In this document: piece after piece, positions 1 to 64,000 of the stretch
Numbering within the stretch: the first letter of the stretch is position 1
Layout: each line of letters opens with the position of its first letter
Sequence record: KP869105
Source: Escherichia coli O157 typing phage 7
Reading direction: 5' to 3' (one strand)
Length of the DNA: 64,000 nucleotides
Translations under genes and position numbers: made by a program
The notes under the pieces: generated by a model
Told to the model about the DNA's origin: nothing
The model's database searches: none
What the model saw: the letters and a program-made list of their open reading frames with translations, nothing else

Positions 1-3000
1 ACTAATGACTCATCCAAAATCACAGATAGTTTTAATTTTTAGTAATCGTCTGTGGCAAATGTATGTTGCTGATTATAGCAGAGAAGCGGCAGTTGTAACA
101 CCGGCAAGTCTTTATCAAGCGCAATCAAACGATTTTATCGTGTGTAGATTTACTTCTGCTTCAGCAATTAATATTAAACTTCCTAGATTTGCTAATCATG
201 GGGATATTATTAATTTTGTTGATTTAGATAAATTAAATCCGTTATATCATACTATCGTTACTACATACGATGAAACTACTTCTGTNNNNNNNNNNCGTAG
301 ATTTACTTCTGCTTCAGCAATTAATATTAAACTTCCTAGATTTGCTAATCATGGGGATATTATTAATTTTGTTGATTTAGATAAATTAAATCCGTTATAT
401 CATACTATCGTTACTACATACGATGAAACTACTTCTGTACAAGAAGTTGGAACTCATTCCATTGAAGGTCGTACATCTATTGATGGTTTCTTGATGTTTG
501 ATGATAATGAGAAATTGTGGAGATTGTTTGACGGGGATAGTAAAGCACGTTTACGCATTATAACGACTAATTCTAATATTCGTCCAAATGAAGAAGTCAT
601 GGTATTTGGCGCGAATAATGGAACAACCCAAACAATTGAACTTCAGCTTCCAACTGATATTTCTATCGGTGATACTGTTAAGATTTCCATGAATTATATG
701 AGAAAAGGACAAACAGTTAAAATCAAAGCTGCCGGTGAAGATAAAATTGCTTCTTCAGTTCAATTGCTGCAATTTCCAAAACGTTCAGAATACCCACCTG
801 AAACTAAATGGGTGACTGTTCAAGAATTAGTTTTTAATGGCGAAACCAATTATGTTCCAGTTTTACAGCTTGCTTATATCGAAGATTCTGACGGAAAATA
901 TTGGGTTGTACAGCAAAACGTTCCAACTGTAGAAAGAGTAGACTCTTTAAATAATTCTACTAGAGCAAGATTAGGGGTAATTGCTTTAGCTACACAAGCT
1001 CAAGCTAATGCTGATTTAGAAAATTCTCCACAAAAAGAATTGGCAATTACTCCAGAAACGTTAGCTAATCGTACTGCTACAGAAACTCGTAGAGGTATTG
1101 CAAGAATAGCAACTACTGCTCAAGTTAACCAGGATACTACATTCTCTTTTGCTGATGATATTATCATCACTCCTAAAAAGCTGAATGAAAGAACAGCTAC
1201 TGAAACTCGTAGGGGTGTCGCTGAAATTGCTACGCAACAGGAAACTAATACAGGTACTGATGATACGACAATCATCACTCCTAAAAAGCTTCAAGCTCGC
1301 CAAGGTTCTGAATCATTATCTGGTATTGTAACTTTTGTATCTACTGCAGGTGCTACTCCAGCTTCTAGCCGTGAATTAAATGGTACGAATGTTTATAATA
1401 AAAACACTAATAATTTAGTTGTTTCACCTAAAGCTTTGGATCAGTATAAAGCTACTCCAACACAGCAAGGTGCAGTAATTTTAGCAGTTGAAAGTGAAGT
1501 AATTGCTGGTCAAAGTCAAGAAGGATGGGCAAATGCTGTTGTAACTCCAGAAACGTTACACAAAAAGACATCAACTGATGGAAGAATTGGATTAATTGAA
1601 ATTGCTACGCAAAGTGAAGTTAATACAGGAACTGATTATACTCGTGCAGTCACTCCTAAAACTTTAAATGACCGTAGAGCAACTGAAAGTTTAAGTGGTA
1701 TAGCTGAAATTGCTACACAAGTTGAATTCGACGCGGGCGTCGACGATACTCGTATCTCTACACCATTAAAAATTAAAACCAGATTTAATAGTACTGATCG
1801 TACTTCTGTTGTTGCTCTATCTGGATTAGTTGAATCAGGAACTCTCTGGGACCATTATACCCTTAATATTCTTGAAGCAAACGAGACACAACGTGGTACA
1901 CTTCGTGTAGCTACACAAGTCGAAGCTGCTGCAGGAACATTAGATAATGTTTTAATAACTCCTAAAAAGCTTTTAGGTACTAAATCTACTGAAGCGCAAG
2001 AAGGTGTTATTAAAGTTGCAACACAAACCGAAACTGTTGCTGGTACATCATCTAATACTGCTGTATCTCCAAAGAATTTAAAATGGATCGTGCAGAGTGA
2101 ACCTACTTGGGCAGCTACTACTACAGTAAGAGGCTTTGTTAAAACTTCATCTGGTTCAATTACATTCGTTGGTAATGATACAGCCGGTTCTACTCAGGAC
2201 TTAGAGCTATACGAGAAAAATAGCTATGCAGTATCACCATACGAATTAAACCGTGTATTAGCAAATTATTTGCCATTAAAAGCAAAAGCTGCAGATAGTA
2301 ATTTATTGGATGGTCTAGATTCATCTCAGTTCATTCGTAGGGATATTGCACAGACGGTTAATGGTTCACTAACCTTAACCCAACAAACGAATCTGAGTGC
2401 CCCTCTTGTATCATCTAGTACTGCTACGTTTGGTGGATCAGTTTCGGCAAATAGTACATTAACTATTTCTAATACTGGAACGGCAACTCGTCTGATTTTT
2501 GAGAAAGGACCTCAAACTGGAACAAACCCAGCCCAAACGATGACTGTTAGAGTGTGGGGAAATCAATTTAGTGGGGAATTAGATACAACACGTTCTACCG
2601 TATTTGAAGTTAGTGATGAAACATCTAGTCATTTTTATTCTCAGCGCAATAAAGCTGGAAATATAACATTTAATATCAACGGTACAGTAACACCTATAAA
2701 TGTTAATGCTTCAGGAACATTGAATGCAAATGGTGTAGCAACATTTGGTAATTCAGTCACTGCAACTGGTGAAATTATTTCTCGAAGCGCAAATGCTTTC
2801 CGTGCTATTAACGGAAATTACGGTTTCATTGTTCGCAATGATGGATCAGTAACGAATTTTATGCTTACTGCATCGGGTGATCAGACTGGTGGATTTAATG
2901 GATTACGCCCATTAGCTATTAATAATGCATCTGGCCAAGTAACGATTGGTGAAAGCTTAATCATTGCCAAAGGTGCTACTATAAATTCAGGTGGTTTGAC

Positions 3001-3514
3001 TGTTAACTCGAGAATTCGTTCTCAAGGTACTAAAACATCTGACTTATATACACGTGCGCCAACATCTGATACTGTAGGATTCTGGTCAATTGATATTAAC
3101 GATTCAGCTACTTATAACCAGTTCCCAGGTTATTTTAAAATGGTTGAAAAAACTAATGAAGTGACTGGTCTTCCATATTTAGAACGTGGCGAAGAAGTTA
3201 AATCTCCTGGTACACTGACTCAGTTTGGTAACACACTTGATTCGCTTTACCAAGATTGGATTACTTATCCAACGACACCAGAAGCGCGTACCACTCGCTG
3301 GACACGTACATGGCAGAAAACCAAAAACTCTTGGTCAAGTTTTGTTCAGGTATTTGATGGAGGTAACCCTCCTCAGCCATCTGATATTGGTGCTTTACCA
3401 TCTGATAATGCTATAATGGGGAATCTTACTATTCGTGATTTCTTACGAATTGGTAATGTTCGCATTATTCCTGACCCAGTGAATAAAACTGTTAAATTTG
3501 AATGGGTTGAATAA
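1..3514 (+). CDS. 34: Long tail fibre proximal subunit gp34 (5' partial; gene continues upstream of window; contains N-gap and duplicated block at 144-438)
   Basis: ORF track 5..3514 and frame is open to position 1; translation matches remembered T4 gp34 C-terminal two-thirds including repeated TPKKL/ATE(T/S)RRG/IAT motifs; followed by genes 35-36-37 as in T4. Confidence 0.9.
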   Translation, partial: LMTHPKSQIVLIFSNRLWQMYVADYSREAAVVTPASLYQAQSNDFIVCRFTSASAINIKLPRFANHGDIINFVDLDKLNPLYHTIVTTYDETTSXXXXRRFTSASAINIKLPRFANHGDIINFVDLDKLNPLYHTIVTTYDETTSVQEVGTHSIEGRTSIDGFLMFDDNEKLWRLFDGDSKARLRIITTNSNIRPNEEVMVFGANNGTTQTIELQLPTDISIGDTVKISMNYMRKGQTVKIKAAGEDKIASSVQLLQFPKRSEYPPETKWVTVQELVFNGETNYVPVLQLAYIEDSDGKYWVVQQNVPTVERVDSLNNSTRARLGVIALATQAQANADLENSPQKELAITPETLANRTATETRRGIARIATTAQVNQDTTFSFADDIIITPKKLNERTATETRRGVAEIATQQETNTGTDDTTIITPKKLQARQGSESLSGIVTFVSTAGATPASSRELNGTNVYNKNTNNLVVSPKALDQYKATPTQQGAVILAVESEVIAGQSQEGWANAVVTPETLHKKTSTDGRIGLIEIATQSEVNTGTDYTRAVTPKTLNDRRATESLSGIAEIATQVEFDAGVDDTRISTPLKIKTRFNSTDRTSVVALSGLVESGTLWDHYTLNILEANETQRGTLRVATQVEAAAGTLDNVLITPKKLLGTKSTEAQEGVIKVATQTETVAGTSSNTAVSPKNLKWIVQSEPTWAATTTVRGFVKTSSGSITFVGNDTAGSTQDLELYEKNSYAVSPYELNRVLANYLPLKAKAADSNLLDGLDSSQFIRRDIAQTVNGSLTLTQQTNLSAPLVSSSTATFGGSVSANSTLTISNTGTATRLIFEKGPQTGTNPAQTMTVRVWGNQFSGELDTTRSTVFEVSDETSSHFYSQRNKAGNITFNINGTVTPINVNASGTLNANGVATFGNSVTATGEIISRSANAFRAINGNYGFIVRNDGSVTNFMLTASGDQTGGFNGLRPLAINNASGQVTIGESLIIAKGATINSGGLTVNSRIRSQGTKTSDLYTRAPTSDTVGFWSIDINDSATYNQFPGYFKMVEKTNEVTGLPYLERGEEVKSPGTLTQFGNTLDSLYQDWITYPTTPEARTTRWTRTWQKTKNSWSSFVQVFDGGNPPQPSDIGALPSDNAIMGNLTIRDFLRIGNVRIIPDPVNKTVKFEWVE
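144..438 (+). repeat. 142-bp perfect direct duplication flanking the N-gap (copy 144-285 and copy 297-438)
   Basis: Identical nucleotide strings on both sides of the N run; encoded peptide RFTSASAINIKLPRFANHGDIINFVDLDKLNPLYHTIVTTYDETTS appears twice. Confidence 0.9.
286..295. other. Run of 10 N (scaffold/assembly gap) inside gene 34
   Basis: Literal nnnnnnnnnn in sequence; gives XXXX in ORF translation. Confidence 1.
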
Positions 3515-3522
3515 GAGGTATT

Positions 3523-4638
3523 ATGGAAAAATTTATGGCAAAGTTTGGACAAGGATATGTCCAAACGCCATTTTTATCGGAAAGTAATTCAGTAAGATAT
3601 AAAATAAGTATAGCGGGTTCTTGCCCGCTTTCTACAGCAGGACCATATGTCAAATTTCAGGATAATCCTATCGGAAGTCAAACATTTAACGCAGGTCTTC
3701 ATTTAAGAGTTTTTGACCCTTCTACAGGAGCATTGGTTGATAGTAAGTCATATGTTTTTTCTACTTCAAATGATACAACATCTGCTGCTTTTGTTAGTTT
3801 CATGAACTCTTTGACGAATAATAGACTTGTTGCTATATTAACTAGCGGAAAGGTTAATTTTCCTCCTGAGGTAGTATCTTGGCTAAGAGTTGCGGGAACG
3901 TCTGCTTTTCCATCTGATTCTATATTGTCAAGATTTGACGTATCATATGCTGCCTTTTATACTTCTTCTAAAAGAGCTATTGCATTAGAACATGTTAAAC
4001 TGAGTAATAGAAAAAGCACAGATGATTATCAAACTATTTTAGATGTTGTATTTGACAGTTTAGAAGACGTTGGAGCTACCGGGTTTCCAAGAAGAACATA
4101 TGAAAGCGTTGAGCAGTTTATGTCAGCGGTTGGTGGAACTAATAACGAAATTGCACGTCTACCAACTTCATCCGCGATAAGTAAACTTTCTGACTACAAT
4201 TTAATTCCTGGCGATGTTCTTTATCTTAAAGCACAACTATATGCTGATGCCGATTTACTTGCTCTTGGAACTACAAATATATCCATCCGTTTTTATGATG
4301 AATCGGATGGATATATTTCTTCAACACATGCTGAGTTTACTGGACAAGCTGAGTCATGGGAATTAAAGGAAGACTATGTAGTTGTTCCTGAAAATGCAGT
4401 AGGATTTACGATATATGCACAAAGAACTGCACAAGCAGGTCAAGGTGGCATGAGGAATTTAAGTTTTTCTGAAGTATCAAGAAATGGCGGAATTTCAAAA
4501 CCTGCAGAATTTGGCGTCAATGGTATTCGAGTTAATTATGTCTGTGAATCTGCTTCACCTCCAGATATAATGGTATTTCCTACACAAGCATCGTCTAAAA
4601 CTGGTAAAGTGTTTGGACAAGAATTTAGAGAAGTTTAA
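3523..4638 (+). CDS. 35: Long tail fibre hinge connector gp35
   Basis: 371-aa ORF (T4 gp35 about 372 aa), sequence matches remembered T4 gp35 (MEKFMA.FGQGYVQTPFLSESNSVRYKISIAGSCPL...), RBS AAGAGG upstream, position between 34 and 36. Confidence 0.9.
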   Translation: MEKFMAKFGQGYVQTPFLSESNSVRYKISIAGSCPLSTAGPYVKFQDNPIGSQTFNAGLHLRVFDPSTGALVDSKSYVFSTSNDTTSAAFVSFMNSLTNNRLVAILTSGKVNFPPEVVSWLRVAGTSAFPSDSILSRFDVSYAAFYTSSKRAIALEHVKLSNRKSTDDYQTILDVVFDSLEDVGATGFPRRTYESVEQFMSAVGGTNNEIARLPTSSAISKLSDYNLIPGDVLYLKAQLYADADLLALGTTNISIRFYDESDGYISSTHAEFTGQAESWELKEDYVVVPENAVGFTIYAQRTAQAGQGGMRNLSFSEVSRNGGISKPAEFGVNGIRVNYVCESASPPDIMVFPTQASSKTGKVFGQEFREV

Positions 4639-4643
4639 ATTGA

Positions 4644-4670
4644 GGGAGCCTTCGGGTTCCCTTTTTCTTT
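4644..4670 (+). terminator. Stem-loop GGGAGCC-UUCG-GGUUCCC followed by U-run after gene 35
   Basis: 7-bp stem with UUCG tetraloop then TTTTTCTTT on plus strand. Confidence 0.6.
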
Positions 4671-4677
4671 ATAAATA
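4670..4677 (+). promoter_or_regulatory. T4 late promoter consensus TATAAATA upstream of gene 36
   Basis: Exact TATAAATA about 24 nt upstream of gene 36 ATG; gp55-dependent late promoter motif. Confidence 0.6.
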
Positions 4678-4700
4678 CTATTAAAATAAAGGGGCATACA

Positions 4701-5357
4701 ATGGCTGATTTAAAAGTAGGTTCAACAACCGGAGGCTCTGTCATTTGGCATCAAGGAAATTTTCCATTGAATCCAGCCGGTGACGATGTACTCTATAAAT
4801 CATTTAAAATATATTCAGAATATAATAAACCACAAGCTGCTGATAACGATTTCGTTTCTAAAGCTAATGGCGGTACTTATTTAAATAAAGTAATTTTTAA
4901 TAAAGGAATGACTGTTCCTGGCGCAGGGTCAGGTGATAATGGTATTTTTGCTGGTCCTGGTGATAGTGCCACGTATGATACTACAAATATGGATATTGTT
5001 TCGTGGTATGGTATTGGTTTTAAATCATCACAAGGAACAGCAGGTAGAACTGTAGTAATTAACACACGAAATGGAGATATTAGCTCAAAGGGCGTAATTG
5101 AAGCATCACAAATCCGTGTAACTTCGTTATCACCAGTAAATAATTATGACCTTACGCGGAAAGATTATGTTGATGGAGCAATAAATATTGTTACAGCAAA
5201 CGCAAACTCTAGGGTATTACGCTCTGGAGACACTATGACAGGAAATTTAACTGCGCCAAACCTTTTTTCACAGAATCCTGCATCTCAACCCTCGCATGTT
5301 CCACGATTTGACCAAATTGTTATTAAGGATTCTGTTCAAGATTTCGGCTATTATTAA
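4701..5357 (+). CDS. 36: Long tail fibre distal connector gp36
   Basis: 218-aa ORF (T4 gp36 about 221 aa), RBS AAAGGGG, synteny 35-36-37. Confidence 0.9.
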   Translation: MADLKVGSTTGGSVIWHQGNFPLNPAGDDVLYKSFKIYSEYNKPQAADNDFVSKANGGTYLNKVIFNKGMTVPGAGSGDNGIFAGPGDSATYDTTNMDIVSWYGIGFKSSQGTAGRTVVINTRNGDISSKGVIEASQIRVTSLSPVNNYDLTRKDYVDGAINIVTANANSRVLRSGDTMTGNLTAPNLFSQNPASQPSHVPRFDQIVIKDSVQDFGYY

Positions 5358-5365
5358 GAGGACTT

Positions 5366-8300
5366 ATGGCTACTTTAAAACAAATACAATTTAAAAGAAG
5401 CAAAACTGCAGGAGCACGTCCTGCCGCTTCAGTATTAGCCGAAGGTGAATTGGCTATAAACTTAAAAGACCGTGTACTTTTTACTAAAGATGACCAAGGA
5501 AATATTATTGATCTGGGTTTTGCTAAAGGCGGTAGTATTGACGGGAATGTTATTCATACAGGCAATTATAACCAAACTGGCGATTATACTTTAAATGGCA
5601 CATTCACTCAGACAGGTAATTTTAATTTAACTGGTATTGCTCGAGTAACTCGTGATATTATTGCCGCCGGGCAGATTATGACTGAAGGCGGAGAACTTAT
5701 TACAAAAAGTTCAGGTACAGCGCATGTTCGTTTTTTCGATGGCAATAGTCGCGAACGTGGAATCATTTATGCCCCGGCTAATGATGGTTTAACTACACAA
5801 GTACTTAATATCAGGGTTCAAGACTACGCCGCTGGTAGCGAAAGCACTTATGCATTTTCAGGCAGTGGCCTATTTACTTCACCTGAAGTATCAGCATGGA
5901 AATCTATTTCGTCTCCACAAATTCTGACCGATAAAGTTATTACAAATGGGAAGAAGACAGGCGATTATGACATCTATTCATTAGCAAATAACACCCCATT
6001 ATCTGAAAGCACTACTGCTATTAATCATCTTCGTGTCATGCGTAATGCCGTTGGTTCTGGTATTTTCCATGAAGTTAAAGATAATGATGGGATAACCTGG
6101 TATGCCGGTGACGGGTTGGAGGCTTATCTTTGGTCGTTTACGTGGTCCGGTGGGTTGAAAGCGGGTCATTCTATTTCTATAGGTACCCCAGGCGGTCCAA
6201 AAGGATATTCTGAATTAGGAACTGCTTCGATTGCTCTTGGTGATAATGACACCGGGTTAAAATGGCACCATGATGGATATTATTTCAGCGTCAATAATGG
6301 AACGAAAACATTTTTATTTAGTCCTAGCGAAACAACTAGCCTAAGAAAATTTGTAGCTGGATATTCTACTAACGGAACCGATTTAACTACTCCTCCGACT
6401 GAAAACTATGCTCTTGCTACTGTCGTGACATATCACGATAATAACGCGTTTGGAGATGGTCAAACTCTTTTAGGATATTATCAAGGCGGTAACTATCATC
6501 ACTATTTCCGCGGTAAGGGTACCACAAACATTAATACTCATGGCGGTTTGTTAGTTACTCCAGGTAATATTGACGTTATTGGTGGTTCTGTTAATATCGA
6601 TGGTAGAAATAATTCTTCTACACTGATGTTTAGAGGTAACACAACTGGTAGTAGTTCAGTTGATAATATGACAATTTCCGTTTGGGGCAATACGTTTACT
6701 AATCCTAGTGAAGGTACCCGTAAAAATGTTATGGAAATTTCTGATGCAACTAGCTGGATGAGCTATATTCAACGAACAACTGCAGGTAAAGTTGAATCGG
6801 TTATAAATGGCACCCAGATTGTTAATGAAAACTTGACCGTAGTAAAAAATGCTACATTTGATGGTACAATCAGCGCAGCAGGTGAAATTTCATCTGGTGC
6901 AGTGAATGCGCTTCGCATTTGGAACGCAGATTATGGAGCCATTTTTAGACGTTCAGAAGGTAGTCTTCATATTATTCCAACTGCTTATGGTGAAGGCAAA
7001 AATGGTGATATCGGTCCACTTCGCCCGTTTAGTATGGCTTTAGATACTGGTAAAGTTACTATTCCAGATTTACAATCAAGTTACAATACGTTTGCTGCTA
7101 ACGGTTATATTAAATTTGTTGGTCATGGAGCGGGTGCAGGTGGTTATGATATTCAGTATTCACAAGCTGCTCCTATTTTCCAAGAAATCGATGATGCTGC
7201 TGTAAGCAAATATTATCCTATTGTTAAACAGAAGTTTTTAAATGGTAAAGCTGTCTGGTCTTTGGGTACTGAAATTAATTCAGGTACATTTGTTTTACAT
7301 CATTTGAAAGAAGATGGTTCACAAGGCCATACATCAAGATTTAATGCTGATGGTACAGTTAATTTCCCCGATAATGTTCAAGTCGGCGGCGGTGAAGCTA
7401 CTATTGCTAGAAACGGTAATATCTTCTCTGATATTTGGAAAACATTTACTTCTGCCGGAGATACTACAAATATTCACGATGCGATAGCTACTCGTGTTGC
7501 CAAAGAAGGCGATACGATGACTGGCAAATTAATCGTTAGAAGAGGCTCTGACGCTATTAACATTGCTGCCGATGAAAATGATTCTTGCTATTTACTTGGA
7601 ACATCGGGTGGAGCGAATTCATGGTACATCGGTAAAGGAGGAGCAGATGACACTGCTTCATTTTATAATTTCAAAACTACCGCAGGAATTACTCTTAATA
7701 GTGTTGGTGATATTGATTTTAACGTCAAAAATCAAGCTACTGCAGCTTCATTAAATTTTTATCGTTTATATTTAAATGGAAGACAATGGACAGCTACACA
7801 AGGTCACGGCTATAATAATCAATGGCAAACAGAAGCCCCATTCTTCGTTGACTTTGGTGAATCTGTTCCGAAAGATAGTTATATGCCTATAATTAAAGGA
7901 AGAAGCCAAATCATTAACGAAGGATATGCCACAAAGGCAGATTTTGGTATTATTCGATTGGGTGGAAATGCTACTTGGGGAAATGCAGTAATTCGTGTTG
8001 GTTCTGCGGAAAGCGGAGATAGCAGTCATCCTAATGCAATATTTGTGTTTCAGGCTAATGGTGATTTTAAAGCTCCGGCTGGCCTTCGTGCTGGTGTTAA
8101 CTTGGGCGTCGGCACAATTCCAGTATGGGGCGGAGCATCTATCGCCATCGGGGATGATGATACCGGTTTAGTTCATGGCGGCGATGGTCGAATTAATATG
8201 TATGCTAACTCGCAGCATATAGCATCATGGGGCACGATGTATCAATCTCATCCAGGCCTTTGGGATTCAAATGGAGCTTTTTGGACAGAAGTTGGCAAAG

Positions 8301-8710
8301 CAATTATTTCTCATGGCCATTTAGTTCAGGCGAATGACAGCTATTCAACGTATGTCCGCGATGTTTATGTCCGCTCTGATATTCGTGTTAAAAAGGACCT
8401 AGTTAAATTTGAAAATGCTTCTGAGAAGCTTTCAAAAATTAATGGTTACACTTATATGCAGAAGCGAGGCCTAGATGAAGAAGGTAATCAGAAATGGGAA
8501 CCAAACGCTGGGTTAATTGCTCAAGAAGTTCAAGCTATTTTACCTGAATTGGTTGAAGGCGATCAGGATAGTGAAGCTTTACTTCGTTTGAACTATAACG
8601 GTGTAATTGGTTTAAATACAGCTGCAATCAATGAGCATACTGCAGAAATTGCAGAACTTAAGTCAGAGATTGAAGAGCTTAAAAAATTAGTTAAATCATT
8701 GTTAAAATAA
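5366..8710 (+). CDS. 37: Long tail fibre distal subunit gp37, T2-type with C-terminal intramolecular chaperone (S74-like) domain
   Basis: 1114-aa ORF; N-terminus [13 protein letters not shown] as T4 gp37; C-terminus has [11 protein letters not shown]...NYNGVIGL...coiled-coil tail typical of auto-cleaved chaperone domains; lacks T4 His-box tip. Confidence 0.9.
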
Positions 8711-8714
8711 AATG

Positions 8715-8730
8715 AGGGGCTTCGGCCCCT
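8715..8730 (+). promoter_or_regulatory. Stem-loop AGGGGC-UUCG-GCCCCU between gene 37 stop and gene 38 RBS
   Basis: Perfect 6-bp stem with UUCG tetraloop immediately followed by GGAGG RBS; no U-run. Confidence 0.4.
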
Positions 8731-8741
8731 TGGAGGTTTAT

Positions 8742-9536
8742 ATGGCAGTTGAAGGACCGTGGGTAGGATGGTCTGCGAGGGTACAAACTGGAGACCCTTG
8801 GATGGGTGGTGCCGCGCTGAGATTGAGAATGGGAATTCCGTTTTGGATGAGTAATATGATAGGTCGATCTGTTGAAGTAATTCACACCCTTGGAGCGGAC
8901 CATAACTTCAATGGTCAATGGTTCCGAGATAGATGTTTTGAGGCAGGTAGTGCACCTATAGTGTTTAATATTACCGGAAATTTGGTATCATATTCTAGAG
9001 ACGTTCCTTTATTCTTCATGTACGGAGATACACCTAATGAATATGTTCAGTTGAATATTGGTGGCGGCGTCCATATGTGGGGTAGAGGTGGACAAGGTGG
9101 ATGGACTCATTCCGGCGGAGATGGTAATGGTCAACAAGGTGGTCATTGTATTCAAAATGACATCGGTGGACGATTAAGAATTAATAACGGTGGAGTAATT
9201 TGTGGTGGAGGTGGAGGTGGAGGTGGTATCGCTTATCGTCCTCACTCTGGTGCAAATTGGCAAGATATTGGTGGTGGTGGAGGAAGACCATTTGGCCCAG
9301 GAGGAGGCGGAGGTTATTCCGGCGGCGCAGCTTCTTATGATGGCCCAGGAGGTGGTTATAATTATGGTAATGCTCACTCTGGCCAGGGTGGTGATGCTGG
9401 CGCAAATGGACAAAATGCCTGGCATGATGGCGGTAAAGTTCTAAAAGTTGGAGCTGGTGGCGCTGCCGGATATGCTGTTATAGGATCAGCTCCAACATGG
9501 CAAAATGTTGGAGTAATATATGGTCCAAGGGTATAA
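8742..9536 (+). CDS. 38: Tail fibre adhesin gp38 (T2-type, glycine-rich motifs)
   Basis: ORF track start 8712 trimmed to ATG 8742 preceded by GGAGG; protein [10 protein letters not shown]... with poly-Gly blocks ([20 protein letters not shown]) separated by variable segments; 264 aa versus T4 gp38 about 183 aa. Confidence 0.8.
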
Positions 9537-9538
9537 TT

Positions 9539-9546
9539 TTGAATAA
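9539..9546 (+). promoter_or_regulatory. Late-promoter-like AATAAATA upstream of holin t
   Basis: 7/8 match to TATAAATA about 22 nt upstream of t ATG. Confidence 0.35.
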
Positions 9547-9567
9547 ATATCCTTAAAAGGAGGGTCT

Positions 9568-10224
9568 ATGGCAGCACCTAGAATATCATTTTCGCCCTCT
9601 GATATTCTATTTGGTGTTCTAGATCGCTTGTTCAAAGATAACGCTACCGGGAAAGTTCTTGCTTCCCGGGTAGCTGTCGTAATTCTTTTATTTATGATGG
9701 CGATTGTTTGGTATAGGGGAGATAGTTTCTTTGAGTACTATAAGCAATCAAAGTATGAAACATACAGTGAAATTATTGAAAAGGAAAGAAACGCACGCTT
9801 TGAATCTGTCGCCCTGGAACAACTCCAGATAGTTCACATATCATCTGAGGCAGACTTTAGTGCGGTGTATTCTTTCCGCCCTAAAAACTTAAACTATTTT
9901 GTTGATATTATAGCATATGAAGGAAAATTACCTTCAACAATAAGTGAAAAATCACTTGGAGGATATCCTGTTGATAAAACTATGGATGAATATACAGTTC
10001 ATTTAAATGGACGTCATTATTATTCCAACTCAAAATTTGCTTTTTTACCAACTAAAAAGCCTACTCCCGAAATAAACTACATGTACAGTTGTCCATATTT
10101 TAATTTGGATAACATCTATGCTGGAACAATAACCATGTACTGGTATAGAAATGATCATATAAGTAATGACCGCCTTGAATCAATATGTTCTCAGGCGGCC
10201 AGAATATTAGGAAGGGCTAAATAA
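9568..10224 (+). CDS. t: Holin t
   Basis: 218-aa ORF identical in length to T4 holin and matching remembered sequence (MAAPRISFSPSDILFGVLDRLFKDNATGKVLASR...); strong RBS AAAGGAGGG. Confidence 0.95.
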   Translation: MAAPRISFSPSDILFGVLDRLFKDNATGKVLASRVAVVILLFMMAIVWYRGDSFFEYYKQSKYETYSEIIEKERNARFESVALEQLQIVHISSEADFSAVYSFRPKNLNYFVDIIAYEGKLPSTISEKSLGGYPVDKTMDEYTVHLNGRHYYSNSKFAFLPTKKPTPEINYMYSCPYFNLDNIYAGTITMYWYRNDHISNDRLESICSQAARILGRAK

Positions 10225-10497
10225 TTATTTGTTTGTATACATCTCTAGATATCGATATACACCCTCAAAACCCTCGTTGAATTCGTCGATGAGGGTTTTC
10301 TTATCTTCTTGGGTTAATTCAGAAACAATTTTACGGAATGAATTCTGATTTAATTTTCTACCTTCATGCGTTACTCCAATCTCATTCAGAAATGCAATAA
10401 AATTAGCACGATTCTCAACAATATCTTCTCTGGAAAATTTAATCAAAATAGACGCAACAGTAATAATTTCACGAACTGTATCAATATTTTTATTCAT
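10225..10497 (-). CDS. asiA: Anti-sigma-70 protein AsiA
   Basis: 90-aa ORF matching remembered T4 AsiA (MNKNIDTVREIITVASILIKFSREDIVENRANFIAFLNEIGVTHEGRKL...). Confidence 0.95.
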   Translation of the reverse strand: MNKNIDTVREIITVASILIKFSREDIVENRANFIAFLNEIGVTHEGRKLNQNSFRKIVSELTQEDKKTLIDEFNEGFEGVYRYLEMYTNK

Positions 10498-10509
10498 TAA
10501 CTATACCAC

Positions 10510-10662
10510 TCAATTAGTTGACTTTGTTATAATATCATCAGACGCTTGATTTGTAAACTGGTCTGTGTTATTTTCTTCAAAAATTTTTTCTACGAATTCC
10601 TTGAACGACTCACGTTCCTGAGCTACATTATGCTCGATTACCATTTCAAGATTATGACTCAT
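10510..10662 (-). CDS. Small ORF (50 aa) between arn and asiA (asiA.1-like)
   Basis: Manually translated MSHNLEMVIEHNVAQERESFKEF...; ATG overlaps arn stop as ATGA; below ORF-track size cutoff. Confidence 0.4.
   Translation of the reverse strand: MSHNLEMVIEHNVAQERESFKEFVEKIFEENNTDQFTNQASDDIITKSTN
10529..10558 (-). promoter_or_regulatory. T4-type early promoter (GTTTAC -35, TATTAT -10) upstream of asiA
   Basis: Minus strand GTTTAC-N18-TATTAT; member of conserved early promoter family. Confidence 0.55.
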
Positions 10663-10937
10663 TCGAAATAATCTTCAATTTCGTAATCATGGACGTAAAT
10701 CATTATAGTTTTTAATACATCATCAATACTTTTTCCTGGAGCTGGAATTACATAAAAATATCCTGCTTTTGAGAGGTCTTTATAAGTTCCAACCAAGAAA
10801 TCGTTATTCTCAAGATGTAGTTCTTCAACTAATTCATTGACAATTGAGTGGTATAAATTTGGTAGAAACTTATATAGCTTTTCTAGAATATCAATTTTGA
10901 TTGTATATTGAACCACGGATTGAGAATCAATAATCAT
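10659..10937 (-). CDS. arn: Anti-restriction nuclease inhibitor Arn
   Basis: 92-aa acidic ORF, same length and position as T4 Arn (between asiA and motA). Confidence 0.85.
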   Translation of the reverse strand: MIIDSQSVVQYTIKIDILEKLYKFLPNLYHSIVNELVEELHLENNDFLVGTYKDLSKAGYFYVIPAPGKSIDDVLKTIMIYVHDYEIEDYFE

Positions 10938-11020
10938 AGACCTTCCCCTTATGTTTCTGTTTGCGATTAGATTCTTTAAACGCTTTCTTCTTATCCTTAT
11001 GAACAGAAGCTTTATTAAAA

Positions 11021-11239
11021 TTATGTTTTGCGACTAAATTGTTCATAGTGCTGAATTACCTCTCTTAAACATTTGCATGTGAATGAAAACTTTTTAGCTA
11101 CACCACATTCAAATATATGTTCTCTTAAATCACGTGTATCGGTATATCCCATCTCAACAATAAAATGCCGTATTAAATTTTTATCTTTATCATTGAGAGA
11201 ATTAAAATAGTCAGATTTTGAATTAATTTCCCTGGCCAA
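11021..11239 (-). CDS. Hypothetical protein (T4 arn-motA interval)
   Basis: 72-aa ORF in track; Cys-containing small protein. Confidence 0.55.
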   Translation of the reverse strand: MAREINSKSDYFNSLNDKDKNLIRHFIVEMGYTDTRDLREHIFECGVAKKFSFTCKCLREVIQHYEQFSRKT

Positions 11240-11519
11240 ATTGAATCACCTTCAGTTGACGTTTTAATTCTTTTATCATTTCTTCGTTCATCGCAATATA
11301 AAGATCGCGTAAAGCAGGTTTTAGCATTCCATTTATTGGAGAACTAAATGGACATACATAATCTTTTCCTACGAGCTTTTTGGTGAATTCCATATCACAG
11401 AACTTAAATCCCGGCTCATTGGTATAAATTCCCCAATTAGTTGACATCATTTTATTAGCATATTCCAGTGCCTGGATTTGATTCATAATTCCATCAATTT
11501 GAAACTTTTTAATATTCAT
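11223..11519 (-). CDS. Hypothetical protein (T4 arn-motA interval)
   Basis: 98-aa ORF in track. Confidence 0.55.
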   Translation of the reverse strand: MNIKKFQIDGIMNQIQALEYANKMMSTNWGIYTNEPGFKFCDMEFTKKLVGKDYVCPFSSPINGMLKPALRDLYIAMNEEMIKELKRQLKVIQFGQGN

Positions 11520-11980
11520 TAGTAAAGGTCCTCAGAGTAAAGTTCTTTTTCACTACCACCACGTTCAATACGTACTTGTCCAGCGTAAGTTGCAATAATC
11601 ATTGCTTCTTCACGTGTCCAATAATTACTATATTGGTCAATAAACCCTTGGTCATCATCACAAACTTGCTGAGTAACTAATTGAGGTTTAACTACATCTA
11701 AAACTTCTGCCATATCTTTAGAATAATGACGAGCACCTGGAATAACAAGAGTTCGTCCATCTTTTAATTTAAAACGATTAGCTGCACAGACAATTCGTCG
11801 TTGATACTTTTGGTTTTCATCCCAGTACGCAGTCTGCCAACAGATTTCAGGAACTTCTTTCAGAATATCTTCTTCTGTGCATTTATAACCATGCGCTTTA
11901 AATTTTTGAACAAGACTCTCCGGAGTCTCACGAGATAAAGGCACATTCAGCATTTTTAAACGATTAATAAATGGGTTCAT
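11519..11980 (-). CDS. Hypothetical protein (T4 arn-motA interval)
   Basis: 153-aa ORF in track. Confidence 0.6.
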
Positions 11981-12306
11981 TTAAACCATCCTTTAATACG
12001 TTGCCACAAAGTTTTCTGCTGAGCTTTGTTAACACCAATTGAACGAATAACCGGTTGAGATTCCTGGAATTCTTTATAATCGGCAAGGTAAATTTCGTAA
12101 GCTGCATCCGTAAATGAACTTATCGCTGCCATAAAATTATTGCGAATACCTACTGGAGCATCTTTACTTTCACGAATAATCATGTATTTACCAGTCTTAA
12201 TCTTTACAATAGTTCCAAGATAAGCTCCATGGTACCAAATATCCCAACCCTCTTGAGTAGGTTCTGCGCAACGACGAAGTTCATTGACAATTTCTAACTT
12301 GTTCAT
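11977..12306 (-). CDS. Hypothetical protein (T4 arn-motA interval)
   Basis: 109-aa ORF in track, start overlaps upstream stop. Confidence 0.6.
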
Positions 12307-12316
12307 TATTTATTCC

Positions 12317-12952
12317 TCACAGTTCAGATGCTACAGTGATTACAGCTTCAATGTTTTCTACCGAGCGTTTAATGTCAAGATACACATTGCCGTTTTTAGC
12401 GATTTTACAAGACATTCCGATGTCAGTAAATTTCTGAATATGATGTTCCATCATTTTATATCCAAAAATTCGCATATTTCCATTGTTGTTAATTTCAAAA
12501 TTACGAATTCCGTGAGTGCGTTTTTCTAAAATAGCAAGATAGTTACTGCGATAAGTTTCAACCTTTTTAAGAACAAATCCATTTTCATCCAAAAGTTTTA
12601 ACATGAGGTCTTTATCTTCTTCCATATCAGAAGTAATCTCGCGAGCTTTACGAGTTGCTCGTTTTTTCAGCAGTTCCGGAGCATTTTCCTGTGCGTATAA
12701 AGTTGCTGCGTTTGAAATAATATCCTGAGCTTCACCTGTAATGATTAATCCATCACCAGATTTCTCCACCAGGCCTTTTTTAATCAATACCCCAATATTA
12801 CTATTAACTACTGCGTTACCTAAATCTGGATGCACCTCACGAACTTCTGCAGCTGTAATGAAATCTTTCTTAGCAATGGTAATTAAAATCGCAGCAGTTT
12901 TTTCATTCAGAACATCGTTAGAAGCTTTGATGATGTAAGTTACTTTAGACAT
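12317..12952 (-). CDS. motA: Middle transcription activator MotA
   Basis: 211-aa ORF matching remembered T4 MotA (MSKVTYIIKASNDVLNEKTAAILITIAKKDFITAAEVREVHPDLGNAVVNSNIGVLIKKGLVEKSGDGL...). Confidence 0.95.
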   Translation of the reverse strand: MSKVTYIIKASNDVLNEKTAAILITIAKKDFITAAEVREVHPDLGNAVVNSNIGVLIKKGLVEKSGDGLIITGEAQDIISNAATLYAQENAPELLKKRATRKAREITSDMEEDKDLMLKLLDENGFVLKKVETYRSNYLAILEKRTHGIRNFEINNNGNMRIFGYKMMEHHIQKFTDIGMSCKIAKNGNVYLDIKRSVENIEAVITVASEL

Positions 12953-12993
12953 TTTCTAATCTCCGTAATTCTGTATCAGTAGTTGATAGTTGT

Positions 12994-13023
12994 ATAGTAC
13001 CATAGAATGCTTTGGTTGTAAAC
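12994..13023 (-). promoter_or_regulatory. T4-type early promoter upstream of motA
   Basis: Minus strand GTTTAC-N18-TACTAT followed by conserved leader ACAACTATCAACTAC; A/T-rich UP region upstream. Confidence 0.6.
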
Positions 13024-13054
13024 CGTTTTGTGAAAAAATTTTTGAAATAAAAAA

Positions 13055-13074
13055 GGGAGAGCCTCGGCTCTCCC
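13055..13074 (-). terminator. Hairpin GGGAGAGC-CUCG-GCUCUCCC with U-run (minus strand)
   Basis: 8-bp GC-rich stem, tetraloop, followed on minus strand by TTTTTTATTTC. Confidence 0.55.
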
Positions 13075-13079
13075 TAAAA

Positions 13080-13229
13080 TTACTGCATGACTGTGATAAC
13101 TGTCATGATAACACGTTGAATTCCGAACGCAAGAAGACCTCCTGCTACGGCTGGAACAACACCTAAACCCGCCAGTAAAATGCTACCAGATACTAATGCA
13201 GCGCTTGTAATACCTATGAATGGACTCAT
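13080..13229 (-). CDS. Small hydrophobic ORF (49 aa) between 52 and motA (motA.1-like)
   Basis: Manually translated MSPFIGITSAALVSGSILLAGLGVVPAVAGGLLAFGIQRVIMTVITVMQ; ATG overlaps gene 52 stop (ATGA). Confidence 0.4.
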   Translation of the reverse strand: MSPFIGITSAALVSGSILLAGLGVVPAVAGGLLAFGIQRVIMTVITVMQ

Positions 13230-14554
13230 TTGATTTCCTCTAAATCTTTGGTGTATTCTGTAACTACATCAGTAGTTTTCCAATATTCGTTTTCTTCTTT
13301 TTTGGCTTTAGCTTCTTCAGCAAGTTTCTTCGCTTCATCGGAAGTCATATGAAAAATATTCATTCCGACTAGTTTATCAACATAAGAAGAATACATCTCA
13401 ATTTTAGAAAGTTCTTCGGTCAGTTCTTTGCGAGTTTTACCCTGTACAACAATTTCACCTGAAATTACTTTCTTAATGAAATGCGCCTTGGCAAAGGCTA
13501 AACGAAATGCTGACTCAGTTTCTTTGATTTTGTTATCAATTCGTTTTTGGACATAAGTTTTACGAACTTCAACAAAGTCTTTAATTAAATCGACTACGTT
13601 ATCGTAAACTTGTAGTTTTCCTTTCTCATTAATAACCGTAATATTCTGAGAACGACGCTCAATCAACCCGAAGTCTTTCATAATTTTTGCATGACGTTCT
13701 TCTTCATTATCGCTCAAAGAATATTCTTTGCGGAATTTAACTTTGAATCCAAAACCATGCTCACCACAAGCATCATCCCATGTAATGAAGCCTTTATCTT
13801 CAAGTGGGTCTAAGATTTTACTCACATAAGTTTCACGATCATACTTATACGGAATCTCAGTGATATGCATTTGAGTTCGTGAAGTAAACTTATATGTTCC
13901 ACGAATTTCATATTGCCCATCAATTTCAACGACTTCACCACGAAATTCTGGGAATTCTACCTTCGGTTTAGTTACTTTCTTTCCTTGAAGAGCTTGTAGT
14001 ACAGCTTTCTTGACAGAAGAAACGCTATGAGGAAGAATGTAAGTTGCATAACCAGTTGCAATACCGGAAACGCCATTAAGAAGAACAGTAGGAATAATAG
14101 GCAAATAGAAAGCAGGCGGAATGTGTTCTTTATCTTGATGTACCGGAGCATATTCAGTATCTTTATATACGTTATAGAAATTTTTACTTACACGAGCAAA
14201 AATATAACGACTTGCTGCTGCCTTTTGGACAGTACGAGAACCAAAGTTTCCTTGACCATCTAACAGAGGAAAGTTATTATTCCAAGTGTTAGCCATCAAA
14301 GCACCTGCGTCTTGTGCAGAGTTTTCGCCATGATGATATCCAAGGTCCGCTACACCGCCTGCGATAGAAGCGAGTTTGTGAAACTTATCTTTATTTCCTC
14401 GTGCCAAATCAAGAGCTCGAGCAATAACAAATCGTTGAACTGGCTTAAATCCATCAATCATATTTGGAATAGCACGATTTTCAACCGTGTACATAGCATA
14501 AGCCAATGCTTCATTATCAATGATACTTTTTAAATCGCGATTATTCAGTTGCAT
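13226..14554 (-). CDS. 52: DNA topoisomerase II medium subunit gp52 (GyrA-like)
   Basis: 442-aa ORF, same length as T4 gp52; GyrA-type N-terminus with PVQRFVIARALDL motif. Confidence 0.95.
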   Translation of the reverse strand: MQLNNRDLKSIIDNEALAYAMYTVENRAIPNMIDGFKPVQRFVIARALDLARGNKDKFHKLASIAGGVADLGYHHGENSAQDAGALMANTWNNNFPLLDGQGNFGSRTVQKAAASRYIFARVSKNFYNVYKDTEYAPVHQDKEHIPPAFYLPIIPTVLLNGVSGIATGYATYILPHSVSSVKKAVLQALQGKKVTKPKVEFPEFRGEVVEIDGQYEIRGTYKFTSRTQMHITEIPYKYDRETYVSKILDPLEDKGFITWDDACGEHGFGFKVKFRKEYSLSDNEEERHAKIMKDFGLIERRSQNITVINEKGKLQVYDNVVDLIKDFVEVRKTYVQKRIDNKIKETESAFRLAFAKAHFIKKVISGEIVVQGKTRKELTEELSKIEMYSSYVDKLVGMNIFHMTSDEAKKLAEEAKAKKEENEYWKTTDVVTEYTKDLEEIK

Positions 14555-14558
14555 AAAT

Positions 14559-14699
14559 TTACCATACTAGTGAATGTAGTGCCATAATAACATCAGAAAT
14601 GAAAAGCACGACTTGAATTAATCCGAACATTACTCCATAATATAGTGCTACTAATAAAGCAGCAAGGGCTAATGAATAGCCCAAGATTTTCTTAATCAT
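14559..14699 (-). CDS. Small hydrophobic ORF (46 aa) upstream of gene 52 (52.1-like)
   Basis: Manually translated MIKKILGYSLALAALLVALYYGVMFGLIQVVLFISDVIMALHSLVW; overlaps ac stop by ATGATTAA. Confidence 0.4.
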   Translation of the reverse strand: MIKKILGYSLALAALLVALYYGVMFGLIQVVLFISDVIMALHSLVW

Positions 14700-14844
14700 T
14701 TTTATTTAATAGCCAAAACAATAATAAAATTGCTAATACGCCTTGAGCTGTTGCTTGTAAAAATACTGAAGTTTCTCCAGTTATTACTGTTCCGGCGAAT
14801 AAAAAGGACCAGCAGAAAAAGGCTATACCATAAACAAATTTCAT
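14692..14844 (-). CDS. ac: Acriflavine-resistance small membrane protein Ac
   Basis: 50-aa hydrophobic ORF MKFVYGIAFFCWSFLFAGTVITGETSVFLQATAQGVLAILLLFWLLNKND with AGGAAA RBS; size and position between stp and 52 as in T4. Confidence 0.55.
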   Translation of the reverse strand: MKFVYGIAFFCWSFLFAGTVITGETSVFLQATAQGVLAILLLFWLLNKND

Positions 14845-14854
14845 ATTTTCCTCA

Positions 14855-14932
14855 TTAGCGTCCGAAGACGCCTTTAGTTTTAAAATTATTACGATAGAAC
14901 TGCATCACATGTTCGTTATGGAAATTACTCAT
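14855..14932 (-). CDS. stp: Stp peptide (suppressor of three-prime phosphatase; restriction-modification modulator)
   Basis: 25-codon [28 protein letters not shown] matching remembered T4 Stp; starts at TAATG overlap with ndd stop. Confidence 0.6.
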
Positions 14933-15375
14933 TAATATGCCTGCAAAACGAATTTAAAGTTATCAGCCAACATACGGTTCATTTCTTCAAGTGTTTGATA
15001 CTCAGAATGATGATTACGAGTAAACGCTAAAGCTAACTGACCTTTACCAAATCCCGTCGTCAGAGGTTTCATCTTAGAAGCAGGCAGATAAAATACTGTG
15101 TATGCCATATTGTTATTTGCAATAGTACGCGCAAGCTGAGACCGGCGTTGACGAATATGACTTAGAACTGCGCTGAATCCTTGCTTAGAACGCTGATTAC
15201 CAACATAAAATCGTGCAGACACACATGAACCATCGAATTCACTTACTAAAAAGTAAAATCCAGGTTTAGACAAAATGTCTTTATGCGGAGTTCCCAAAAA
15301 CCACTCACCGCCCTTGATTGTACCAATAACAGTAGCGCCTGCATTATTTAGATCAGTAACAGTCATATATTTCAT
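14932..15375 (-). CDS. ndd: Nucleoid disruption protein Ndd
   Basis: ORF track 14932..15429 trimmed to ATG 15375 ([35 protein letters not shown]...) preceded by GAGGAAAT RBS; matches remembered T4 Ndd. Confidence 0.85.
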
Positions 15376-15433
15376 ATTAATTTCCTCTAAATTATTTTCT
15401 ACTCCAAGGCCGCATGAATACGCGGCCATTAAA

Positions 15434-15649
15434 TTAATCGTCGCAGTCGACGCTCAATTCCCAAAACTCTTCTACGGTATAAGTTTCAGTATCATTTTCA
15501 ATACAGAAACGTTCATTACTGTTATTTGCTAAAGTAGCGTTAACTGTCGGTTTCTCGCTAGTGCTCTTAAGAGGTGAAATACGAATTAACTGATCACCGT
15601 TATCTAAACAGAAAATTTCACCAACTTTTACATCTTTAAAACTTTTCAT
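15434..15649 (-). CDS. Hypothetical protein (ndd-denB interval)
   Basis: 71-aa ORF in track with RBS. Confidence 0.55.
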
Positions 15650-15764
15650 AATTCACCTCAAGGAGTATAAAATCCAAATGCAGTTGTTGACCATCCCATC
15701 CAATATGGAAAATTTGCACCAATGTAAAACATAAGAATATAAAACCAACCGCTCAACAAATTCA

Positions 15765-15983
15765 TCATTTTACACCATTCCAAATTGTTTCAACTACGGA
15801 TTTTAAACCATTTTGATGAATATCCATTCCGACTACTGCCATCAAATAGATTCCAACTACAACTGAACCTAAGGCAAAAATCAGCATGAAAATGAATAAA
15901 GCCGGAAAAATATTATCGAAAAACCATTCAATAAATGTAAAAGCACTGCGTTTACGCTTCATATTTTCCTCACATAAATCCAA
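15765..15983 (-). CDS. Hypothetical small membrane protein (ndd-denB interval)
   Basis: 72-aa ORF with two hydrophobic segments. Confidence 0.5.
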   Translation of the reverse strand: MDLCEENMKRKRSAFTFIEWFFDNIFPALFIFMLIFALGSVVVGIYLMAVVGMDIHQNGLKSVVETIWNGVK

Positions 15984-16083
15984 AGTAAACGTTTAATACA
16001 TCAATCATTAAAACGATTGGGAATATACTCAAAACTATTAGTATTATAACTACATTCCATATAGCTTTAACAATCTTTTTCAT
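15970..16083 (-). CDS. Small hydrophobic ORF (37 aa)
   Basis: ORF track 15970..16179 trimmed to ATG 16083 preceded by GGAGGAACAGAAA; upstream part of track ORF is the early promoter leader. Confidence 0.45.
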   Translation of the reverse strand: MKKIVKAIWNVVIILIVLSIFPIVLMIDVLNVYFGFM

Positions 16084-16111
16084 TTTCTGTTCCTCCGTAG
16101 TTGATAGGGTA

Positions 16112-16141
16112 ATAGTACCACGGAAGAACAGTCTTGTAAAC
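16112..16141 (-). promoter_or_regulatory. T4-type early promoter
   Basis: Minus strand GTTTAC-N18-TACTAT, conserved leader, followed by GGAGG RBS. Confidence 0.55.
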
Positions 16142-16325
16142 AACTTTTTAAAAATATTCGTAATAAATGTGAATACCAATCACCACTGCTGAAACCTGTG
16201 CAACCCACCACGCACAAGCAATAAGTACAGAATTCAAAATTTTCATAATAACCTCATCACAAAAGTAAATGTTAAACAAATTAATGGAATACTAATTAAC
16301 CAAACGAAACACCACCATAATGAAC

Positions 16326-16589
16326 TCATAGCTCAATCTCAGCGATTTTCATTTCATTACTATTAATAGCCGCTTTAAGACTATCTGAAAGAATTACATT
16401 CCAGTGGTCATTCATATGACCATTAACTAAGCGTGTAATTTCTTCGGGAGTTGAAAAATAAGGCGTATCAGACTCCCAATGCGATAATCCTAAGCGAGTA
16501 TAAATCATACCTTCATCATCGCTAGAATATTCAACTGACACAAACTCATCAGTTATTTTATGTTTAGCGTAATAAAATTTAAATTTCAT
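16326..16589 (-). CDS. Hypothetical protein (87 aa)
   Basis: ORF track 16326..16682 trimmed to ATG 16589 (MKFKFYYAKHKITDEF...) preceded by GGAGGAGCGGAAA. Confidence 0.55.
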   Translation of the reverse strand: MKFKFYYAKHKITDEFVSVEYSSDDEGMIYTRLGLSHWESDTPYFSTPEEITRLVNGHMNDHWNVILSDSLKAAINSNEMKIAEIEL

Positions 16590-16617
16590 TTTCCGCTCCT
16601 CCGTAGTTGATAGTTGT

Positions 16618-16647
16618 ATATTACCACGGTCCTTGTGGTATGTAAAC
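16618..16647 (-). promoter_or_regulatory. T4-type early promoter
   Basis: Minus strand GTTTAC-N18-TAATAT with conserved leader. Confidence 0.55.
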
Positions 16648-16663
16648 CGTTTTGTGAAAATTT

Positions 16664-17221
16664 TTAAATGGAAAGATACCATCCGCTGTAGTTGCTTTTT
16701 CTTACAACTTTACGAAGGTCTTCTCTGTCACCGATGAACTTCGGAGTGTACTGGATGACACCTGGATGAATTTCTTTAGTGTTGAATATAATTATACAGT
16801 CAGCGACTTGATGATTTAGAATGGGCCCTAGATTTATTCCAGAACCATATGGATACTCTCCGCTGCATCCCGTTGTTACCGAAATCCAACGCGAGTCAGT
16901 TTGATGTGTCTTAACTTCTACACGAAGCCCGCAGTATCTTGGATGCGCCAATACATCCCATGCGTATGTATACGGGTCATTAACGTCCTCTTGGCCTTTG
17001 TTAACATACCCGCTTAGCCAATCTGCTACAAAAAACTCTGCGTACACCGCGATACGGCATCTTTCGATAACTTCTGCTTTATCCTGGTTCGGGTTTTGTT
17101 TTAAAGAGTATCTTGCTGTATCAGCAATTTTGACCTTCATTTCACTAGTCAAATCACTGTTCGATAGGGTAAATGTCGGAATCTGAAATAGTCTCTGTAA
17201 ACCCGGATTCGTTTTCTGCAT
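16664..17221 (-). CDS. denB: Endonuclease IV DenB
   Basis: 185-aa ORF, same length as T4 DenB, position between ndd cluster and rIIB; start overlaps upstream ORF by 68 nt (alternative internal start at 17140 possible). Confidence 0.75.
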   Translation of the reverse strand: MQKTNPGLQRLFQIPTFTLSNSDLTSEMKVKIADTARYSLKQNPNQDKAEVIERCRIAVYAEFFVADWLSGYVNKGQEDVNDPYTYAWDVLAHPRYCGLRVEVKTHQTDSRWISVTTGCSGEYPYGSGINLGPILNHQVADCIIIFNTKEIHPGVIQYTPKFIGDREDLRKVVRKSNYSGWYLSI

Positions 17222-17483
17222 TTAGACTTTCCTTTTTACCGCTGAGATAAGCGTTATATACTTTAAGAGTGCCGTAATAAATTCGGTCATTTTCATCTAA
17301 AGACTCACGGTCAAGTTCATCGAGTTCCTTTTTATCCATGACTATAACATCATTGCAATAAAGAAACCCAAGTTTTTTGTGTCCAAACTCAAATTTATTA
17401 CAGTACACAATATTAGCGTGATGATTACCATGTAGAGAAATTTCTTTTATGTCGGAATCACCGATATTCATACAATAAATCAT
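17154..17483 (-). CDS. Hypothetical protein (denB-rIIB interval)
   Basis: 109-aa ORF, RBS AAGGTGA, downstream of hairpin 17501-17516. Confidence 0.6.
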   Translation of the reverse strand: MIYCMNIGDSDIKEISLHGNHHANIVYCNKFEFGHKKLGFLYCNDVIVMDKKELDELDRESLDENDRIYYGTLKVYNAYLSGKKESLNAENESGFTETISDSDIYPIEQ

Positions 17484-17500
17484 AATTCACCTTAAAACAA

Positions 17501-17516
17501 AAGGGCCGAAGCCCTT
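17501..17516 (-). terminator. Intercistronic hairpin AAGGGC-UUCG-GCCCUU
   Basis: GC stem with UUCG loop followed by U-rich tract on minus strand. Confidence 0.45.
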
Positions 17517-17519
17517 ATT

Positions 17520-17714
17520 TTATTTGAATTGTGCAATTCTTTTCTCTAAACAATCTGCATAAGATTTCATTGAGATGAACTGTGAAAGCAGCAGTTCTTG
17601 CTCAACTGCACTAACCGTTAGAAACTTTGCGCTTTCTAAAAATTTGCTCAGTGCATTAATTTTGAGCATTAATTGATCGTATTCTTCTTTTACTCGTGCT
17701 TGATAACCTAACAT
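17520..17714 (-). CDS. Hypothetical protein (64 aa)
   Basis: ORF in track, RBS AAGGAAAAT, flanked by two hairpins. Confidence 0.55.
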   Translation of the reverse strand: MLGYQARVKEEYDQLMLKINALSKFLESAKFLTVSAVEQELLLSQFISMKSYADCLEKRIAQFK

Positions 17715-17728
17715 AATTTTCCTTAGTT

Positions 17729-17744
17729 AAGGGCCGAAGCCCTT
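17729..17744 (-). promoter_or_regulatory. Hairpin AAGGGC-UUCG-GCCCUU overlapping rIIB stop codon
   Basis: Same hairpin family; sits on the rIIB stop. Confidence 0.45.
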
Positions 17745-18681
17745 ATTTAAATTGTTCAGTAACGTCTTCAATTACTTCGTATTGGCAGGTACGCATTTTA
17801 GCGTCGTTGTAATCAATCGGAATTGATACTACATCACGAGGATGAACTTTAACTTTTACAACTCGGCTGGTTGAACCACCGAAGTGACGAATATAAGATT
17901 TAGAACACACATGCAGACCACGAGAACAAGTTTGTGTATCATCGTCATTCACACGAGTACGCGGCATTTTAACTACTTTACCAGGACTGTTATCAAAGGT
18001 ATTTGAGTGACAGTCAAAGTAATTATTGCGAACTACTTTCCAAGCATAGAAGTAACCATCTTCTGTAATTTCAATATCGTTTGCTACCAAGAAATCAAAA
18101 AGTCGAGATACCGCTTTCTGGCTTGGGTTTTCCAGCAGATTTTCCAAGAACGGAAAATAAAATTCAAAGTTTTCGCCTTTTTCCATCGAATCAAGAATAC
18201 GATCAACCAAACCAGACCGCAATTCAATATTTTGATAGAATAAGCTTCCACCTTCAATTCGAACATCGCCGGAAATATATTTTTCAACAGCGCGACGAAC
18301 ATTAATTTTTTGTGCCGCTTCTTCCAGCTTATCCGCTACAAGCAGATTGAGAATTTCCTGGAAGTTTGAATGAGTATTAGGTGTTGCATTATAAGTTACA
18401 CCATCGACAGTAATCGAAATGAATTTTTTAGATGCATTCCAAATAATGTCAGATTTAGTAACTGGAGCAATAACTGCATCGCTATTAACTTTAACTGTAA
18501 TATCACCGCTAATAGTAACTTTAGAGCGTTTAGCTTCTTCAGCATTTTTCAAAACACGACGGATTGTATCAACCGATACACCTTGCCAATCAGCCAATTC
18601 CTGCTGAGTATAATTACCGCTTGAATACAGTTTAACAATTTCAGCTTGTTCGTTTTTGGTCAGGCATTTAATATTGTACAT
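17743..18681 (-). CDS. rIIB: rIIB rapid-lysis/membrane protein
   Basis: 312-aa ORF, identical length to T4 rIIB; N-terminus MYNIKCLTKNEQAEIVKLYSSGNYTQQELADWQGVS; immediately downstream of rIIA. Confidence 0.95.
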   Translation of the reverse strand: MYNIKCLTKNEQAEIVKLYSSGNYTQQELADWQGVSVDTIRRVLKNAEEAKRSKVTISGDITVKVNSDAVIAPVTKSDIIWNASKKFISITVDGVTYNATPNTHSNFQEILNLLVADKLEEAAQKINVRRAVEKYISGDVRIEGGSLFYQNIELRSGLVDRILDSMEKGENFEFYFPFLENLLENPSQKAVSRLFDFLVANDIEITEDGYFYAWKVVRNNYFDCHSNTFDNSPGKVVKMPRTRVNDDDTQTCSRGLHVCSKSYIRHFGGSTSRVVKVKVHPRDVVSIPIDYNDAKMRTCQYEVIEDVTEQFK

Positions 18682-18692
18682 AATTTTCCTTA

Positions 18693-20870
18693 TTAGGCCG
18701 CAAGGGCCTTCATAGTTTTAGCGATTTGGGAAACTTCATCATCACTTAAAGAATTGCGATAACCGATGAAGTCGGAAACAATACGGAATTTCTTGGTAAA
18801 CTCAGCAACCATTTTATCACTGTTTTTTGAAGCATTATTTGATAATACATCAAAAAGATTAGTTACCGTCCAGATGTCATGACCGATGGTATCTTTTCCA
18901 CCATTAAAATATACACCGCGCAATGAACTAACTATATTAGCGAGTCGTGTATATTCTTCAGAAACTTCATCTGTACTGAAGTACTTCATCATAAAATCTA
19001 GCTCAGGATACTTGATAATTTTATCAATATATCGTTGAGCTGAACTTGAATAACCTACATACTTATCATAATCTACATCATCAAAAGCATCTACATATAA
19101 ATCACGCAAAGCTTCAAAAATACATTGGCACTGACCGAGTTCTTTTACCTTTTTCTGTAAAAGCGGACGAATAACATAAAATTCATTAATGCCAATAAGA
19201 TTAGCCATACGAATCAAAATATTCATAGATGGATGACAAAGTGATGTAGTACCATCCATAGAGAAAATATCAGAACGATGCATATACGCTACATAACCAG
19301 TAATTTCATCTGCTTCTGACGTAAGTGTAAATAGTTCCTCTTTTTCCCAACGCCCATCTTTAATTTCAAATTTAAATGCTGTAGCAGCTTTAGGACGAGG
19401 AGCTTTACTTTTAACTACCTTTGGAATATAGCTTTTAACTAAAGTTTCAATTTCTGACAGATAATGAATGTTAACTTCATCACTTTCAAACATTGCCATA
19501 ATATCAGGTAGTAAATCAATCTGCGATTCTACTTCCGGATTAATAAACAGAAGACGCTCATTGTGATGAATATTCAAAGTGTTATTAAATTCACTATCAT
19601 CTAGCGCATGTGCTAATCCACGGACAATATTAACACGATTTTTAATATTATCAATAACGATATTAATTTTTGTTGTATTAATACCAAACAGACGATAACT
19701 TGATGCAACGGCTGAAGTTTCATGACTTTGCTTAATGCGTTTCAGTCGAGGGTCAAGATTTACTTCATACACCACGCCTGCATTACATAACTTACTGTCA
19801 GGTTCAAACATGCTCTGCATCTTTTTATATGACAGATTTTTAGTCGTGAATTTGACTGAATTACTAATCATATAATCTCGAGCAGAATACCCCATCTTCA
19901 TCAATTCACGATATGTGTGACGGGGAGATGTAGATTCTTTAAATCGTTTTACATCTTCATTAAATGCTTTCTCACTAAGCTCTTTAACTCGTTCAATAAT
20001 ATTTTTACGAGTACGATCATCCAATGAAAGAGCTTCACGTGATGGAGCAATATCAAGTGAACCCATTGGAAACTTAATGTAATTCACTTCATTGCGAATG
20101 CTTAGCCAGTTACGGTCTCTAATAACGCCATCGATAGGATAAACAATACCGCCATAGATAGCATATAATCCACCACGATCAGGCCAGTATCTTTCTGGAT
20201 TTACACCGTAATAATCATCAAAATCCGGAAAATAATCAATTTCACGGTCAAGACCATTAATAATAGCCAAATCTTTGAACGGTCGCATGATATAAGAAAC
20301 TTCATAAGCAAAGTTTCTAAAGTCTTTTTCTTCAACTGGAACTACGATTTCAATACCAGTTTTATCATCTGGACCCATTTCTTTTACGAATGTAGGTTTA
20401 ATCTGTGGGCCATCACCATCCATGTAAGCTACATAACCACGAATTTCACCTTTATGATACGAAGTAATACTAAACGTATCAGTATAACTAAACGGAGATT
20501 TAGAACCTAAACCAAATCCGCCAATGAAATCGTTAGATTCAGCCTTAGATGAACTGAAGTATGAATTATACAAACCAGGAGAATTATCATCACCCTGAAT
20601 ATCAAAATCACTCATACCCGGACCAAAATCTCGGCAAACAAATCGTGGATCTAAACGTCCAGGAACTTGAATGATAAATTTTTCAGGATTTCCATTGAGA
20701 GCATGGGCATCAATCATGTTGGTAATCAATTCACGAACAACTGCGCGAATTTTGTTTGTATACAAATCAGATGACAGAATTTTAAATACTTTAGGAGATG
20801 CTGTGATGCTAAATGCTTTTGATTTAGAACCATTACCAAGAATTGTTTCTTTTTCAGTGGTGATAATCAT
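18693..20870 (-). CDS. rIIA: rIIA protein (GHKL ATPase-like)
   Basis: 725-aa ORF, identical length to T4 rIIA; N-terminal ATPase motifs ([17 protein letters not shown]). Confidence 0.95.
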
Positions 20871-20880
20871 AATTTCCTCA

Positions 20881-21084
20881 TTAATTCATATTACGCTTAA
20901 TAACTTCAGCAACTTCTAGTAGTTCATCTTTAGTTGCGGTGTCGGATTGAATTTTATCTCTAATATCTTTAAAGCGGTTTTTAAATTCTTCGGCTTCTCC
21001 CATATCGAAAAAGCGTTGAATGATTCTATATTCTCGATGAACTGCTTTATCAAAAAGTTCTAAATTTACTTTATATGATTTCAT
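20881..21084 (-). CDS. Hypothetical protein (rIIA.1-like)
   Basis: 67-aa ORF directly upstream of rIIA with RBS. Confidence 0.6.
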
Positions 21085-21109
21085 TCCAATATCCTCATTT
21101 GCCCAATTA

Positions 21110-21139
21110 ATTATACCACATCCTTGTGGTAAAGTAAAC
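21110..21139 (-). promoter_or_regulatory. T4-type early promoter upstream of rIIA.1/rIIA
   Basis: Minus strand GTTTAC-N18-TATAAT; -35 overlaps gene 39 stop codon. Confidence 0.6.
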
Positions 21140-22956
21140 TACTGGCTCATCCATTCTTTACGAAGGTCAGCATTATCTCCCATGAGCATTTCAAAAAGCT
21201 CTTTCCAGTTCTCAGGAAGTTTAACAACATCATATACTGGATTTTGAATCATCTCACGATATTCAGATTTTTCCAAAGAGCCAAGTCCCTTAATATAACG
21301 GATGCTATGTTTAGGTAGAGCATCTTTAGCACTCTCATATTCAGCGACTGTATAAAACCATTCTTGTTTTTTACCGACCTGGGCGATGATTACAGGAGTT
21401 TTGACAAAGCGAATTCGTCCTTGCTCAAACAATTCTGGCCAATTACTAAAAAATCCGAGCAGAGAAGGATAAATGCTTCCTAAACCATCATGGTCAGCAT
21501 CGGTCATAATAGCAATATTATGATAATTCAAGTTTTCAGCTTTTTCACCAAGAACTAATCCAGTGATTGCGCAAATATCAAATAGTTCTTTGTTTTTAAG
21601 CATATCAGCATATGACATACCCCAACTATTGAGAACTTTACCACGCAATGGATAACCACCGTGAAGTTCTTTATCACGAACATCAATAAGATATCCGATA
21701 GCCGAATCACCCTCAGTCAAGAAAAGAGTAGTATCAGCATCTTTACCGCAAAGATTCGCTTTGATATGTTTATGAACCTTAGCTTTAGAAGCCTTTTTAG
21801 CTGCTTTAGTTTCTGCTGCTTTTTCTGCCGCTAATTTACGAGCCAAGGCAGCTTCAATAATTGGCATTAAAATTGCTTCATTGTTTAAAATAGCGCGTGA
21901 AATCTTTTTAGCATCAAGTTGAATATGACTACGAATTTCACCAAATGGAGAAGTCAAACGCTCTTTAGTTTGAGAATCAAATCGCATGTTTTTCATATCA
22001 CGAACAAACATAACGATAGTCAAACATTCTTTAACACGTGCTTTAGTTACATCAATTTTGAACTTACGTTTGATTTGTGGAATAAGGTCTTCACAAATAT
22101 CATCCATAACACAGTCAATGTGATGGCCACCATTCTTAGTATGAATGTTATTGACGTACGTCAACTGACGAAAACCATCCGGTGAACGACCAACCGCAAT
22201 AGAACAATTTTCTTGTTCTTGAACGATAGCATGTTCATCATACTGTCGTGCATATTTCTTAAAATTGCCCTGAACCTTTTTACCATTAAAGGTAAATTGA
22301 ATATCAGGATAAACAACAGCAAGTGTCTGGAGACGATCTAATGTAATGTCAAGATAAACTTGGGACAGCTCATTAGTTTCAAATGACATAAAATCAGGAA
22401 TGAAAGTAACACGAGTTCCTTTCCATTTTCCAGGAATATCTTCCCATGATTTATTTTCCATGCCATTTGAACAACGAACTACAATATTATTTTGACCATC
22501 ACCAGTTTCACCAACAAACATCACAGAAAAAATGTTTGTCAAACTAGAACCAACACCGTTCATACCGCCAGTGACGCGTTCTTTATCATCACCGAAGTTA
22601 CCACCTGCTTTTGGAATAGTCCATGCGGCAACAGGACCAGGAATTTCTTCACCGGTAGGTGTTTTAACCATCGCTTGTGGAATACCACGACCGTTATCTT
22701 CAACTGTTACCTGATTATTTTTAATGGTAACATTAATTTTATTCGCGAATTTAAACTTAGTACGAATACCTTCATCGACTGAGTTATCGATAATTTCATC
22801 AATAAGCTTAACAAGACCAGGTACATACTGAACACTTTCCCATTTACCAAACAGAAAGCGCTCATGCATTTCATTAGCAGAAGAGCCAATATACATGCCG
22901 CTACGCTTTTTGATATGTTCAATATCGCTCAGAATTTTAATTTCATTCTTAATCAT
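21139..22956 (-). CDS. 39: DNA topoisomerase II large subunit gp39, uninterrupted (equivalent to T4 gp39 plus gp60)
   Basis: ORF track 606 aa (GTG) trimmed to ATG 22956 with GAGGA RBS giving 605 aa; GyrB-type ATPase N-terminus and TOPRIM/C-terminal region in one reading frame. Confidence 0.9.
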   Translation of the reverse strand: MIKNEIKILSDIEHIKKRSGMYIGSSANEMHERFLFGKWESVQYVPGLVKLIDEIIDNSVDEGIRTKFKFANKINVTIKNNQVTVEDNGRGIPQAMVKTPTGEEIPGPVAAWTIPKAGGNFGDDKERVTGGMNGVGSSLTNIFSVMFVGETGDGQNNIVVRCSNGMENKSWEDIPGKWKGTRVTFIPDFMSFETNELSQVYLDITLDRLQTLAVVYPDIQFTFNGKKVQGNFKKYARQYDEHAIVQEQENCSIAVGRSPDGFRQLTYVNNIHTKNGGHHIDCVMDDICEDLIPQIKRKFKIDVTKARVKECLTIVMFVRDMKNMRFDSQTKERLTSPFGEIRSHIQLDAKKISRAILNNEAILMPIIEAALARKLAAEKAAETKAAKKASKAKVHKHIKANLCGKDADTTLFLTEGDSAIGYLIDVRDKELHGGYPLRGKVLNSWGMSYADMLKNKELFDICAITGLVLGEKAENLNYHNIAIMTDADHDGLGSIYPSLLGFFSNWPELFEQGRIRFVKTPVIIAQVGKKQEWFYTVAEYESAKDALPKHSIRYIKGLGSLEKSEYREMIQNPVYDVVKLPENWKELFEMLMGDNADLRKEWMSQ

Positions 22957-22983
22957 CACTTATCCTCGTTTGGTTTCGGGAAT

Positions 22984-23009
22984 ATTATACTCCGGCAATC
23001 ATAAAGCTA
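22984..23009 (-). promoter_or_regulatory. Middle-promoter-like element (MotA-box AGCTTTA, 12-bp spacer, TATAAT) upstream of gene 39
   Basis: Minus strand TTAGCTTTATGATTGCCGGAGTATAAT; no GTTTAC -35. Confidence 0.45.
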
Positions 23010-23010
23010 A

Positions 23011-23024
23011 AGGCCCGAAGGCCT
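23011..23024 (-). terminator. Hairpin AGGCC-UUCG-GGCCU
   Basis: GC stem with tetraloop flanked by A/T runs. Confidence 0.4.
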
Positions 23025-23025
23025 T

Positions 23026-23295
23026 TTATTTAAAACGAATAGTTGAATCCTTAAAGAACAGCCCAGAACATACTGTTCCTTCTACTTTCTGCCCAGTAGG
23101 TCCAATAGCACGAAATCCAGTATGTTGGAAATCATTTTCAGAGCAACCGAACCAGTTATATCCAGTGATTTCAATATTCGTAAAACCACTCGATGATAAA
23201 ATTTTAGTTGCATTATCAGCATCAGTACATCCTACTAAAGATACTGCTAATACTAATGCTGCAATAGAACGATTAATATATTTCATAGTTTTCAC
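23026..23295 (-). CDS. Putative lipoprotein (signal peptide with LVGC lipobox)
   Basis: 89-aa ORF MKTMKYINRSIAALVLAVSLVGCTDA... Confidence 0.6.
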   Translation of the reverse strand: MKTMKYINRSIAALVLAVSLVGCTDADNATKILSSSGFTNIEITGYNWFGCSENDFQHTGFRAIGPTGQKVEGTVCSGLFFKDSTIRFK

Positions 23296-23666
23296 TTAAA
23301 TTTAATGGCTTGAAGGAGACTAATAATTCTCAAACGGCTTCTTTCATCTTTAACTGTAAAAGAAAGAGGGTCGCCAGATTTCATAGTGATAGTGCATTCA
23401 AAATCAAAATCTTCAGGAACTTCTTCGAAGAAGTCAAATTCTTCATCATAAATTAGAACTTCACTCCGCAGACTGTGAAGAATTTTTCCAGCATTTCTGC
23501 TAGTTGCTGTACTAATCATTGTAACATTATGACCTTTCATATCTTCAACGATAAATTCGCTTGTAGATATTACGGCATTAATAGAACCATTCCTATTACT
23601 AGCAGAAAGTAGATATTTCTTTTCTTCACCTTCGCGAACACGATATTTCTTACCGATTTTAAACAT
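23292..23666 (-). CDS. Hypothetical protein
   Basis: ORF track 23292..23672 (GTG) trimmed to ATG 23666. Confidence 0.55.
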   Translation of the reverse strand: MFKIGKKYRVREGEEKKYLLSASNRNGSINAVISTSEFIVEDMKGHNVTMISTATSRNAGKILHSLRSEVLIYDEEFDFFEEVPEDFDFECTITMKSGDPLSFTVKDERSRLRIISLLQAIKFK

Positions 23667-23668
23667 AA

Positions 23669-23845
23669 TCACCCTTTAAGTAAATCGTAAAAACCGCCAT
23701 TCACATGCTTAGGAGCAGAAGGCCGACGAGTAGACAAACGATGACATTTAGGGCAAACATCATTTTCTCGTTCAGAAATCTTTTTAATTTTTTCATATTC
23801 ATGCCCGCAATCTTCGGATTGGCATTTATAATCATACATTGGCAT
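23669..23845 (-). CDS. Small zinc-ribbon protein (FmdB-like, 58 aa)
   Basis: Manually translated MPMYDYKCQSEDCGHEYEKIKKISERENDVCPKCHRLSTRRPSAPKHVNGGFYDLLKG; CxxxxC...CxxC; below ORF-track cutoff. Confidence 0.5.
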   Translation of the reverse strand: MPMYDYKCQSEDCGHEYEKIKKISERENDVCPKCHRLSTRRPSAPKHVNGGFYDLLKG

Positions 23846-23847
23846 AA

Positions 23848-24291
23848 TTATTCCTTAAAGTGTGCTTTCAACATCTGATACAAAGACCATGCCTGTTCAT
23901 TATTTTCAATAGTAACTTTCATGACCGGGAATTCTGTGAAATCTTCTATTTGTTCTTGCTCTTTCTCTTCCTGCTCTTGCTCTTCAGCTGCCTGGTATGG
24001 ATTTTCCACTTCATCAAAGAACACGGCTTCACTCGTTGAAAGCCAGATAAAATCTTCATCCAAAATATCTTTACCAGAAGATAACGCCAATTTTCCACTA
24101 GATGTCACAAGTTTAGTAGGACGACCAAGATAGTCAATATCTGTAACTCTAAAAGGTTCCATACCAAGACGTCGTGCATAAATTCCGTTTTCAGTATGGT
24201 CCTTGATAAAATCTTCTTGAGCTTGTTTATTTTTAAATTGATACCATTTATTAACTTCAAATTTAATAGCCATTAATAAGTTTCCTTCCAA
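23848..24291 (-). CDS. Hypothetical acidic protein
   Basis: 147-aa ORF with [11 protein letters not shown] tract; true start may be internal. Confidence 0.55.
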
Positions 24292-24545
24292 TAAGTTGTA
24301 CCATCTTCAGTAATTTCGCGAAACACACCATAAATTGGTTGTTTATCACCAACTTTTTCGTACACATAAACCGAAGTCAAGTGAGTAAACTTATTAGTAT
24401 GTTCCTTTTGAACTACTACAAGATTTGGATCAAATAATACATCTTCAAATTCGTCATTAGTGCAATTCTGAACAATTTTATGTTTCATTACAATTTCCTC
24501 ATTAATTGAACAGTGGAGCGATGCGTTTAAGAAGAGTAGCAGCAC
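24273..24545 (-). CDS. Hypothetical protein
   Basis: 90-aa ORF in track. Confidence 0.5.
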
Positions 24546-24783
24546 CTTTAGCGAATTTTACATCATGAAAAACAGTTTCTTCTTCCGTTACAACACGAGC
24601 TTTAATGTTTTCACAATCCCAATTTTTGCGAACAATCTTCAAAAGCTGCAGTAAATCTTTACATTCAGCAATATCGATAACACATCCACGAGAATCTTCC
24701 ATTATCGCACGATAACCGTAAGCCATACCATAATCGTTAAAAGATTGCTCGATGATAATTAAGTTTTCCATTTTATTCTCCAA
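24502..24783 (-). CDS. Hypothetical protein
   Basis: 93-aa ORF; early-promoter-like element directly upstream (24791-24830). Confidence 0.55.
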   Translation of the reverse strand: MENKMENLIIIEQSFNDYGMAYGYRAIMEDSRGCVIDIAECKDLLQLLKIVRKNWDCENIKARVVTEEETVFHDVKFAKGAATLLKRIAPLFN

Positions 24784-24870
24784 GTTGTTTTCTGTATCAG
24801 TAGTTGATATTGATATAGTACCATAATCAACTACTGATGTATATAGTTTTATGAAAAAAAAATTTAAACT

Positions 24871-25362
24871 TTATGCATAGCGAGCTTTGCTGTAGTGTTT
24901 AATCCAACTTTCAGGAATGACTTTGTATGTTCCTAAAAATACCGCGTTGTATAACTTAACGCCATCTTCTACCCATTGATCAGTAATGTATGCACACATA
25001 GCGCGAGTACGGTTAACAACACCTTCCTCACCTTCAGTAAATTCAAACTCATAAGGAGCAACGAACTTGATAGCTTGACCGAGTTTCCACTTAAAGTCTA
25101 CACCTACATGCGAAGTATCAATCGTTTCAATTCCTTTAGCGGGAACAGCTTTCAAAAACGCAGGCTCAAGAAATTTCCATCGAACATAACCAAACTGAGG
25201 TTTAGACATTCCATCTTTAGGAATGATACGCACTTTTACTTCAGAATCTTCATCTTTAACACCATGTTTAAGCTGAATGCTTACGACTTCAACCAATTTT
25301 CCTGCTGCCTTAGAACGGGATTTATCAGATACACGAGCAATTTCACCGATATTAATATTCAT
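24871..25362 (-). CDS. Hypothetical protein sharing a C-terminal domain with adjacent ORF 25436-25936 (possible MotB-family)
   Basis: 163-aa ORF; C-terminal ITDQWVEDGVKLYNAVFLGTYKVIPESW aligns with VTDQWIEDGVELLNVVHAGEYSVVPRSA of neighbour. Confidence 0.6.
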   Translation of the reverse strand: MNINIGEIARVSDKSRSKAAGKLVEVVSIQLKHGVKDEDSEVKVRIIPKDGMSKPQFGYVRWKFLEPAFLKAVPAKGIETIDTSHVGVDFKWKLGQAIKFVAPYEFEFTEGEEGVVNRTRAMCAYITDQWVEDGVKLYNAVFLGTYKVIPESWIKHYSKARYA

Positions 25363-25405
25363 AATTATCTCTCACTTGTTAAAAAGATTTTATACTCCGC
25401 AGGAC

Positions 25406-25435
25406 CATTATACTCTGGTCCCAAGAGTTTGTAAA
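25406..25435 (-). promoter_or_regulatory. T4-type early promoter
   Basis: Minus strand GTTTAC-N18-TATAAT upstream of ORF 24871-25362. Confidence 0.6.
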
Positions 25436-25936
25436 CTAGCTTACACGAACATTAATCACTGCGCTGCGAGGAACTACAGAGTACTCTCCAGCATGAACTA
25501 CGTTCAGAAGTTCAACACCATCTTCAATCCACTGATCAGTTACCCAACCGCCAATCGGATTCGCGAATGGACGACGAATATAAACTGCCTTACACAACAA
25601 ATCAGTCGGGTCTTCAATTTTTTCAACTGGTGTTACATACATAGAAACTAAATCCATATCAATATGGGATTTTTCTTGTTCTTCTTTTTCAATTTCTGTC
25701 AATAAATTGAAATCTTCTTCATAGATGATGAATGATGATACCCTTCCATAATAGTTTCTAATTTCCATGTACACTGTACCAATGAGAATTCCGCTATTAA
25801 CACTAATAACAGTAAAAGGATATCCGCCAGTTGTACCAAGAAGTTCCCAAAACTTGCTATCAGTCGTATTCGACATTGTCTGGAAATCAATTTCAGATGG
25901 TTTTTTCATTTGATACGTAGTATTAATTTTAATCAT
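25436..25936 (-). CDS. Hypothetical protein, paralog of ORF 24871-25362 (shared C-terminal domain)
   Basis: 166-aa ORF; see C-terminal alignment. Confidence 0.6.
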   Translation of the reverse strand: MIKINTTYQMKKPSEIDFQTMSNTTDSKFWELLGTTGGYPFTVISVNSGILIGTVYMEIRNYYGRVSSFIIYEEDFNLLTEIEKEEQEKSHIDMDLVSMYVTPVEKIEDPTDLLCKAVYIRRPFANPIGGWVTDQWIEDGVELLNVVHAGEYSVVPRSAVINVRVS

Positions 25937-25945
25937 AATTTTCCT

Positions 25946-26458
25946 TTAATCTAAGGTAATAAAGCCTTTTAATTCGGCATGCGATTTGCGAAACATTACT
26001 TGATGCCCACCAATGATAACTTGATCATCTGGCACTTCATAAATCGCAATGTACATTCCACGATCTTTTAAGTCTTCACGCTCTTCTCGAGTAAACCATC
26101 TCATTATATCATATTCACTAGCGAAAGCAAAATGATATAATGCAATAAACCACAATGGAATATAATTTTCAATTCGTGAATAATCTTTATTCCATTTAGT
26201 TTTAATAGCATCATTAGCATTTTCAACTAATAACTTATCATCGTGTGGAATAGGAATACTTTCATGACTTTCATAATCATTGCTATGATGATGAAATGAT
26301 GATGAATTAATACCGCAAAATTTTAGCCAAGTTCGAGTTTTCATAGAATCAAATCCACGATAAGGAGTTGATTGAACACATAACTCTTGCCTAATTTTCA
26401 TTATACCACTATCATCATTTAATGCGCTAAACGATGATTCAACACGATAAATTTTCAT
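25946..26458 (-). CDS. Hypothetical protein
   Basis: ORF track 25946..26497 trimmed to ATG 26458 (MKIYRVESSF...) preceded by GAGGATAATAAA. Confidence 0.55.
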   Translation of the reverse strand: MKIYRVESSFSALNDDSGIMKIRQELCVQSTPYRGFDSMKTRTWLKFCGINSSSFHHHSNDYESHESIPIPHDDKLLVENANDAIKTKWNKDYSRIENYIPLWFIALYHFAFASEYDIMRWFTREEREDLKDRGMYIAIYEVPDDQVIIGGHQVMFRKSHAELKGFITLD

Positions 26459-26485
26459 TTTATTATCCTCAGTAGCTATGGTGTT

Positions 26486-26515
26486 ATAATACCACAACTA
26501 ACCGAGGAAGTAAAC
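26486..26515 (-). promoter_or_regulatory. T4-type early promoter
   Basis: Minus strand GTTTAC-N18-TATTAT. Confidence 0.55.
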
Positions 26516-26521
26516 AACTTT

Positions 26522-27205
26522 TTATCGTTTAGTTGGAAGAGATAGAGGATCGCATTCTTCCTCTGATGGAGCGTCTTCAAGACCCATAGCATAGCGCAAA
26601 GCATACTTCATCATCAGGATGTCTTTCGCACAGTCATGAATAGAATCATGTGCAACGAATCCATCTAAAGTTCCCTTTGGAAGAGGACATGTGGTCATAT
26701 CACGAACAAGTAGAAGTGCTTCAATTCTGGTACGAATATCACGCTGATTCCAGAATTTACACGGTTCTAACTTAAATGTATCAAGCTCATTCTCGGAAAC
26801 GCCATTAAGACGTTGAATATCGCGAATGAGATCGACTAAAATTGGAAAATCAAACGACATTCCACGGCACCAGCCTTGAGATTTCCAAGGATCGATATTA
26901 TGTGCATTGATGTAATCGTTGAATTTTGCAATACCATCAATGGTGCTTACATCTTCATCGGATGGTGCAATATTTTTTCGAGCTTCAGGAGACTGATTTT
27001 TCCACCATTCGATAGTGCTTTTAGTAAAAAGACGATGTCCTTTTTGGCTTTTTAAATCAAATTTGATTTTAATGCCACGTGAAACTAATTCATCAAATGT
27101 TTCAACAACTTCTGGGTTAGGGTCAAAGGCAATAACAGCCAAATCAATAACCGCTGCTTTTTCACCGCTTCCCATTGTTTCAAAATCTATAATAAAATCA
27201 AACAT
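26522..27205 (-). CDS. dexA: Exonuclease A DexA (DEDDh 3'-5' exonuclease)
   Basis: 227-aa ORF, same length as T4 DexA; N-terminal FDFIIDFETMG exonuclease motif. Confidence 0.85.
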   Translation of the reverse strand: MFDFIIDFETMGSGEKAAVIDLAVIAFDPNPEVVETFDELVSRGIKIKFDLKSQKGHRLFTKSTIEWWKNQSPEARKNIAPSDEDVSTIDGIAKFNDYINAHNIDPWKSQGWCRGMSFDFPILVDLIRDIQRLNGVSENELDTFKLEPCKFWNQRDIRTRIEALLLVRDMTTCPLPKGTLDGFVAHDSIHDCAKDILMMKYALRYAMGLEDAPSEEECDPLSLPTKR

Positions 27206-27447
27206 TAAATTTTCCTTGCTAAATCGCGAATTTGACCTACAGTATAGTCTTGAATATAAACTTTATTAATAGGTTCATCAATAAATTTTGCCATAGATTC
27301 AATATCTTTTTGCATCTCTTCAAGACTGTATATTATCTTTAAAGCTTTTTCGCGAATAGTAATATTTTCAGGACCCTGATTTTCTTCAATGACAGCTTTA
27401 ACATTTGTCATAAGAGATTTAAACTGGTACCAACTCAATTCAATCAT
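27205..27447 (-). CDS. Hypothetical protein (80 aa)
   Basis: ORF in track; weakly similar to next ORF (LEEMQKDIESMAKF vs LEEIERDLIALEFF). Confidence 0.5.
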   Translation of the reverse strand: MIELSWYQFKSLMTNVKAVIEENQGPENITIREKALKIIYSLEEMQKDIESMAKFIDEPINKVYIQDYTVGQIRDLARKI

Positions 27448-27700
27448 TAATAATCGCCTTATAAAGATAGCTAATTTCGCCTAAAATATAATCATTGATT
27501 GTAACAGTTTTCACTTCACCACAAAAGAATTCTAACGCAATTAAATCTCGTTCAATTTCTTCTAATTGAAGCATTAACTTTCCAGATTCAATTTTTACAG
27601 TTTCACGATTTTTACCATGAGCAATTTCATAAATTTCGCTAACTTTATCCTGAAGAAGATAAAACTGATCTTTAGTTATTTCCACGAATAGCTTCCTCAA
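27440..27700 (-). CDS. Hypothetical protein (86 aa)
   Basis: ORF in track. Confidence 0.5.
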   Translation of the reverse strand: MRKLFVEITKDQFYLLQDKVSEIYEIAHGKNRETVKIESGKLMLQLEEIERDLIALEFFCGEVKTVTINDYILGEISYLYKAIIND

Positions 27701-27932
27701 ATTTAATTAGTAATTTACAGACACTTTCATCTAGTGTAATTACCGTATCTGTATTACTGTGATATGATTGTTTTTCAATTCGTTTAATTGCTAATATAGT
27801 ATCACTTATAAGATAAAGCTTATGAAGGAGCTCAGCTCCTGTTATCATAACATTAAGATTATCTTGCTTATTAGTATGCTTCCTTATACCATCTATTAGA
27901 CGATTTAAATATTTTGAATTGATGTTAATCAT
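27672..27932 (-). CDS. Hypothetical protein (86 aa)
   Basis: ORF in track. Confidence 0.5.
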   Translation of the reverse strand: MININSKYLNRLIDGIRKHTNKQDNLNVMITGAELLHKLYLISDTILAIKRIEKQSYHSNTDTVITLDESVCKLLIKFEEAIRGNN

Positions 27933-27938
27933 ATATCC

Positions 27939-29258
27939 TCACACATAAAATACGTCATAACGACCACGGGTAACACCAACATAAAGAAGTTGTTGAGCCA
28001 ATTCAGCATCTGCATAATGAATACAAGGCGTATAAATGAAAGCACGGTCTACAGACATACCCTGAGCTTTATGGAATGTTGATGCAGGAAGTGCTTTCAC
28101 TTTACTAAACTGTGATTTAGCATCCCAAAAATCACTCCACGGAGCTTTTCCGCCTTTGTTCCAATTTTTATAAGTTTCTGCCGTTTTACCTAAAAACAGG
28201 TTAAACTTATATAGCTCTTCATCAGATGAAATTATTTTAATCTTTTCACGATAATATTCATCATCGCCATAAGTTTCTACTGTTAAATCCCAATGACGAA
28301 TTAAGTATTCTCCAGGAACACCACGGGCTTTAACAAACGTTGATGTATACTCTGCTTCTATAATACGAACTAATTGTCCGTTATTAAAAATAATTTCTGA
28401 CACAGGCTTTCCATCAATTTTATATGTTTTAATTAATGGTTCCTGCATTACAATAATTTCACCTACAATAAAATCTTTATCAGTTTCAAAAATCTTTTTA
28501 CGAATAATGCTATTTAACTTGTCAACAGATTTATTCGTAAATGCCATTACGCGATTTTCAAACAAATCATCTAGAGATTTGACGATTGAAAAATAATTTA
28601 CCATAAAATCGCGTAAAGCGGTATCACCAGTAAATCCACGTACTCCATGCCCGTCAACAACTTTATCATAAATCCACTTACCGTTACGAACGTCAGTAGC
28701 TACATCAATAATAGGAGCATTACTGCGTTTAACTTCAGTGAGTTCACACTGATAAAAATCTTTGTGTGTAAAGAATGGACTGATATAAGCAGTATTTTCT
28801 CCTGGATCAACAGGTCTAATTTGCTTATTATCACCTATTCCAATTATAGTACACCAAGGTGGAATAGTTGAAAGCAGAATTTTAAATAGCTTTCTATCAT
28901 ACATTGACACTTCGTCGCAGATTAATACCCTGCATTTAGCTAAATCTGGTACTTCCTTCTGTTCAAAAAGAACGTTTTCTTCATACGTAACTGGGTTAAT
29001 TTTAAGAATACTGTGAATAGTACTCGCTTCTTTCCCCGACAGTTTTGAAAGAATCTTTTTAGCTGCATGTGTAGGAGCTGCCAAAATGATACCAGTTTCG
29101 CCTGTTGATATTAAAGCTTCAATGATGAACTTAGTAAGAGTAGTCTTACCAGTACCAGCAGGTCCATTAATAGTTACATGATGTTTCTTTTCTTTAATAG
29201 CCCTCATAACGATGTTAAAGGCATTTTTCTGGCCTTCTGTCAAATCATCAAATGTCAT
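27939..29258 (-). CDS. dda: Dda DNA helicase (SF1B)
   Basis: 439-aa ORF, identical length to T4 Dda; Walker A GPAGTGKTT; matches remembered Dda sequence. Confidence 0.95.
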   Translation of the reverse strand: MTFDDLTEGQKNAFNIVMRAIKEKKHHVTINGPAGTGKTTLTKFIIEALISTGETGIILAAPTHAAKKILSKLSGKEASTIHSILKINPVTYEENVLFEQKEVPDLAKCRVLICDEVSMYDRKLFKILLSTIPPWCTIIGIGDNKQIRPVDPGENTAYISPFFTHKDFYQCELTEVKRSNAPIIDVATDVRNGKWIYDKVVDGHGVRGFTGDTALRDFMVNYFSIVKSLDDLFENRVMAFTNKSVDKLNSIIRKKIFETDKDFIVGEIIVMQEPLIKTYKIDGKPVSEIIFNNGQLVRIIEAEYTSTFVKARGVPGEYLIRHWDLTVETYGDDEYYREKIKIISSDEELYKFNLFLGKTAETYKNWNKGGKAPWSDFWDAKSQFSKVKALPASTFHKAQGMSVDRAFIYTPCIHYADAELAQQLLYVGVTRGRYDVFYV

Positions 29259-29566
29259 CGGAAAGTCCCTGCAATTGGAATACTAACAATACGCCCAGTA
29301 TCTAGAATTCGTTGATATAATCTTTGTGTATCTACATCAGGCTTAACATGTTTAACTTCTATTTTATTAAACCAAAACTTGCGTGGAGTCTCAACTAGTC
29401 TTGGAATTCCCATACCTAAAGCTAGTTTATATTGGTCTTTAAGAGTAGTAAAAACTCTATCAGCAATCTCTCTTTCAAAAAACACAGCAGGACGATGTTC
29501 ATCAAGCGGAACTGGCGCCGTAAATCCGTCTTTGTCTCGGTAAACTATCGCATATACATAAACCAT
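29255..29566 (-). CDS. Hypothetical protein (dda.1-like)
   Basis: 103-aa ORF between srd and dda. Confidence 0.6.
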   Translation of the reverse strand: MVYVYAIVYRDKDGFTAPVPLDEHRPAVFFEREIADRVFTTLKDQYKLALGMGIPRLVETPRKFWFNKIEVKHVKPDVDTQRLYQRILDTGRIVSIPIAGTFR

Positions 29567-29567
29567 A

Positions 29568-30314
29568 TTATCCTCGGATAAGTTTAAAAATTGAACAATT
29601 CAGCGGATATCCTCTTTTCAGTTTAAGTTTATCAATAAAAGACAAGTTTTGATACCGCTCTACACCTTGAATAATTTTATCACACATATCATATTGCATT
29701 TCTGCTTCTGACAACTTTTTCACAGTTTTCCAATCCGAGCCTTTAAGAAGAACGTTCAATTTAACAACTTCAGCGCCTTCTGCTATACGAGAACCATCAA
29801 TACGAGCTTTAAGTGCTATAATTCTTAGCTTAATGTCAGATGTCTGTTTTGATTTAGAAAGCTGAGAAATGTGTTCAATTCGGTTTTCACGTTTTTTCTG
29901 TATAGCTTTAATTTGATTATAAGTCTTTTTGATTTTAGCCCATTTCTTTTCATCTAAATTTAGTTTATGAACTTTTTTCGCAGATGAACGACCAATTCGC
30001 AAAGCAAATAAATCACGCTTTTCAATCAACTCTTCTAAAGTATAATCAGAACGAAATGTATTATACTTTTTCTTTACTGCAATAACATTCCCTTTAATGT
30101 ATCCAATGTTATTATCAAAACGTTCTAATGATAATTTCTCTCCTTCAATACGATTATCAAAAGGTTCTCCCGAGTAAGCACAAACTTTTTGATCTAAAAT
30201 GTTCTTAATGTAATTGAAGTCTAAGTTAAAATCTTTAGAACGTCTTTTTGCAGATGCCTGAGTATGCTCTAAACGACGTTTAATTTTACGAATTTGGTTA
30301 TTAGACAGTTTCAT
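29568..30314 (-). CDS. srd: Srd (sigma-70-like, decoy of sigma factors)
   Basis: 248-aa basic ORF at T4 srd position (between dda and modA); T4 Srd about 250 aa. Confidence 0.7.
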   Translation of the reverse strand: MKLSNNQIRKIKRRLEHTQASAKRRSKDFNLDFNYIKNILDQKVCAYSGEPFDNRIEGEKLSLERFDNNIGYIKGNVIAVKKKYNTFRSDYTLEELIEKRDLFALRIGRSSAKKVHKLNLDEKKWAKIKKTYNQIKAIQKKRENRIEHISQLSKSKQTSDIKLRIIALKARIDGSRIAEGAEVVKLNVLLKGSDWKTVKKLSEAEMQYDMCDKIIQGVERYQNLSFIDKLKLKRGYPLNCSIFKLIRG

Positions 30315-30344
30315 ATTTTTCTCACGGACGGTTAACTTACTTAT

Positions 30345-30374
30345 ACTATATCATTTTTACTTCAGCTTGTAAAC
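30345..30374 (-). promoter_or_regulatory. T4-type early promoter upstream of srd
   Basis: Minus strand GTTTAC-N18-TATAGT. Confidence 0.55.
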
Positions 30375-30430
30375 AACTTTATGTAAAATGCTTTAAAACT
30401 TTCGTGGTATAATGAATCTAAGTCCTTCCA

Positions 30431-31033
30431 TTATAGATTAAATCCTTCAAAATCAAGAGTATAGATAGTGTATGTTGAATACTTTTTATACTCATATCTA
30501 TCTGCAATTCTAAATACACTTCCAGCTGGTATCATTACTTCTTGTTCATCTGAAACTAATTCCATATTACGATAACGATGGCTATCCGGAAACTTAAAGT
30601 TTGGATTGTATTCTTTACAGCGTAGAGCTTTTATAGCATACTCCTGGAAATTGAATACCATAGGAGCTTTGAATTCAAAAATAACCTGTGTGTTATACTC
30701 TAAACCGGAAGCAAAATGTAGAGCTATATTTTTATCATATGAAGCTGATACGACTTTATCAAATGTAATAATATCAATTCCTTGATTTAACACCTGCTTA
30801 GTCTCAGCTGGAACACCTCTCCAAAGAGGTTTATCGTTTGGAACCAAACGAGATTTGATTATTTCATTTAACCAAGTATGGTCATCTGGCTTATTGGTAA
30901 TACAATGAATTAAAAGTTCAATTTCAGATAAATTAAACCCTTCAGAAAGCAATTCTTCACGAATAGAAGCACGCACCGATGCATCCATTGATTTTATTTT
31001 AAAATCTTTTAGTTGCATTACTGAGTATTTCAT
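30431..31033 (-). CDS. modA: ADP-ribosyltransferase ModA
   Basis: 200-aa ORF (T4 ModA 200 aa) with R...S-x-S...E-x-E arrangement (LWRG, SASY, EQEVMIP). Confidence 0.8.
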   Translation of the reverse strand: MKYSVMQLKDFKIKSMDASVRASIREELLSEGFNLSEIELLIHCITNKPDDHTWLNEIIKSRLVPNDKPLWRGVPAETKQVLNQGIDIITFDKVVSASYDKNIALHFASGLEYNTQVIFEFKAPMVFNFQEYAIKALRCKEYNPNFKFPDSHRYRNMELVSDEQEVMIPAGSVFRIADRYEYKKYSTYTIYTLDFEGFNL

Positions 31034-31653
31034 TCAACTACCTCAATATCATAAACTTTAAATGTTCCAAATGAATCGTGTAATTTTTCTTTTGAAATAG
31101 AAGTTATTCTATACTTTCTAATTGGAATCATCCATTCTTGTTCATGTACAATCATCATTAAGTTATCAGTTCTTTCTGAATCTAACCCATCAGTATCTTC
31201 ATACGTGTACTTAAACTCAGTATTAGGAGAAGAAAGTATAATATCGCTGATATGGTCAGAATAATTAAAAGCTTTATCAGTTTTTAAACGAAGTATTGTT
31301 TCAGTGAAATATTCAGCATAAGAAAAAGAACACGCTGTATGCAAACTAGTAGTAAATGAATCTACCCTGTTCGTTGAAAACACTTCTCCAACTTGTAAAT
31401 CTTTAATAAGTTCTTTTGTCGATTTTGATATACCACGATATAGCTGATAAGGTGATTTAGTTAAATGCTTTTTAACGATTTTATTCAACTGCCGATGAAG
31501 AGCTTCATTCTTTTTGGCTTCCATACATTGCCAAAGAACAGACTGCTCAAAGTCAGTAAATTTTTCACAGACCTTTTTATACATATCATATTGAAAATCA
31601 ACGTTTTCAGCTTTTATAGATAACTGTTCAACATCTGCAGGATTAATAATCAT
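31030..31653 (-). CDS. modB: ADP-ribosyltransferase ModB
   Basis: 207-aa ORF (T4 ModB 207 aa) with YRG, STN, EQEW motifs. Confidence 0.8.
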   Translation of the reverse strand: MIINPADVEQLSIKAENVDFQYDMYKKVCEKFTDFEQSVLWQCMEAKKNEALHRQLNKIVKKHLTKSPYQLYRGISKSTKELIKDLQVGEVFSTNRVDSFTTSLHTACSFSYAEYFTETILRLKTDKAFNYSDHISDIILSSPNTEFKYTYEDTDGLDSERTDNLMMIVHEQEWMIPIRKYRITSISKEKLHDSFGTFKVYDIEVVE

Positions 31654-31679
31654 GATAGCCTCCGTATACTTCAGAAGCT

Positions 31680-31709
31680 ATCATATCATCGTTAGAAAGG
31701 AAAGTAAAC
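31680..31709 (-). promoter_or_regulatory. T4-type early promoter upstream of modB
   Basis: Minus strand GTTTAC-N18-TATGAT then GGAGG RBS and modB ATG. Confidence 0.55.
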
Positions 31710-31720
31710 AACTTTTTGAA

Positions 31721-31903
31721 TTATTTTGCCCAGGGAGCCCAAGGCGGAGGGTCAAGATGGTATGAAGCTAGTTCTTCTAGAAGAGCATCTGGGGCTTCAA
31801 TTCCATAATTCTGTAATACTATACGGTACTCTTTCTTATAATCACTAGAATCATTCTGGATATTCGTAGAATGATTATCTTCTAACATCTCAAATAAATC
31901 CAT
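31721..31903 (-). CDS. Hypothetical protein (60 aa)
   Basis: ORF in track. Confidence 0.45.
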   Translation of the reverse strand: MDLFEMLEDNHSTNIQNDSSDYKKEYRIVLQNYGIEAPDALLEELASYHLDPPPWAPWAK

Positions 31904-31911
31904 ACTAATTC

Positions 31912-32382
31912 CTAGCGATAAAAACCAAATTGACGATTAGCTTCAATAATCTTTCTTTCTTCTTCGGACATTCTCCAGCGTAGTCCAACATCAAAATGAG
32001 CCCAGACCATCTTAACAAATGCATTTATATCTTTAATATCTTCAATAATGAATGTTTTACTTTTAAAAGGCTGACTCGCTAATTTAACTTTATCATCTTC
32101 AAACAGGTCAAAAAGACCATATTCATGAGCTCTTTTATAGCCTTTAATAGTTAAAGCTTCAGAAGAAGAAAACGGTGAATCAGTATTCTGCAAAATATCT
32201 TCAGTATGCTTTATAATTAGAATAACATTTTCTGGATATTTTCTTTCTTTTATATCTTTAATTAAAAAATCCGGATTTTCTGCTAAAGGAATAATCAATG
32301 AGCATTTTTTATCAAGTGTATTTACTGATTTACCTTCTTTGGACATAAATTCTATTGAATAATGTTTTGCTACTTCAATCAT
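31912..32382 (-). CDS. Hypothetical protein (156 aa)
   Basis: ORF in track. Confidence 0.55.
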
Positions 32383-32535
32383 GTGATTTCCTTTTGCCTA
32401 CTAATGGACCGTCAGGAATTTTATTTTCCTGGATATATTTCTCATTTTCTTCCATCATTTTACTGCCAATTTTAAGAAGCAAATCCATTGCTTCATTTGC
32501 TTTAGCCTTTGCCTCTTCTAACGTCATATCTTTGG

Positions 32536-32739
32536 TCATGATTTATCACCATAGATGTCTCTCATCAATTTAAGCGCTGAGCGTTCTAATTTCTTTTCTT
32601 TCTCAGCACTAATCATTGATTTCATCCATTCTTCTGACTCGTTCTGCATTTCTTTATTTGCTTGTTCAACCCAACCATCATCAATATACATTGAGTTTGG
32701 TCTATTGAACCATTCAAGCATTTTCTTCAGAACTTTCAT
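32536..32739 (-). CDS. Hypothetical protein (67 aa; T4 srh-like by position)
   Basis: ORF in track in modB-soc interval. Confidence 0.5.
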
Positions 32740-33211
32740 TTGTTTTACCTAAAACAATAGTATGGACACCGTCAAATTCATGAATTTTTAGCAAATTTGG
32801 ATTTAAATTATTCCATAAAGAGGTAATAAAATATGATAGCGCACTTTCGTCCGTAATTATAAATTTATTTCCTTTATCTATTTTCCAATCATATATTGAA
32901 TCATATGAATAGAAGGATAACGGTTTATTATTATAATATGCTTCAGCAACATCAATATAGTTAGATTTAGTAAATGCTTGAATTGCCATAAATGGAGAAT
33001 TTTGTACAGTTTCAATAATTCCGATCTTTTTAAGTTTTATTTCAACATCTTCTGGAACTGGCATTGAAATAAAATCTTCTACTAGATACATGTCATTGTC
33101 ATATCTTTTATCAATCATTACTGCTACTGTAATTGGAACATCCTTGACAAACGCCATACTAATACTATTGATAGACATTTCAAACAAAATTGCTTCCATA
33201 ATTTTCCTCAA
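32714..33211 (-). CDS. Hypothetical protein (165 aa; T4 mrh-like by position and size)
   Basis: ORF in track. Confidence 0.5.
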
Positions 33212-33549
33212 TCACAAGATGTAGATGAACAACTAGAATCACAAGAACTTCCACATGAATCGCCCGTCCATACATGAACAGGAACATTAGTATCATATGA
33301 ATCAGAACTAGACTGTGTATTCTGTGCATTAGATGATGTAGTAGGTACTGACCAGCGCCAAGGATTTTTATAATATTCTTGGGCTTCTTCATAAGTCATA
33401 GTAACTGCTTCTACTGTTCCATCTCCCATATAAACATACTCAACTACAGTTAAAGGAAGATAGTCATTTGAAATAGGAACTACACCTTCCCCCGGAGTTG
33501 TAGAGAAAAAATCTGTAAAGAAATTTTTAAACCAATTAAAGATAAACAT
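33208..33549 (-). CDS. Hypothetical protein with Cys/Ser-rich C-terminal tail
   Basis: 113-aa ORF ending [18 protein letters not shown]. Confidence 0.55.
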
Positions 33550-33755
33550 TACAAAAAGCCTCTTTTGAATTCGACTTGCTTCTCGCCATAATCATATCGA
33601 ATCTCTGCATTAAATTCGACAGAACCATCTGCGTACATCATAAATGAATGCACAACAACTTCTGTGGACCATGGCTGCAGTTCATATTTCTTCATTACAT
33701 GCCGTGAAATGATAATATCTAAATCTTCATTTGGTTTAATCCAACGATTTAACAT
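33549..33755 (-). CDS. Hypothetical protein (68 aa)
   Basis: ORF in track downstream of early promoter 33782-33811. Confidence 0.55.
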   Translation of the reverse strand: MLNRWIKPNEDLDIIISRHVMKKYELQPWSTEVVVHSFMMYADGSVEFNAEIRYDYGEKQVEFKRGFL

Positions 33756-33781
33756 AGTGCTCTCCTCTATAAGATAATTTT

Positions 33782-33811
33782 ATTATACCATACTCATTTT
33801 GGAAAGTAAAC
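33782..33811 (-). promoter_or_regulatory. T4-type early promoter
   Basis: Minus strand GTTTAC-N18-TATAAT. Confidence 0.55.
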
Positions 33812-33826
33812 CGGTAAAATGAAAAA

Positions 33827-33848
33827 AGGACTCCCTAGGGAGTCCTTG
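33827..33848 (-). terminator. Perfect 22-bp palindrome AAGGACTCCCTAGGGAGTCCTT downstream of soc
   Basis: 10-bp stem hairpin preceded by A-run and followed by T-rich tract; can act on either strand. Confidence 0.55.
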
Positions 33849-33853
33849 AATTA

Positions 33854-34090
33854 TTAACCACCTATTTCTGTAGGCGTAAACATTGCAGCATTCTTAGTTT
33901 TCCAAGTTGCTGCATCGGAAACTACATCAGAATAAGCTGCTTTTTCTGACGGAAAGATTTGATAATGAGAATCTGCAATACGATGCTCGTTAGAATAGAT
34001 TTCAAACGGAACAGAAACTTCCATACCTTTAACTTCTTTGCCTTCACCTGCTGGATGAGTAAAGGTCTTGATGTTAACGAAACCACCCAT
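33854..34090 (-). CDS. soc: Small outer capsid protein Soc
   Basis: 78-aa ORF with VNIKTF...HYQIFPSEKAAYS motifs resembling T4 Soc (80 aa); late promoter upstream. Confidence 0.8.
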   Translation of the reverse strand: MGGFVNIKTFTHPAGEGKEVKGMEVSVPFEIYSNEHRIADSHYQIFPSEKAAYSDVVSDAATWKTKNAAMFTPTEIGG

Positions 34091-34121
34091 AATAAACTCC
34101 TTTATTGTTTAATTACAGGTG

Positions 34122-34129
34122 TATTTATA
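34122..34129 (-). promoter_or_regulatory. Late promoter TATAAATA (minus strand) upstream of soc
   Basis: Plus-strand TATTTATA about 32 nt upstream of soc ATG. Confidence 0.55.
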
Positions 34130-34271
34130 ACTTACAATTTAGCGGCTTTCCAGAGTTGTTCAATAATCTCTTGGTCTATTTCTTTAGTTATTTCATTACG
34201 TAATAAAGCAATAAGGGCTTTCGCCCTTTTCTTATTCAACTTTTTGAGTTGACGTTTATTTAAACGAGACA

Positions 34272-34790
34272 TTAATAACCTCGGTCCTGACGAGCAAAGT
34301 TCTCGGCATTTTTCAGATAATAAAGTTTAAAGATTTCTTCTGCTGTAAGACCAAGACCTTGGAACATGTTCAGAACGAAATGGAGAATATCAATCATTTC
34401 AAACTTAATTTCCAGTTGGTCTTGTGGAGACAAATCAGTAATCAGAGTTTCACGACGTTCACCATGCTGCGACTTCCAAGGTTTCCATACAGCAGATGCG
34501 TCTTTTTCACCATTACTCATACCACCAAGAGAAGTCAGAAGTTCACGGAATTCATCATCAATATAATCTTTCTGATTACGCAGCCAATCAACAACTTCAC
34601 CTGCAGTAGCCAAATCATCAGGATGACGGTTATATTCAGGTTTATCTTTAGCTAAACGAACCTGTAAAGATTTCTGCATATCAAGCATAACTTGCAGCGG
34701 GTCTTTTTCATCACCGAGAATATCCCAATATTCATTTTGAGCTTTATCAGCGCCTTCAATCAGTTGTGAACATTCGTTAAAGTAAGCCAT
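34272..34790 (-). CDS. 56: dCTPase/dCDPase gp56
   Basis: ORF track 203 aa trimmed to ATG 34790 (MAYFNECSQ...) with AAAGGAAAAATA RBS giving about 172 aa (T4 gp56 171 aa). Confidence 0.8.
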   Translation of the reverse strand: MAYFNECSQLIEGADKAQNEYWDILGDEKDPLQVMLDMQKSLQVRLAKDKPEYNRHPDDLATAGEVVDWLRNQKDYIDDEFRELLTSLGGMSNGEKDASAVWKPWKSQHGERRETLITDLSPQDQLEIKFEMIDILHFVLNMFQGLGLTAEEIFKLYYLKNAENFARQDRGY

Positions 34791-34861
34791 TATTTTTCCT
34801 TTCAATTCATGGGTTAGTAGATTAATTATACAATAAATATATAAAGCAATAAGGAGGACAT

Positions 34862-35062
34862 ATGGTACAAAAATTAATGGCACTTGTTAATGCCATCAAA
34901 GGTAATAAGAAACGTATAGCTTTTACTATTTCTGCTATGGTAGGAATTTTACTCTGGAACTTTATTTTATCACCAATTGCAATTGCACATGGTGTTAATA
35001 TTCCAGTAGTTACTCTTGATACATTTGTAGATTTAGCATTTGCTTTAGTTGGGTTAATTTAA
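34862..35062 (+). CDS. Small membrane protein on plus strand between genes 56 and 61
   Basis: 66-aa ORF with strong AAGGAGGA RBS 5 nt upstream, two hydrophobic segments; late-promoter-like AATAAATA at 34832-34839; stop overlaps gene 61 stop convergently. Confidence 0.55.
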   Translation: MVQKLMALVNAIKGNKKRIAFTISAMVGILLWNFILSPIAIAHGVNIPVVTLDTFVDLAFALVGLI

Positions 35063-36087
35063 ATCTTAGCATATTTAGATAACCGCATTTTAGCCATCAA
35101 CCCCTGGGCAATATTATTTTTCATATATTCCATAATTTGTTCAGGGGTTGCACCTTCCTTTCTAATCATATCATTAACATCTTTTGATTTCCAGGGAGAT
35201 TTATCCCAAAACATAACCCTTTCTCCTGCATCAACTAATTTAGTCATTCGTTTGATAGTGTCAGGGTGACGAGGTTCATTATCTAAAACCCACACTCGTC
35301 TATCTTTAAATGGAACAATTTCTAGGTCTAATTGACCGCCAGTAATGGCTATACCATTTTCAATAAAAAGTGAATCTATAGGTCCTTCTAGAACATATAC
35401 ATCGCCATCTTTAACTCGTTCGACTCCATATATTTTTGTTGCCTCAGGATAAGCTTTAATGGTGATATATTTTTGAGGAGCATCTTTCTTTAATGCACGT
35501 CCTTGAAAAGACTCAGCTTTTCCATTAGCATTATAAATTGGAATAACAAGACGAGGCTCAGAAATTTCCTTTTTATATGTTCCTGGTGCTATGCTATTAA
35601 CTAATTTAGGCCATTCAGTTGTAAACCAAAGATATTTCCATTTATCCTTTGGAATACAACGAGCTTTTACGTATTTTATAATTGGATGGTCTTCCGCCAG
35701 TTTATCTAATCTAACACATGACGGAAGAGATTTAATTATTTTCTTCTCAGGTTGTTTAGGAAGTTCTTTAGGTTTTTCTACTGGACGACTTTTACCTTTT
35801 TCTTTTCTTATTTCAAAGATATACTCACGATATAAATCAGGTTCAAACTCCTTTAAATATATTCCGATTGGTGCATGATAGTTACAGTTATAACAATGAA
35901 TATTTCCTTCATTATTATCACCATAATACCATCCACGAGCTTTATTCTGGTCGGTTTTTGAATCTCCACAAACAGGGCATCTAAACCGTAATTTAAAAGT
36001 TGAACTATTATTTACTTGTGTGAATTTAGGTAAATGAGCTAATGCACGGTATGCAAACTCATTATCAATCCAAGGTATTGATGACAT
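35059..36087 (-). CDS. 61: DNA primase gp61
   Basis: 342-aa ORF, identical length to T4 gp61; N-terminal zinc ribbon CPVCGDS...CYNCNYH and TOPRIM core. Confidence 0.95.
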   Translation of the reverse strand: MSSIPWIDNEFAYRALAHLPKFTQVNNSSTFKLRFRCPVCGDSKTDQNKARGWYYGDNNEGNIHCYNCNYHAPIGIYLKEFEPDLYREYIFEIRKEKGKSRPVEKPKELPKQPEKKIIKSLPSCVRLDKLAEDHPIIKYVKARCIPKDKWKYLWFTTEWPKLVNSIAPGTYKKEISEPRLVIPIYNANGKAESFQGRALKKDAPQKYITIKAYPEATKIYGVERVKDGDVYVLEGPIDSLFIENGIAITGGQLDLEIVPFKDRRVWVLDNEPRHPDTIKRMTKLVDAGERVMFWDKSPWKSKDVNDMIRKEGATPEQIMEYMKNNIAQGLMAKMRLSKYAKI

Positions 36088-36089
36088 TT

Positions 36090-36254
36090 TTACTCTTCTT
36101 TTTCTTTAGATTCCTCTTTTTTCTTTTTAGGAATCTGTTCAGGACCTTTATTTACTACAGCGCCTGATGTTGTTCCAGTAGAGATATTTTCAGGATTACC
36201 ACCTGAATCTCCAGCGACCATATCTTCTTTGATAAATTCTTTATATGTTTTCAT
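36090..36254 (-). CDS. Small charged ORF (54 aa) immediately upstream of gene 61
   Basis: Manually translated MKTYKEFIKEDMVAGDSGGNPENISTGTTSGAVVNKGPEQIPKKKKEESKEKEE; below ORF-track cutoff. Confidence 0.4.
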   Translation of the reverse strand: MKTYKEFIKEDMVAGDSGGNPENISTGTTSGAVVNKGPEQIPKKKKEESKEKEE

Positions 36255-36300
36255 ATTAACCTCTATTCATAAAAGCATTAAAAATTTGGTCATCAATAGA
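36252..36300. repeat. 49-bp direct repeat copy A (3' end of ORF 36256-36612)
   Basis: 46/49 identical to 36610-36658. Confidence 0.85.
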
Positions 36301-36612
36301 TGGAATAGCAACCTTTTCGGCATCATTTAGCAAATCATTAATTTCATCAGATAACATAACATATGTGCCTTTATTTCCTGTAATTGTTACTGCACAATTA
36401 CGAACGTTTTCTTTATCAAATTTTAGGTTAATATTTTCGTAGTGAAAATCCTTTAATGCCGAATATATCTTTAAAATGAAATTGTCTTTTACTACAATAA
36501 ACCCAACCTCACTATTAAAACATGGTTCATGGAAACTGTAATAAACCTTTTCATCTATAAAATCGTATGAAATTTTTTCCATTTTTAAATATGAAAATTC
36601 AGAACTATACAT
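36256..36612 (-). CDS. Hypothetical protein, one-domain member of a paralog pair (C-terminus PSIDDQIFNAFMNRG)
   Basis: 118-aa ORF; shares FIVVKDN motif and near-identical C-terminal 14 residues with ORF 36614-37255. Confidence 0.6.
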   Translation of the reverse strand: MYSSEFSYLKMEKISYDFIDEKVYYSFHEPCFNSEVGFIVVKDNFILKIYSALKDFHYENINLKFDKENVRNCAVTITGNKGTYVMLSDEINDLLNDAEKVAIPSIDDQIFNAFMNRG

Positions 36613-36658
36613 ATTAACCTTTATTCATAAAAGCATTAAAAATTTGATCGTCAATAGA
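36610..36658. repeat. 49-bp direct repeat copy B (3' end of ORF 36614-37255)
   Basis: 46/49 identical to 36252-36300. Confidence 0.85.
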
Positions 36659-37255
36659 AACATTTACTTTAGACTGTTCTTCAAACGGTAATTCATATCC
36701 ACATATTACAATTTTGTGATCGATACCAAAATACACAGAAGCAATATGATTAATATTATTTTCAGTGAAATCTAAATCAACATCAATATCTTTTTGACTA
36801 ACGCTCAAAGGATAATTAATACGAATAATTCGATTATCTTTAACAAAGATTCCACCGACATACTCTGTGTTGCGTTTAAAGTTTACACGTTTCCTAAATG
36901 AAAAATATTCAGGTTCTTTATGAGCCCGACTCATAGGACACAATGAGTAGCTAGAATAAGAGATGTCAAATCCTACACCTTCAATATGAGCCAACGTGTC
37001 ATGATTAAACCAATTATAATCATATGCCAAATCCATTATATTGTAATATGTGAAAGGCACCGGATTAACATCATGTGTTGTACCTTTAAAATCTGCCCAG
37101 GCAACGATTTCGTTATCTTTAACAATTACAAAAATTGTGCCAATAAGATATCCACGGTTATTTTCATCAGGCGTTATATTATAACATTGCGCATCAGGAA
37201 ATTTACCGTATTTAAACGGTGGATTTTTGTGCATATAATAAATCATATTATTCAC
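36614..37255 (-). CDS. Hypothetical protein, two-domain member of a paralog pair (C-terminus SIDDQIFNAFMNKG)
   Basis: 213-aa ORF with two (I/F)xVKDN(E/R)I motifs. Confidence 0.6.
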   Translation of the reverse strand: MNNMIYYMHKNPPFKYGKFPDAQCYNITPDENNRGYLIGTIFVIVKDNEIVAWADFKGTTHDVNPVPFTYYNIMDLAYDYNWFNHDTLAHIEGVGFDISYSSYSLCPMSRAHKEPEYFSFRKRVNFKRNTEYVGGIFVKDNRIIRINYPLSVSQKDIDVDLDFTENNINHIASVYFGIDHKIVICGYELPFEEQSKVNVSIDDQIFNAFMNKG

Positions 37256-37541
37256 CTGTGATTTCGGTTACGATATTTTTGTTATTAAAGTTTTTATCGC
37301 AATACAGAACATAATTATACTGCATTACACCACCTGATTTAAGCTGTTTTTGTACTTCAACTTTCATATTGGGGCGATCACGCTCAACGATATTCATAAT
37401 ATCCGCTTCAATTTGAGTTTCAACTTCAGTCTGATCTGCAGTCATAGACCATTCACACAAGTCTTTATCATATCCTGCCATAGCAGGCTGAGCAGCACAA
37501 GAAGCCAAAGTAAAAATTGTAGCAAAAATAAATTTTTTCAT
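37248..37541 (-). CDS. sp: Spackle-like periplasmic protein (Sp/61.3)
   Basis: 97-aa ORF (T4 Sp 97 aa) with N-terminal signal peptide MKKFIFATIFTLASCAAQPAMA; located between 61 and 41. Confidence 0.7.
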   Translation of the reverse strand: MKKFIFATIFTLASCAAQPAMAGYDKDLCEWSMTADQTEVETQIEADIMNIVERDRPNMKVEVQKQLKSGGVMQYNYVLYCDKNFNNKNIVTEITGE

Positions 37542-37569
37542 GATAATCTCCTCAGTAGTTTATGTTTAT

Positions 37570-37599
37570 ATAGTATCTCAATTTCCAACAAAAGTAAAC
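37570..37599 (-). promoter_or_regulatory. T4-type early promoter upstream of sp
   Basis: Minus strand GTTTAC-N18-TACTAT then GAGGAG RBS. Confidence 0.55.
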
Positions 37600-37601
37600 A
37601 G

Positions 37602-37913
37602 CTATTTTAAAACTTCTGTGTAATCACATGTTACAAACTGTTTCTCTAGCTTAACGATCTTACGAAAATACCTTTTACACTGACGAATCTGCCTCTTCGT
37701 AGGACGTACAGCAAACTTAATAAATTCCACTCGACCAAATGGAGGACTTTCTTCTGCTGGAATATCTAACACCAATTCCCACGTATCCGCAATAAGTGCT
37801 TTGAATTGAGTATTTTTCCTGACGTTATACGGAGTAGGTTTAAATAAAACAATATGCATATTATCCTCGGCAATCCACTTCGCACACTTTCTTGTCATCA
37901 ATGAAAGCTTCAA
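37602..37913 (-). CDS. Hypothetical basic protein (103 aa)
   Basis: ORF in track. Confidence 0.55.
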   Translation of the reverse strand: MKLSLMTRKCAKWIAEDNMHIVLFKPTPYNVRKNTQFKALIADTWELVLDIPAEESPPFGRVEFIKFAVRPTKRQIRQCKRYFRKIVKLEKQFVTCDYTEVLK

Positions 37914-38043
37914 CTAATGCTTTATTAACTTCAGCATATTGAGTAGTAGCCCATTGAACGTCATCTTTCATCATTGCGATTTCTTTAGTAAACATGCTTT
38001 CATTCTTAAACCACCCCATAAAAACTACCTTTACCAATTCCAT
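37861..38043 (-). CDS. Hypothetical protein (60 aa)
   Basis: ORF in track, RBS GAGGAG, downstream of early promoter. Confidence 0.5.
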   Translation of the reverse strand: MELVKVVFMGWFKNESMFTKEIAMMKDDVQWATTQYAEVNKALVEAFIDDKKVCEVDCRG

Positions 38044-38072
38044 AACAATCTCCTCATTTAACCAACAAGACT

Positions 38073-38102
38073 ACTATACCATAGTCTTGTCAGCTTGTAA
38101 AC
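38073..38102 (-). promoter_or_regulatory. T4-type early promoter
   Basis: Minus strand GTTTAC-N18-TATAGT; -35 overlaps gene 41 stop. Confidence 0.55.
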
Positions 38103-39529
38103 TAAAATTTTAATTCATTTGCCAAAGCATCTAACTGAGCTCGAGCTGATTCGTTTCTTTGATAGCGATTCTGTTCAGCCTGAATCTGTTGTGAACCTGC
38201 TACTTCACTCACTTCGGTTGGAGTAGAATCTTGTTCAATTTCTACCCATTTTTGATTTCCTTTTTGAACACCCATCAAAAACTTATTCCACTTATTCTTA
38301 TCACCATATCGTGATTTGATTTGCTTAATGAGTTGTTGTTCAGCAGCTGCTAGCTCCTCGGTTTCAATGACCGCAAGCATAAAATCAGCTGTTGCTGGAA
38401 GACCAGCAGATTCTGCAATATCGCTCATGTTAACATCGGAAGAGTCCCAAGCTTGTTTACCGACCTGTGCTGCAGTCCAAAGAACAGTTTCGGTTTCAAC
38501 AGCCAGAGCACGCAATTCCTCTGCAATAGCTTTAACAGTTGTGTAACTATTTTCTGAATAAACTCGGATGCGACAAGATTTACAAATACCCAGATAGTCG
38601 ACAATAATGATTGTTGGAACAAAATTCTTTTTGAGCTTCAATTCATTCAAGAGAGACCTGAATGTATTAGCATCTGCTCCACCAGTAGGGTACTGTTTAA
38701 CGATTAAACGACCAAGAGTAGATTTCTCACGCCATTTTTCCATTTTTCCTTTATACTCAGCGTAAGAAATATGTCCATCATCAATATCGTCAAGAGAAAC
38801 ATCGAGCATGTTAGCATCAATACGTTTAGCGCAGACTTCTTCTGCCATTTCCATAGAGATATAAAGAACGTTATGACCAAGCTGCAAATAATCTGCTGCT
38901 AATGAACAAAGTCCTAATGATTTACCAACGTTAACGCCAGCCATTAAAACGTTCAGTGTTCCTGTCTCAGCTCCGCCTTTAGTAATTTTGTTTAGAATTC
39001 TGAGTTTAAATGGAACTTTACGAGCTTTATTCATATAAGATAGCCAGCGTGCTTCGTAGTCATCCATCCAATCATGACCAACGTAGCTATCAAATGAAAT
39101 TGATAATGCTTGACGCATGATGTCAGGAATAGCACCAACATCCGGCATTTTCTTATTTCGTTTTTCCGGAGGAAGCTCAGCATTAGTTTGAATTTCGATT
39201 ATTTTAGACGTAGCATTAAACATCGCCCTTTGCTGAACATATTTTTCTGTTTCTTTTACTAACCAGCTGTGGTCTTCCGGAGAATCAGCTAGTTTTGAAA
39301 TAAGTGTTTTTACACCAGAATATTCTGTTTCAGTAAATGAACTATTTTCTAATGCAACATTTAACGCATTAATAGATGGAACGCTATGATACTCGTTGAC
39401 ATGAGATTTAATTAATTTGAATGTATTTTTAGCTGGACCACTTTCAAAATATTCTGAATCCATATATGGCCAAACTTTTGAAAAATAAGCTTGATCAAAT
39501 ATGAGATGAGAAAGAATAATTTCTACCAC
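38102..39529 (-). CDS. 41: Replicative DNA helicase gp41 (DnaB family)
   Basis: 475-aa ORF, identical length to T4 gp41; Walker A GVNVGKS. Confidence 0.95.
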   Translation of the reverse strand: MVEIILSHLIFDQAYFSKVWPYMDSEYFESGPAKNTFKLIKSHVNEYHSVPSINALNVALENSSFTETEYSGVKTLISKLADSPEDHSWLVKETEKYVQQRAMFNATSKIIEIQTNAELPPEKRNKKMPDVGAIPDIMRQALSISFDSYVGHDWMDDYEARWLSYMNKARKVPFKLRILNKITKGGAETGTLNVLMAGVNVGKSLGLCSLAADYLQLGHNVLYISMEMAEEVCAKRIDANMLDVSLDDIDDGHISYAEYKGKMEKWREKSTLGRLIVKQYPTGGADANTFRSLLNELKLKKNFVPTIIIVDYLGICKSCRIRVYSENSYTTVKAIAEELRALAVETETVLWTAAQVGKQAWDSSDVNMSDIAESAGLPATADFMLAVIETEELAAAEQQLIKQIKSRYGDKNKWNKFLMGVQKGNQKWVEIEQDSTPTEVSEVAGSQQIQAEQNRYQRNESARAQLDALANELKF

Positions 39530-39538
39530 ACTTACTCC

Positions 39539-39901
39539 TTAAAAGAATTTAAACTTTTTCTTTGACCTTTTATTAAATGCATCTTGTAGTTGCATTGTAA
39601 TACATTTTTCTACATGAGGAGCTAACTCAGCTTTTCTTTCTTGGTCAAGAACAGCAAAGTCCATTACGACTTTTCCATCAACCCAATCTAATTTTGTCAC
39701 ATACACAATGTGTGTAGAACCATCTTCTAGTTTAATGACAATCTCCTGGATAACATTTTCCATGGCAGATTTAATTATCTTAAGAGATTCATTAAAAAGA
39801 CGTTCTTTTCTTTCTTCTTCCCCCTCCGAAGAGGGGGATTCATCGATAATTTCTAGATCTAAATCTAAATCATCTTTATTCATTAAATTCTTCCATATCA
39901 C
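39539..39901 (-). CDS. 40: Head vertex assembly chaperone gp40
   Basis: 120-aa ORF between 41 and uvsX as in T4. Confidence 0.75.
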   Translation of the reverse strand: MIWKNLMNKDDLDLDLEIIDESPSSEGEEERKERLFNESLKIIKSAMENVIQEIVIKLEDGSTHIVYVTKLDWVDGKVVMDFAVLDQERKAELAPHVEKCITMQLQDAFNKRSKKKFKFF

Positions 39902-41057
39902 TTAACTGCTCGAGGTCAGTTTCTAAATCAGCAGCTGATTTACTTTTACTTTCTGGAGATTTAAATTTTTCAACCTTTGAGTTAATCAATTCATCAACTT
40001 CAGCTTCAACAATTTCATTACTATCAATAGCACCTAACTGATAAGCACGCTTAATAGCATCTCGGAATGGTTGATGCTTAAATAAAGGACCCCAGAATGT
40101 GGTGCAGTTAGTATCTTTTGCACGCCAAGATTTTTCTTCGCGAATCATCTCACCGGTTTCTTCATCAAGAAATTCACGAGCATACCAACCATTTTTAGGT
40201 TTTACCACGAATCCTAATTCTAGAGCCATATCTAACAATCCAGAATAAGGATCGATACCGCCGTCAAATTTAACATCAATAAAGAATTTACTTTTTTCTT
40301 TAACGGTACGAGATTTTTCTACATTTAGAACAAATTGATACCCTTGAAGATCAGAACCATCTTTAATCTGACGTTTACCGATAATGAATACGGTATCAGC
40401 CGAATACATTACGCCTGTACCACCTGTCATCACGGTTTTACTAAACATTTCAATTGTTTCAATTGTATGGTTAACCGCAACGCATGGAATATTTTTAATG
40501 CTAAAGTAAGGAGTAACAATACGAAATAATGACTTCAGTGATTTAGCACGAGTCATATCTGCCACAGATTTTTCATTCAAGGCATCTTCCGTTTCTTTCT
40601 TAGAAGCCATATTACCGATTGAATCGATGAATACAATGACTTTTTCACCGCGCTCAATAGCTTCAAGCTGATTCACCATATCAATTTTCAGCTGTTCAAC
40701 TGACTGAATCGGCGTATGAATTATTCGTTCCGGGTCAACTCCCATGGATCGCAAATAAGCTGGAGTAATACCAAATTCGCTATCATAGAATAGACAAACC
40801 GCGTCAGGATATTTGTTCAAATATGCCGCAACCATAGTCAAAGACATATTTGATTTAAAGTGTTTAGAAGGCCCTGCGAAAATAGTTAAACCAGACTGCA
40901 TGCCGCCATCAATCGCACCAGAAATAGCAATATTAAGCATTGGAATTTTTGTACGAATTACATCCTTTTCATTAAAGAATTTAGATGTAGTCAGTTCAGC
41001 AGTCATTTTAGAAGTGGAAGCTTTAATCAAACGGGATTTTAAATCTGCAATAGACAT
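39876..41057 (-). CDS. uvsX: UvsX recombinase (RecA-like)
   Basis: 393-aa ORF matching remembered T4 UvsX (MS.DLKSRLIKASTSK...FIDVKFDGGIDPYSGLLDMALELGFV...). Confidence 0.95.
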   Translation of the reverse strand: MSIADLKSRLIKASTSKMTAELTTSKFFNEKDVIRTKIPMLNIAISGAIDGGMQSGLTIFAGPSKHFKSNMSLTMVAAYLNKYPDAVCLFYDSEFGITPAYLRSMGVDPERIIHTPIQSVEQLKIDMVNQLEAIERGEKVIVFIDSIGNMASKKETEDALNEKSVADMTRAKSLKSLFRIVTPYFSIKNIPCVAVNHTIETIEMFSKTVMTGGTGVMYSADTVFIIGKRQIKDGSDLQGYQFVLNVEKSRTVKEKSKFFIDVKFDGGIDPYSGLLDMALELGFVVKPKNGWYAREFLDEETGEMIREEKSWRAKDTNCTTFWGPLFKHQPFRDAIKRAYQLGAIDSNEIVEAEVDELINSKVEKFKSPESKSKSAADLETDLEQLSDMEEFNE

Positions 41058-41134
41058 TCATTTTTTCCATAGGCATCATTATATTTTCCTCACTGGTTAA
41101 AGATAGAGTAATTATAACACAATAAATTTAGGCA

Positions 41135-41983
41135 TTAATCAACTGCTATCGGATGAATAGCATTAAACTTATGAAATGCTTCTGATTTTTCTTTACGCGA
41201 AACGCACATGCGAAGAACCTTTAATGGCTCGTTTTCTTCACCCAACGATTTTCGTTTTTCAATATTAGAAGTTTTCCAACGAGCTTGCTCTGGAAACTCT
41301 CTATTGATTTGCTCAAGCGCTCTATTATGTTTAGAATTACTACGAATTGAACTGCACCCGCCAGGAGCTTGTGCTTTTCCAGATACAACCAGATATTTGA
41401 ACAAGGCCAAATGCGGATAACCTTGATTAATTAAATTGAGAAATGCATACATATCTTCGCACAAATCAATTTTTCCATACCCAATTTGTTCTGTCGTAAG
41501 TTTTCCGAGGTCATACCATGTATTCGTGAATCCATATGAATTTTCACGATAATTACCCCAAGATGAAGTAATTTTAAAAATAGGTAGACGAGCATGGCCA
41601 TGATAATACCCGCAATCCATGGCATCTTCAACGTATTGAATCAATTCATAGAACTGTTCACGGGTTAATTGATTGACTTTATCTACACAACGACGGTCAT
41701 CTCTTTTTCGCATTGAACTCATACGAATAGTAGTATCATCGTCAATCATCCAGATTCGTTGACCTGCATACATATCAGTAATTGCTTTACGAGTACCGGC
41801 AATTCCATTTACGTCATCAGGAATAGTTATAATTTTAGCTCTAGACCCATAGGCATCATAATAAGCTTTTTCTTCATGTTCACGCACTACAATATGGGGT
41901 TCATAATCAGTCGGAAACATATCAAGGGCAGAAACTGCCCCGACACGCTGATAACTTGGAATTACGAATTGAATCATTTCCAC
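41135..41983 (-). CDS. GT-A fold (DxD) glycosyltransferase at the beta-gt locus; candidate beta-glucosyl-HMC-alpha-glucosyltransferase of T2/T6 type
   Basis: 282-aa ORF between uvsX and gene 42 where T4 has 351-aa beta-gt; contains IWMIDDDTTI DxD motif. Confidence 0.65.
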   Translation of the reverse strand: MEMIQFVIPSYQRVGAVSALDMFPTDYEPHIVVREHEEKAYYDAYGSRAKIITIPDDVNGIAGTRKAITDMYAGQRIWMIDDDTTIRMSSMRKRDDRRCVDKVNQLTREQFYELIQYVEDAMDCGYYHGHARLPIFKITSSWGNYRENSYGFTNTWYDLGKLTTEQIGYGKIDLCEDMYAFLNLINQGYPHLALFKYLVVSGKAQAPGGCSSIRSNSKHNRALEQINREFPEQARWKTSNIEKRKSLGEENEPLKVLRMCVSRKEKSEAFHKFNAIHPIAVD

Positions 41984-42714
41984 TCACCTTTATAGTCTTT
42001 TTTCACAATATGAGTTTCTCCAGTATTCCACCAATGATCAACCAAGTAAAAATGACGAGAATATACATGAAGACTTCCGACATTCCATATAATAGAACCT
42101 GCTTTATACTGACGAGTTGAATCGCCTGCATTCAAATCAGATACTAATTTATCTAATACGTATTTTTGCCATGCATAATCATTACGGAATCCGAAGACCA
42201 CGTCATTTGAGCGCATGCTTACTACTGCATTGACTTTCTTATCACGAATCAGGTACTGTACTGTATTAGTACACATGAAATCTGACATACCATCTTTATT
42301 GTAATCAAATTGCATGGATGGACGAGTATAAATCATGATACCACGTCGAGAATCAGGATTTTGACCAAGTTCAGCTAAACACATATCATACTGGGCATAG
42401 TTATCTTCTGACCAAATAGCCCAACCATAATTCGAGTTAATTTCGCCTTTAGAAGATGCTACCTGCTGCCAAATCTTTGGTGTTTCACCTGGAATATCTT
42501 TAACAAACAAACTCTTAGATTTATACCATTCAAGTTCGCGCTGAATGTATTCATCATTAAGAGCGCCAAAAATAAACGGTTCATCTGCTACAAATGATGC
42601 GCCAATAATTTCAATAGTTTTAACACCGGTTTTATCAACTACGAAATCTTTTTCTTTTAATGCAAGCCCCAAATGAAGACGGATTTCTTCAACTGTCATA
42701 GAGTCACTAATCAT
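41974..42714 (-). CDS. 42: dCMP hydroxymethylase gp42
   Basis: 246-aa ORF, identical length to T4 gp42; thymidylate-synthase-like motifs. Confidence 0.95.
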   Translation of the reverse strand: MISDSMTVEEIRLHLGLALKEKDFVVDKTGVKTIEIIGASFVADEPFIFGALNDEYIQRELEWYKSKSLFVKDIPGETPKIWQQVASSKGEINSNYGWAIWSEDNYAQYDMCLAELGQNPDSRRGIMIYTRPSMQFDYNKDGMSDFMCTNTVQYLIRDKKVNAVVSMRSNDVVFGFRNDYAWQKYVLDKLVSDLNAGDSTRQYKAGSIIWNVGSLHVYSRHFYLVDHWWNTGETHIVKKDYKGEWK

Positions 42715-42867
42715 TTAAACCTCAATTGATACATTCATATTTAACTTGTAACAGTAATAAGCTCCAACCTAAAATAATAGTTGGAATCATAAGAGGAACC
42801 GTTACACTATAGTATATACTTATTATAATCATCAAGATTAAAAGCAACACTGTTATAATTTTGCTTT

Positions 42868-43119
42868 TCATTCCTTCTCTCTGATGATAATTACCTGATT
42901 TGGCTGTGCAGACTTTTTAGTTTCACCCGCAATTGACCAAATAAATGTAATAAACCAACCAATAATTGACCAGTTAAACAGTAAAGACGTGAAAAAGATT
43001 CCTACTGTTGATTTTGACCCACGCATCAAGGCGATGAACCATGGAAGCATGTATATAATAATAGCCAACACACCTGAAACTAAAACCATAAAAATTGAAC
43101 CTGCTACTAAAGTTTCCAT
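42868..43119 (-). CDS. imm: Immunity (superinfection exclusion) membrane protein Imm
   Basis: 83-aa hydrophobic ORF, same length and position as T4 Imm. Confidence 0.8.
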   Translation of the reverse strand: METLVAGSIFMVLVSGVLAIIIYMLPWFIALMRGSKSTVGIFFTSLLFNWSIIGWFITFIWSIAGETKKSAQPNQVIIIREKE

Positions 43120-43126
43120 GTTTTCC

Positions 43127-43507
43127 TCACTTAGTCAAATTTTTTACACATGAATTATAAGAATTCACTACATACTCCATCGGAGCATTTTTACCAGTAC
43201 GCCATTGGTAATTATTAGCCCAATTAGCCCAAATTTCGGCGCAGTAGTTTTCAATTTTTTCTTCGCGTGTAATTACATCAGAATTACGATATGCTTGAGC
43301 AGATTCATCTGGACGAATAGCTTCGTCAAAATTTGCCTGCATTTGTTCTACTGTTTGCTTTGGAGCTTCTTTATAACACTTGACATTAGGATTATAAAAC
43401 TTGCTTGAACAGTTTACAATTTTTCCTACATCAGACTGATTTACTACCGGTCCTTGAGCTACACAACCAGTAAGACCTAATGCAATAACCAAAATAGCGA
43501 TTTTCAT
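43127..43507 (-). CDS. Putative lipoprotein (imm.1-like)
   Basis: 126-aa ORF, signal peptide with LGLTGC lipobox. Confidence 0.6.
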   Translation of the reverse strand: MKIAILVIALGLTGCVAQGPVVNQSDVGKIVNCSSKFYNPNVKCYKEAPKQTVEQMQANFDEAIRPDESAQAYRNSDVITREEKIENYCAEIWANWANNYQWRTGKNAPMEYVVNSYNSCVKNLTK

Positions 43508-43517
43508 AATAATTTCC

Positions 43518-43766
43518 TCAAATGCAAGTAGTAATTACTCCAGTAGTGCTTATGCAGGTATTACCCATTTGCACACCTAAAGATCCATTTGTATTCACAT
43601 GAAGATTATCGTCAATTTTAACTGATATTTTACCATTAGTGTGAATAACGGTGCTAGATTTAATCACAGGTTGAGTATCATTTTCAACACTAACAAATGG
43701 AACTGCTACTAATGCAACTAAACAAACTGCTAAGCATCCCATAACAATTTTCATTTTATTCTCCAA
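43518..43766 (-). CDS. Hypothetical secreted/membrane protein (82 aa)
   Basis: N-terminal hydrophobic signal-like segment; early promoter upstream. Confidence 0.55.
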   Translation of the reverse strand: MENKMKIVMGCLAVCLVALVAVPFVSVENDTQPVIKSSTVIHTNGKISVKIDDNLHVNTNGSLGVQMGNTCISTTGVITTCI

Positions 43767-43791
43767 ATCTGTATCAGTAGTTGATAGTTGT

Positions 43792-43821
43792 ATAGTACCA
43801 TAGAAGAACAGGGATGTAAAC
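43792..43821 (-). promoter_or_regulatory. T4-type early promoter
   Basis: Minus strand GTTTAC-N18-TACTAT; near-identical to motA promoter leader. Confidence 0.6.
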
Positions 43822-43908
43822 AGTTTTGTGAAAATTTTTTAGGGAATTCTAAAGGTCCAGAATCATCTGTTTTTCATAAGTATAGATTTATATTACTTGT
43901 ATGAAAAA

Positions 43909-43924
43909 GGGACCCGGAGGTCCC
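43909..43924 (-). terminator. Hairpin GGGACC-loop-GGUCCC downstream of gene 43
   Basis: GC stem-loop just after gene 43 stop on minus strand. Confidence 0.4.
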
Positions 43925-43937
43925 TAGATTTATTCTA

Positions 43938-46634
43938 TCAGCCAAACAGGAAGTCTAACGAAGCTTTTTCTTCATAGTCCATACCAGCCGATTCACACAT
44001 GCCTGCAAGCGGTTTAACAAACGATTTTTGGAACAAAGTTGAGTAGTCAATCCAAGACAGTACGTCAGAACGAATTTCTTTTGGAAGTTCTGTACCCGAC
44101 GGCCAAGCAATGCATTTGTCACCAAATGGATTTCCTTCACGCAATGGAAGAACCATTACTTTATTTCCATCCAAAATTGGAGCTACACCTAAACCGCTAA
44201 CAGCTCGACGATAAGTTAGCACACCACGAATATGGAACGGGCATTTAAATCCTGGCCAACCTTTATCATCATATTTCGCTATATCGTTCGCAGTTTTTAC
44301 TTCAGCAATAACTTTATAGTCGAGTTGACGATATTCTTTCTCGAAGTTCTTGTAATATTCTTGGACAGACTCTTCGCCTTCCTGAAGAATACGACGAATA
44401 CTTTCTTCGAGAGCTTCTTGGACCGCTTTAGGCGTTGAACTCTGCTGAGTTTCCATACCCATGATTTTTAGATGCGGTTCAGCAAATCGCTTATCTTCCA
44501 TATCATAAACGTTCAGAGCATAACGCTTTTTCGCTTTCCAAAATCCACCAACGCCCTTTGAACCAAGTGGAGGGCAAGAAATAGCTTCACGGTCCATATG
44601 CATCAGATGCTCGCGGTTATTCATATAATCACATAACTCACGATATGCAACATCAATCATAGGTTCCATCTTTTTCTTACCGAACTGATTCATGAATTCA
44701 ACTAAATCGTTCTGCTCTTTGAATCGGTCAAGACCAACTTTTTCAATAACTTTATCTACACAAACATATACCGAATCAGTATCACCTGCTGCAATGAAAT
44801 CTTCGCCATTAGTTCCGCACACTTTATTCAGATACTCATTAATTTTACGAGCAATCCACTGAATACCAACTTGGCCGAAAATTGTGATAGCAGTAGCATT
44901 TCGCAAATCATAGTAACGGAAATGAATATTACCAAGAGCACCGTAAAGGCTGTTAATAAGAATTTTACGGTTCAGCTGATTTGTATTAGCAAGTGTAGCC
45001 GCTTTTTCACATTCTTCAATCAAACTATTGAGAACAGATTCAGTATAATTCGATAGTTCATTTAAGAAATCATCACTGAACTTAACATATCGTTCAACTT
45101 CAGGTTTAGTTGAACAAGACCCTGCGCCTTTCATAATAATCTTTTTAATAGCTTCGGCATTCATTTCTTCAGCGAACATTTTCTTTTTCCAATCTTTACG
45201 CTGGAAAAATACTTTAGCGATTTCCTTTGGAATGATACCTTCTTGATGCTTATCGTACATCCATCCATTCGGAGAACAAGAATATTCATCACTCGGTTTA
45301 GGAGCTGTTCCTGCGATATATTCATGAATTGGATGAACTTTAAACTGACCACGAATAGTCTCAGGACTAATGTTAACCTGACGAATAATGCTCGGATACA
45401 GAGACGTCAAGTCAAAACTCATAATATATCGACGAGCAATTGGTTTAGGTTCAAACACAAATGCACCCGGAAAACTCTGTTTAACATGCGAACCTTGTTG
45501 AGGAATAACCTTATGTTCACCTTTCAATGAGTTAAAAATAATAGCATCCCAGGTTTTAATAGGACTCATTACACCAGAAAAAGGCATTTTAGCGTAATAA
45601 GACATACTTAAAACTAGATCGATAAACCCGCGAATTTTATCAATTGCTTGAACTGATTCTACGTCAATGATGTTATAACTAATGTATCGTTGATGATTAG
45701 TCTCACGAAGTTTATTAATAGGACCGTCGTATGGTAATTTACCTTTTTTGGTTTCATGCTGAGCAACTGATTCCAAAGAGAATGACGGCAAATTAGTAAA
45801 TGCGAATTTCTTATACAAATCTAAATAATCAAGAATAGATACGCCATCAATAGAATAAATTTCTTTGCTACCGTACATATTTTGGATAAGTTTAGATTTT
45901 ACTCGACCGATTGGAGAGAAGCGTTTCATACTACGTTCACCGAGAACCATTTTAACGCGATTCATGATATACGGAACGTCAAATCCCTCAATATTCCAAC
46001 CAGTAAAAATAGCAGGTCGTTTCTGTTCCCAGAGATTGATATATTCCATGAGCATATCACGCTCATTATCGAATGGCATATAAATTACTCGGTCAAGAAT
46101 TTCTTGAGGAACTTCATCACCACCTTCACAGTCAAGCTTAGCAGCTAACTTTGCATCCCATTTTGATACTGAACCATACATTGAATTCAAAAGGTCGAAA
46201 ACATAAAAACGATCATCAATTGAATCGTAATGAGTGATAGCATCAATTTCATATTCAGCTTTCATTGGGTCAGGAAATTTATCACCAGTAACCTCAATGT
46301 CACAGTTAGCTACACGAACAAATTTTCGGTCATAAACAATTTCTGAACCGTATGTATCACTGATATAAGCGAGTTTAAAATCGTTCATACCGAGAGCTTC
46401 GAGACCGATGTCTTCCATTCGTTTCATCCAATCTCGAGCATCTTTCATTGATGGAAATTTTTGAGGAGCGCAGTTTTTACCATAGATGTCTTTGTATTTT
46501 GACTCTTCCTTACAATGCCTAAACATAGTCGGAAGATATTCTACTTCACGAGTACGTTCCTTTCCGTTTTCATCAATATAACGTTCAACAATGTTATTTC
46601 CAACTGTTTCGATAGAGATATAAAATTCTTTCAT
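43938..46634 (-). CDS. 43: DNA polymerase gp43 (family B)
   Basis: 898-aa ORF, identical length to T4 gp43 and matching remembered sequence; exo and pol motifs present. Confidence 0.97.
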   Translation of the reverse strand: MKEFYISIETVGNNIVERYIDENGKERTREVEYLPTMFRHCKEESKYKDIYGKNCAPQKFPSMKDARDWMKRMEDIGLEALGMNDFKLAYISDTYGSEIVYDRKFVRVANCDIEVTGDKFPDPMKAEYEIDAITHYDSIDDRFYVFDLLNSMYGSVSKWDAKLAAKLDCEGGDEVPQEILDRVIYMPFDNERDMLMEYINLWEQKRPAIFTGWNIEGFDVPYIMNRVKMVLGERSMKRFSPIGRVKSKLIQNMYGSKEIYSIDGVSILDYLDLYKKFAFTNLPSFSLESVAQHETKKGKLPYDGPINKLRETNHQRYISYNIIDVESVQAIDKIRGFIDLVLSMSYYAKMPFSGVMSPIKTWDAIIFNSLKGEHKVIPQQGSHVKQSFPGAFVFEPKPIARRYIMSFDLTSLYPSIIRQVNISPETIRGQFKVHPIHEYIAGTAPKPSDEYSCSPNGWMYDKHQEGIIPKEIAKVFFQRKDWKKKMFAEEMNAEAIKKIIMKGAGSCSTKPEVERYVKFSDDFLNELSNYTESVLNSLIEECEKAATLANTNQLNRKILINSLYGALGNIHFRYYDLRNATAITIFGQVGIQWIARKINEYLNKVCGTNGEDFIAAGDTDSVYVCVDKVIEKVGLDRFKEQNDLVEFMNQFGKKKMEPMIDVAYRELCDYMNNREHLMHMDREAISCPPLGSKGVGGFWKAKKRYALNVYDMEDKRFAEPHLKIMGMETQQSSTPKAVQEALEESIRRILQEGEESVQEYYKNFEKEYRQLDYKVIAEVKTANDIAKYDDKGWPGFKCPFHIRGVLTYRRAVSGLGVAPILDGNKVMVLPLREGNPFGDKCIAWPSGTELPKEIRSDVLSWIDYSTLFQKSFVKPLAGMCESAGMDYEEKASLDFLFG

Positions 46635-46692
46635 AGATATTCCTTAGTTTATAGCCCGAGTTATTAGGCTCTTGATATATTATACTCCAAAT

Positions 46693-46710
46693 AAGGGGCC
46701 GAAGCCCCTT
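46693..46710 (-). promoter_or_regulatory. Hairpin AAGGGGC-UUCG-GCCCCUU in gene 43 5' leader
   Basis: Strong stem-loop about 60 nt upstream of gene 43 ATG; location consistent with translational operator/terminator. Confidence 0.4.
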
Positions 46711-46714
46711 TGCT

Positions 46715-46951
46715 TTAAATTTCTATTGTACAACGCGATATAACGGACTTGCCATCTTTATTTGTGGTTTTGATAATCGCATGAAATGCGCGTTGGCGTG
46801 GGTAAACTAATCGTTGGAATTCTTTTTGGAATTCTATTTGTTTATCTTCCGGGAGGTCAAAAACCAGTTGGGTAGAAGACAGACCATATGTTTGTTTTAG
46901 ATTTTCGAATATTAGAAAAGCTTCGGTAAACTGAATCTCTGATTGTGTCAT
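46715..46951 (-). CDS. Hypothetical protein (78 aa) between regA and gene 43
   Basis: ORF track 46715..47002 trimmed to ATG 46951 (MTQSEIQF...) just after regA stop, RBS AAGG. Confidence 0.5.
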   Translation of the reverse strand: MTQSEIQFTEAFLIFENLKQTYGLSSTQLVFDLPEDKQIEFQKEFQRLVYPRQRAFHAIIKTTNKDGKSVISRCTIEI

Positions 46952-46961
46952 ATAATTTACC

Positions 46962-47330
46962 TTAATTACCAATCGTATATTTAGGAACGAGTTTCCATTC
47001 ATGTTTTTGTTTAAAAGAAATAACTCGGAAGTTATTAGTTAAATCTTTCATAAAAGTTCTTTGACCAGGAACGATTTCAATCAGTCCCCAATCTTCTAAC
47101 AGCCATGCAATCGAATCACGACGAACTTCATCTTCTTCTGTCATTTCAACTTGACGGCCATCCATACGAAGCATTTCTTTAAAATGAACGATATAGTATA
47201 GTCCTTTTTTCTGAAGAATATGACAGGACTGATACAGAACTTTATCTTTATTATTAGCAATTCCCATACGAGTCAAAGTTTCTTTTACTTTCAGAAAATC
47301 TTCAGGTTTTTTAAGAGTAATTTCAATCAT
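46962..47330 (-). CDS. regA: Translational repressor RegA
   Basis: 122-aa ORF, identical length to T4 RegA, position downstream of gene 62. Confidence 0.9.
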   Translation of the reverse strand: MIEITLKKPEDFLKVKETLTRMGIANNKDKVLYQSCHILQKKGLYYIVHFKEMLRMDGRQVEMTEEDEVRRDSIAWLLEDWGLIEIVPGQRTFMKDLTNNFRVISFKQKHEWKLVPKYTIGN

Positions 47331-47331
47331 T

Positions 47332-47895
47332 TTACCATTCCAATGCTAGTTTTTTGAGTTGTTTCTGTTCTTTTACGTTCTTAGTCACTTCTTTCAAAAA
47401 ATCATCCGTGACTAATCCTTTAAGTTCTTTTAATACTAAAGGTAGTTTTCCATTTTTAGTAAGAATTGATTTATAGTTAATTGCATCATTTGTATTAACT
47501 TGATAACGCTTAGCAAGTAACTTAATAATCAATACTTCGGTGGAATCTTCAACTAGTTTTGCCCATTTACCATATCTTTTACCACGAGGAACTGCAGCCA
47601 TTAGATAATTAAAATGAGCTTCATCACTTAATCCAGAACCGATTAAATTCATAGCATATACAGCTGGCATGCACTCTGGAAATTGTGATAATGCATTTTC
47701 AACCATGAATTTTGAATAATCTTTTTGAGCAATAGAGCATTTAGTTTTATTATTAATAGCTCCAATTATTTCAAAAAACTCATTTTCAGCTTTTTCTTTA
47801 AAAGAATCAGCAGCGGATTGGACAGCTGTCCAATCTTTTGAATACCAAGCAACTTGATGCTCGTTTAATTGAATATCATCTTCAAATAAGCTCAT
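47332..47895 (-). CDS. 62: Clamp loader small subunit gp62
   Basis: ORF track (GTG) trimmed to ATG 47895 giving 187 aa as T4 gp62. Confidence 0.9.
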
Positions 47896-47896
47896 A

Positions 47897-48856
47897 TCAC
47901 TTCCACTGCATTTCACATGCTAACTGAATGAAAAGATAAGCTAAATGCAATTCAGTATTAGCTGCAATACCATGATACTGATTATTTTCGCCGACAATTT
48001 CGTACATACGAATAATACTCTGTGGAGTTACACGTGAATAGATTTCTTCGGCAAGTTTACCCACGAACCACGAATAATCGGCTGCATATTTTGGTGCTAA
48101 AGCTCTGAGTTGTTTAACATCTTTATTTTTGAGAGACTCAAGAACATCATCAATAGCACCACGATCGTTAGTAACCAGTGATAAAATACCAGCATCCAAA
48201 ACACCTTTAGATGAATAACTATCGAGCTCGCCAATAGTTTTACGAAAATCAGGAAAATTCTTTTTAACCAAAGCTGCTACAACTTTCATATCAGCTATAG
48301 CAATTCCTTCATGCTTGCAGATTTCAGTCAATCGACGAATCATCTGCTTCATCATTTCAATTTTATCTTCATCGGTCGGTTGACCGAACGTAATAACTCG
48401 GCAGCGTGACTGAAGTGGTTTAATAATACCATCAATATTGTTAGCAGTAATAATAATACTACAGTTTGAACTATAAGCTTCCATAAAGGAACGAAGATGT
48501 CGCTGAGACTCTGCTAGCCCTGAACGGTCAAATTCATCAATAACGATTACTTTTTGACGACCATCAAATGAAGCTGCGCTGGCAAAATTAGTCAAAGGAC
48601 CGCGAACGAAATCAATTTTACAATCTGACCCATTCACAAACATCATATCAGCATTTACATCATGACACAATGCTTTTGCTACAGTTGTTTTACCTGTTCC
48701 TGGAGAAGGAGAATGAAGAATAATATGTGGAATCTTACCTTTACTTGTAATAGATTTAAAGGTTTCTTTATCAAAGGCGGGAAGAATACATTCATCGATA
48801 GTAGATGGACGATATTTCTGTTCAAGAATGTGTTCTTTTTCATTTACGGTAATCAT
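47897..48856 (-). CDS. 44: Clamp loader ATPase subunit gp44 (AAA+)
   Basis: ORF track 324 aa trimmed to ATG 48856 with GAGGAAAT RBS giving 319 aa as T4 gp44; Walker A GTGKTT. Confidence 0.9.
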
Positions 48857-48889
48857 AATTTCCTCATTCAAGTTTTAGTGTAAATTATA

Positions 48890-48904
48890 AAGGGCCGAAG
48901 CCCT
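48890..48904 (-). terminator. Hairpin AGGGC-CGAA-GCCCU
   Basis: Member of intercistronic hairpin family between 45 and 44. Confidence 0.4.
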
Positions 48905-48907
48905 CTA

Positions 48908-49594
48908 TTAAAAATCGTGGGTAGAATCAGCTTCAAGAGCTACTACATAATTCGCGTGTTCACCTTCAAATTTAGCAGCACCTTGTTTACCTTTTGCCCA
49001 GAGCAGAAGTTTATAATTTCCTGGTTGCATTTTCATATTTGCCATATTGATAATAAAATTAAATGTATTTTCACCATCATAATCACCAAGAGTCAAAGAA
49101 TATTTAACACGGGTCAGAGCAGAATCTTCTACTTTATTAAAACCGTTAATTACGATTTTACCTTCTTTTACCGTGATAGCAATTGTATCAATTTGCAGAC
49201 CACGAGATACACGCAACAGTTGTTGAAGGTCTTCAGCTTTAATTTCAGTAACAACAGATGCTACCGGGAATGGAATTGGTTTATTAGGAGCAACTACTGT
49301 ACTCGGATCGGCTGCTGGCCAAAAAATTGTTGAACGAGCATCAGCAATTTTAATATTACCATCTTCTGACTGGGAAATTTCTGCATCATCATTAACTAGA
49401 GACAGAATACCGAGAAAACCGTTCAAATCGTAAATTGCTACATCAAAATCAATAACGTCAGAAATATTCGCTTCTGCATAAGTTGTACCATTAACCGCAC
49501 GAGTCATAATAAATTGACCGGATTTAAGCATAATACCAGAGTTAATAGTAGCGAAATTTTTCAGCAGAGCAGTAGTATCTTTAGACAGTTTCAT
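48908..49594 (-). CDS. 45: Sliding clamp gp45
   Basis: 228-aa ORF, identical length to T4 gp45. Confidence 0.95.
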   Translation of the reverse strand: MKLSKDTTALLKNFATINSGIMLKSGQFIMTRAVNGTTYAEANISDVIDFDVAIYDLNGFLGILSLVNDDAEISQSEDGNIKIADARSTIFWPAADPSTVVAPNKPIPFPVASVVTEIKAEDLQQLLRVSRGLQIDTIAITVKEGKIVINGFNKVEDSALTRVKYSLTLGDYDGENTFNFIINMANMKMQPGNYKLLLWAKGKQGAAKFEGEHANYVVALEADSTHDF

Positions 49595-49623
49595 GTAATT
49601 TCCTTCAATTCAAATGAGATTTA

Positions 49624-49649
49624 ATTTTATAACTAATTAAATAAAGCAA
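49624..49649 (-). promoter_or_regulatory. Middle promoter (MotA box TTGCTTTA, 12-bp spacer, TAAAAT) upstream of gene 45
   Basis: Minus strand TTGCTTTATTTAATTAGTTATAAAAT; exact MotA-box consensus. Confidence 0.5.
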
Positions 49650-50039
49650 TTAACGATTAAAATCAGCTGCGATTGTTTCGGCAACAATTTGAGCAGCAAC
49701 AATTAGACGTTCATCTGCATTACCGCAATATTCATCTTCAAGGCGTTCACCACATGAAGTCATAATAAATTTAGCACCGGCGTTTAGGGATTCTGTAGTA
49801 TGTTTGCGCATTAGTTCAATCCATTTATTACTTACTTCACGATCGATAGCTTCATAATACGCATGACGAGCAGGTGCAGATTTAATTTTATTCTGAATAA
49901 CTTCCATTGCGTTATCAGAAAGAGACAAAACCCATGCTCGACGAATTTTATTTTGGTTTTGCGGATTTGAGTCAGAACGCACGTGTTTTGGCTGAATATC
50001 TTTTACATCAACAGTATAATTCACAGTAATTTTAGTCAT
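49650..50039 (-). CDS. rpbA: RNA polymerase binding protein RpbA
   Basis: 129-aa ORF, identical length and position to T4 RpbA. Confidence 0.85.
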
Positions 50040-50048
50040 AATACACCT

Positions 50049-50237
50049 TTAGTCATAATAATCAGTAACAGTCCAAGCTTCATTTCTATTGGACATTATT
50101 TTTGTATATTCTGCTTTAAATGCATTCCTAAGCATAGATTCAGTAACTATATGCTCTTCATTAGAAAAATTATTTCTCAGAATATATCGTTTTATTTCAG
50201 GAATAGTTAATAGATGTTGTCCAGTTGAATATTCCAT
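50049..50237 (-). CDS. Hypothetical protein (62 aa; 45.2-like)
   Basis: ORF in track between 46 and rpbA. Confidence 0.5.
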   Translation of the reverse strand: MEYSTGQHLLTIPEIKRYILRNNFSNEEHIVTESMLRNAFKAEYTKIMSNRNEAWTVTDYYD

Positions 50238-50292
50238 GTTTTTCCTCCATAGAGATTATACTCTAATAAATTAAAGCATAATCTCTTATAAA

Positions 50293-51975
50293 TTAAACCA
50301 TTACAGTAAATCGACCAACTTTCTTCATTTGAAGATGCTGACCGTATGCTTGCGGGTCATGGTCTCTATGCGAAATAACAAAAACATTAGTATTTTTTAA
50401 ACTATCTAAAATAGTTGAAATAGCTTTTACACCTTCAACGTCGGTCGCTGAATCAAAAACTTCATCAAGAATTAGTGTGTTTATTTTAACACCTGAAACT
50501 TTTTCAGCAATATCACGCCAAGTAAATAAAAGAGCAATATCAATTCGCGCTTTTTCACCTTGACTGAATGAAGCATAACTAAAATCTTCACGACCACGGG
50601 ATTTAATTGTCTCATTAAATTCTTCATCTAATGTAAACACATAATCCGCTTCCATTATTTTAAGATAATGGTTAATCTGCTTATTAAATAATGGAATGTA
50701 CTTTTTAATAATAGCACCTTTAATACCAGAATCTTTGAGCATATCAGTCAAAATTCCTCGGTGGTATTTTTCCATTACTAAATTAGTTTTTGTCTTAACA
50801 ATTTTATCAAGTTCTTCTTGAAGCAGTGCTATTTCATCAGCATGGTCAATAAACTCAGAAGATGCTTTTTCTATAGCTGCTTTAACTTTTTTAGCTTTAT
50901 CTACCGTCGTGATTAGAGATTGCTTTTTATTGCGAATATCATTTGCCAACGACTGCTGAGTTTTAATATTATCTCGGTATTCATCAACAAGAACTTTTAA
51001 ATTATCACGGTGTGTTGAAAGCTGTTCAAACGAATGCGTACATTCAGAAACTTTATCTTTAATTTTAGAAACAACTTTATCACCGGAACTTAATTGTGAC
51101 AAACAGGTTGGACATAATCCACCTTCGTGATACATATTAATGACTTTATTGTACGAGTCAATTTTTGATTTAATTAAAACTGCTTCTTGACCGATTTTAT
51201 TAAATGCATCAGTCGGGTCTTCGTCTAAAACAATATTAACTAATCTTTCATTAGCTTCTTCTATTTCCGATTTTAGCGTTCTAGCTTCTTTTGCCAAATC
51301 ATCGTACATATTCTGCAGACGAGTAAGATTGTCACCCGTTAATTTTTTCTGGCGTTCAACGTTATCATTATATATTTTAATTTGTTGGATAATACTATCT
51401 TTTTTAACATCAAGCACTTGGTTCTGCGAATTTAATTCGCGTATTAGTGCTTTATTAAGCTTATCCATTTCAGCTAATGTTCCTACCTCAAGCAGGTCTT
51501 CCACAAGCTTTCTTCGTGCAGGGGTCGACAAACCCATGAAAGGGGTATACCCTGCTGTACCAAGGACAACAATCTGCTTGAAACTGGCATATGACATTCC
51601 GATAAGCTGTTCAAATTCTGCTTGGAAATCTTTACTGCTGGCAGATTCATTAAGACGTGTACCATTAATGGTGATTTCGAAAACGTTTGGTTTTTGTCCT
51701 CTTTTGATATAGTACTTTTTCTCATCATATTCCATCCACAGTTCAACTAAAAGTTCTTTCTTATTTGTGCTGTTTATTAATTGACCTTTCTTTACATCAC
51801 GAAATGGCTTGCCAAAAAGCCCAAATGTGATGGCTTCTAACATAGTAGACTTACCACCGCCATTTCGTCCAGTAATAAGAGTTTTTTGAACCTTATCTAA
51901 TTGAATGTCAATAGGATTTCCACCTACTGACATTATATTTTGATACCTAACTCGGTTTAGTTTAAAATTCTTCAC
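50293..51975 (-). CDS. 46: Recombination endonuclease subunit gp46 (Rad50/SbcC-like ATPase)
   Basis: 560-aa ORF, identical length to T4 gp46; Walker A GRNGGGKST, coiled coil with CPTC zinc hook. Confidence 0.95.
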   Translation of the reverse strand: MKNFKLNRVRYQNIMSVGGNPIDIQLDKVQKTLITGRNGGGKSTMLEAITFGLFGKPFRDVKKGQLINSTNKKELLVELWMEYDEKKYYIKRGQKPNVFEITINGTRLNESASSKDFQAEFEQLIGMSYASFKQIVVLGTAGYTPFMGLSTPARRKLVEDLLEVGTLAEMDKLNKALIRELNSQNQVLDVKKDSIIQQIKIYNDNVERQKKLTGDNLTRLQNMYDDLAKEARTLKSEIEEANERLVNIVLDEDPTDAFNKIGQEAVLIKSKIDSYNKVINMYHEGGLCPTCLSQLSSGDKVVSKIKDKVSECTHSFEQLSTHRDNLKVLVDEYRDNIKTQQSLANDIRNKKQSLITTVDKAKKVKAAIEKASSEFIDHADEIALLQEELDKIVKTKTNLVMEKYHRGILTDMLKDSGIKGAIIKKYIPLFNKQINHYLKIMEADYVFTLDEEFNETIKSRGREDFSYASFSQGEKARIDIALLFTWRDIAEKVSGVKINTLILDEVFDSATDVEGVKAISTILDSLKNTNVFVISHRDHDPQAYGQHLQMKKVGRFTVMV

Positions 51976-52235
51976 AAAAGATTCCTTTTAATGTATCTTT
52001 TAGACCATTCTATCATATCATCATAATCTAAAAAGTATTCATCAAATTCAGCCATGCAAACAACGCCTTGTGCTGCTTTTGATGTGATATAAATTATTCC
52101 AACATATCTAGAATCTTCTTCTGTATAATCAATGTTTGCTATGAATTCATCATTAATGTCAAATGTCGAAAACTTCACAGTATGCATCCTTAATACAAGA
52201 TACAGCCATATCTCGTAATGATTTAGGTGTGTCAT
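51972..52235 (-). CDS. Hypothetical protein (87 aa; 46.1-like)
   Basis: ORF in track. Confidence 0.55.
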   Translation of the reverse strand: MTHLNHYEIWLYLVLRMHTVKFSTFDINDEFIANIDYTEEDSRYVGIIYITSKAAQGVVCMAEFDEYFLDYDDMIEWSKRYIKRNLL

Positions 52236-52422
52236 TATCTAAAATGTTGAAGTTAAAAGATACAGCCCAGTCAGTGCAGACTGTAACCTTTTTAATACAA
52301 TTATCTTCAACCTCTAACGGTTCAAACCAATATTCAATAATTTCTTTATGCCCAATATCATCTTTTACTTCGCATTCAAAATGCTGACTCATCATAACAT
52401 TTTTAAATTCATCAAAAGTCAT
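52159..52422 (-). CDS. Hypothetical protein (87 aa; 46.2-like)
   Basis: ORF in track. Confidence 0.55.
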   Translation of the reverse strand: MTFDEFKNVMMSQHFECEVKDDIGHKEIIEYWFEPLEVEDNCIKKVTVCTDWAVSFNFNILDNDTPKSLRDMAVSCIKDAYCEVFDI

Positions 52423-53438
52423 TGTGTTGCCTCTACATATAGCTGATTTGCATATTGAATAAGTGCTTCGCGGTCAGAATCAGTGATGTCTGGAATTGCA
52501 TTAATGTATTCTTCCATTAATGTCTGAAGCGATTGAACTTCAACTTCTTCACTGTCATCTGACTCGACAGAGTTATCAATCTTTGACACAACTCGTAATG
52601 AATGCACAACTTTTTCTAGTTCAGATTCGAACTTCGTCAGATTTTTGTCTACTTCAGTTACTATAACACGTACTGATAGATTTGTAAAATCTTTATAGTC
52701 AATTTTTCCTTTAAATGGATAATGAATTCTACGATGCCAGGTAGTATTGTTTGGAATAAATTCCATTCGTTCTGTTTCTGTATCAAACATCCAGAACCCG
52801 CGAGGGTCATTCTCGTCACCTGCAGTTAGTGTCCATGGTGTCCCAATATATCTGACGTTTGCAGCCTCAGAAATAGTATGGAAGTGACCAGACCACACTT
52901 CTTTATAAGTCTTAAGGAAATCAGGTTCAAGACCGTGAGATTTCATTCCTTTATAAAAATAAAATCCATTCAGTTCCCAGTGACCAACACAAAAAGAAGC
53001 AGATGAAGTTTTGATGTGTTCAAGAATTTCACCAGTATTTTCTTCACACATCCAAGGAATTAAATCAATCAAACATCCGTCAAAATCTACTGTAGTAGGC
53101 TTATCATATACTTTAACATTAGGATATTTAGCCAAAAGCTCAGTAGAGGCATTTGGATGCATTACATTTTTGTAGTGGAGATCGTGATTTCCTACAATAG
53201 TATGTAATGTGATTCCAGCATCATCAAGCATTTGAACTATTTCACGAGCAAACTCCATAGTTTTATGCGTGATTGCTTTTCGCACATCAAAAATATCACC
53301 GTATTGAATCCAGGTAGTAATTCCATTTTTCTTAGAATATTCTATCGCTTGCTTAATTCCATCCAACTGAATGGATTGAACCCACTCATCATCGGCTTTA
53401 ACGCCTAAATGCCAATCACCTAAATTTAAAATTTTCAT
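52419..53438 (-). CDS. 47: Recombination endonuclease subunit gp47 (Mre11/SbcD-like)
   Basis: 339-aa ORF, identical length to T4 gp47; phosphoesterase motifs GDWH, GNHD. Confidence 0.95.
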   Translation of the reverse strand: MKILNLGDWHLGVKADDEWVQSIQLDGIKQAIEYSKKNGITTWIQYGDIFDVRKAITHKTMEFAREIVQMLDDAGITLHTIVGNHDLHYKNVMHPNASTELLAKYPNVKVYDKPTTVDFDGCLIDLIPWMCEENTGEILEHIKTSSASFCVGHWELNGFYFYKGMKSHGLEPDFLKTYKEVWSGHFHTISEAANVRYIGTPWTLTAGDENDPRGFWMFDTETERMEFIPNNTTWHRRIHYPFKGKIDYKDFTNLSVRVIVTEVDKNLTKFESELEKVVHSLRVVSKIDNSVESDDSEEVEVQSLQTLMEEYINAIPDITDSDREALIQYANQLYVEATQ

Positions 53439-53575
53439 ATATCAAGAACCGTCATTGAAATGCAAAATAAAATTATTGAAATAAATCCATCTGGAGTGCT
53501 AAAGAACCCAATCCAACATGCTCTAGTGAATAGATAAAATGCAAGAAAAAGTATCACATATCCAAGAAATATCAT
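53435..53575 (-). CDS. Possible small hydrophobic ORF (46 aa) upstream of gene 47
   Basis: Manually translated MIFLGYVILFLAFYLFTRACWIGFFSTPDGFISIILFCISMTVLDI; stop overlaps gene 47 ATG; its ATG overlaps a -10 box so expression is uncertain. Confidence 0.3.
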   Translation of the reverse strand: MIFLGYVILFLAFYLFTRACWIGFFSTPDGFISIILFCISMTVLDI

Positions 53576-53616
53576 TATATCAAACTCCGTATAAAGCTAA
53601 AGGGCCGAAGCCCTTT
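53574..53616 (-). promoter_or_regulatory. Hairpin terminator plus MotA-box-like AGCTTTA and TATAAT (module also seen upstream of gene 39)
   Basis: Minus strand AAAGGGCTTCGGCCCTTTAGCTTTATACGGAGTTTGATATAAT. Confidence 0.45.
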
Positions 53617-54817
53617 ATTTTGTAATAATGTCAAACTGTTCTTTAAAGCAGAAGCTTGAATCTTGATGCTGATACAAAAATTCATATGCTTTTTCTCGCT
53701 CACGGTCATAAAGAGCTCGGTCAGATGACAGTTCTTTAATACGTTCAAACGTTGATTCCATATCATTTTCATCAAACCAAACGATACCGCTATCATGCGA
53801 AATTAGCGGAGTATTATCAACACGGAATTTTAAATTTTCGCCAGTAGATTTCCAAAATACCGGAATTGTTCCACATGCACCAAGCTCGAGATGAGTATAT
53901 TCTAAAGAACGCTGTAGATATTTTTTATCCAACTTACTCAGCTGATAACCAAATCCGGATTTACTCATGCGTTCAAGCATTTCGCTATTTACATAACGGT
54001 CAAGAATTTGCGTTGGCAAATTAGGAGCAATTTTAATTTGGTCTACTTGATGAAGACGATAATACTCGTATGGAATTCCTTTTTCTTTAATAGGAATGAA
54101 CGCTGGAGAACGTTCCAGACCTTCCATAATAGTACTTAGTCCTGCAGGTTTAAGATGTTTTTCGTGAAAATCAAACATCTGATAAAAACCTTTCCATGTA
54201 GTCGTACGACCAATCCAACGGTTGATATTCATGTTAATTTCAGAAACATCTTTCCAGTAGGTTGATCGAACCTTCGCAATATCCATAGGAGGCTGAAAGT
54301 TGTATACGGTCGGTGCTTCTTCAATATCATCAAACAGAGAAACTGTTTCTGGATACCATTCTTTCATCAGAACTTTATTAAAATCGCCATTATCAGAATG
54401 ACTAAAAATAACATCAGCTCGACGAACAGTTTCTTCTAATCCCAAATTTCGGCGCAAAGAAAGAGAAGAATGGTCATGTTGATAAACTACAACACGAACC
54501 GAAGGTTTAATGTTATCAATAATTTTTTTATAGTTATTAATGGTGTCTTCTTCTACTGAAGTAGCAGGAACTGAATTGATAATTAGAATATCACAATCAT
54601 TTACCAGCTTAAGTGTTTTATCGTATTCTTTTGCCAATAAAACTGGAATTGAAAATGACTTATAATCATGCGCGCAATTACGAGTAAATGATTTATCTTT
54701 AGCATAAACCAAAGTTACTTCATGACCATTTTTAATAAACCAATCACGCTGCTCAAGAGAAAATTTAGTTACACCGCAACCTTCAAGACCTCGAGCCATA
54801 AAAATACATACTTTCAT
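53615..54817 (-). CDS. agt: DNA alpha-glucosyltransferase (alpha-gt)
   Basis: 400-aa ORF, identical length to T4 AGT; N-terminus M.ICIFMARGLEGCGVTKFSLEQRDWFIKNGHEVTLVYAKDKSF. Confidence 0.9.
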   Translation of the reverse strand: MKVCIFMARGLEGCGVTKFSLEQRDWFIKNGHEVTLVYAKDKSFTRNCAHDYKSFSIPVLLAKEYDKTLKLVNDCDILIINSVPATSVEEDTINNYKKIIDNIKPSVRVVVYQHDHSSLSLRRNLGLEETVRRADVIFSHSDNGDFNKVLMKEWYPETVSLFDDIEEAPTVYNFQPPMDIAKVRSTYWKDVSEINMNINRWIGRTTTWKGFYQMFDFHEKHLKPAGLSTIMEGLERSPAFIPIKEKGIPYEYYRLHQVDQIKIAPNLPTQILDRYVNSEMLERMSKSGFGYQLSKLDKKYLQRSLEYTHLELGACGTIPVFWKSTGENLKFRVDNTPLISHDSGIVWFDENDMESTFERIKELSSDRALYDREREKAYEFLYQHQDSSFCFKEQFDIITK

Positions 54818-54870
54818 TTAATATCCTCTTTGTTTTGGTTTATTTTACCAAAAATTTATAAAGCAATATA

Positions 54871-54888
54871 GGAGCCGAAGCTCCTATC
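54871..54888 (-). terminator. Hairpin UAGGAGC-CGAA-GCUCCUA
   Basis: 7-bp stem with GNRA-like loop upstream of alpha-gt. Confidence 0.4.
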
Positions 54889-55060
54889 CGCATAATACGC
54901 CATACAGAGGCTCATTAGAGCTTCTAAATTTTATGCGCTTATATGTTATAGTTCCTTCTGCTTTAGCTTTATCATGAGACTCTTTAAAGCGTCTCATCAT
55001 TTCCTCTTTAGAGGAACGAATTTTATTATAATCTATTTCAGAAGTCTGGATGTTCATCTT

Positions 55061-55267
55061 TCACAGTTGCCACCATTTTTTGACTTGATAAGAATCAACC
55101 CACACTTTCATATTAGGGTCTGCTCTTACAATAGGAGGATTAACTTCTTTAATTGAACTATCATGGTATTCTTTTTCAGAAATTTTCACACAAAGATGAC
55201 CATTCAAAGATTCAGTAAATCCTGCATTAATTTTAAGACGCTTGAATTTTACGTGTGTAAGCATCAA
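55061..55267 (-). CDS. Hypothetical protein (68 aa)
   Basis: ORF in track. Confidence 0.5.
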   Translation of the reverse strand: MMLTHVKFKRLKINAGFTESLNGHLCVKISEKEYHDSSIKEVNPPIVRADPNMKVWVDSYQVKKWWQL

Positions 55268-55550
55268 TCATATCCTCAATCTGCGATCTAGTAGTCTTCC
55301 AAAGAATACTGATGAGTTCATCGTTATATGGCTGTTTTAGAATATCCCGACTTTTCTTGATAGCATATTCGTATTGAGCAAAATTATTGTTTTCAGCTGC
55401 AATCTGAGCGTGCTTATAAAGACGATTCAGTTCACGTTTGTTTTTAGACAATAACTTATTTGCTTTTCTTTCTGCTTCAAGACGGTTCTTTTCTTCAATA
55501 GAAGAAATAAGCTTTTCCACTTCATCATTAATTTCGGGTTTATCAGTCAT
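55233..55550 (-). CDS. Hypothetical protein (105 aa)
   Basis: ORF in track. Confidence 0.55.
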   Translation of the reverse strand: MTDKPEINDEVEKLISSIEEKNRLEAERKANKLLSKNKRELNRLYKHAQIAAENNNFAQYEYAIKKSRDILKQPYNDELISILWKTTRSQIEDMIDAYTRKIQAS

Positions 55551-55551
55551 A

Positions 55552-55770
55552 TTATTTCTCTAATATAAAATAAAAATCATCATCTGTTAAATGATACCGA
55601 TAGTTTAATTCTACACCATTAGATTTAAAAGCGGTATCATACGGATTTTCTGGATCAATATCAATGTCAAGAGCTAAAACTTCCCTGAGATACATTTTAA
55701 GTAAATAGGGAATAGCTTCAACTTCAGGTATTTCTTCCAAGAATCCGGAGAGGTTAATCGTTAGCCTCAT
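55552..55770 (-). CDS. Hypothetical protein (72 aa)
   Basis: ORF in track, immediately downstream of gene 55. Confidence 0.55.
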
Positions 55771-56311
55771 ATAAAAAATCCAAACTAGGAGAATCGTCTA
55801 CAACACTTTTCTTTTCAGCCCCTGGTGTTCTATAGGTTGATTCTTCGTAATGCGTCATTTTATCGTAGATGTCTTGAATAAAAGTTTCATCTACTAACGC
55901 AACCATATCGTCGTCACGACTGTCATAGACATTGTGAACGAAGTAACTATATTTCTTTGCAACTTCCTTACGTTCTTTTTTAATACGTTGGACGAATGCA
56001 TTAAAACAAGCTTGAGTTATATATGCATGCGGGTTTTTATATTTCGTTTCATCAAAATTATGAAGCCCCTTAATAGAAGCTTCTATACCATCTGCAATCA
56101 TTTCTTGTTTCCAAGACTGGGTGTATCCTGAAAAGTTGAAACGTTTAGATAAGCCTTCTGCAATAAGCATAATGGCTAATCCGATAGTATCATTCTGACG
56201 AACTACTTTATTTGGGTCTTTATTATTTGCTAATTCTGTTTTCCAATCAATAATAGCTTGTAAAAGCTCTTTATTGTTTACGTAATTATATTTAGGCTTA
56301 GTTTCTGACAT
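55754..56311 (-). CDS. 55: Late sigma factor gp55
   Basis: ORF track (GTG) trimmed to ATG 56311 with AAGAGGTGAAA RBS giving 185 aa as T4 gp55. Confidence 0.9.
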
Positions 56312-56389
56312 TTTCACCTCTTAGCTCAATTCATAGATCTATTATATCATAATATTTGAAGATCTATCTTAAAGCATAGAGGATATCAG

Positions 56390-56659
56390 TTATCTAAGTA
56401 AGCAGTATGCTTGGAACACTTTCTCCATCATCTTTTTAAATTCATGAATATCTATATAATGACTAGTTAAATCAGCATGATATAAAAAGTCTAAAAACTT
56501 TTCATGTGTGCTAACATATTCACTTTCATTTAATTCAGAAATATGACTTTCCCAATATCCAACACCAGTCTTATTTGGGAAAAATGAAATTTTCATGCAT
56601 TGATCAACATAGAAAATGCCATAATTTTCAATAGTAATAGAAATATTAATAAATTTCAT
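56390..56659 (-). CDS. Hypothetical protein (89 aa)
   Basis: ORF in track. Confidence 0.5.
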   Translation of the reverse strand: MKFINISITIENYGIFYVDQCMKISFFPNKTGVGYWESHISELNESEYVSTHEKFLDFLYHADLTSHYIDIHEFKKMMEKVFQAYCLLR

Positions 56660-56871
56660 ACATTCATCAACTTAGCCGCTTCAAGAGCTGCATCTAGTGA
56701 ATCAAATTGGTCAACATATTCAATCAATTCGCCGTAATTGGCATATAACCACCATTGGCTAAATTCATACTCAAGGATGAATCCGTTTCCTTCAATTTGA
56801 GTTAAACCAATGCCATTTGTATTTACTTCATACCCAGCAAGACGTAAATCGTTAATAAGAGCTTCGTTCAT
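56656..56871 (-). CDS. Hypothetical protein (71 aa)
   Basis: ORF in track. Confidence 0.5.
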   Translation of the reverse strand: MNEALINDLRLAGYEVNTNGIGLTQIEGNGFILEYEFSQWWLYANYGELIEYVDQFDSLDAALEAAKLMNV

Positions 56872-56873
56872 AA

Positions 56874-57201
56874 TTATACCTTAGTAATTTTCAGGTCTGC
56901 AAATTTTTTCTTGCGTTGATTTTTCATGCGACGAATAGTCTTATCGGAAATTTCATGCTTTTGATAAGCTTTAGATTCTACGCCAAAAGCTTTAACATCA
57001 AATTCTGACAAGATATATTGAACCAACAATTCACGGACAGTATTGCGTCCAATCTTCTGATCATTCTGTTTCATCATTTGATGAAGATCTTTTTCCCATT
57101 TATCCAAAATTTGAGGAGTTACAATATCGCCTTTTTTCTAGCAAAGAAACTACTTTATCATATGCGTAAGAATTAATGACGTTTTTAATTTGAATAGTCA
57201 T
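56874..57201 (-). pseudogene. Frameshifted gene (about 108 codons if corrected): ATG at 57201, frame break in homopolymer run 57132-57137
   Basis: ATG 57201 with GAGGA RBS reads 23 codons then hits a stop; deleting one T from the T6 run (A6 on coding strand) joins it in frame to ORF 56874..57107, whose annotated start is a TTG. Confidence 0.55.
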
Positions 57202-57254
57202 ACATTATCCTCAATTACGTTAAAATTTTATTATCCAAAAAAGGGCCGAAGCCC

Positions 57255-57455
57255 TTAGCTAAACTTTTTGGCACCCTTCCAGCCTTCGTACATCATTGCG
57301 ACTGACGATGACAAAGCTCCTTCACATGCTGCATACTTATTATTCCAGAACCAATTTAGAAAAACTTCATCCTCAATACCATTGTGTTTCATGTTCTGGA
57401 AAAATTTGGCGCGTTCTTCAGCAATTCGCTGCGATAATTTAGATTCAGGATTCAT
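57255..57455 (-). CDS. Hypothetical protein (66 aa)
   Basis: ORF in track; hairpin 57241-57256 downstream. Confidence 0.5.
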   Translation of the reverse strand: MNPESKLSQRIAEERAKFFQNMKHNGIEDEVFLNWFWNNKYAACEGALSSSVAMMYEGWKGAKKFS

Positions 57456-57587
57456 TTAAATTTCCCAATTACCATTTTCATCAATAAATTTAATCCAGTC
57501 ATTTACTGACCACTTAGTTGTATCGCCTTTTGGAGTAGCATTTAAAGTATATAGCCCTTGCTTAAAAAGCATTCGTTTGATATTCAT
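57456..57587 (-). CDS. Small hypothetical ORF (43 aa)
   Basis: ORF track 57456..57671 trimmed to ATG 57587 with GAGGAAAAT RBS. Confidence 0.4.
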   Translation of the reverse strand: MNIKRMLFKQGLYTLNATPKGDTTKWSVNDWIKFIDENGNWEI

Positions 57588-57594
57588 ATTTTCC

Positions 57595-57888
57595 TCAGCT
57601 GTAACGATAACACTCGTTTGATTTACGTTTAGCAACTCGTTGAGAAGTATTATAATCAAAATCATCATCAATGTAAACTGATTTTTTCAACTTTCTTACT
57701 TCACCGCGTAATTGACGATTTAACTCATCTTTAACTTCTGAATCAATACCTTTCATTCTACGCCATTTATCTGAGCGAAAAATGTTTTCAACCATATCTT
57801 TATGACTTACCCCATCAGGAGCTTTACGCTTTCCGAAATAGTCATAATCACGCACTTTTAAGTCTTTACGACGATACGTTTTACCCAT
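57595..57888 (-). CDS. Hypothetical basic protein (97 aa)
   Basis: ORF track 57595..57933 trimmed to ATG 57888 (MGKTYRRKDLKVRDYDYFGKRK...) with AAGGAAATT RBS. Confidence 0.5.
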   Translation of the reverse strand: MGKTYRRKDLKVRDYDYFGKRKAPDGVSHKDMVENIFRSDKWRRMKGIDSEVKDELNRQLRGEVRKLKKSVYIDDDFDYNTSQRVAKRKSNECYRYS

Positions 57889-58063
57889 GGAGTTTAATTT
57901 CCTTAGCAACTGAACTAAATGCAGCACGATCACAAATCATGTGTTTATGTAACTTAAGTATAAGATAATAAACATCATAACCATTTACGTAAGTAACGCG
58001 AACAGCATTACCATTAATAAGATAATACTGTCCCTTTTTAATTTCTTTATCAACCACAACCAT
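57881..58063 (-). CDS. Hypothetical protein (60 aa)
   Basis: ORF in track downstream of early promoter 58094-58123. Confidence 0.5.
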   Translation of the reverse strand: MVVVDKEIKKGQYYLINGNAVRVTYVNGYDVYYLILKLHKHMICDRAAFSSVAKEIKLHG

Positions 58064-58093
58064 ATCAAATCCTCAAAGGCAATTCATGTGTTA

Positions 58094-58123
58094 ATAATAC
58101 CACGGTTTGAACTTGTTGTAAAC
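58094..58123 (-). promoter_or_regulatory. T4-type early promoter
   Basis: Minus strand GTTTAC-N18-TATTAT. Confidence 0.55.
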
Positions 58124-58221
58124 AACTTTGTGAAAATTATTTTAGGGAATGATAAGAAGGGAACGATAGCTTAGAATGGTAATATACAGAATGTAAGAAA
58201 GAAAGGCCCAGAGGGCCCGTC

Positions 58222-58545
58222 TTAGTCTTCTATGATATCTCTATCATATCCAAGTGAAATGAGAGTTTCTTTGAAGTGTTTAATGTTCTTTTGTCTAGAA
58301 TCATTGATGAAAATGACTGGATAACGAATGTTAAGAGATGTGAATCCGGCGCGTTTAGCAAGAGATACAATCAGTGGACGATCATACTCAATCTTACCAT
58401 TATTTGTAAGAACTTTATAGAAAGTAAAAGGAGCATTGAGCTCCTTTAGAAGTTTTGTAACTGATTGACATCCAGGACAACGACCTACTTCATCTGGAAT
58501 TCCATAGACTTCAATCTTATTCTTTAAGTTCGAGTTTTGTTCCAC
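58222..58545 (-). CDS. nrdH: NrdH-like glutaredoxin (CPGC active site); start uncertain (GTG at 58545)
   Basis: Thioredoxin-fold sequence KIEVYGIPDEVGRCPGCQSVTKLL...; no in-frame ATG near the domain start; GTG preceded by AAGGAA. Confidence 0.5.
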   Translation of the reverse strand: MEQNSNLKNKIEVYGIPDEVGRCPGCQSVTKLLKELNAPFTFYKVLTNNGKIEYDRPLIVSLAKRAGFTSLNIRYPVIFINDSRQKNIKHFKETLISLGYDRDIIED

Positions 58546-58828
58546 GAGAAATAATTCCTTGGTAAGCCCAATAAGGAGGATTAACAGAATCATTACCAGA
58601 ATTTTCTTCAGGGAAATAAACCTGGATAACGAAGCCGGATTCATCAAAGGTGAAATAAGTAGTAGGCAGTTCACCTAACAAATCAGCACGAGCGTTGATT
58701 TCTTCGAGGTCTTGTTCACGTCCAGCCCAGAAGCTTGGGTTCAGACTACATTCATAGAAATAATAGTCATTACCGAACATATCAAAACCATTCCAACTCT
58801 CTACTACATACCGCTCAAAACTAATCAT
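58517..58828 (-). CDS. Hypothetical protein (103 aa)
   Basis: ORF in track. Confidence 0.5.
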   Translation of the reverse strand: MISFERYVVESWNGFDMFGNDYYFYECSLNPSFWAGREQDLEEINARADLLGELPTTYFTFDESGFVIQVYFPEENSGNDSVNPPYWAYQGIISRGTKLELKE

Positions 58829-58830
58829 AA

Positions 58831-59046
58831 TTAAGCCTTTTTATCAAGAACAGCATTCAGCTTGTTAGTAATTTTATCCAGACGCTCATTGAACTCACTA
58901 GAAGATAAGCCTTTTTCTGGAGAAATTAAGCTAATCACGAAAAATACAACAATAAAAGGAATAAGGAAAATAGCTCCAACTGCCATAAACAGAAAGAATG
59001 TTACAGTTGTAAGAAAATCAGCTAAACCTTTACGAAATTTATACAT
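58831..59046 (-). CDS. Hypothetical membrane protein (71 aa)
   Basis: ORF in track with hydrophobic core. Confidence 0.5.
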   Translation of the reverse strand: MYKFRKGLADFLTTVTFFLFMAVGAIFLIPFIVVFFVISLISPEKGLSSSEFNERLDKITNKLNAVLDKKA

Positions 59047-59161
59047 ATTTTACCCTTAATTGATTAACCAAGCATTGATAAGCACTAAACTATATTGGGA
59101 ATAAAATTCTGGACCAAAATGAAAAATCATATCATTTATAGTATCCATAATATAATTCAAT

Positions 59162-59632
59162 TTAATCATGTTTCCACACCCCATCGGTATTTGACCAAAG
59201 TCGCTGATTGTCTGATCCTCGCCACAGCTTTTTGGTCGGAAGATTTTTCTCATACTTCCCATCAATAATAACATCAACATATTTAAGCATTTCTAGTTGT
59301 TTAATATCTTCAAACTTATATCCTGTCCACAACCAAATGCTTTTATTGGGATAAAGATTTTTAATAGTTTGAACCACAGAGTGAATCACGTCTCTGTTAT
59401 CAGGATAAAGAGGGTCTCCTCCAGTTATAGTTAATCCTTCTATATAATCATTATTCAAACACTGAATCAGTTTTTCTAATGTCTCTCCGGTGAATGGAAT
59501 ACCATTTCTAGCATTCCATGTTGATTTATTATAACACCCTTCGCATTTATGCAAACAACCTGTAACGAAAAGAACGACCCTGCAACCAGGGCCATTCACA
59601 AAATCACAAGGATAAAATCTATCATAATTCAT
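59162..59632 (-). CDS. nrdG: Anaerobic ribonucleotide reductase activating protein NrdG (radical SAM)
   Basis: 156-aa ORF, identical length to T4 NrdG; CxxxCxxC motif (CLHKCEGC). Confidence 0.9.
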   Translation of the reverse strand: MNYDRFYPCDFVNGPGCRVVLFVTGCLHKCEGCYNKSTWNARNGIPFTGETLEKLIQCLNNDYIEGLTITGGDPLYPDNRDVIHSVVQTIKNLYPNKSIWLWTGYKFEDIKQLEMLKYVDVIIDGKYEKNLPTKKLWRGSDNQRLWSNTDGVWKHD

Positions 59633-61446
59633 TGATGCTTAACCCTATGCATGATTTCTTTATTTTTACCGAGATTAAATCCGCGCTCGTTCGGATTTCC
59701 CAAATAACCACATGTTCTTCTTATTGTATTCATCTTTTTAGGATCAGTTTCTCCACAAATAGAACAAACAAATCCGTTTTCAGTAGGAGTCATTTCATGG
59801 GTACTTCCGCATGTAAAACATTTATCTACTGGCATATTAACACCAAAATAATCTAAATGTTGTGCAGCATAATCCCATACGGCCTCAAGGCCTTTTAAGT
59901 TATTTTTCATATCAGGAAGTTCAACATAAGAAATGTGACCACCTGTCGCAATGAAATGATATGGCGCTTCACGAGAAATCTTTTCAAACGGAGTAATATT
60001 TTCTTCTACTGAAACATGGAAACTGTTAGTGTACCAACCTTTATCGGTAACATCTTTTACGCTTCCATATTTTTCTGTATCGAGTTTACAGAAGCGATAA
60101 CAAAGGTTTTCAGCAGGAGTCGAATATAAACTAAAAGCAAATCCGGTTCTTTCAGTCCACTGTTTAAGATGAGCATTCATTTTAGTTAAAATTTCTCGTC
60201 CAATATCACGACCGACAAGAATATTCAATTCGTGAATACCAATGTATCCTAAAGACACTGAACTTCTACCATTTTTAAATAACTCAATTATATCGTCATC
60301 AGGTTTAAGACGAACCCCGAATGCACCTTCTTGGTAAAGAATAGGAGCAACAGTAGCTTTAACTCCTTTTAAGGAACTAATTCTACACATCAAAGCTTCA
60401 AAACATAAATCCATTCGTTCATTAAATAGCTCAACAAATTTCTGTTCATTGAACTGTGTTCCAATATAAGAATCTAACGCGATGCGAGGAAGATTCAGTG
60501 TTACAACACCAAGATTATTACGTCCATCAAGAATTTCATTACCAGTCGAATCTTTCCATACGCTCAAGAAACTACGGCAACCCATTGGAGAAACAGGAAC
60601 AGATGAACCAGTGATAGCTTTATTGTTCTTAGCTGAAATAATATCAGGATACATCCTTTTGCTTGCACACTCTAGAGCAAGCTGCTTAATATCATAATTC
60701 GGATCGTCTTTGTAAAGATTAACGCCTTCTTCGACGAACATAACAAGCTTAGGAAAAATAGGAGTTATCCCATCACGACCGAGACCTTTAATGCGGTTTT
60801 TAAGAATTGCCTTCTGAATCATTCGTTCAGTCCAGTCAGTTCCCGTACCAAATGTAATTGTTACAAAAGGCGTTTGTCCGTTTGAACTAAAGAGAGTATT
60901 TACTTCATATTCATAAGCTTGGAATGCATCGTATACATCTTTTTCTGTTTTAGATTGAGCATAATTTAACGCATCAGCGATTTGCCATTTTTCTGCATCC
61001 TCAATATGTTTTGCATAGGTGCGTTTAACATAAGGAGAAAGTACTTTATCTACATTAGCAAAAGTCGTTCCGCCATATTGATGGGAAGCAACTTGCGCAG
61101 TAATTTGTGCCATAATTGCAGTAGCAACGCCAATTGATTTAGGAGTTTCAATCTGTGCATTACCAAGCTTAAATCCGTTCTCAAGCATTCCTTTTAAATC
61201 TACTAAACAGCAATTAGTAAATGGAAGAGCAGGGGAATAATCAATATCATGGAAATGAATAATTCCGCTTTCATGCGCTTTCATAATAAAAGACGGGACC
61301 ATATTTTTGGCAATGTGTTTAGACACAATACCAGCCATAAGGTCCCGTTGAGTTGGAAAAACACGAGAATCTTTATTAGCATTCTCGTTTAAAAGGTCTT
61401 TATTAGTTTTATGAATCAATCCTTCAATTTCTTTTTCAATTGTCAT
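59629..61446 (-). CDS. nrdD: Anaerobic ribonucleoside-triphosphate reductase NrdD, uninterrupted
   Basis: 605-aa continuous ORF, identical length to T4 NrdD; C-terminal glycyl-radical region and CxxC zinc site. Confidence 0.95.
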   Translation of the reverse strand: MTIEKEIEGLIHKTNKDLLNENANKDSRVFPTQRDLMAGIVSKHIAKNMVPSFIMKAHESGIIHFHDIDYSPALPFTNCCLVDLKGMLENGFKLGNAQIETPKSIGVATAIMAQITAQVASHQYGGTTFANVDKVLSPYVKRTYAKHIEDAEKWQIADALNYAQSKTEKDVYDAFQAYEYEVNTLFSSNGQTPFVTITFGTGTDWTERMIQKAILKNRIKGLGRDGITPIFPKLVMFVEEGVNLYKDDPNYDIKQLALECASKRMYPDIISAKNNKAITGSSVPVSPMGCRSFLSVWKDSTGNEILDGRNNLGVVTLNLPRIALDSYIGTQFNEQKFVELFNERMDLCFEALMCRISSLKGVKATVAPILYQEGAFGVRLKPDDDIIELFKNGRSSVSLGYIGIHELNILVGRDIGREILTKMNAHLKQWTERTGFAFSLYSTPAENLCYRFCKLDTEKYGSVKDVTDKGWYTNSFHVSVEENITPFEKISREAPYHFIATGGHISYVELPDMKNNLKGLEAVWDYAAQHLDYFGVNMPVDKCFTCGSTHEMTPTENGFVCSICGETDPKKMNTIRRTCGYLGNPNERGFNLGKNKEIMHRVKHQ

Positions 61447-61916
61447 TTTAAACTCTTTCTAAGCTGCTTCTTAAATGAAGCTATTAATTGTGTTTTAGTG
61501 TCAGATTCATTATATTCAAATCCTCTTTGAAGCATCTCAGCCATCATTTCCTCTTTTCCTAAACGAGAAAATTCCTTTGATTTATCTCCAACAAAGTTAG
61601 GATGAATATTATTTTGGGTGTAATCGGATTTTAAATAAGTAAGTAAATTTTCTAACCATTCAAGATAATCAACACCTTGCCCCTTTAAGCCAGAACGATT
61701 AAATTTATGTTTCATTTGACCTTCTGCGGCATTGCAGAGATTACAAAGCAATCCACGCACCTTTCCTGCTTTTGGTCCATTTAATTCATGGTCATGATCA
61801 AGATGATTAGCTTGAACATCAGGATTTAGTTCTCGTTGGCAAATTAAGCATTTACCGTTTTGTGCATTATAAAATTTTTGTTTTTCTTCTTTGTATAATT
61901 TGCCAGTCAATAACAT
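61443..61916 (-). CDS. 49: Endonuclease VII gp49 (Holliday junction resolvase)
   Basis: 157-aa ORF matching remembered T4 EndoVII (MLLTGKLYKEEKQKFY.AQNGKCLICQRELNPDVQANHLDHDHELNGPKAGKVRGLLCNLCNAAEG...). Confidence 0.92.
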   Translation of the reverse strand: MLLTGKLYKEEKQKFYNAQNGKCLICQRELNPDVQANHLDHDHELNGPKAGKVRGLLCNLCNAAEGQMKHKFNRSGLKGQGVDYLEWLENLLTYLKSDYTQNNIHPNFVGDKSKEFSRLGKEEMMAEMLQRGFEYNESDTKTQLIASFKKQLRKSLK

Positions 61917-61958
61917 AATAAAACCCTTACCTTAAATAGATAAGGGTATTTATTATTT

Positions 61959-62444
61959 TCAAGTATTGAAAAACATTTGATTCAATCGCTTATATTGCCG
62001 AATCTTTTGGTCAGAAAAAGAAATTTGGGTTTCAAGCCATTCAATATATTCTGCCGCAGCTTGCATCAAATTTCCTTCATAGCCATCGTTATTTTCTTGT
62101 GCAGCTAATTTAGCTAATGCGTATGAAATACGTTCACCTTGAAAATCAGCTTTAGGCTTCTGAACAACTTGATTAGTTCTCTCTACAACTTCTTCAATTT
62201 CGCCATTTTCTACTGATTCAGTATTCCACAAGCACCAATACGTAATTGGCTTATCGTAGATGTTAATAATCTTTCCATCAGAAAGTTCAATTTCAATAAT
62301 TCCAGTATCAGGTTCTATATCATCTTCACATTCTTTTGCAAGTTCACGAACTTTAAAGACAGTACCTGCACTAAGTTCCGGCCAGTAATTACACAGCCCT
62401 GTATCAGCACGATTAATTCTAAACCACTTATCTACTGTAATCAT
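61959..62444 (-). CDS. pin: Pin (Lon protease inhibitor)-like protein
   Basis: ORF track (TTG) trimmed to ATG 62444 giving 161 aa as T4 Pin; position downstream of gene 49. Confidence 0.65.
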   Translation of the reverse strand: MITVDKWFRINRADTGLCNYWPELSAGTVFKVRELAKECEDDIEPDTGIIEIELSDGKIINIYDKPITYWCLWNTESVENGEIEEVVERTNQVVQKPKADFQGERISYALAKLAAQENNDGYEGNLMQAAAEYIEWLETQISFSDQKIRQYKRLNQMFFNT

Positions 62445-62567
62445 GTCCCATCTCCATATCAATTAAGTCATTTATCGTTGGTTCATTATATATTGTTTCT
62501 TCATCAGTGTAAACCGGTTCTTCCGGCTCTGGCTCTACAGTTTCCCATCTAGCCGCCCACCAAGGTT

Positions 62568-62888
62568 TTATAGCGTAATCCATTCTCGTACTATCTGAGT
62601 TACTACACGTTCATGGGGCTCGACTAGTTCAACAGTCGGAACTGCATAATACCAGTCAGAATGATAAGAACCTGACCGAGATTCATTTACCGCTACATGT
62701 ACATTATGTTTTGGACTAAAGTAAACACACTGACGATATTGACATTTACCATCTTGCACCCAGTCTTCTATTTCGACAGGTTTAAGATAATCGGAAAAAT
62801 CGAAATCATAGTTTTCCGAAAATGCATCATGGTCTTCAATGATTTCGCTCAGAACTGCATCAACATCTAATTTATTTTCAATAGTCAT
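62568..62888 (-). CDS. Hypothetical acidic protein (106 aa)
   Basis: ORF in track. Confidence 0.5.
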   Translation of the reverse strand: MTIENKLDVDAVLSEIIEDHDAFSENYDFDFSDYLKPVEIEDWVQDGKCQYRQCVYFSPKHNVHVAVNESRSGSYHSDWYYAVPTVELVEPHERVVTQIVREWITL

Positions 62889-63071
62889 TTTTCACCAATT
62901 AATTTCGCAATTTATTAAGTTCTTCATCATCAATCCAGGATTCTAGTCCTGATGGCAGGGCACATTCAATTTCCCAAAGAAGTTCTTCAATTTTCTGAAG
63001 ACGTTCTAGTTCTTCGGCTGGAATAGTAACCATTGACGGAGCTCGTGATACATTAATATCGTAAATCATAT

Positions 63072-63287
63072 TTACCCCAATTTAACCATACAATCGCCGT
63101 ATTTCCACTTAGAAATAGACTTTTCACCATTAGAATAATAAACTTCGAGTTTAGCACGATTATTTTTAATTTGAATAACCTTGGCTGTCATCAAAGTTCC
63201 ATACCCATAATAAACTGCAACTTCATCACCTACATATACCGCGCTTCCGCGGTAATCATGAATATAGTCAGTTCCTTCGAGCATCAT
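63072..63287 (-). CDS. Hypothetical protein (71 aa)
   Basis: ORF in track. Confidence 0.5.
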   Translation of the reverse strand: MMLEGTDYIHDYRGSAVYVGDEVAVYYGYGTLMTAKVIQIKNNRAKLEVYYSNGEKSISKWKYGDCMVKLG

Positions 63288-63547
63288 TTAAAATATTCTC
63301 GCAGTTGGTCAAATCCACCAATATGACTTCCATCAGGAGCAAATACCTGGGGCATTGTCAAGCCGATTTGAGTATCACGACCTAGTTTAGTCAGAAGCTC
63401 AGCGATTTTCTCATCATCAAAAACACCTTTTTCCGGCATAATGTTGATAAATTCAAACGGCTGTTTCTTCACGGTCAAAAGACGTTTTGCATTATCGCAA
63501 TACACACATTTATGAATGTTGCTATCATAACCATATACTTTAAACAT
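63284..63547 (-). CDS. nrdC: Glutaredoxin NrdC
   Basis: 87-aa ORF matching remembered T4 NrdC with CVYC active site. Confidence 0.9.
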   Translation of the reverse strand: MFKVYGYDSNIHKCVYCDNAKRLLTVKKQPFEFINIMPEKGVFDDEKIAELLTKLGRDTQIGLTMPQVFAPDGSHIGGFDQLREYFK

Positions 63548-63548
63548 A

Positions 63549-63791
63549 TTATTCCTTAATTCCTAGTACTTGTTTAAAAGTCTCGTCGTAATCAAGACTT
63601 TGGCCCGTTTGTTCTTTATGTTTGTATATAATATCACTTACTTCTGATAGCATATTTTTATATGAACGAGTTAAAGCAGATTTAAGCACGCTGTATCTAT
63701 CAGGAAATTTACCATGTTCATTATAATAAGCTATTGCTAATTCACGGACTGCCTTTTCAGCAGCCTCCATATATTCTTTACGCTTGGTCAT
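63549..63791 (-). CDS. Hypothetical protein (80 aa)
   Basis: ORF in track. Confidence 0.5.
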
Positions 63792-63793
63792 TT

Positions 63794-64000
63794 TTAATCC
63801 AAAATATTATTAGGCATTGGTTGAACACTCACAAGTTCTTTAAAGAACTCAGTAGAGTCAGGCAATTTAACCATTTCCGGAGCATGCTTACTGAATTTAT
63901 GTTTACATTGACGGCATTTATATTCAAGCTCTGGTTTACGCCAGTTAATCAACTGAACTTGTTCAGTACCGCATTCAGGGCAATTAGGAACGTTTTTAGA
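63794..64000 (-). CDS. Zinc-ribbon protein, 3' portion (start lies beyond window end)
   Basis: Open minus-strand frame to window edge; CPECG...CRQC motif; stop at 63794-63796. Confidence 0.45.

Follow-up and report, generated by a model that had tools for sequence, protein, structure and literature searches.

The interval between uvsX and gene 42

In T4, the interval between uvsX and gene 42 holds segA and a 351-aa beta-glucosyltransferase (b-gt), according to the T4 annotation. Escherichia coli O157 typing phage 7 (KP869105) has a different reading frame at this position, which raises the questions of what its product does and which sugars the phage DNA would carry. A stretch of 64,000 nucleotides, referred to here as the window and used for all coordinates not assigned to another genome, was analysed. 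A T-even phage evades some host defences and not others depending on the pattern of sugars on its 5-hydroxymethylcytosine (hmC), and an earlier note on this DNA had predicted a T2/T6-like alpha-glucosyl plus gentiobiosyl pattern from a GT-A glycosyltransferase at the T4 beta-gt locus. We find that the gene is very probably the T2/T6-type beta-glucosyl-HMC-alpha-glucosyltransferase (ba-gt; synonyms g-gt and TAGT), an enzyme of the gentiobiosyl-hmC pathway. The features of the locus are as follows.

39876–41057, minus strand: uvsX recombinase, flanking the cassette on its downstream side (Pfam T4_UVSX_C and RecA; annotation)
41046–41991, no strand assigned: cassette without T4 nucleotide homology, in place of T4 23556–25496 (segA and b-gt) (blastn; T4 annotation)
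41135–41977, minus strand: ba-gt/TAGT coding sequence, probably 280 aa, beta-glucosyl-HMC-alpha-glucosyltransferase, YP_007004785.1 (ORF, RefSeq, PF20691, T2/T6 identity, GT-A model)
41974–42714, minus strand: gene 42, thymidylate-synthase-like dCMP hydroxymethylase, which makes hm-dCMP, directly upstream of ba-gt in the same direction (Pfam Thymidylat_synt; annotation)

The open reading frames and their Pfam matches place ba-gt between uvsX and gene 42, and blastn against T4 agrees with the earlier placement at the beta-gt locus. Homology to T4 ends at 41045, a few codons inside uvsX, and resumes at 41992, 18 nt short of the end of gene 42. By this alignment a 946-bp cassette replaces the 1941-bp segA plus b-gt cassette of T4 exactly at the gene borders; the position of TAGT has been described as syntenic with that of T4 beta-GT (PMC13390438). 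No remnant of b-gt or segA is present anywhere within the 64 kb, and the ba-gt protein has no detectable sequence similarity to T4 b-gt, the homology that the earlier note had reckoned against its own reading. T4 b-gt (GT-B, CAZy GT63, Pfam PF09198) and ba-gt thus have a chromosomal slot in common and, by analogy with the characterised relatives of ba-gt, would also share a UDP-glucose donor and the broad role of decorating hmC DNA. They differ in predicted fold, with ba-gt modelled as GT-A, and presumably in acceptor, which is bare hmC for T4 b-gt and by analogy alpha-glucosyl-hmC for ba-gt; the T4 cassette additionally carries the segA homing endonuclease.

Reading frame and start codon

The frame at 41135–41983 on the minus strand is open without interruption and encodes 282 aa if GTG at 41983 is the start. 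The reading frame and its IWMIDDDTTI motif stand as the earlier note described them, but the length of 282 aa does not, as ATG at 41977 is the likelier start from the sequence context, a 6-nt shift giving 280 aa. The coding strand at the start of ba-gt reads AAAGGTGAGTGGAAATGATT, and the junction with gene 42 is arranged as follows.

41974–41990, minus strand: translational coupling junction, GGTGA followed by ATGA, in which the ba-gt start and the gene 42 stop overlap (sequence)

Three features favour the ATG over the GTG, which was discarded as a start: the distance from the Shine-Dalgarno sequence, the overlap in ATGA and the annotation of orthologues. The GGTGA Shine-Dalgarno sequence lies 6 nt 5' of the ATG and directly abuts the GTG, the ATG shares ATGA with the TGA stop of gene 42, and ba-gt is annotated as 843 nt both in RefSeq (wV7) and in the T2 genome. 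No homopolymer runs of six or more nucleotides were found in ba-gt.

Family and conservation

The gene is 100% identical to that of Escherichia phage wV7 (HM997020 / NC_019505, Tequatrovirus), a 30.8-kb stretch of whose record recurs letter for letter in the window, and RefSeq names it 'beta-glucosyl-HMC-alpha-glucosyltransferase' (YP_007004785.1). It is the same gene as T2 and T6 ba-gt (UniProt Q06717 and Q06718; PF20691). Over its full length the protein is 98.9% identical to that of T2 (AP018813 22282-23124; 280 aa) and 98.2% identical to that of T6 (AP018814 22134-22973; 279 aa), bearing out the relationship that the earlier note had anticipated, and in all three genomes ba-gt lies between gene 42 and uvsX and has an alpha-gt partner. 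The gene is already known, being annotated in the wV7 record and tabulated by Thomas et al. 2018 (PMC6024577, Table 1), who list wV7 as having an alpha-gt (YP_007004802.1) 91% identical to that of T4, no b-gt, and a ba-gt 99% identical to that of T2.

The sole Pfam match is to PF20691 TAGT (TET-associated glycosyltransferase), with 38.9 bits (gathering cut-off 27.5 bits) and an E-value of 1.2e-9 over profile positions 2-205 of 205. No other Pfam profile matches the protein at E<=1, Glycos_transf_2 (PF00535) included, and no NCBIfam model matches it. The earlier note's expectation of a profile match to glycosyltransferase family 2 is thus correct as to a glycosyltransferase family, although that family is TAGT; by sequence profile the protein is outside CAZy GT2 and Glycos_transf_2, and its kinship to GT2 is structural only.

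At a nucleotide identity of at least 90%, 474 phage records match the gene, and tblastn extends the matches to 688 records, including T4-like phages of Klebsiella, Enterobacter, Citrobacter and Serratia at 48-66% identity; among the matches listed, the gene adjoins gene 42 in nearly all cases. Two rounds of homologue searching recovered 52 relatives, almost all with PF20691. In an alignment of 50 family members R11, R63 and D79-D80-D81 are invariant (50/50), with R212 present in 48 and D175 in 44. The window protein has the complete family-invariant set (the IPSYxR loop with R11, R63, DDD at 79-81, D175, and GGCSxxR with R212) and the Tequatrovirus context, lying directly downstream of gene 42 and upstream of uvsX and having a primary hmC glucosyltransferase encoded at another place in the genome.

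The Pfam TAGT domain ends at residue 209, and residues ~210-280 (41135–41350, minus strand) extend beyond it. This lysine/arginine-rich C-terminal part of ~70 residues is modelled with lower confidence (pLDDT 73-90), includes the conserved GGCSxxR, FP and E250 / R256 positions, and may be a DNA- or acceptor-binding part.

Predicted fold and DxD motif

A PDB sequence search with ba-gt gave no solved relative, the matches at E>1 being noise. An AlphaFold2 model built with the 50-sequence alignment has a mean pLDDT of 93 and a pTM of 0.91, and shows strands alternating with helices in a single Rossmann-like alpha/beta/alpha domain that can be superimposed on solved GT-A enzymes. In the model, strand 74-78 (RIWMI) runs straight into D79-D80-D81, so that a DxD-type acidic motif stands at the C-terminal end of strand beta-4.

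41735–41743, minus strand: codons of D79-D80-D81, DxD-type predicted metal / UDP-sugar motif (sequence; invariance in 50/50; model strand 74-78)

The GT-A assignment of the earlier note holds on this confident model, and the T6 protein, there called TAGT, was likewise described as GT-A and sister to GT2 on the basis of an AlphaFold3 model (2026 NAR paper, PMC13216743). Fold and motif together suggest divalent-metal-dependent use of a nucleotide sugar, and D175 is the proposed catalytic base. The nearest structural neighbours of the model are GT2-like inverting enzymes, with which a beta-linked product from UDP-alpha-glucose would fit. GT2-like GT-A enzymes such as TarS/TarP, K4CP, cellulose synthase, SpsA, WrtF and AvpGT have only 7-15% identity to ba-gt, and ba-gt differs from them in its C-terminal ~70 residues and, by analogy, in acting on a sugar on duplex DNA.

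The gentiobiosyl-hmC pathway

In addition to gene 42, two partners of the pathway are encoded in the window.

34272–34790, minus strand: gp56 dCTPase/dUTPase of the hmC pathway, which excludes dCTP from phage DNA (annotation; Pfam dUTPase_2)
53615–54817, minus strand: alpha-glucosyltransferase (alpha-gt), GT-B, 400 aa, predicted to supply the alpha-glucosyl-hmC acceptor for ba-gt (PF11440 2.4e-236; PDB 1XV5 5e-257)

The profile and structure matches agree with the conserved alpha-gt reported at this position in the earlier note. In the proposed scheme, gp42 and gp56 would together place hmC in the DNA, to which the GT-B alpha-gt would add an alpha-linked glucose. The ba-gt protein, holding UDP-glucose via a divalent metal at D79-D81, would then attach a second glucose beta-1,6 to the first in an inverting reaction like that of its structurally nearest GT2-like enzymes, giving gentiobiosyl-hmC. 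The addition of a beta-1,6 glucose onto alpha-glucosyl-hmC in DNA is inferred because the protein is nearly identical to the characterised enzymes of T2 and T6, and for the same reason the T2/T6-type alpha-glucosyl plus gentiobiosyl pattern is expected. DNA of wV7 would accordingly include unmodified hmC, alpha-glucosyl-hmC and gentiobiosyl-hmC, and no beta-glucosyl-hmC.

Published data fit this scheme. T6 without ba-gt loses gentiobiosyl-hmC and has ~75% alpha-glucosyl-hmC (PMC11078745; bioRxiv 10.64898/2026.02.25.707755), and HPLC/MS of ten Tequatroviruses with alpha-gt and TAGT showed alpha-gentiobiosyl-hmC to be present and beta-glucosyl-hmC absent (PMC13390438). The usual combination is TAGT with either alpha-gt or beta-gt, that of alpha-gt and beta-gt seen in T4 being rare (6 of 753 genomes; PMC13216743). 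Recognising alpha-gt plus TAGT here is routine annotation of the common state in Tequatrovirus.

How much gentiobiosyl-hmC

The gene pair alone leaves a wide range of proportions. The difference in gentiobiosylation between T2 and T6 is a 60-year-old observation. Among phages with the same pair the gentiobiosyl fraction is ~5% in T2, ~40% in EL, BGP and Geo, ~67% in NR1, QOTSP and others, and 72% in T6 (PMC6024577, PMC13390438). The closest comparators are the Durham phages vB_Eco_NR1 (LR990704) and QOTSP (OY720014), whose ba-gt is two residues from that of wV7 (D24N and N249D), neither position being conserved in the family; the NR1 alpha-gt has three differences from that of wV7 (99.2% identity). 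DNA of both phages consists of ~1/3 hmC and ~2/3 gentiobiosyl-hmC by HPLC/MS (PMC13390438). With both transferases nearly identical to those of NR1, wV7 DNA is more likely, by analogy, to be NR1/T6-like than T2-like, with ~1/3 hmC, ~2/3 gentiobiosyl-hmC and little mono-glucosyl; as the fraction varies so widely among phages with the same pair, this prediction rests on one close comparator.

The other phages differ further. The T2 ba-gt departs from that of wV7 at R11H, N249D and P251S, and its alpha-gt is of the same allele as in wV7 (99.0% identity). In T6, a 3-nt deletion changes DDD to DD, accompanied by Y40N, D55G, R106H and N249D, and the alpha-gt is 91.5% identical to that of wV7. EL has eight differences in ba-gt and an alpha-gt of the T6/T4-type allele (91.5%).

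Two determinants of the ratio were considered and set aside. The DDD to DD change is an in-frame deletion at the site corresponding to 41735–41743, found only in T6 and HP3.2 among 466 matching records. The high gentiobiosylation of T6 despite DD means that two aspartates suffice. The deletion as a need for high gentiobiosylation is ruled out by NR1 and QOTSP, which have DDD and ~2/3 gentiobiosyl-hmC. The alpha-gt allele (T2-type or T6/T4-type) is unsupported as the ratio setter, NR1 having the T2-type allele together with high gentiobiosylation; at 99.2% identity between the alpha-gt of NR1 and that of T2, the allele fails to explain the low value of T2.

Could wV7 nevertheless resemble T2, its closest relative overall in ba-gt (98.9%), whose alpha-gt allele it also has (99.0%, against 91.5% to T6)? 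The enzyme would then be present as a minor contributor, the DNA being mostly alpha-monoglucosylated with a few per cent gentiobiosyl-hmC, as would follow the ~5% of T2 (PMC6024577). This is unlikely, since wV7 keeps R11, invariant in 50/50 homologues, and P251, both of which are changed in T2; since the exact 63-nt T2 stretch with the H11 codon is confined, among 268 matching records, to T2 records and SV76; and since NR1, whose alpha-gt is of the T2 type (99.2%) and whose ba-gt is only two residues away, reaches ~2/3 gentiobiosyl-hmC (PMC13390438).

Codon 11 of ba-gt (41945–41947) specifies His in T2, and Arg in wV7, T6, NR1, QOTSP, EL, RB32, Bas44 and 50/50 homologues. A tentative suggestion, plausible but somewhat short of probable, is that the T2 ba-gt is a laboratory-lineage hypomorph, which would explain 5% in T2 against 72% in T6 and would leave wV7 DNA mainly gentiobiosylated. 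It is based on R11H at an invariant Arg together with P251S, and on NR1, which with R11, P251 and a T2-type alpha-gt is ~2/3 gentiobiosylated. The T2-specific R11H, as a possible and testable cause of low T2 gentiobiosylation, is the sole mildly new point of this comparison.

Two alpha-gt alleles ~8.5% apart occur in Tequatrovirus, and they assort independently of the ba-gt allele. That of wV7 (53615–54817, minus strand) is the T2-type allele, only 91.5% identical to T6 and EL, and includes two homopolymer runs, A7 at nt 289 and A6 at nt 892. In T2 agt, a frameshift contingency locus (simple-sequence repeat) is reported by a preprint of 2025.

Acceptor and donor

Extension of alpha-glucosyl-hmC, as set out above, also has to be weighed against functional substitution for b-gt, in which bare hmC would be glucosylated directly in beta linkage with no extension of alpha-glucosyl-hmC. 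The location of ba-gt at the T4 b-gt locus would suit such a role, and the family acceptor range is incompletely defined in that some TAGT homologues occur in phages without alpha-gt or beta-gt (PMC13216743). It is nonetheless very improbable, as T2, T6 and the Durham Tequatroviruses, with enzymes at least 98% identical, have no beta-glucosyl-hmC and retain 25-33% bare hmC (PMC11078745, PMC13390438, 10.64898/2026.02.25.707755), and the ~75% alpha-glucosyl-hmC still made by T6 without ba-gt implies that ba-gt acts after alpha-gt (PMC11078745; 10.64898/2026.02.25.707755). That this GT-A enzyme takes some other donor or acceptor, such as a sugar other than glucose or a target other than DNA, is hardly credible: the structural neighbours do use many donors and acceptors and donor specificity is not fixed by sequence alone, yet the protein is 98-99% identical to enzymes for which gentiobiose on hmC is the chemically established product, and its gene is linked by translational coupling to gene 42, which belongs to the hmC pathway.

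Sensitivity to host defences

Gentiobiosyl-hmC is resistant to both Brig1, a glycosylase, and BapA, a deglucosylase, whereas GmrSD-family enzymes such as BrxU still cut it (PMC11078745, 10.64898/2026.02.25.707755, PMC13390438, PMC13216743), and T6 without ba-gt is more sensitive to Brig1 and BapA (PMC11078745; 10.64898/2026.02.25.707755). If wV7 DNA is mainly gentiobiosylated, the phage would show low sensitivity to Brig1 and BapA and remain sensitive to GmrSD/BrxU-type enzymes. For wV7, which targets O157, knowledge of its alpha-gt plus ba-gt set helps to predict host range.

Other features of the region

The interval between gp56 and the primase gene 61 in wV7 (34791–35058) has no dam methyltransferase; its sole annotated ORF is 201 nt long and on the opposite strand. 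In EL a gene for a DNA adenine methyltransferase occupies this interval, as it does in T4, and in the Durham collection a Dam-like gene goes with the 1:2:2 modification group (PMC13390438).

A promoter and terminator scan around ba-gt, using a generic sigma-70 pattern, gave nothing exceeding the shuffled background. The 77-nt spacer between ba-gt and uvsX (41058–41134, minus strand) contains TGTGTTATAAT, an extended -10-like element, with TGCCTAAA ~12 nt upstream, and from their sequence the two elements are a possible uvsX promoter of the T4 early or middle type.

Follow-up and report, generated by a model that had tools for sequence, protein, structure and literature searches.

The genome of Escherichia coli O157 typing phage 7 raises a simple question in the window analysed here, which is a stretch of 64,000 nucleotides of sequence record KP869105. 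Two short reading frames lie one after the other at positions 56874-57201, and they would encode a single protein if one base were taken out of the homopolymer between them. Is this a sequencing error, a gene that is truly broken, or a gene that is expressed by a programmed frameshift? An earlier note on the same DNA named these three possibilities. The answer we arrive at is that the typing phage 7 stock very probably carries a genuine one-base insertion (A5 to A6), that replication slippage would be its source and that gene 55.2 would be null or strongly weakened as a consequence.

The homopolymer is a run of six T residues at 57132-57137 that reads as A6 on the coding strand, the gene being on the minus strand; it is the frameshift site and has one A more than the A5 of the relatives. 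The 5' fragment of gene 55.2 (57100-57201, minus strand) begins with the ATG at 57201-57199 and ends with the TAA at 57102-57100, i.e. it comprises 33 codons. The first 23 of these are native, MTIQIKNVINSYAYDKVVSLLEK, and they are followed by 10 out-of-frame codons, RRYCNSSNFG, and then by the stop. The Shine-Dalgarno motif GAGGA (57208-57212, minus strand) is located 6 nt 5' of the ATG, and the same motif is found in the phages wV7 and fPS-65. The out-of-frame rest of the gene, equivalent to codons 24-108 and the stop codon of the intact gene, occupies 56874-57131 on the minus strand. Deleting one A leads from the first frame into the ORF at 56874-57107, which has 77 amino acids and is listed with a start at TTG 57107. 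The run, the ATG with its ribosome-binding site, the 33-codon frame and the fusion with the TTG-started ORF had all been described in the earlier note, and all of them were recovered at exactly these positions. The product had been expected to have about 108 residues after correction; the repaired protein has 108, and the intact orthologues have exactly 108 as well.

Only one of the conceivable products of the split gene is on record. A 67-amino-acid ORF (56874-57077, minus strand), beginning with an internal ATG that corresponds to Met41 of gp55.2, is an exact match to AKE46082.1 (ECTP7_01215) in the annotation of E. coli O157 typing phage 7, a record of 167,747 bp. In exact protein look-ups the 33-residue upstream peptide and the 77-residue TTG-started ORF were unmatched. 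When the sequence was read directly, no Shine-Dalgarno motif was seen before TTG 57107 or before ATG 57077. The neighbours of the split gene on the minus strand are both intact: gene 55.3 (66 aa, 57255-57455) is located upstream, and gene 55.1 (71 aa, 56656-56871) is located downstream with its ATG 2 nt past the stop codon of 55.2. Between genes 55.3 and 55.2 there is an intrinsic-terminator-like hairpin, AAGGGCTTCGGCCCTT followed by a T-run (57241-57256, minus strand), and a terminator is annotated at the equivalent place in fPS-65.

Which gene is it that is split? The two fragments match successive parts of one protein family, phrog_1475, the first one at positions 1-27 (E = 2e-6) and the second one at positions 32-108 (E = 2.5e-40), and this indicates one gene cut in two rather than a chance pair of ORFs. 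The repaired product, obtained by removing one A, matches phrog_1475 with E = 4.6e-57 and PF24454 (DUF7570) with 141 bits (cut-off 27, E = 1.3e-41), and it is identical to T4 gp55.2 at 105 of 108 positions (97%). Moreover, the order 55.3 - 55.2 - 55.1 - (ORF) - gene 55 is the same in the window and in the annotations of wV7, fPS-65 and T4T; gene 55, downstream of 55.2, encodes the late sigma factor. The locus of wV7 and of Yersinia phage fPS-65 is a single 327-bp CDS of 108 amino acids that is annotated as gp55.2 and has A5 at the site. In the case of wV7 (AEM00730.1 / YP_007004810.1; HM997020) the DNA of the gene is the same as in the window but for one base, namely the one that turns the A5 and the intact 108-codon ORF of wV7 into the A6 and the split gene of the window. 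The uninterrupted ORF of about 108 codons that goes with the gp55.2 family is thus lacking in the window, where the frame is lost after codon 23 and a stop is reached at codon 34. Judged by its sequence, the locus is orthologous to gene 55.2 of phage T4, in other words a disrupted allele of a known and characterised family gene. We note that the gp55.2 cluster also contains a member of 101 rather than 108 amino acids, in Shigella phage vB_SsoM_113, which may reflect another start call or a truncated allele.

The extra A is unique to typing phage 7 among the deposited phages. A 901-bp query around the site matched 575 phage records, nearly all of them Tequatrovirus (T4-like), and the best match was Escherichia phage wV7, in which 900 bases correspond to the 901 of the query. 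A 71-bp query centred on the run matched 501 phage records, none of which was identical and 498 of which were at 98.6%, the equivalent of a single gap. Every one of these 501 records has A5 and none has A6, and since A5 is universal in the other records we consider A6 to be the derived state. The earlier note had envisaged that related phages might show the same two short ORFs; the relatives are intact with A5 (none of the 501 is split), so this arrangement is not seen in them. Among the 21 fetched loci that contain the gene start, 18 have A5 and the 108-codon ORF, and A6 is found only in the window and in two contigs assembled from sequencing runs, L012 and L014, to which we return below. The exact A6 pattern was absent from the IMG/VR viral contigs and the JGI metagenome contigs, the A5 control giving 5 matches in IMG/VR. 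No comment on the A6 allele was found in the searchable literature. A further contig (L015, ERR4089630_5219, positions 545-870) has A5 at the main run and a 55.2 gene that is split by a different 1-bp deletion, CATCAAATG to CATCAATG, with a stop at codon 41. This contig shows 14 gap openings in 913 bp when compared to the window, and it may represent noisy data rather than a second natural knockout.

The close relationship between the window and wV7 has a historical basis. According to Cowley et al. (2015, PMC4429339), the genome of typing phage 7 (KP869105) was obtained from 150-bp paired-end Illumina MiSeq reads, which Velvet joined de novo into 1-7 contigs; Prokka was used for the annotation. 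The UK laboratory had received the typing phages from Winnipeg, Canada, during the late 1980s and propagates them in broth, and typing phage V7 had previously been sequenced, as wV7, by Kropinski et al. 2012 (PMC4429339). It follows that the window and wV7 represent a single phage kept as two laboratory stocks, one in the UK and one in Canada. Positions 18693-64000 of the window correspond to wV7 1-45307 with 0 mismatches and one gap over 45,307 aligned bases, and the gap is the extra A. In the whole 64 kb there are two clean SNPs relative to wV7, at 8079 and 9257, both of them nonsynonymous: the window has Ala905 in gp37 where wV7 has Val, and Asn172 in gp38 where wV7 has Lys. As both are receptor-recognition proteins, the changes suggest that host-range adaptation differed between the two stocks, and the fact that gp37 and gp38 are both altered at the amino acid level argues for a real divergence.

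A larger difference is found at the junction of t and asiA, where 86 bp (10194-10279) are present in the window and missing from the wV7 record. With these 86 bp both holin t (218 aa, ending in ...ARILGRAK) and AsiA (90 aa) are full-length in the window; the t and asiA CDSs of wV7 overlap by 51 bp, and its AsiA has only 76 aa. The version of the window is supported by a reassembly of run SRR1391166 (contig L016), and the absence of the 86 bp from wV7 is either an assembly deletion or a real deletion in an important gene of that stock.

As to the other typing phages, Cowley et al. placed typing phage 7 into similarity group 2 together with typing phages 3, 6 and 13 (PMC4429339). The records of the latter three (KP869104, KP869101 and KP869111) are Mosigvirus (RB69-like), typing phage 7 being a Tequatrovirus, and it is possible that the grouping or the labelling in that study is inconsistent with these classifications. 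Typing phages 3, 6 and 13 were also considered as a control for the A-run site and were rejected, as Mosigvirus is uninformative there.

Is the sixth A a real base, or does the phage DNA have A5, the sixth A existing in the deposited consensus only? There are several grounds for suspicion. Homopolymers are the classic place for indel errors in a consensus, A6 is absent from the 501 related records, and the extra A is the sole difference from wV7 in 45 kb. Moreover, the sequence is a draft-style short-read assembly in places: 10 Ns at 286-295 are located inside the long-tail-fibre gene 34, and positions 143-285 recur as 296-438, the only mismatch being at 143. Rather than biology, this reflects a gap in the scaffold followed by a 143-bp contig overlap that was left unmerged, and a Velvet assembly into 1-7 contigs fits such a gap.

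The behaviour of the other homopolymers and of the raw reads speaks against such an artefact. Illumina sequencing is not prone to consensus errors in runs of 5-6 bases. The 45.3 kb shared with wV7 contain 322 homopolymer runs of at least 5 bases, and 321 of these are equally long in the two records, among them an A9 run and 45 others of at least 6 bases. The A9 run (24854-24862, plus strand), which is intergenic and next to motB, is the longest homopolymer in the window. A different assembler on raw reads also gives A6, since the Logan contig L012 from SRR1391166 matches the window at 100% identity over 6.2 kb, the run included. Contig L016 of the same run is identical to the window over 4.8 kb that include both SNPs and the 86-bp stretch, and the exact gp38 variant of the window is on record only in SRR1391166 and in one contig of 50-200 kb. 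The shared sequence, the gp38 variant included, indicates that SRR1391166 comes from the same stock; this assignment is based on sequence identity and not on the run metadata. A6 is also found in contig L014 (SRR32591468_24236), which comes from an unrelated later run. The platform, the agreement of the run lengths and the recurrence of A6 in the assemblies of both SRR1391166 and SRR32591468 together make a sequencing or assembly error improbable. In terms of the three possibilities named at the outset, it is the true mutation that is best supported, with Illumina data, A6 in two runs and no other homopolymer discrepancy in 45 kb; the error is unlikely, and the programmed frameshift, which is discussed below, is disfavoured by the lack of a single split gene among the 501 relatives.

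L014 is also informative about the age of the insertion. This contig differs from the window by 4 SNPs in 1.6 kb, and its nearest sequences are the window and wV7 (4 mismatches), as opposed to at least 48 mismatches for all others. The SNPs are clustered within about 250 bp (window 57471-57723, the 55.3-55.5 region), and 2 of the 4 match alleles of other T4-like phages. L014 is therefore a genuine V7-lineage variant, in which the SNP cluster looks like a small recombination patch. An independent recurrence of A6 in L014 was considered as the leading reading and was rejected because its nearest sequences are the window and wV7 and because its SNPs are clustered in about 250 bp.

It can be argued from the same contig that the insertion is real and older, i.e. 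that A6 belongs to the whole V7 lineage, that the A5 of wV7 is a record error or a reversion, and that propagation in the UK had no part in it. L014 is further from the window (4 SNPs in 1.6 kb) than wV7 is (0 SNPs in 45.3 kb), and yet it has A6. There is at least one doubtful place in the wV7 record, the 86 bp missing at t/asiA with the 76-aa AsiA, and the laboratory that sequenced wV7 used 454 pyrosequencing on a contemporary phage and reported 454-induced frameshifts (PMC3496638). Nevertheless, it would be an unlikely coincidence for an error to restore exactly the ancestral, conserved A5 and an intact ORF, and the clustered SNPs of L014 look like a recombination patch in a descendant of an A6 stock. 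We therefore regard an origin in the whole lineage as rather unlikely, and an insertion in the typing phage 7 stock after the separation of the UK and Canadian stocks would fit the data better. The slightly different background in which A6 occurs in L014 makes this timing uncertain, as the insertion may also predate the split of the stocks or be recurrent.

Given that the insertion is real, could the phage still produce the full-length protein by +1 recoding, be it programmed or accidental? The mutant gene reads GAA-AAA-AGG-C at the site, and the tRNA-Lys in the P site would slip from AAA at 57135-57133 to AAA at 57134-57132 with AGG in the A site. The slipped tRNA would re-pair perfectly, GGC would be read next, and the result would be the exact wild-type protein of 108 amino acids. 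AGG is a rare codon in the phage (3.6% of the Arg codons, 1.6 per 1000), which favours such a slip. There is also a precedent in E. coli rpoB, where a one-base insertion is suppressed at about 5% via a slippery CCC followed by AGG, and rates of 1-10% have been described for non-programmed suppression (PMC10861913). In addition, gp55.2 has measurable effects even when it is expressed at a very low level (PMC4396842). On the other hand, none of the 501 relatives needs a shift, which means that this is not a programmed feature of the family, and no Shine-Dalgarno-like stimulator is found in the upstream TTTCTTTGCTAG. An FSscan reporter of the pspD window TAT AAA AGG T, which contains the same AAA-AGG, was not significantly above the random control (PMC2790909). 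In comparison to a +1 site of the prfB kind, the re-pairing P-site codon and the slow A-site codon are present, and the conservation and the upstream stimulator are absent. T4-type phages supply their own tRNA-Arg reading AGA/AGG, and this would lessen the pause at AGG.

A conserved programmed frameshift is thus not supported by the sequence comparison. A weak accidental +1 rescue at GAA-AAA-AGG could take place, by analogy to the rpoB case, and all in all we give the expression of the gene by recoding only a very small chance. Two further routes to a gene product were considered. Transcriptional slippage was rejected as unlikely, as a run of only 6 A residues is too short for it to be efficient. 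Independent translation of the downstream ORF was rejected as well, because neither TTG 57107 nor ATG 57077 is preceded by a Shine-Dalgarno motif and because the T4 mutant with an ATG-to-ACA change in 55.2 is inactive.

The consequence of the insertion can be judged from what is known of the T4 protein. T4 gp55.2 (12.7 kDa) is a DNA-binding protein that specifically stops E. coli topoisomerase I from relaxing negative supercoils, and its over-expression is toxic (Mattenberger, Silva & Belin 2015, PMC4396842). The gene is non-essential; the null mutant is about 5 minutes late, and in competition it falls back by about 16% in each growth cycle, a cost that was measured for T4 K10 on strain CR63 (PMC4396842). 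The effects of gp55.2 are measurable even at very low expression, and the ATG-to-ACA change abolishes the plasmid phenotype (PMC4396842), which implies that internal starts do not rescue the native T4 gene.

On this basis, we propose the following course of events for the insertion in the typing phage 7 stock. The DNA polymerase would have slipped on the A5 run and added one A. A one-base gain in such a run is a classical slipped-strand replication error, and with its five A-runs of at least 5 bases gene 55.2 is a fair-sized target for slippage. Ribosomes starting at the normal ATG would leave the frame after Lys23 and halt 10 codons later, releasing a 33-residue peptide, and the remaining 85 codons would be left without a ribosome-binding site of their own. 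The short product, the lack of a ribosome-binding site for the rest and the inactivity of the T4 ATG-to-ACA mutant taken together suggest that the allele is null or strongly weakened. The early stop could also lower the expression of gene 55.1 by polarity. Bottlenecks during the propagation of the stock would then have fixed the mutation by drift in spite of a modest fitness cost, which is conceivable because 55.2 is non-essential. What speaks against this scheme, apart from the timing discussed above, is that a cost of 16% per cycle would oppose fixation, unless the stock passed through tight bottlenecks or the loss costs less on the O157 propagating strain, and that the assembly is of draft quality in places (the N10 gap and the unmerged overlap).

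One may also ask whether the loss of the gene was an advantage rather than an accident. The knockout of 55.2 would in that case have been selected over decades on the O157 strain, for example because gp55.2 is harmful there or leads to abortive infection; the A-run would serve as an on/off site, and +1 slippage at AAA-AGG would keep up a trickle of full-length protein. The presence of A6 in L014 is compatible with a persistence or a recurrence of the allele. A role of gp55.2 as a trigger or an escape locus of anti-phage defence was not found in the four papers that turned out to mention gp55.2. We hold an adaptive loss to be improbable, and we return to the loss of gene 55.2 by slippage and drift as the reading on which the following considerations are based.

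What is found here is of an ordinary kind, a disrupted allele of a characterised gene that would have come about by a textbook mutation, and it is no new type of biological system. The practical value is accordingly modest. The 67-residue "hypothetical protein" of the deposited typing phage 7 genome is the tail of a broken 55.2, and its annotation should be corrected. More generally, the Canadian stock (wV7) and the UK stock (typing phage 7) of this reference phage are no longer the same: they differ by the probable knockout of 55.2, by two changes in receptor-binding proteins and by the 86 bp at t/asiA. This is relevant to anyone who works with the phage-typing scheme or employs wV7 for biocontrol. 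The two stocks also constitute a nearly isogenic pair with which the contribution of gp55.2 to the infection of pathogenic E. coli O157 could be gauged.

Finally, the locus can be compared to three known systems. The closest one in terms of the gene itself is T4 gene 55.2, which is intact and whose product is a proven topoisomerase I inhibitor, whereas the frame in the window is broken after codon 23; by analogy, the allele of the window would be expected to act like the engineered T4 ATG-to-ACA null. The rpoB insertion with its CCC-AGG site is similar in that an insertion creates a slippery codon before a rare AGG and that a +1 slip would restore the frame. It differs in the P-site codon and tRNA; moreover, 55.2 is dispensable, no feedback is known by which a weak rescue of it would be amplified, and suppression is hypothetical in its case. 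As regards the mutation itself, the frameshift hot spots of T4 in homopolymers, known from the rII and lysozyme genes, are associated with Streisinger's slipped-strand model. The insertion in typing phage 7 resembles these hot spots, being a single-base gain in an A-run of a T4-type genome that has a T4-type polymerase. The difference is that the T4 mutants were selected in the laboratory, whereas the allele of the window is one that has become fixed naturally in a stock.
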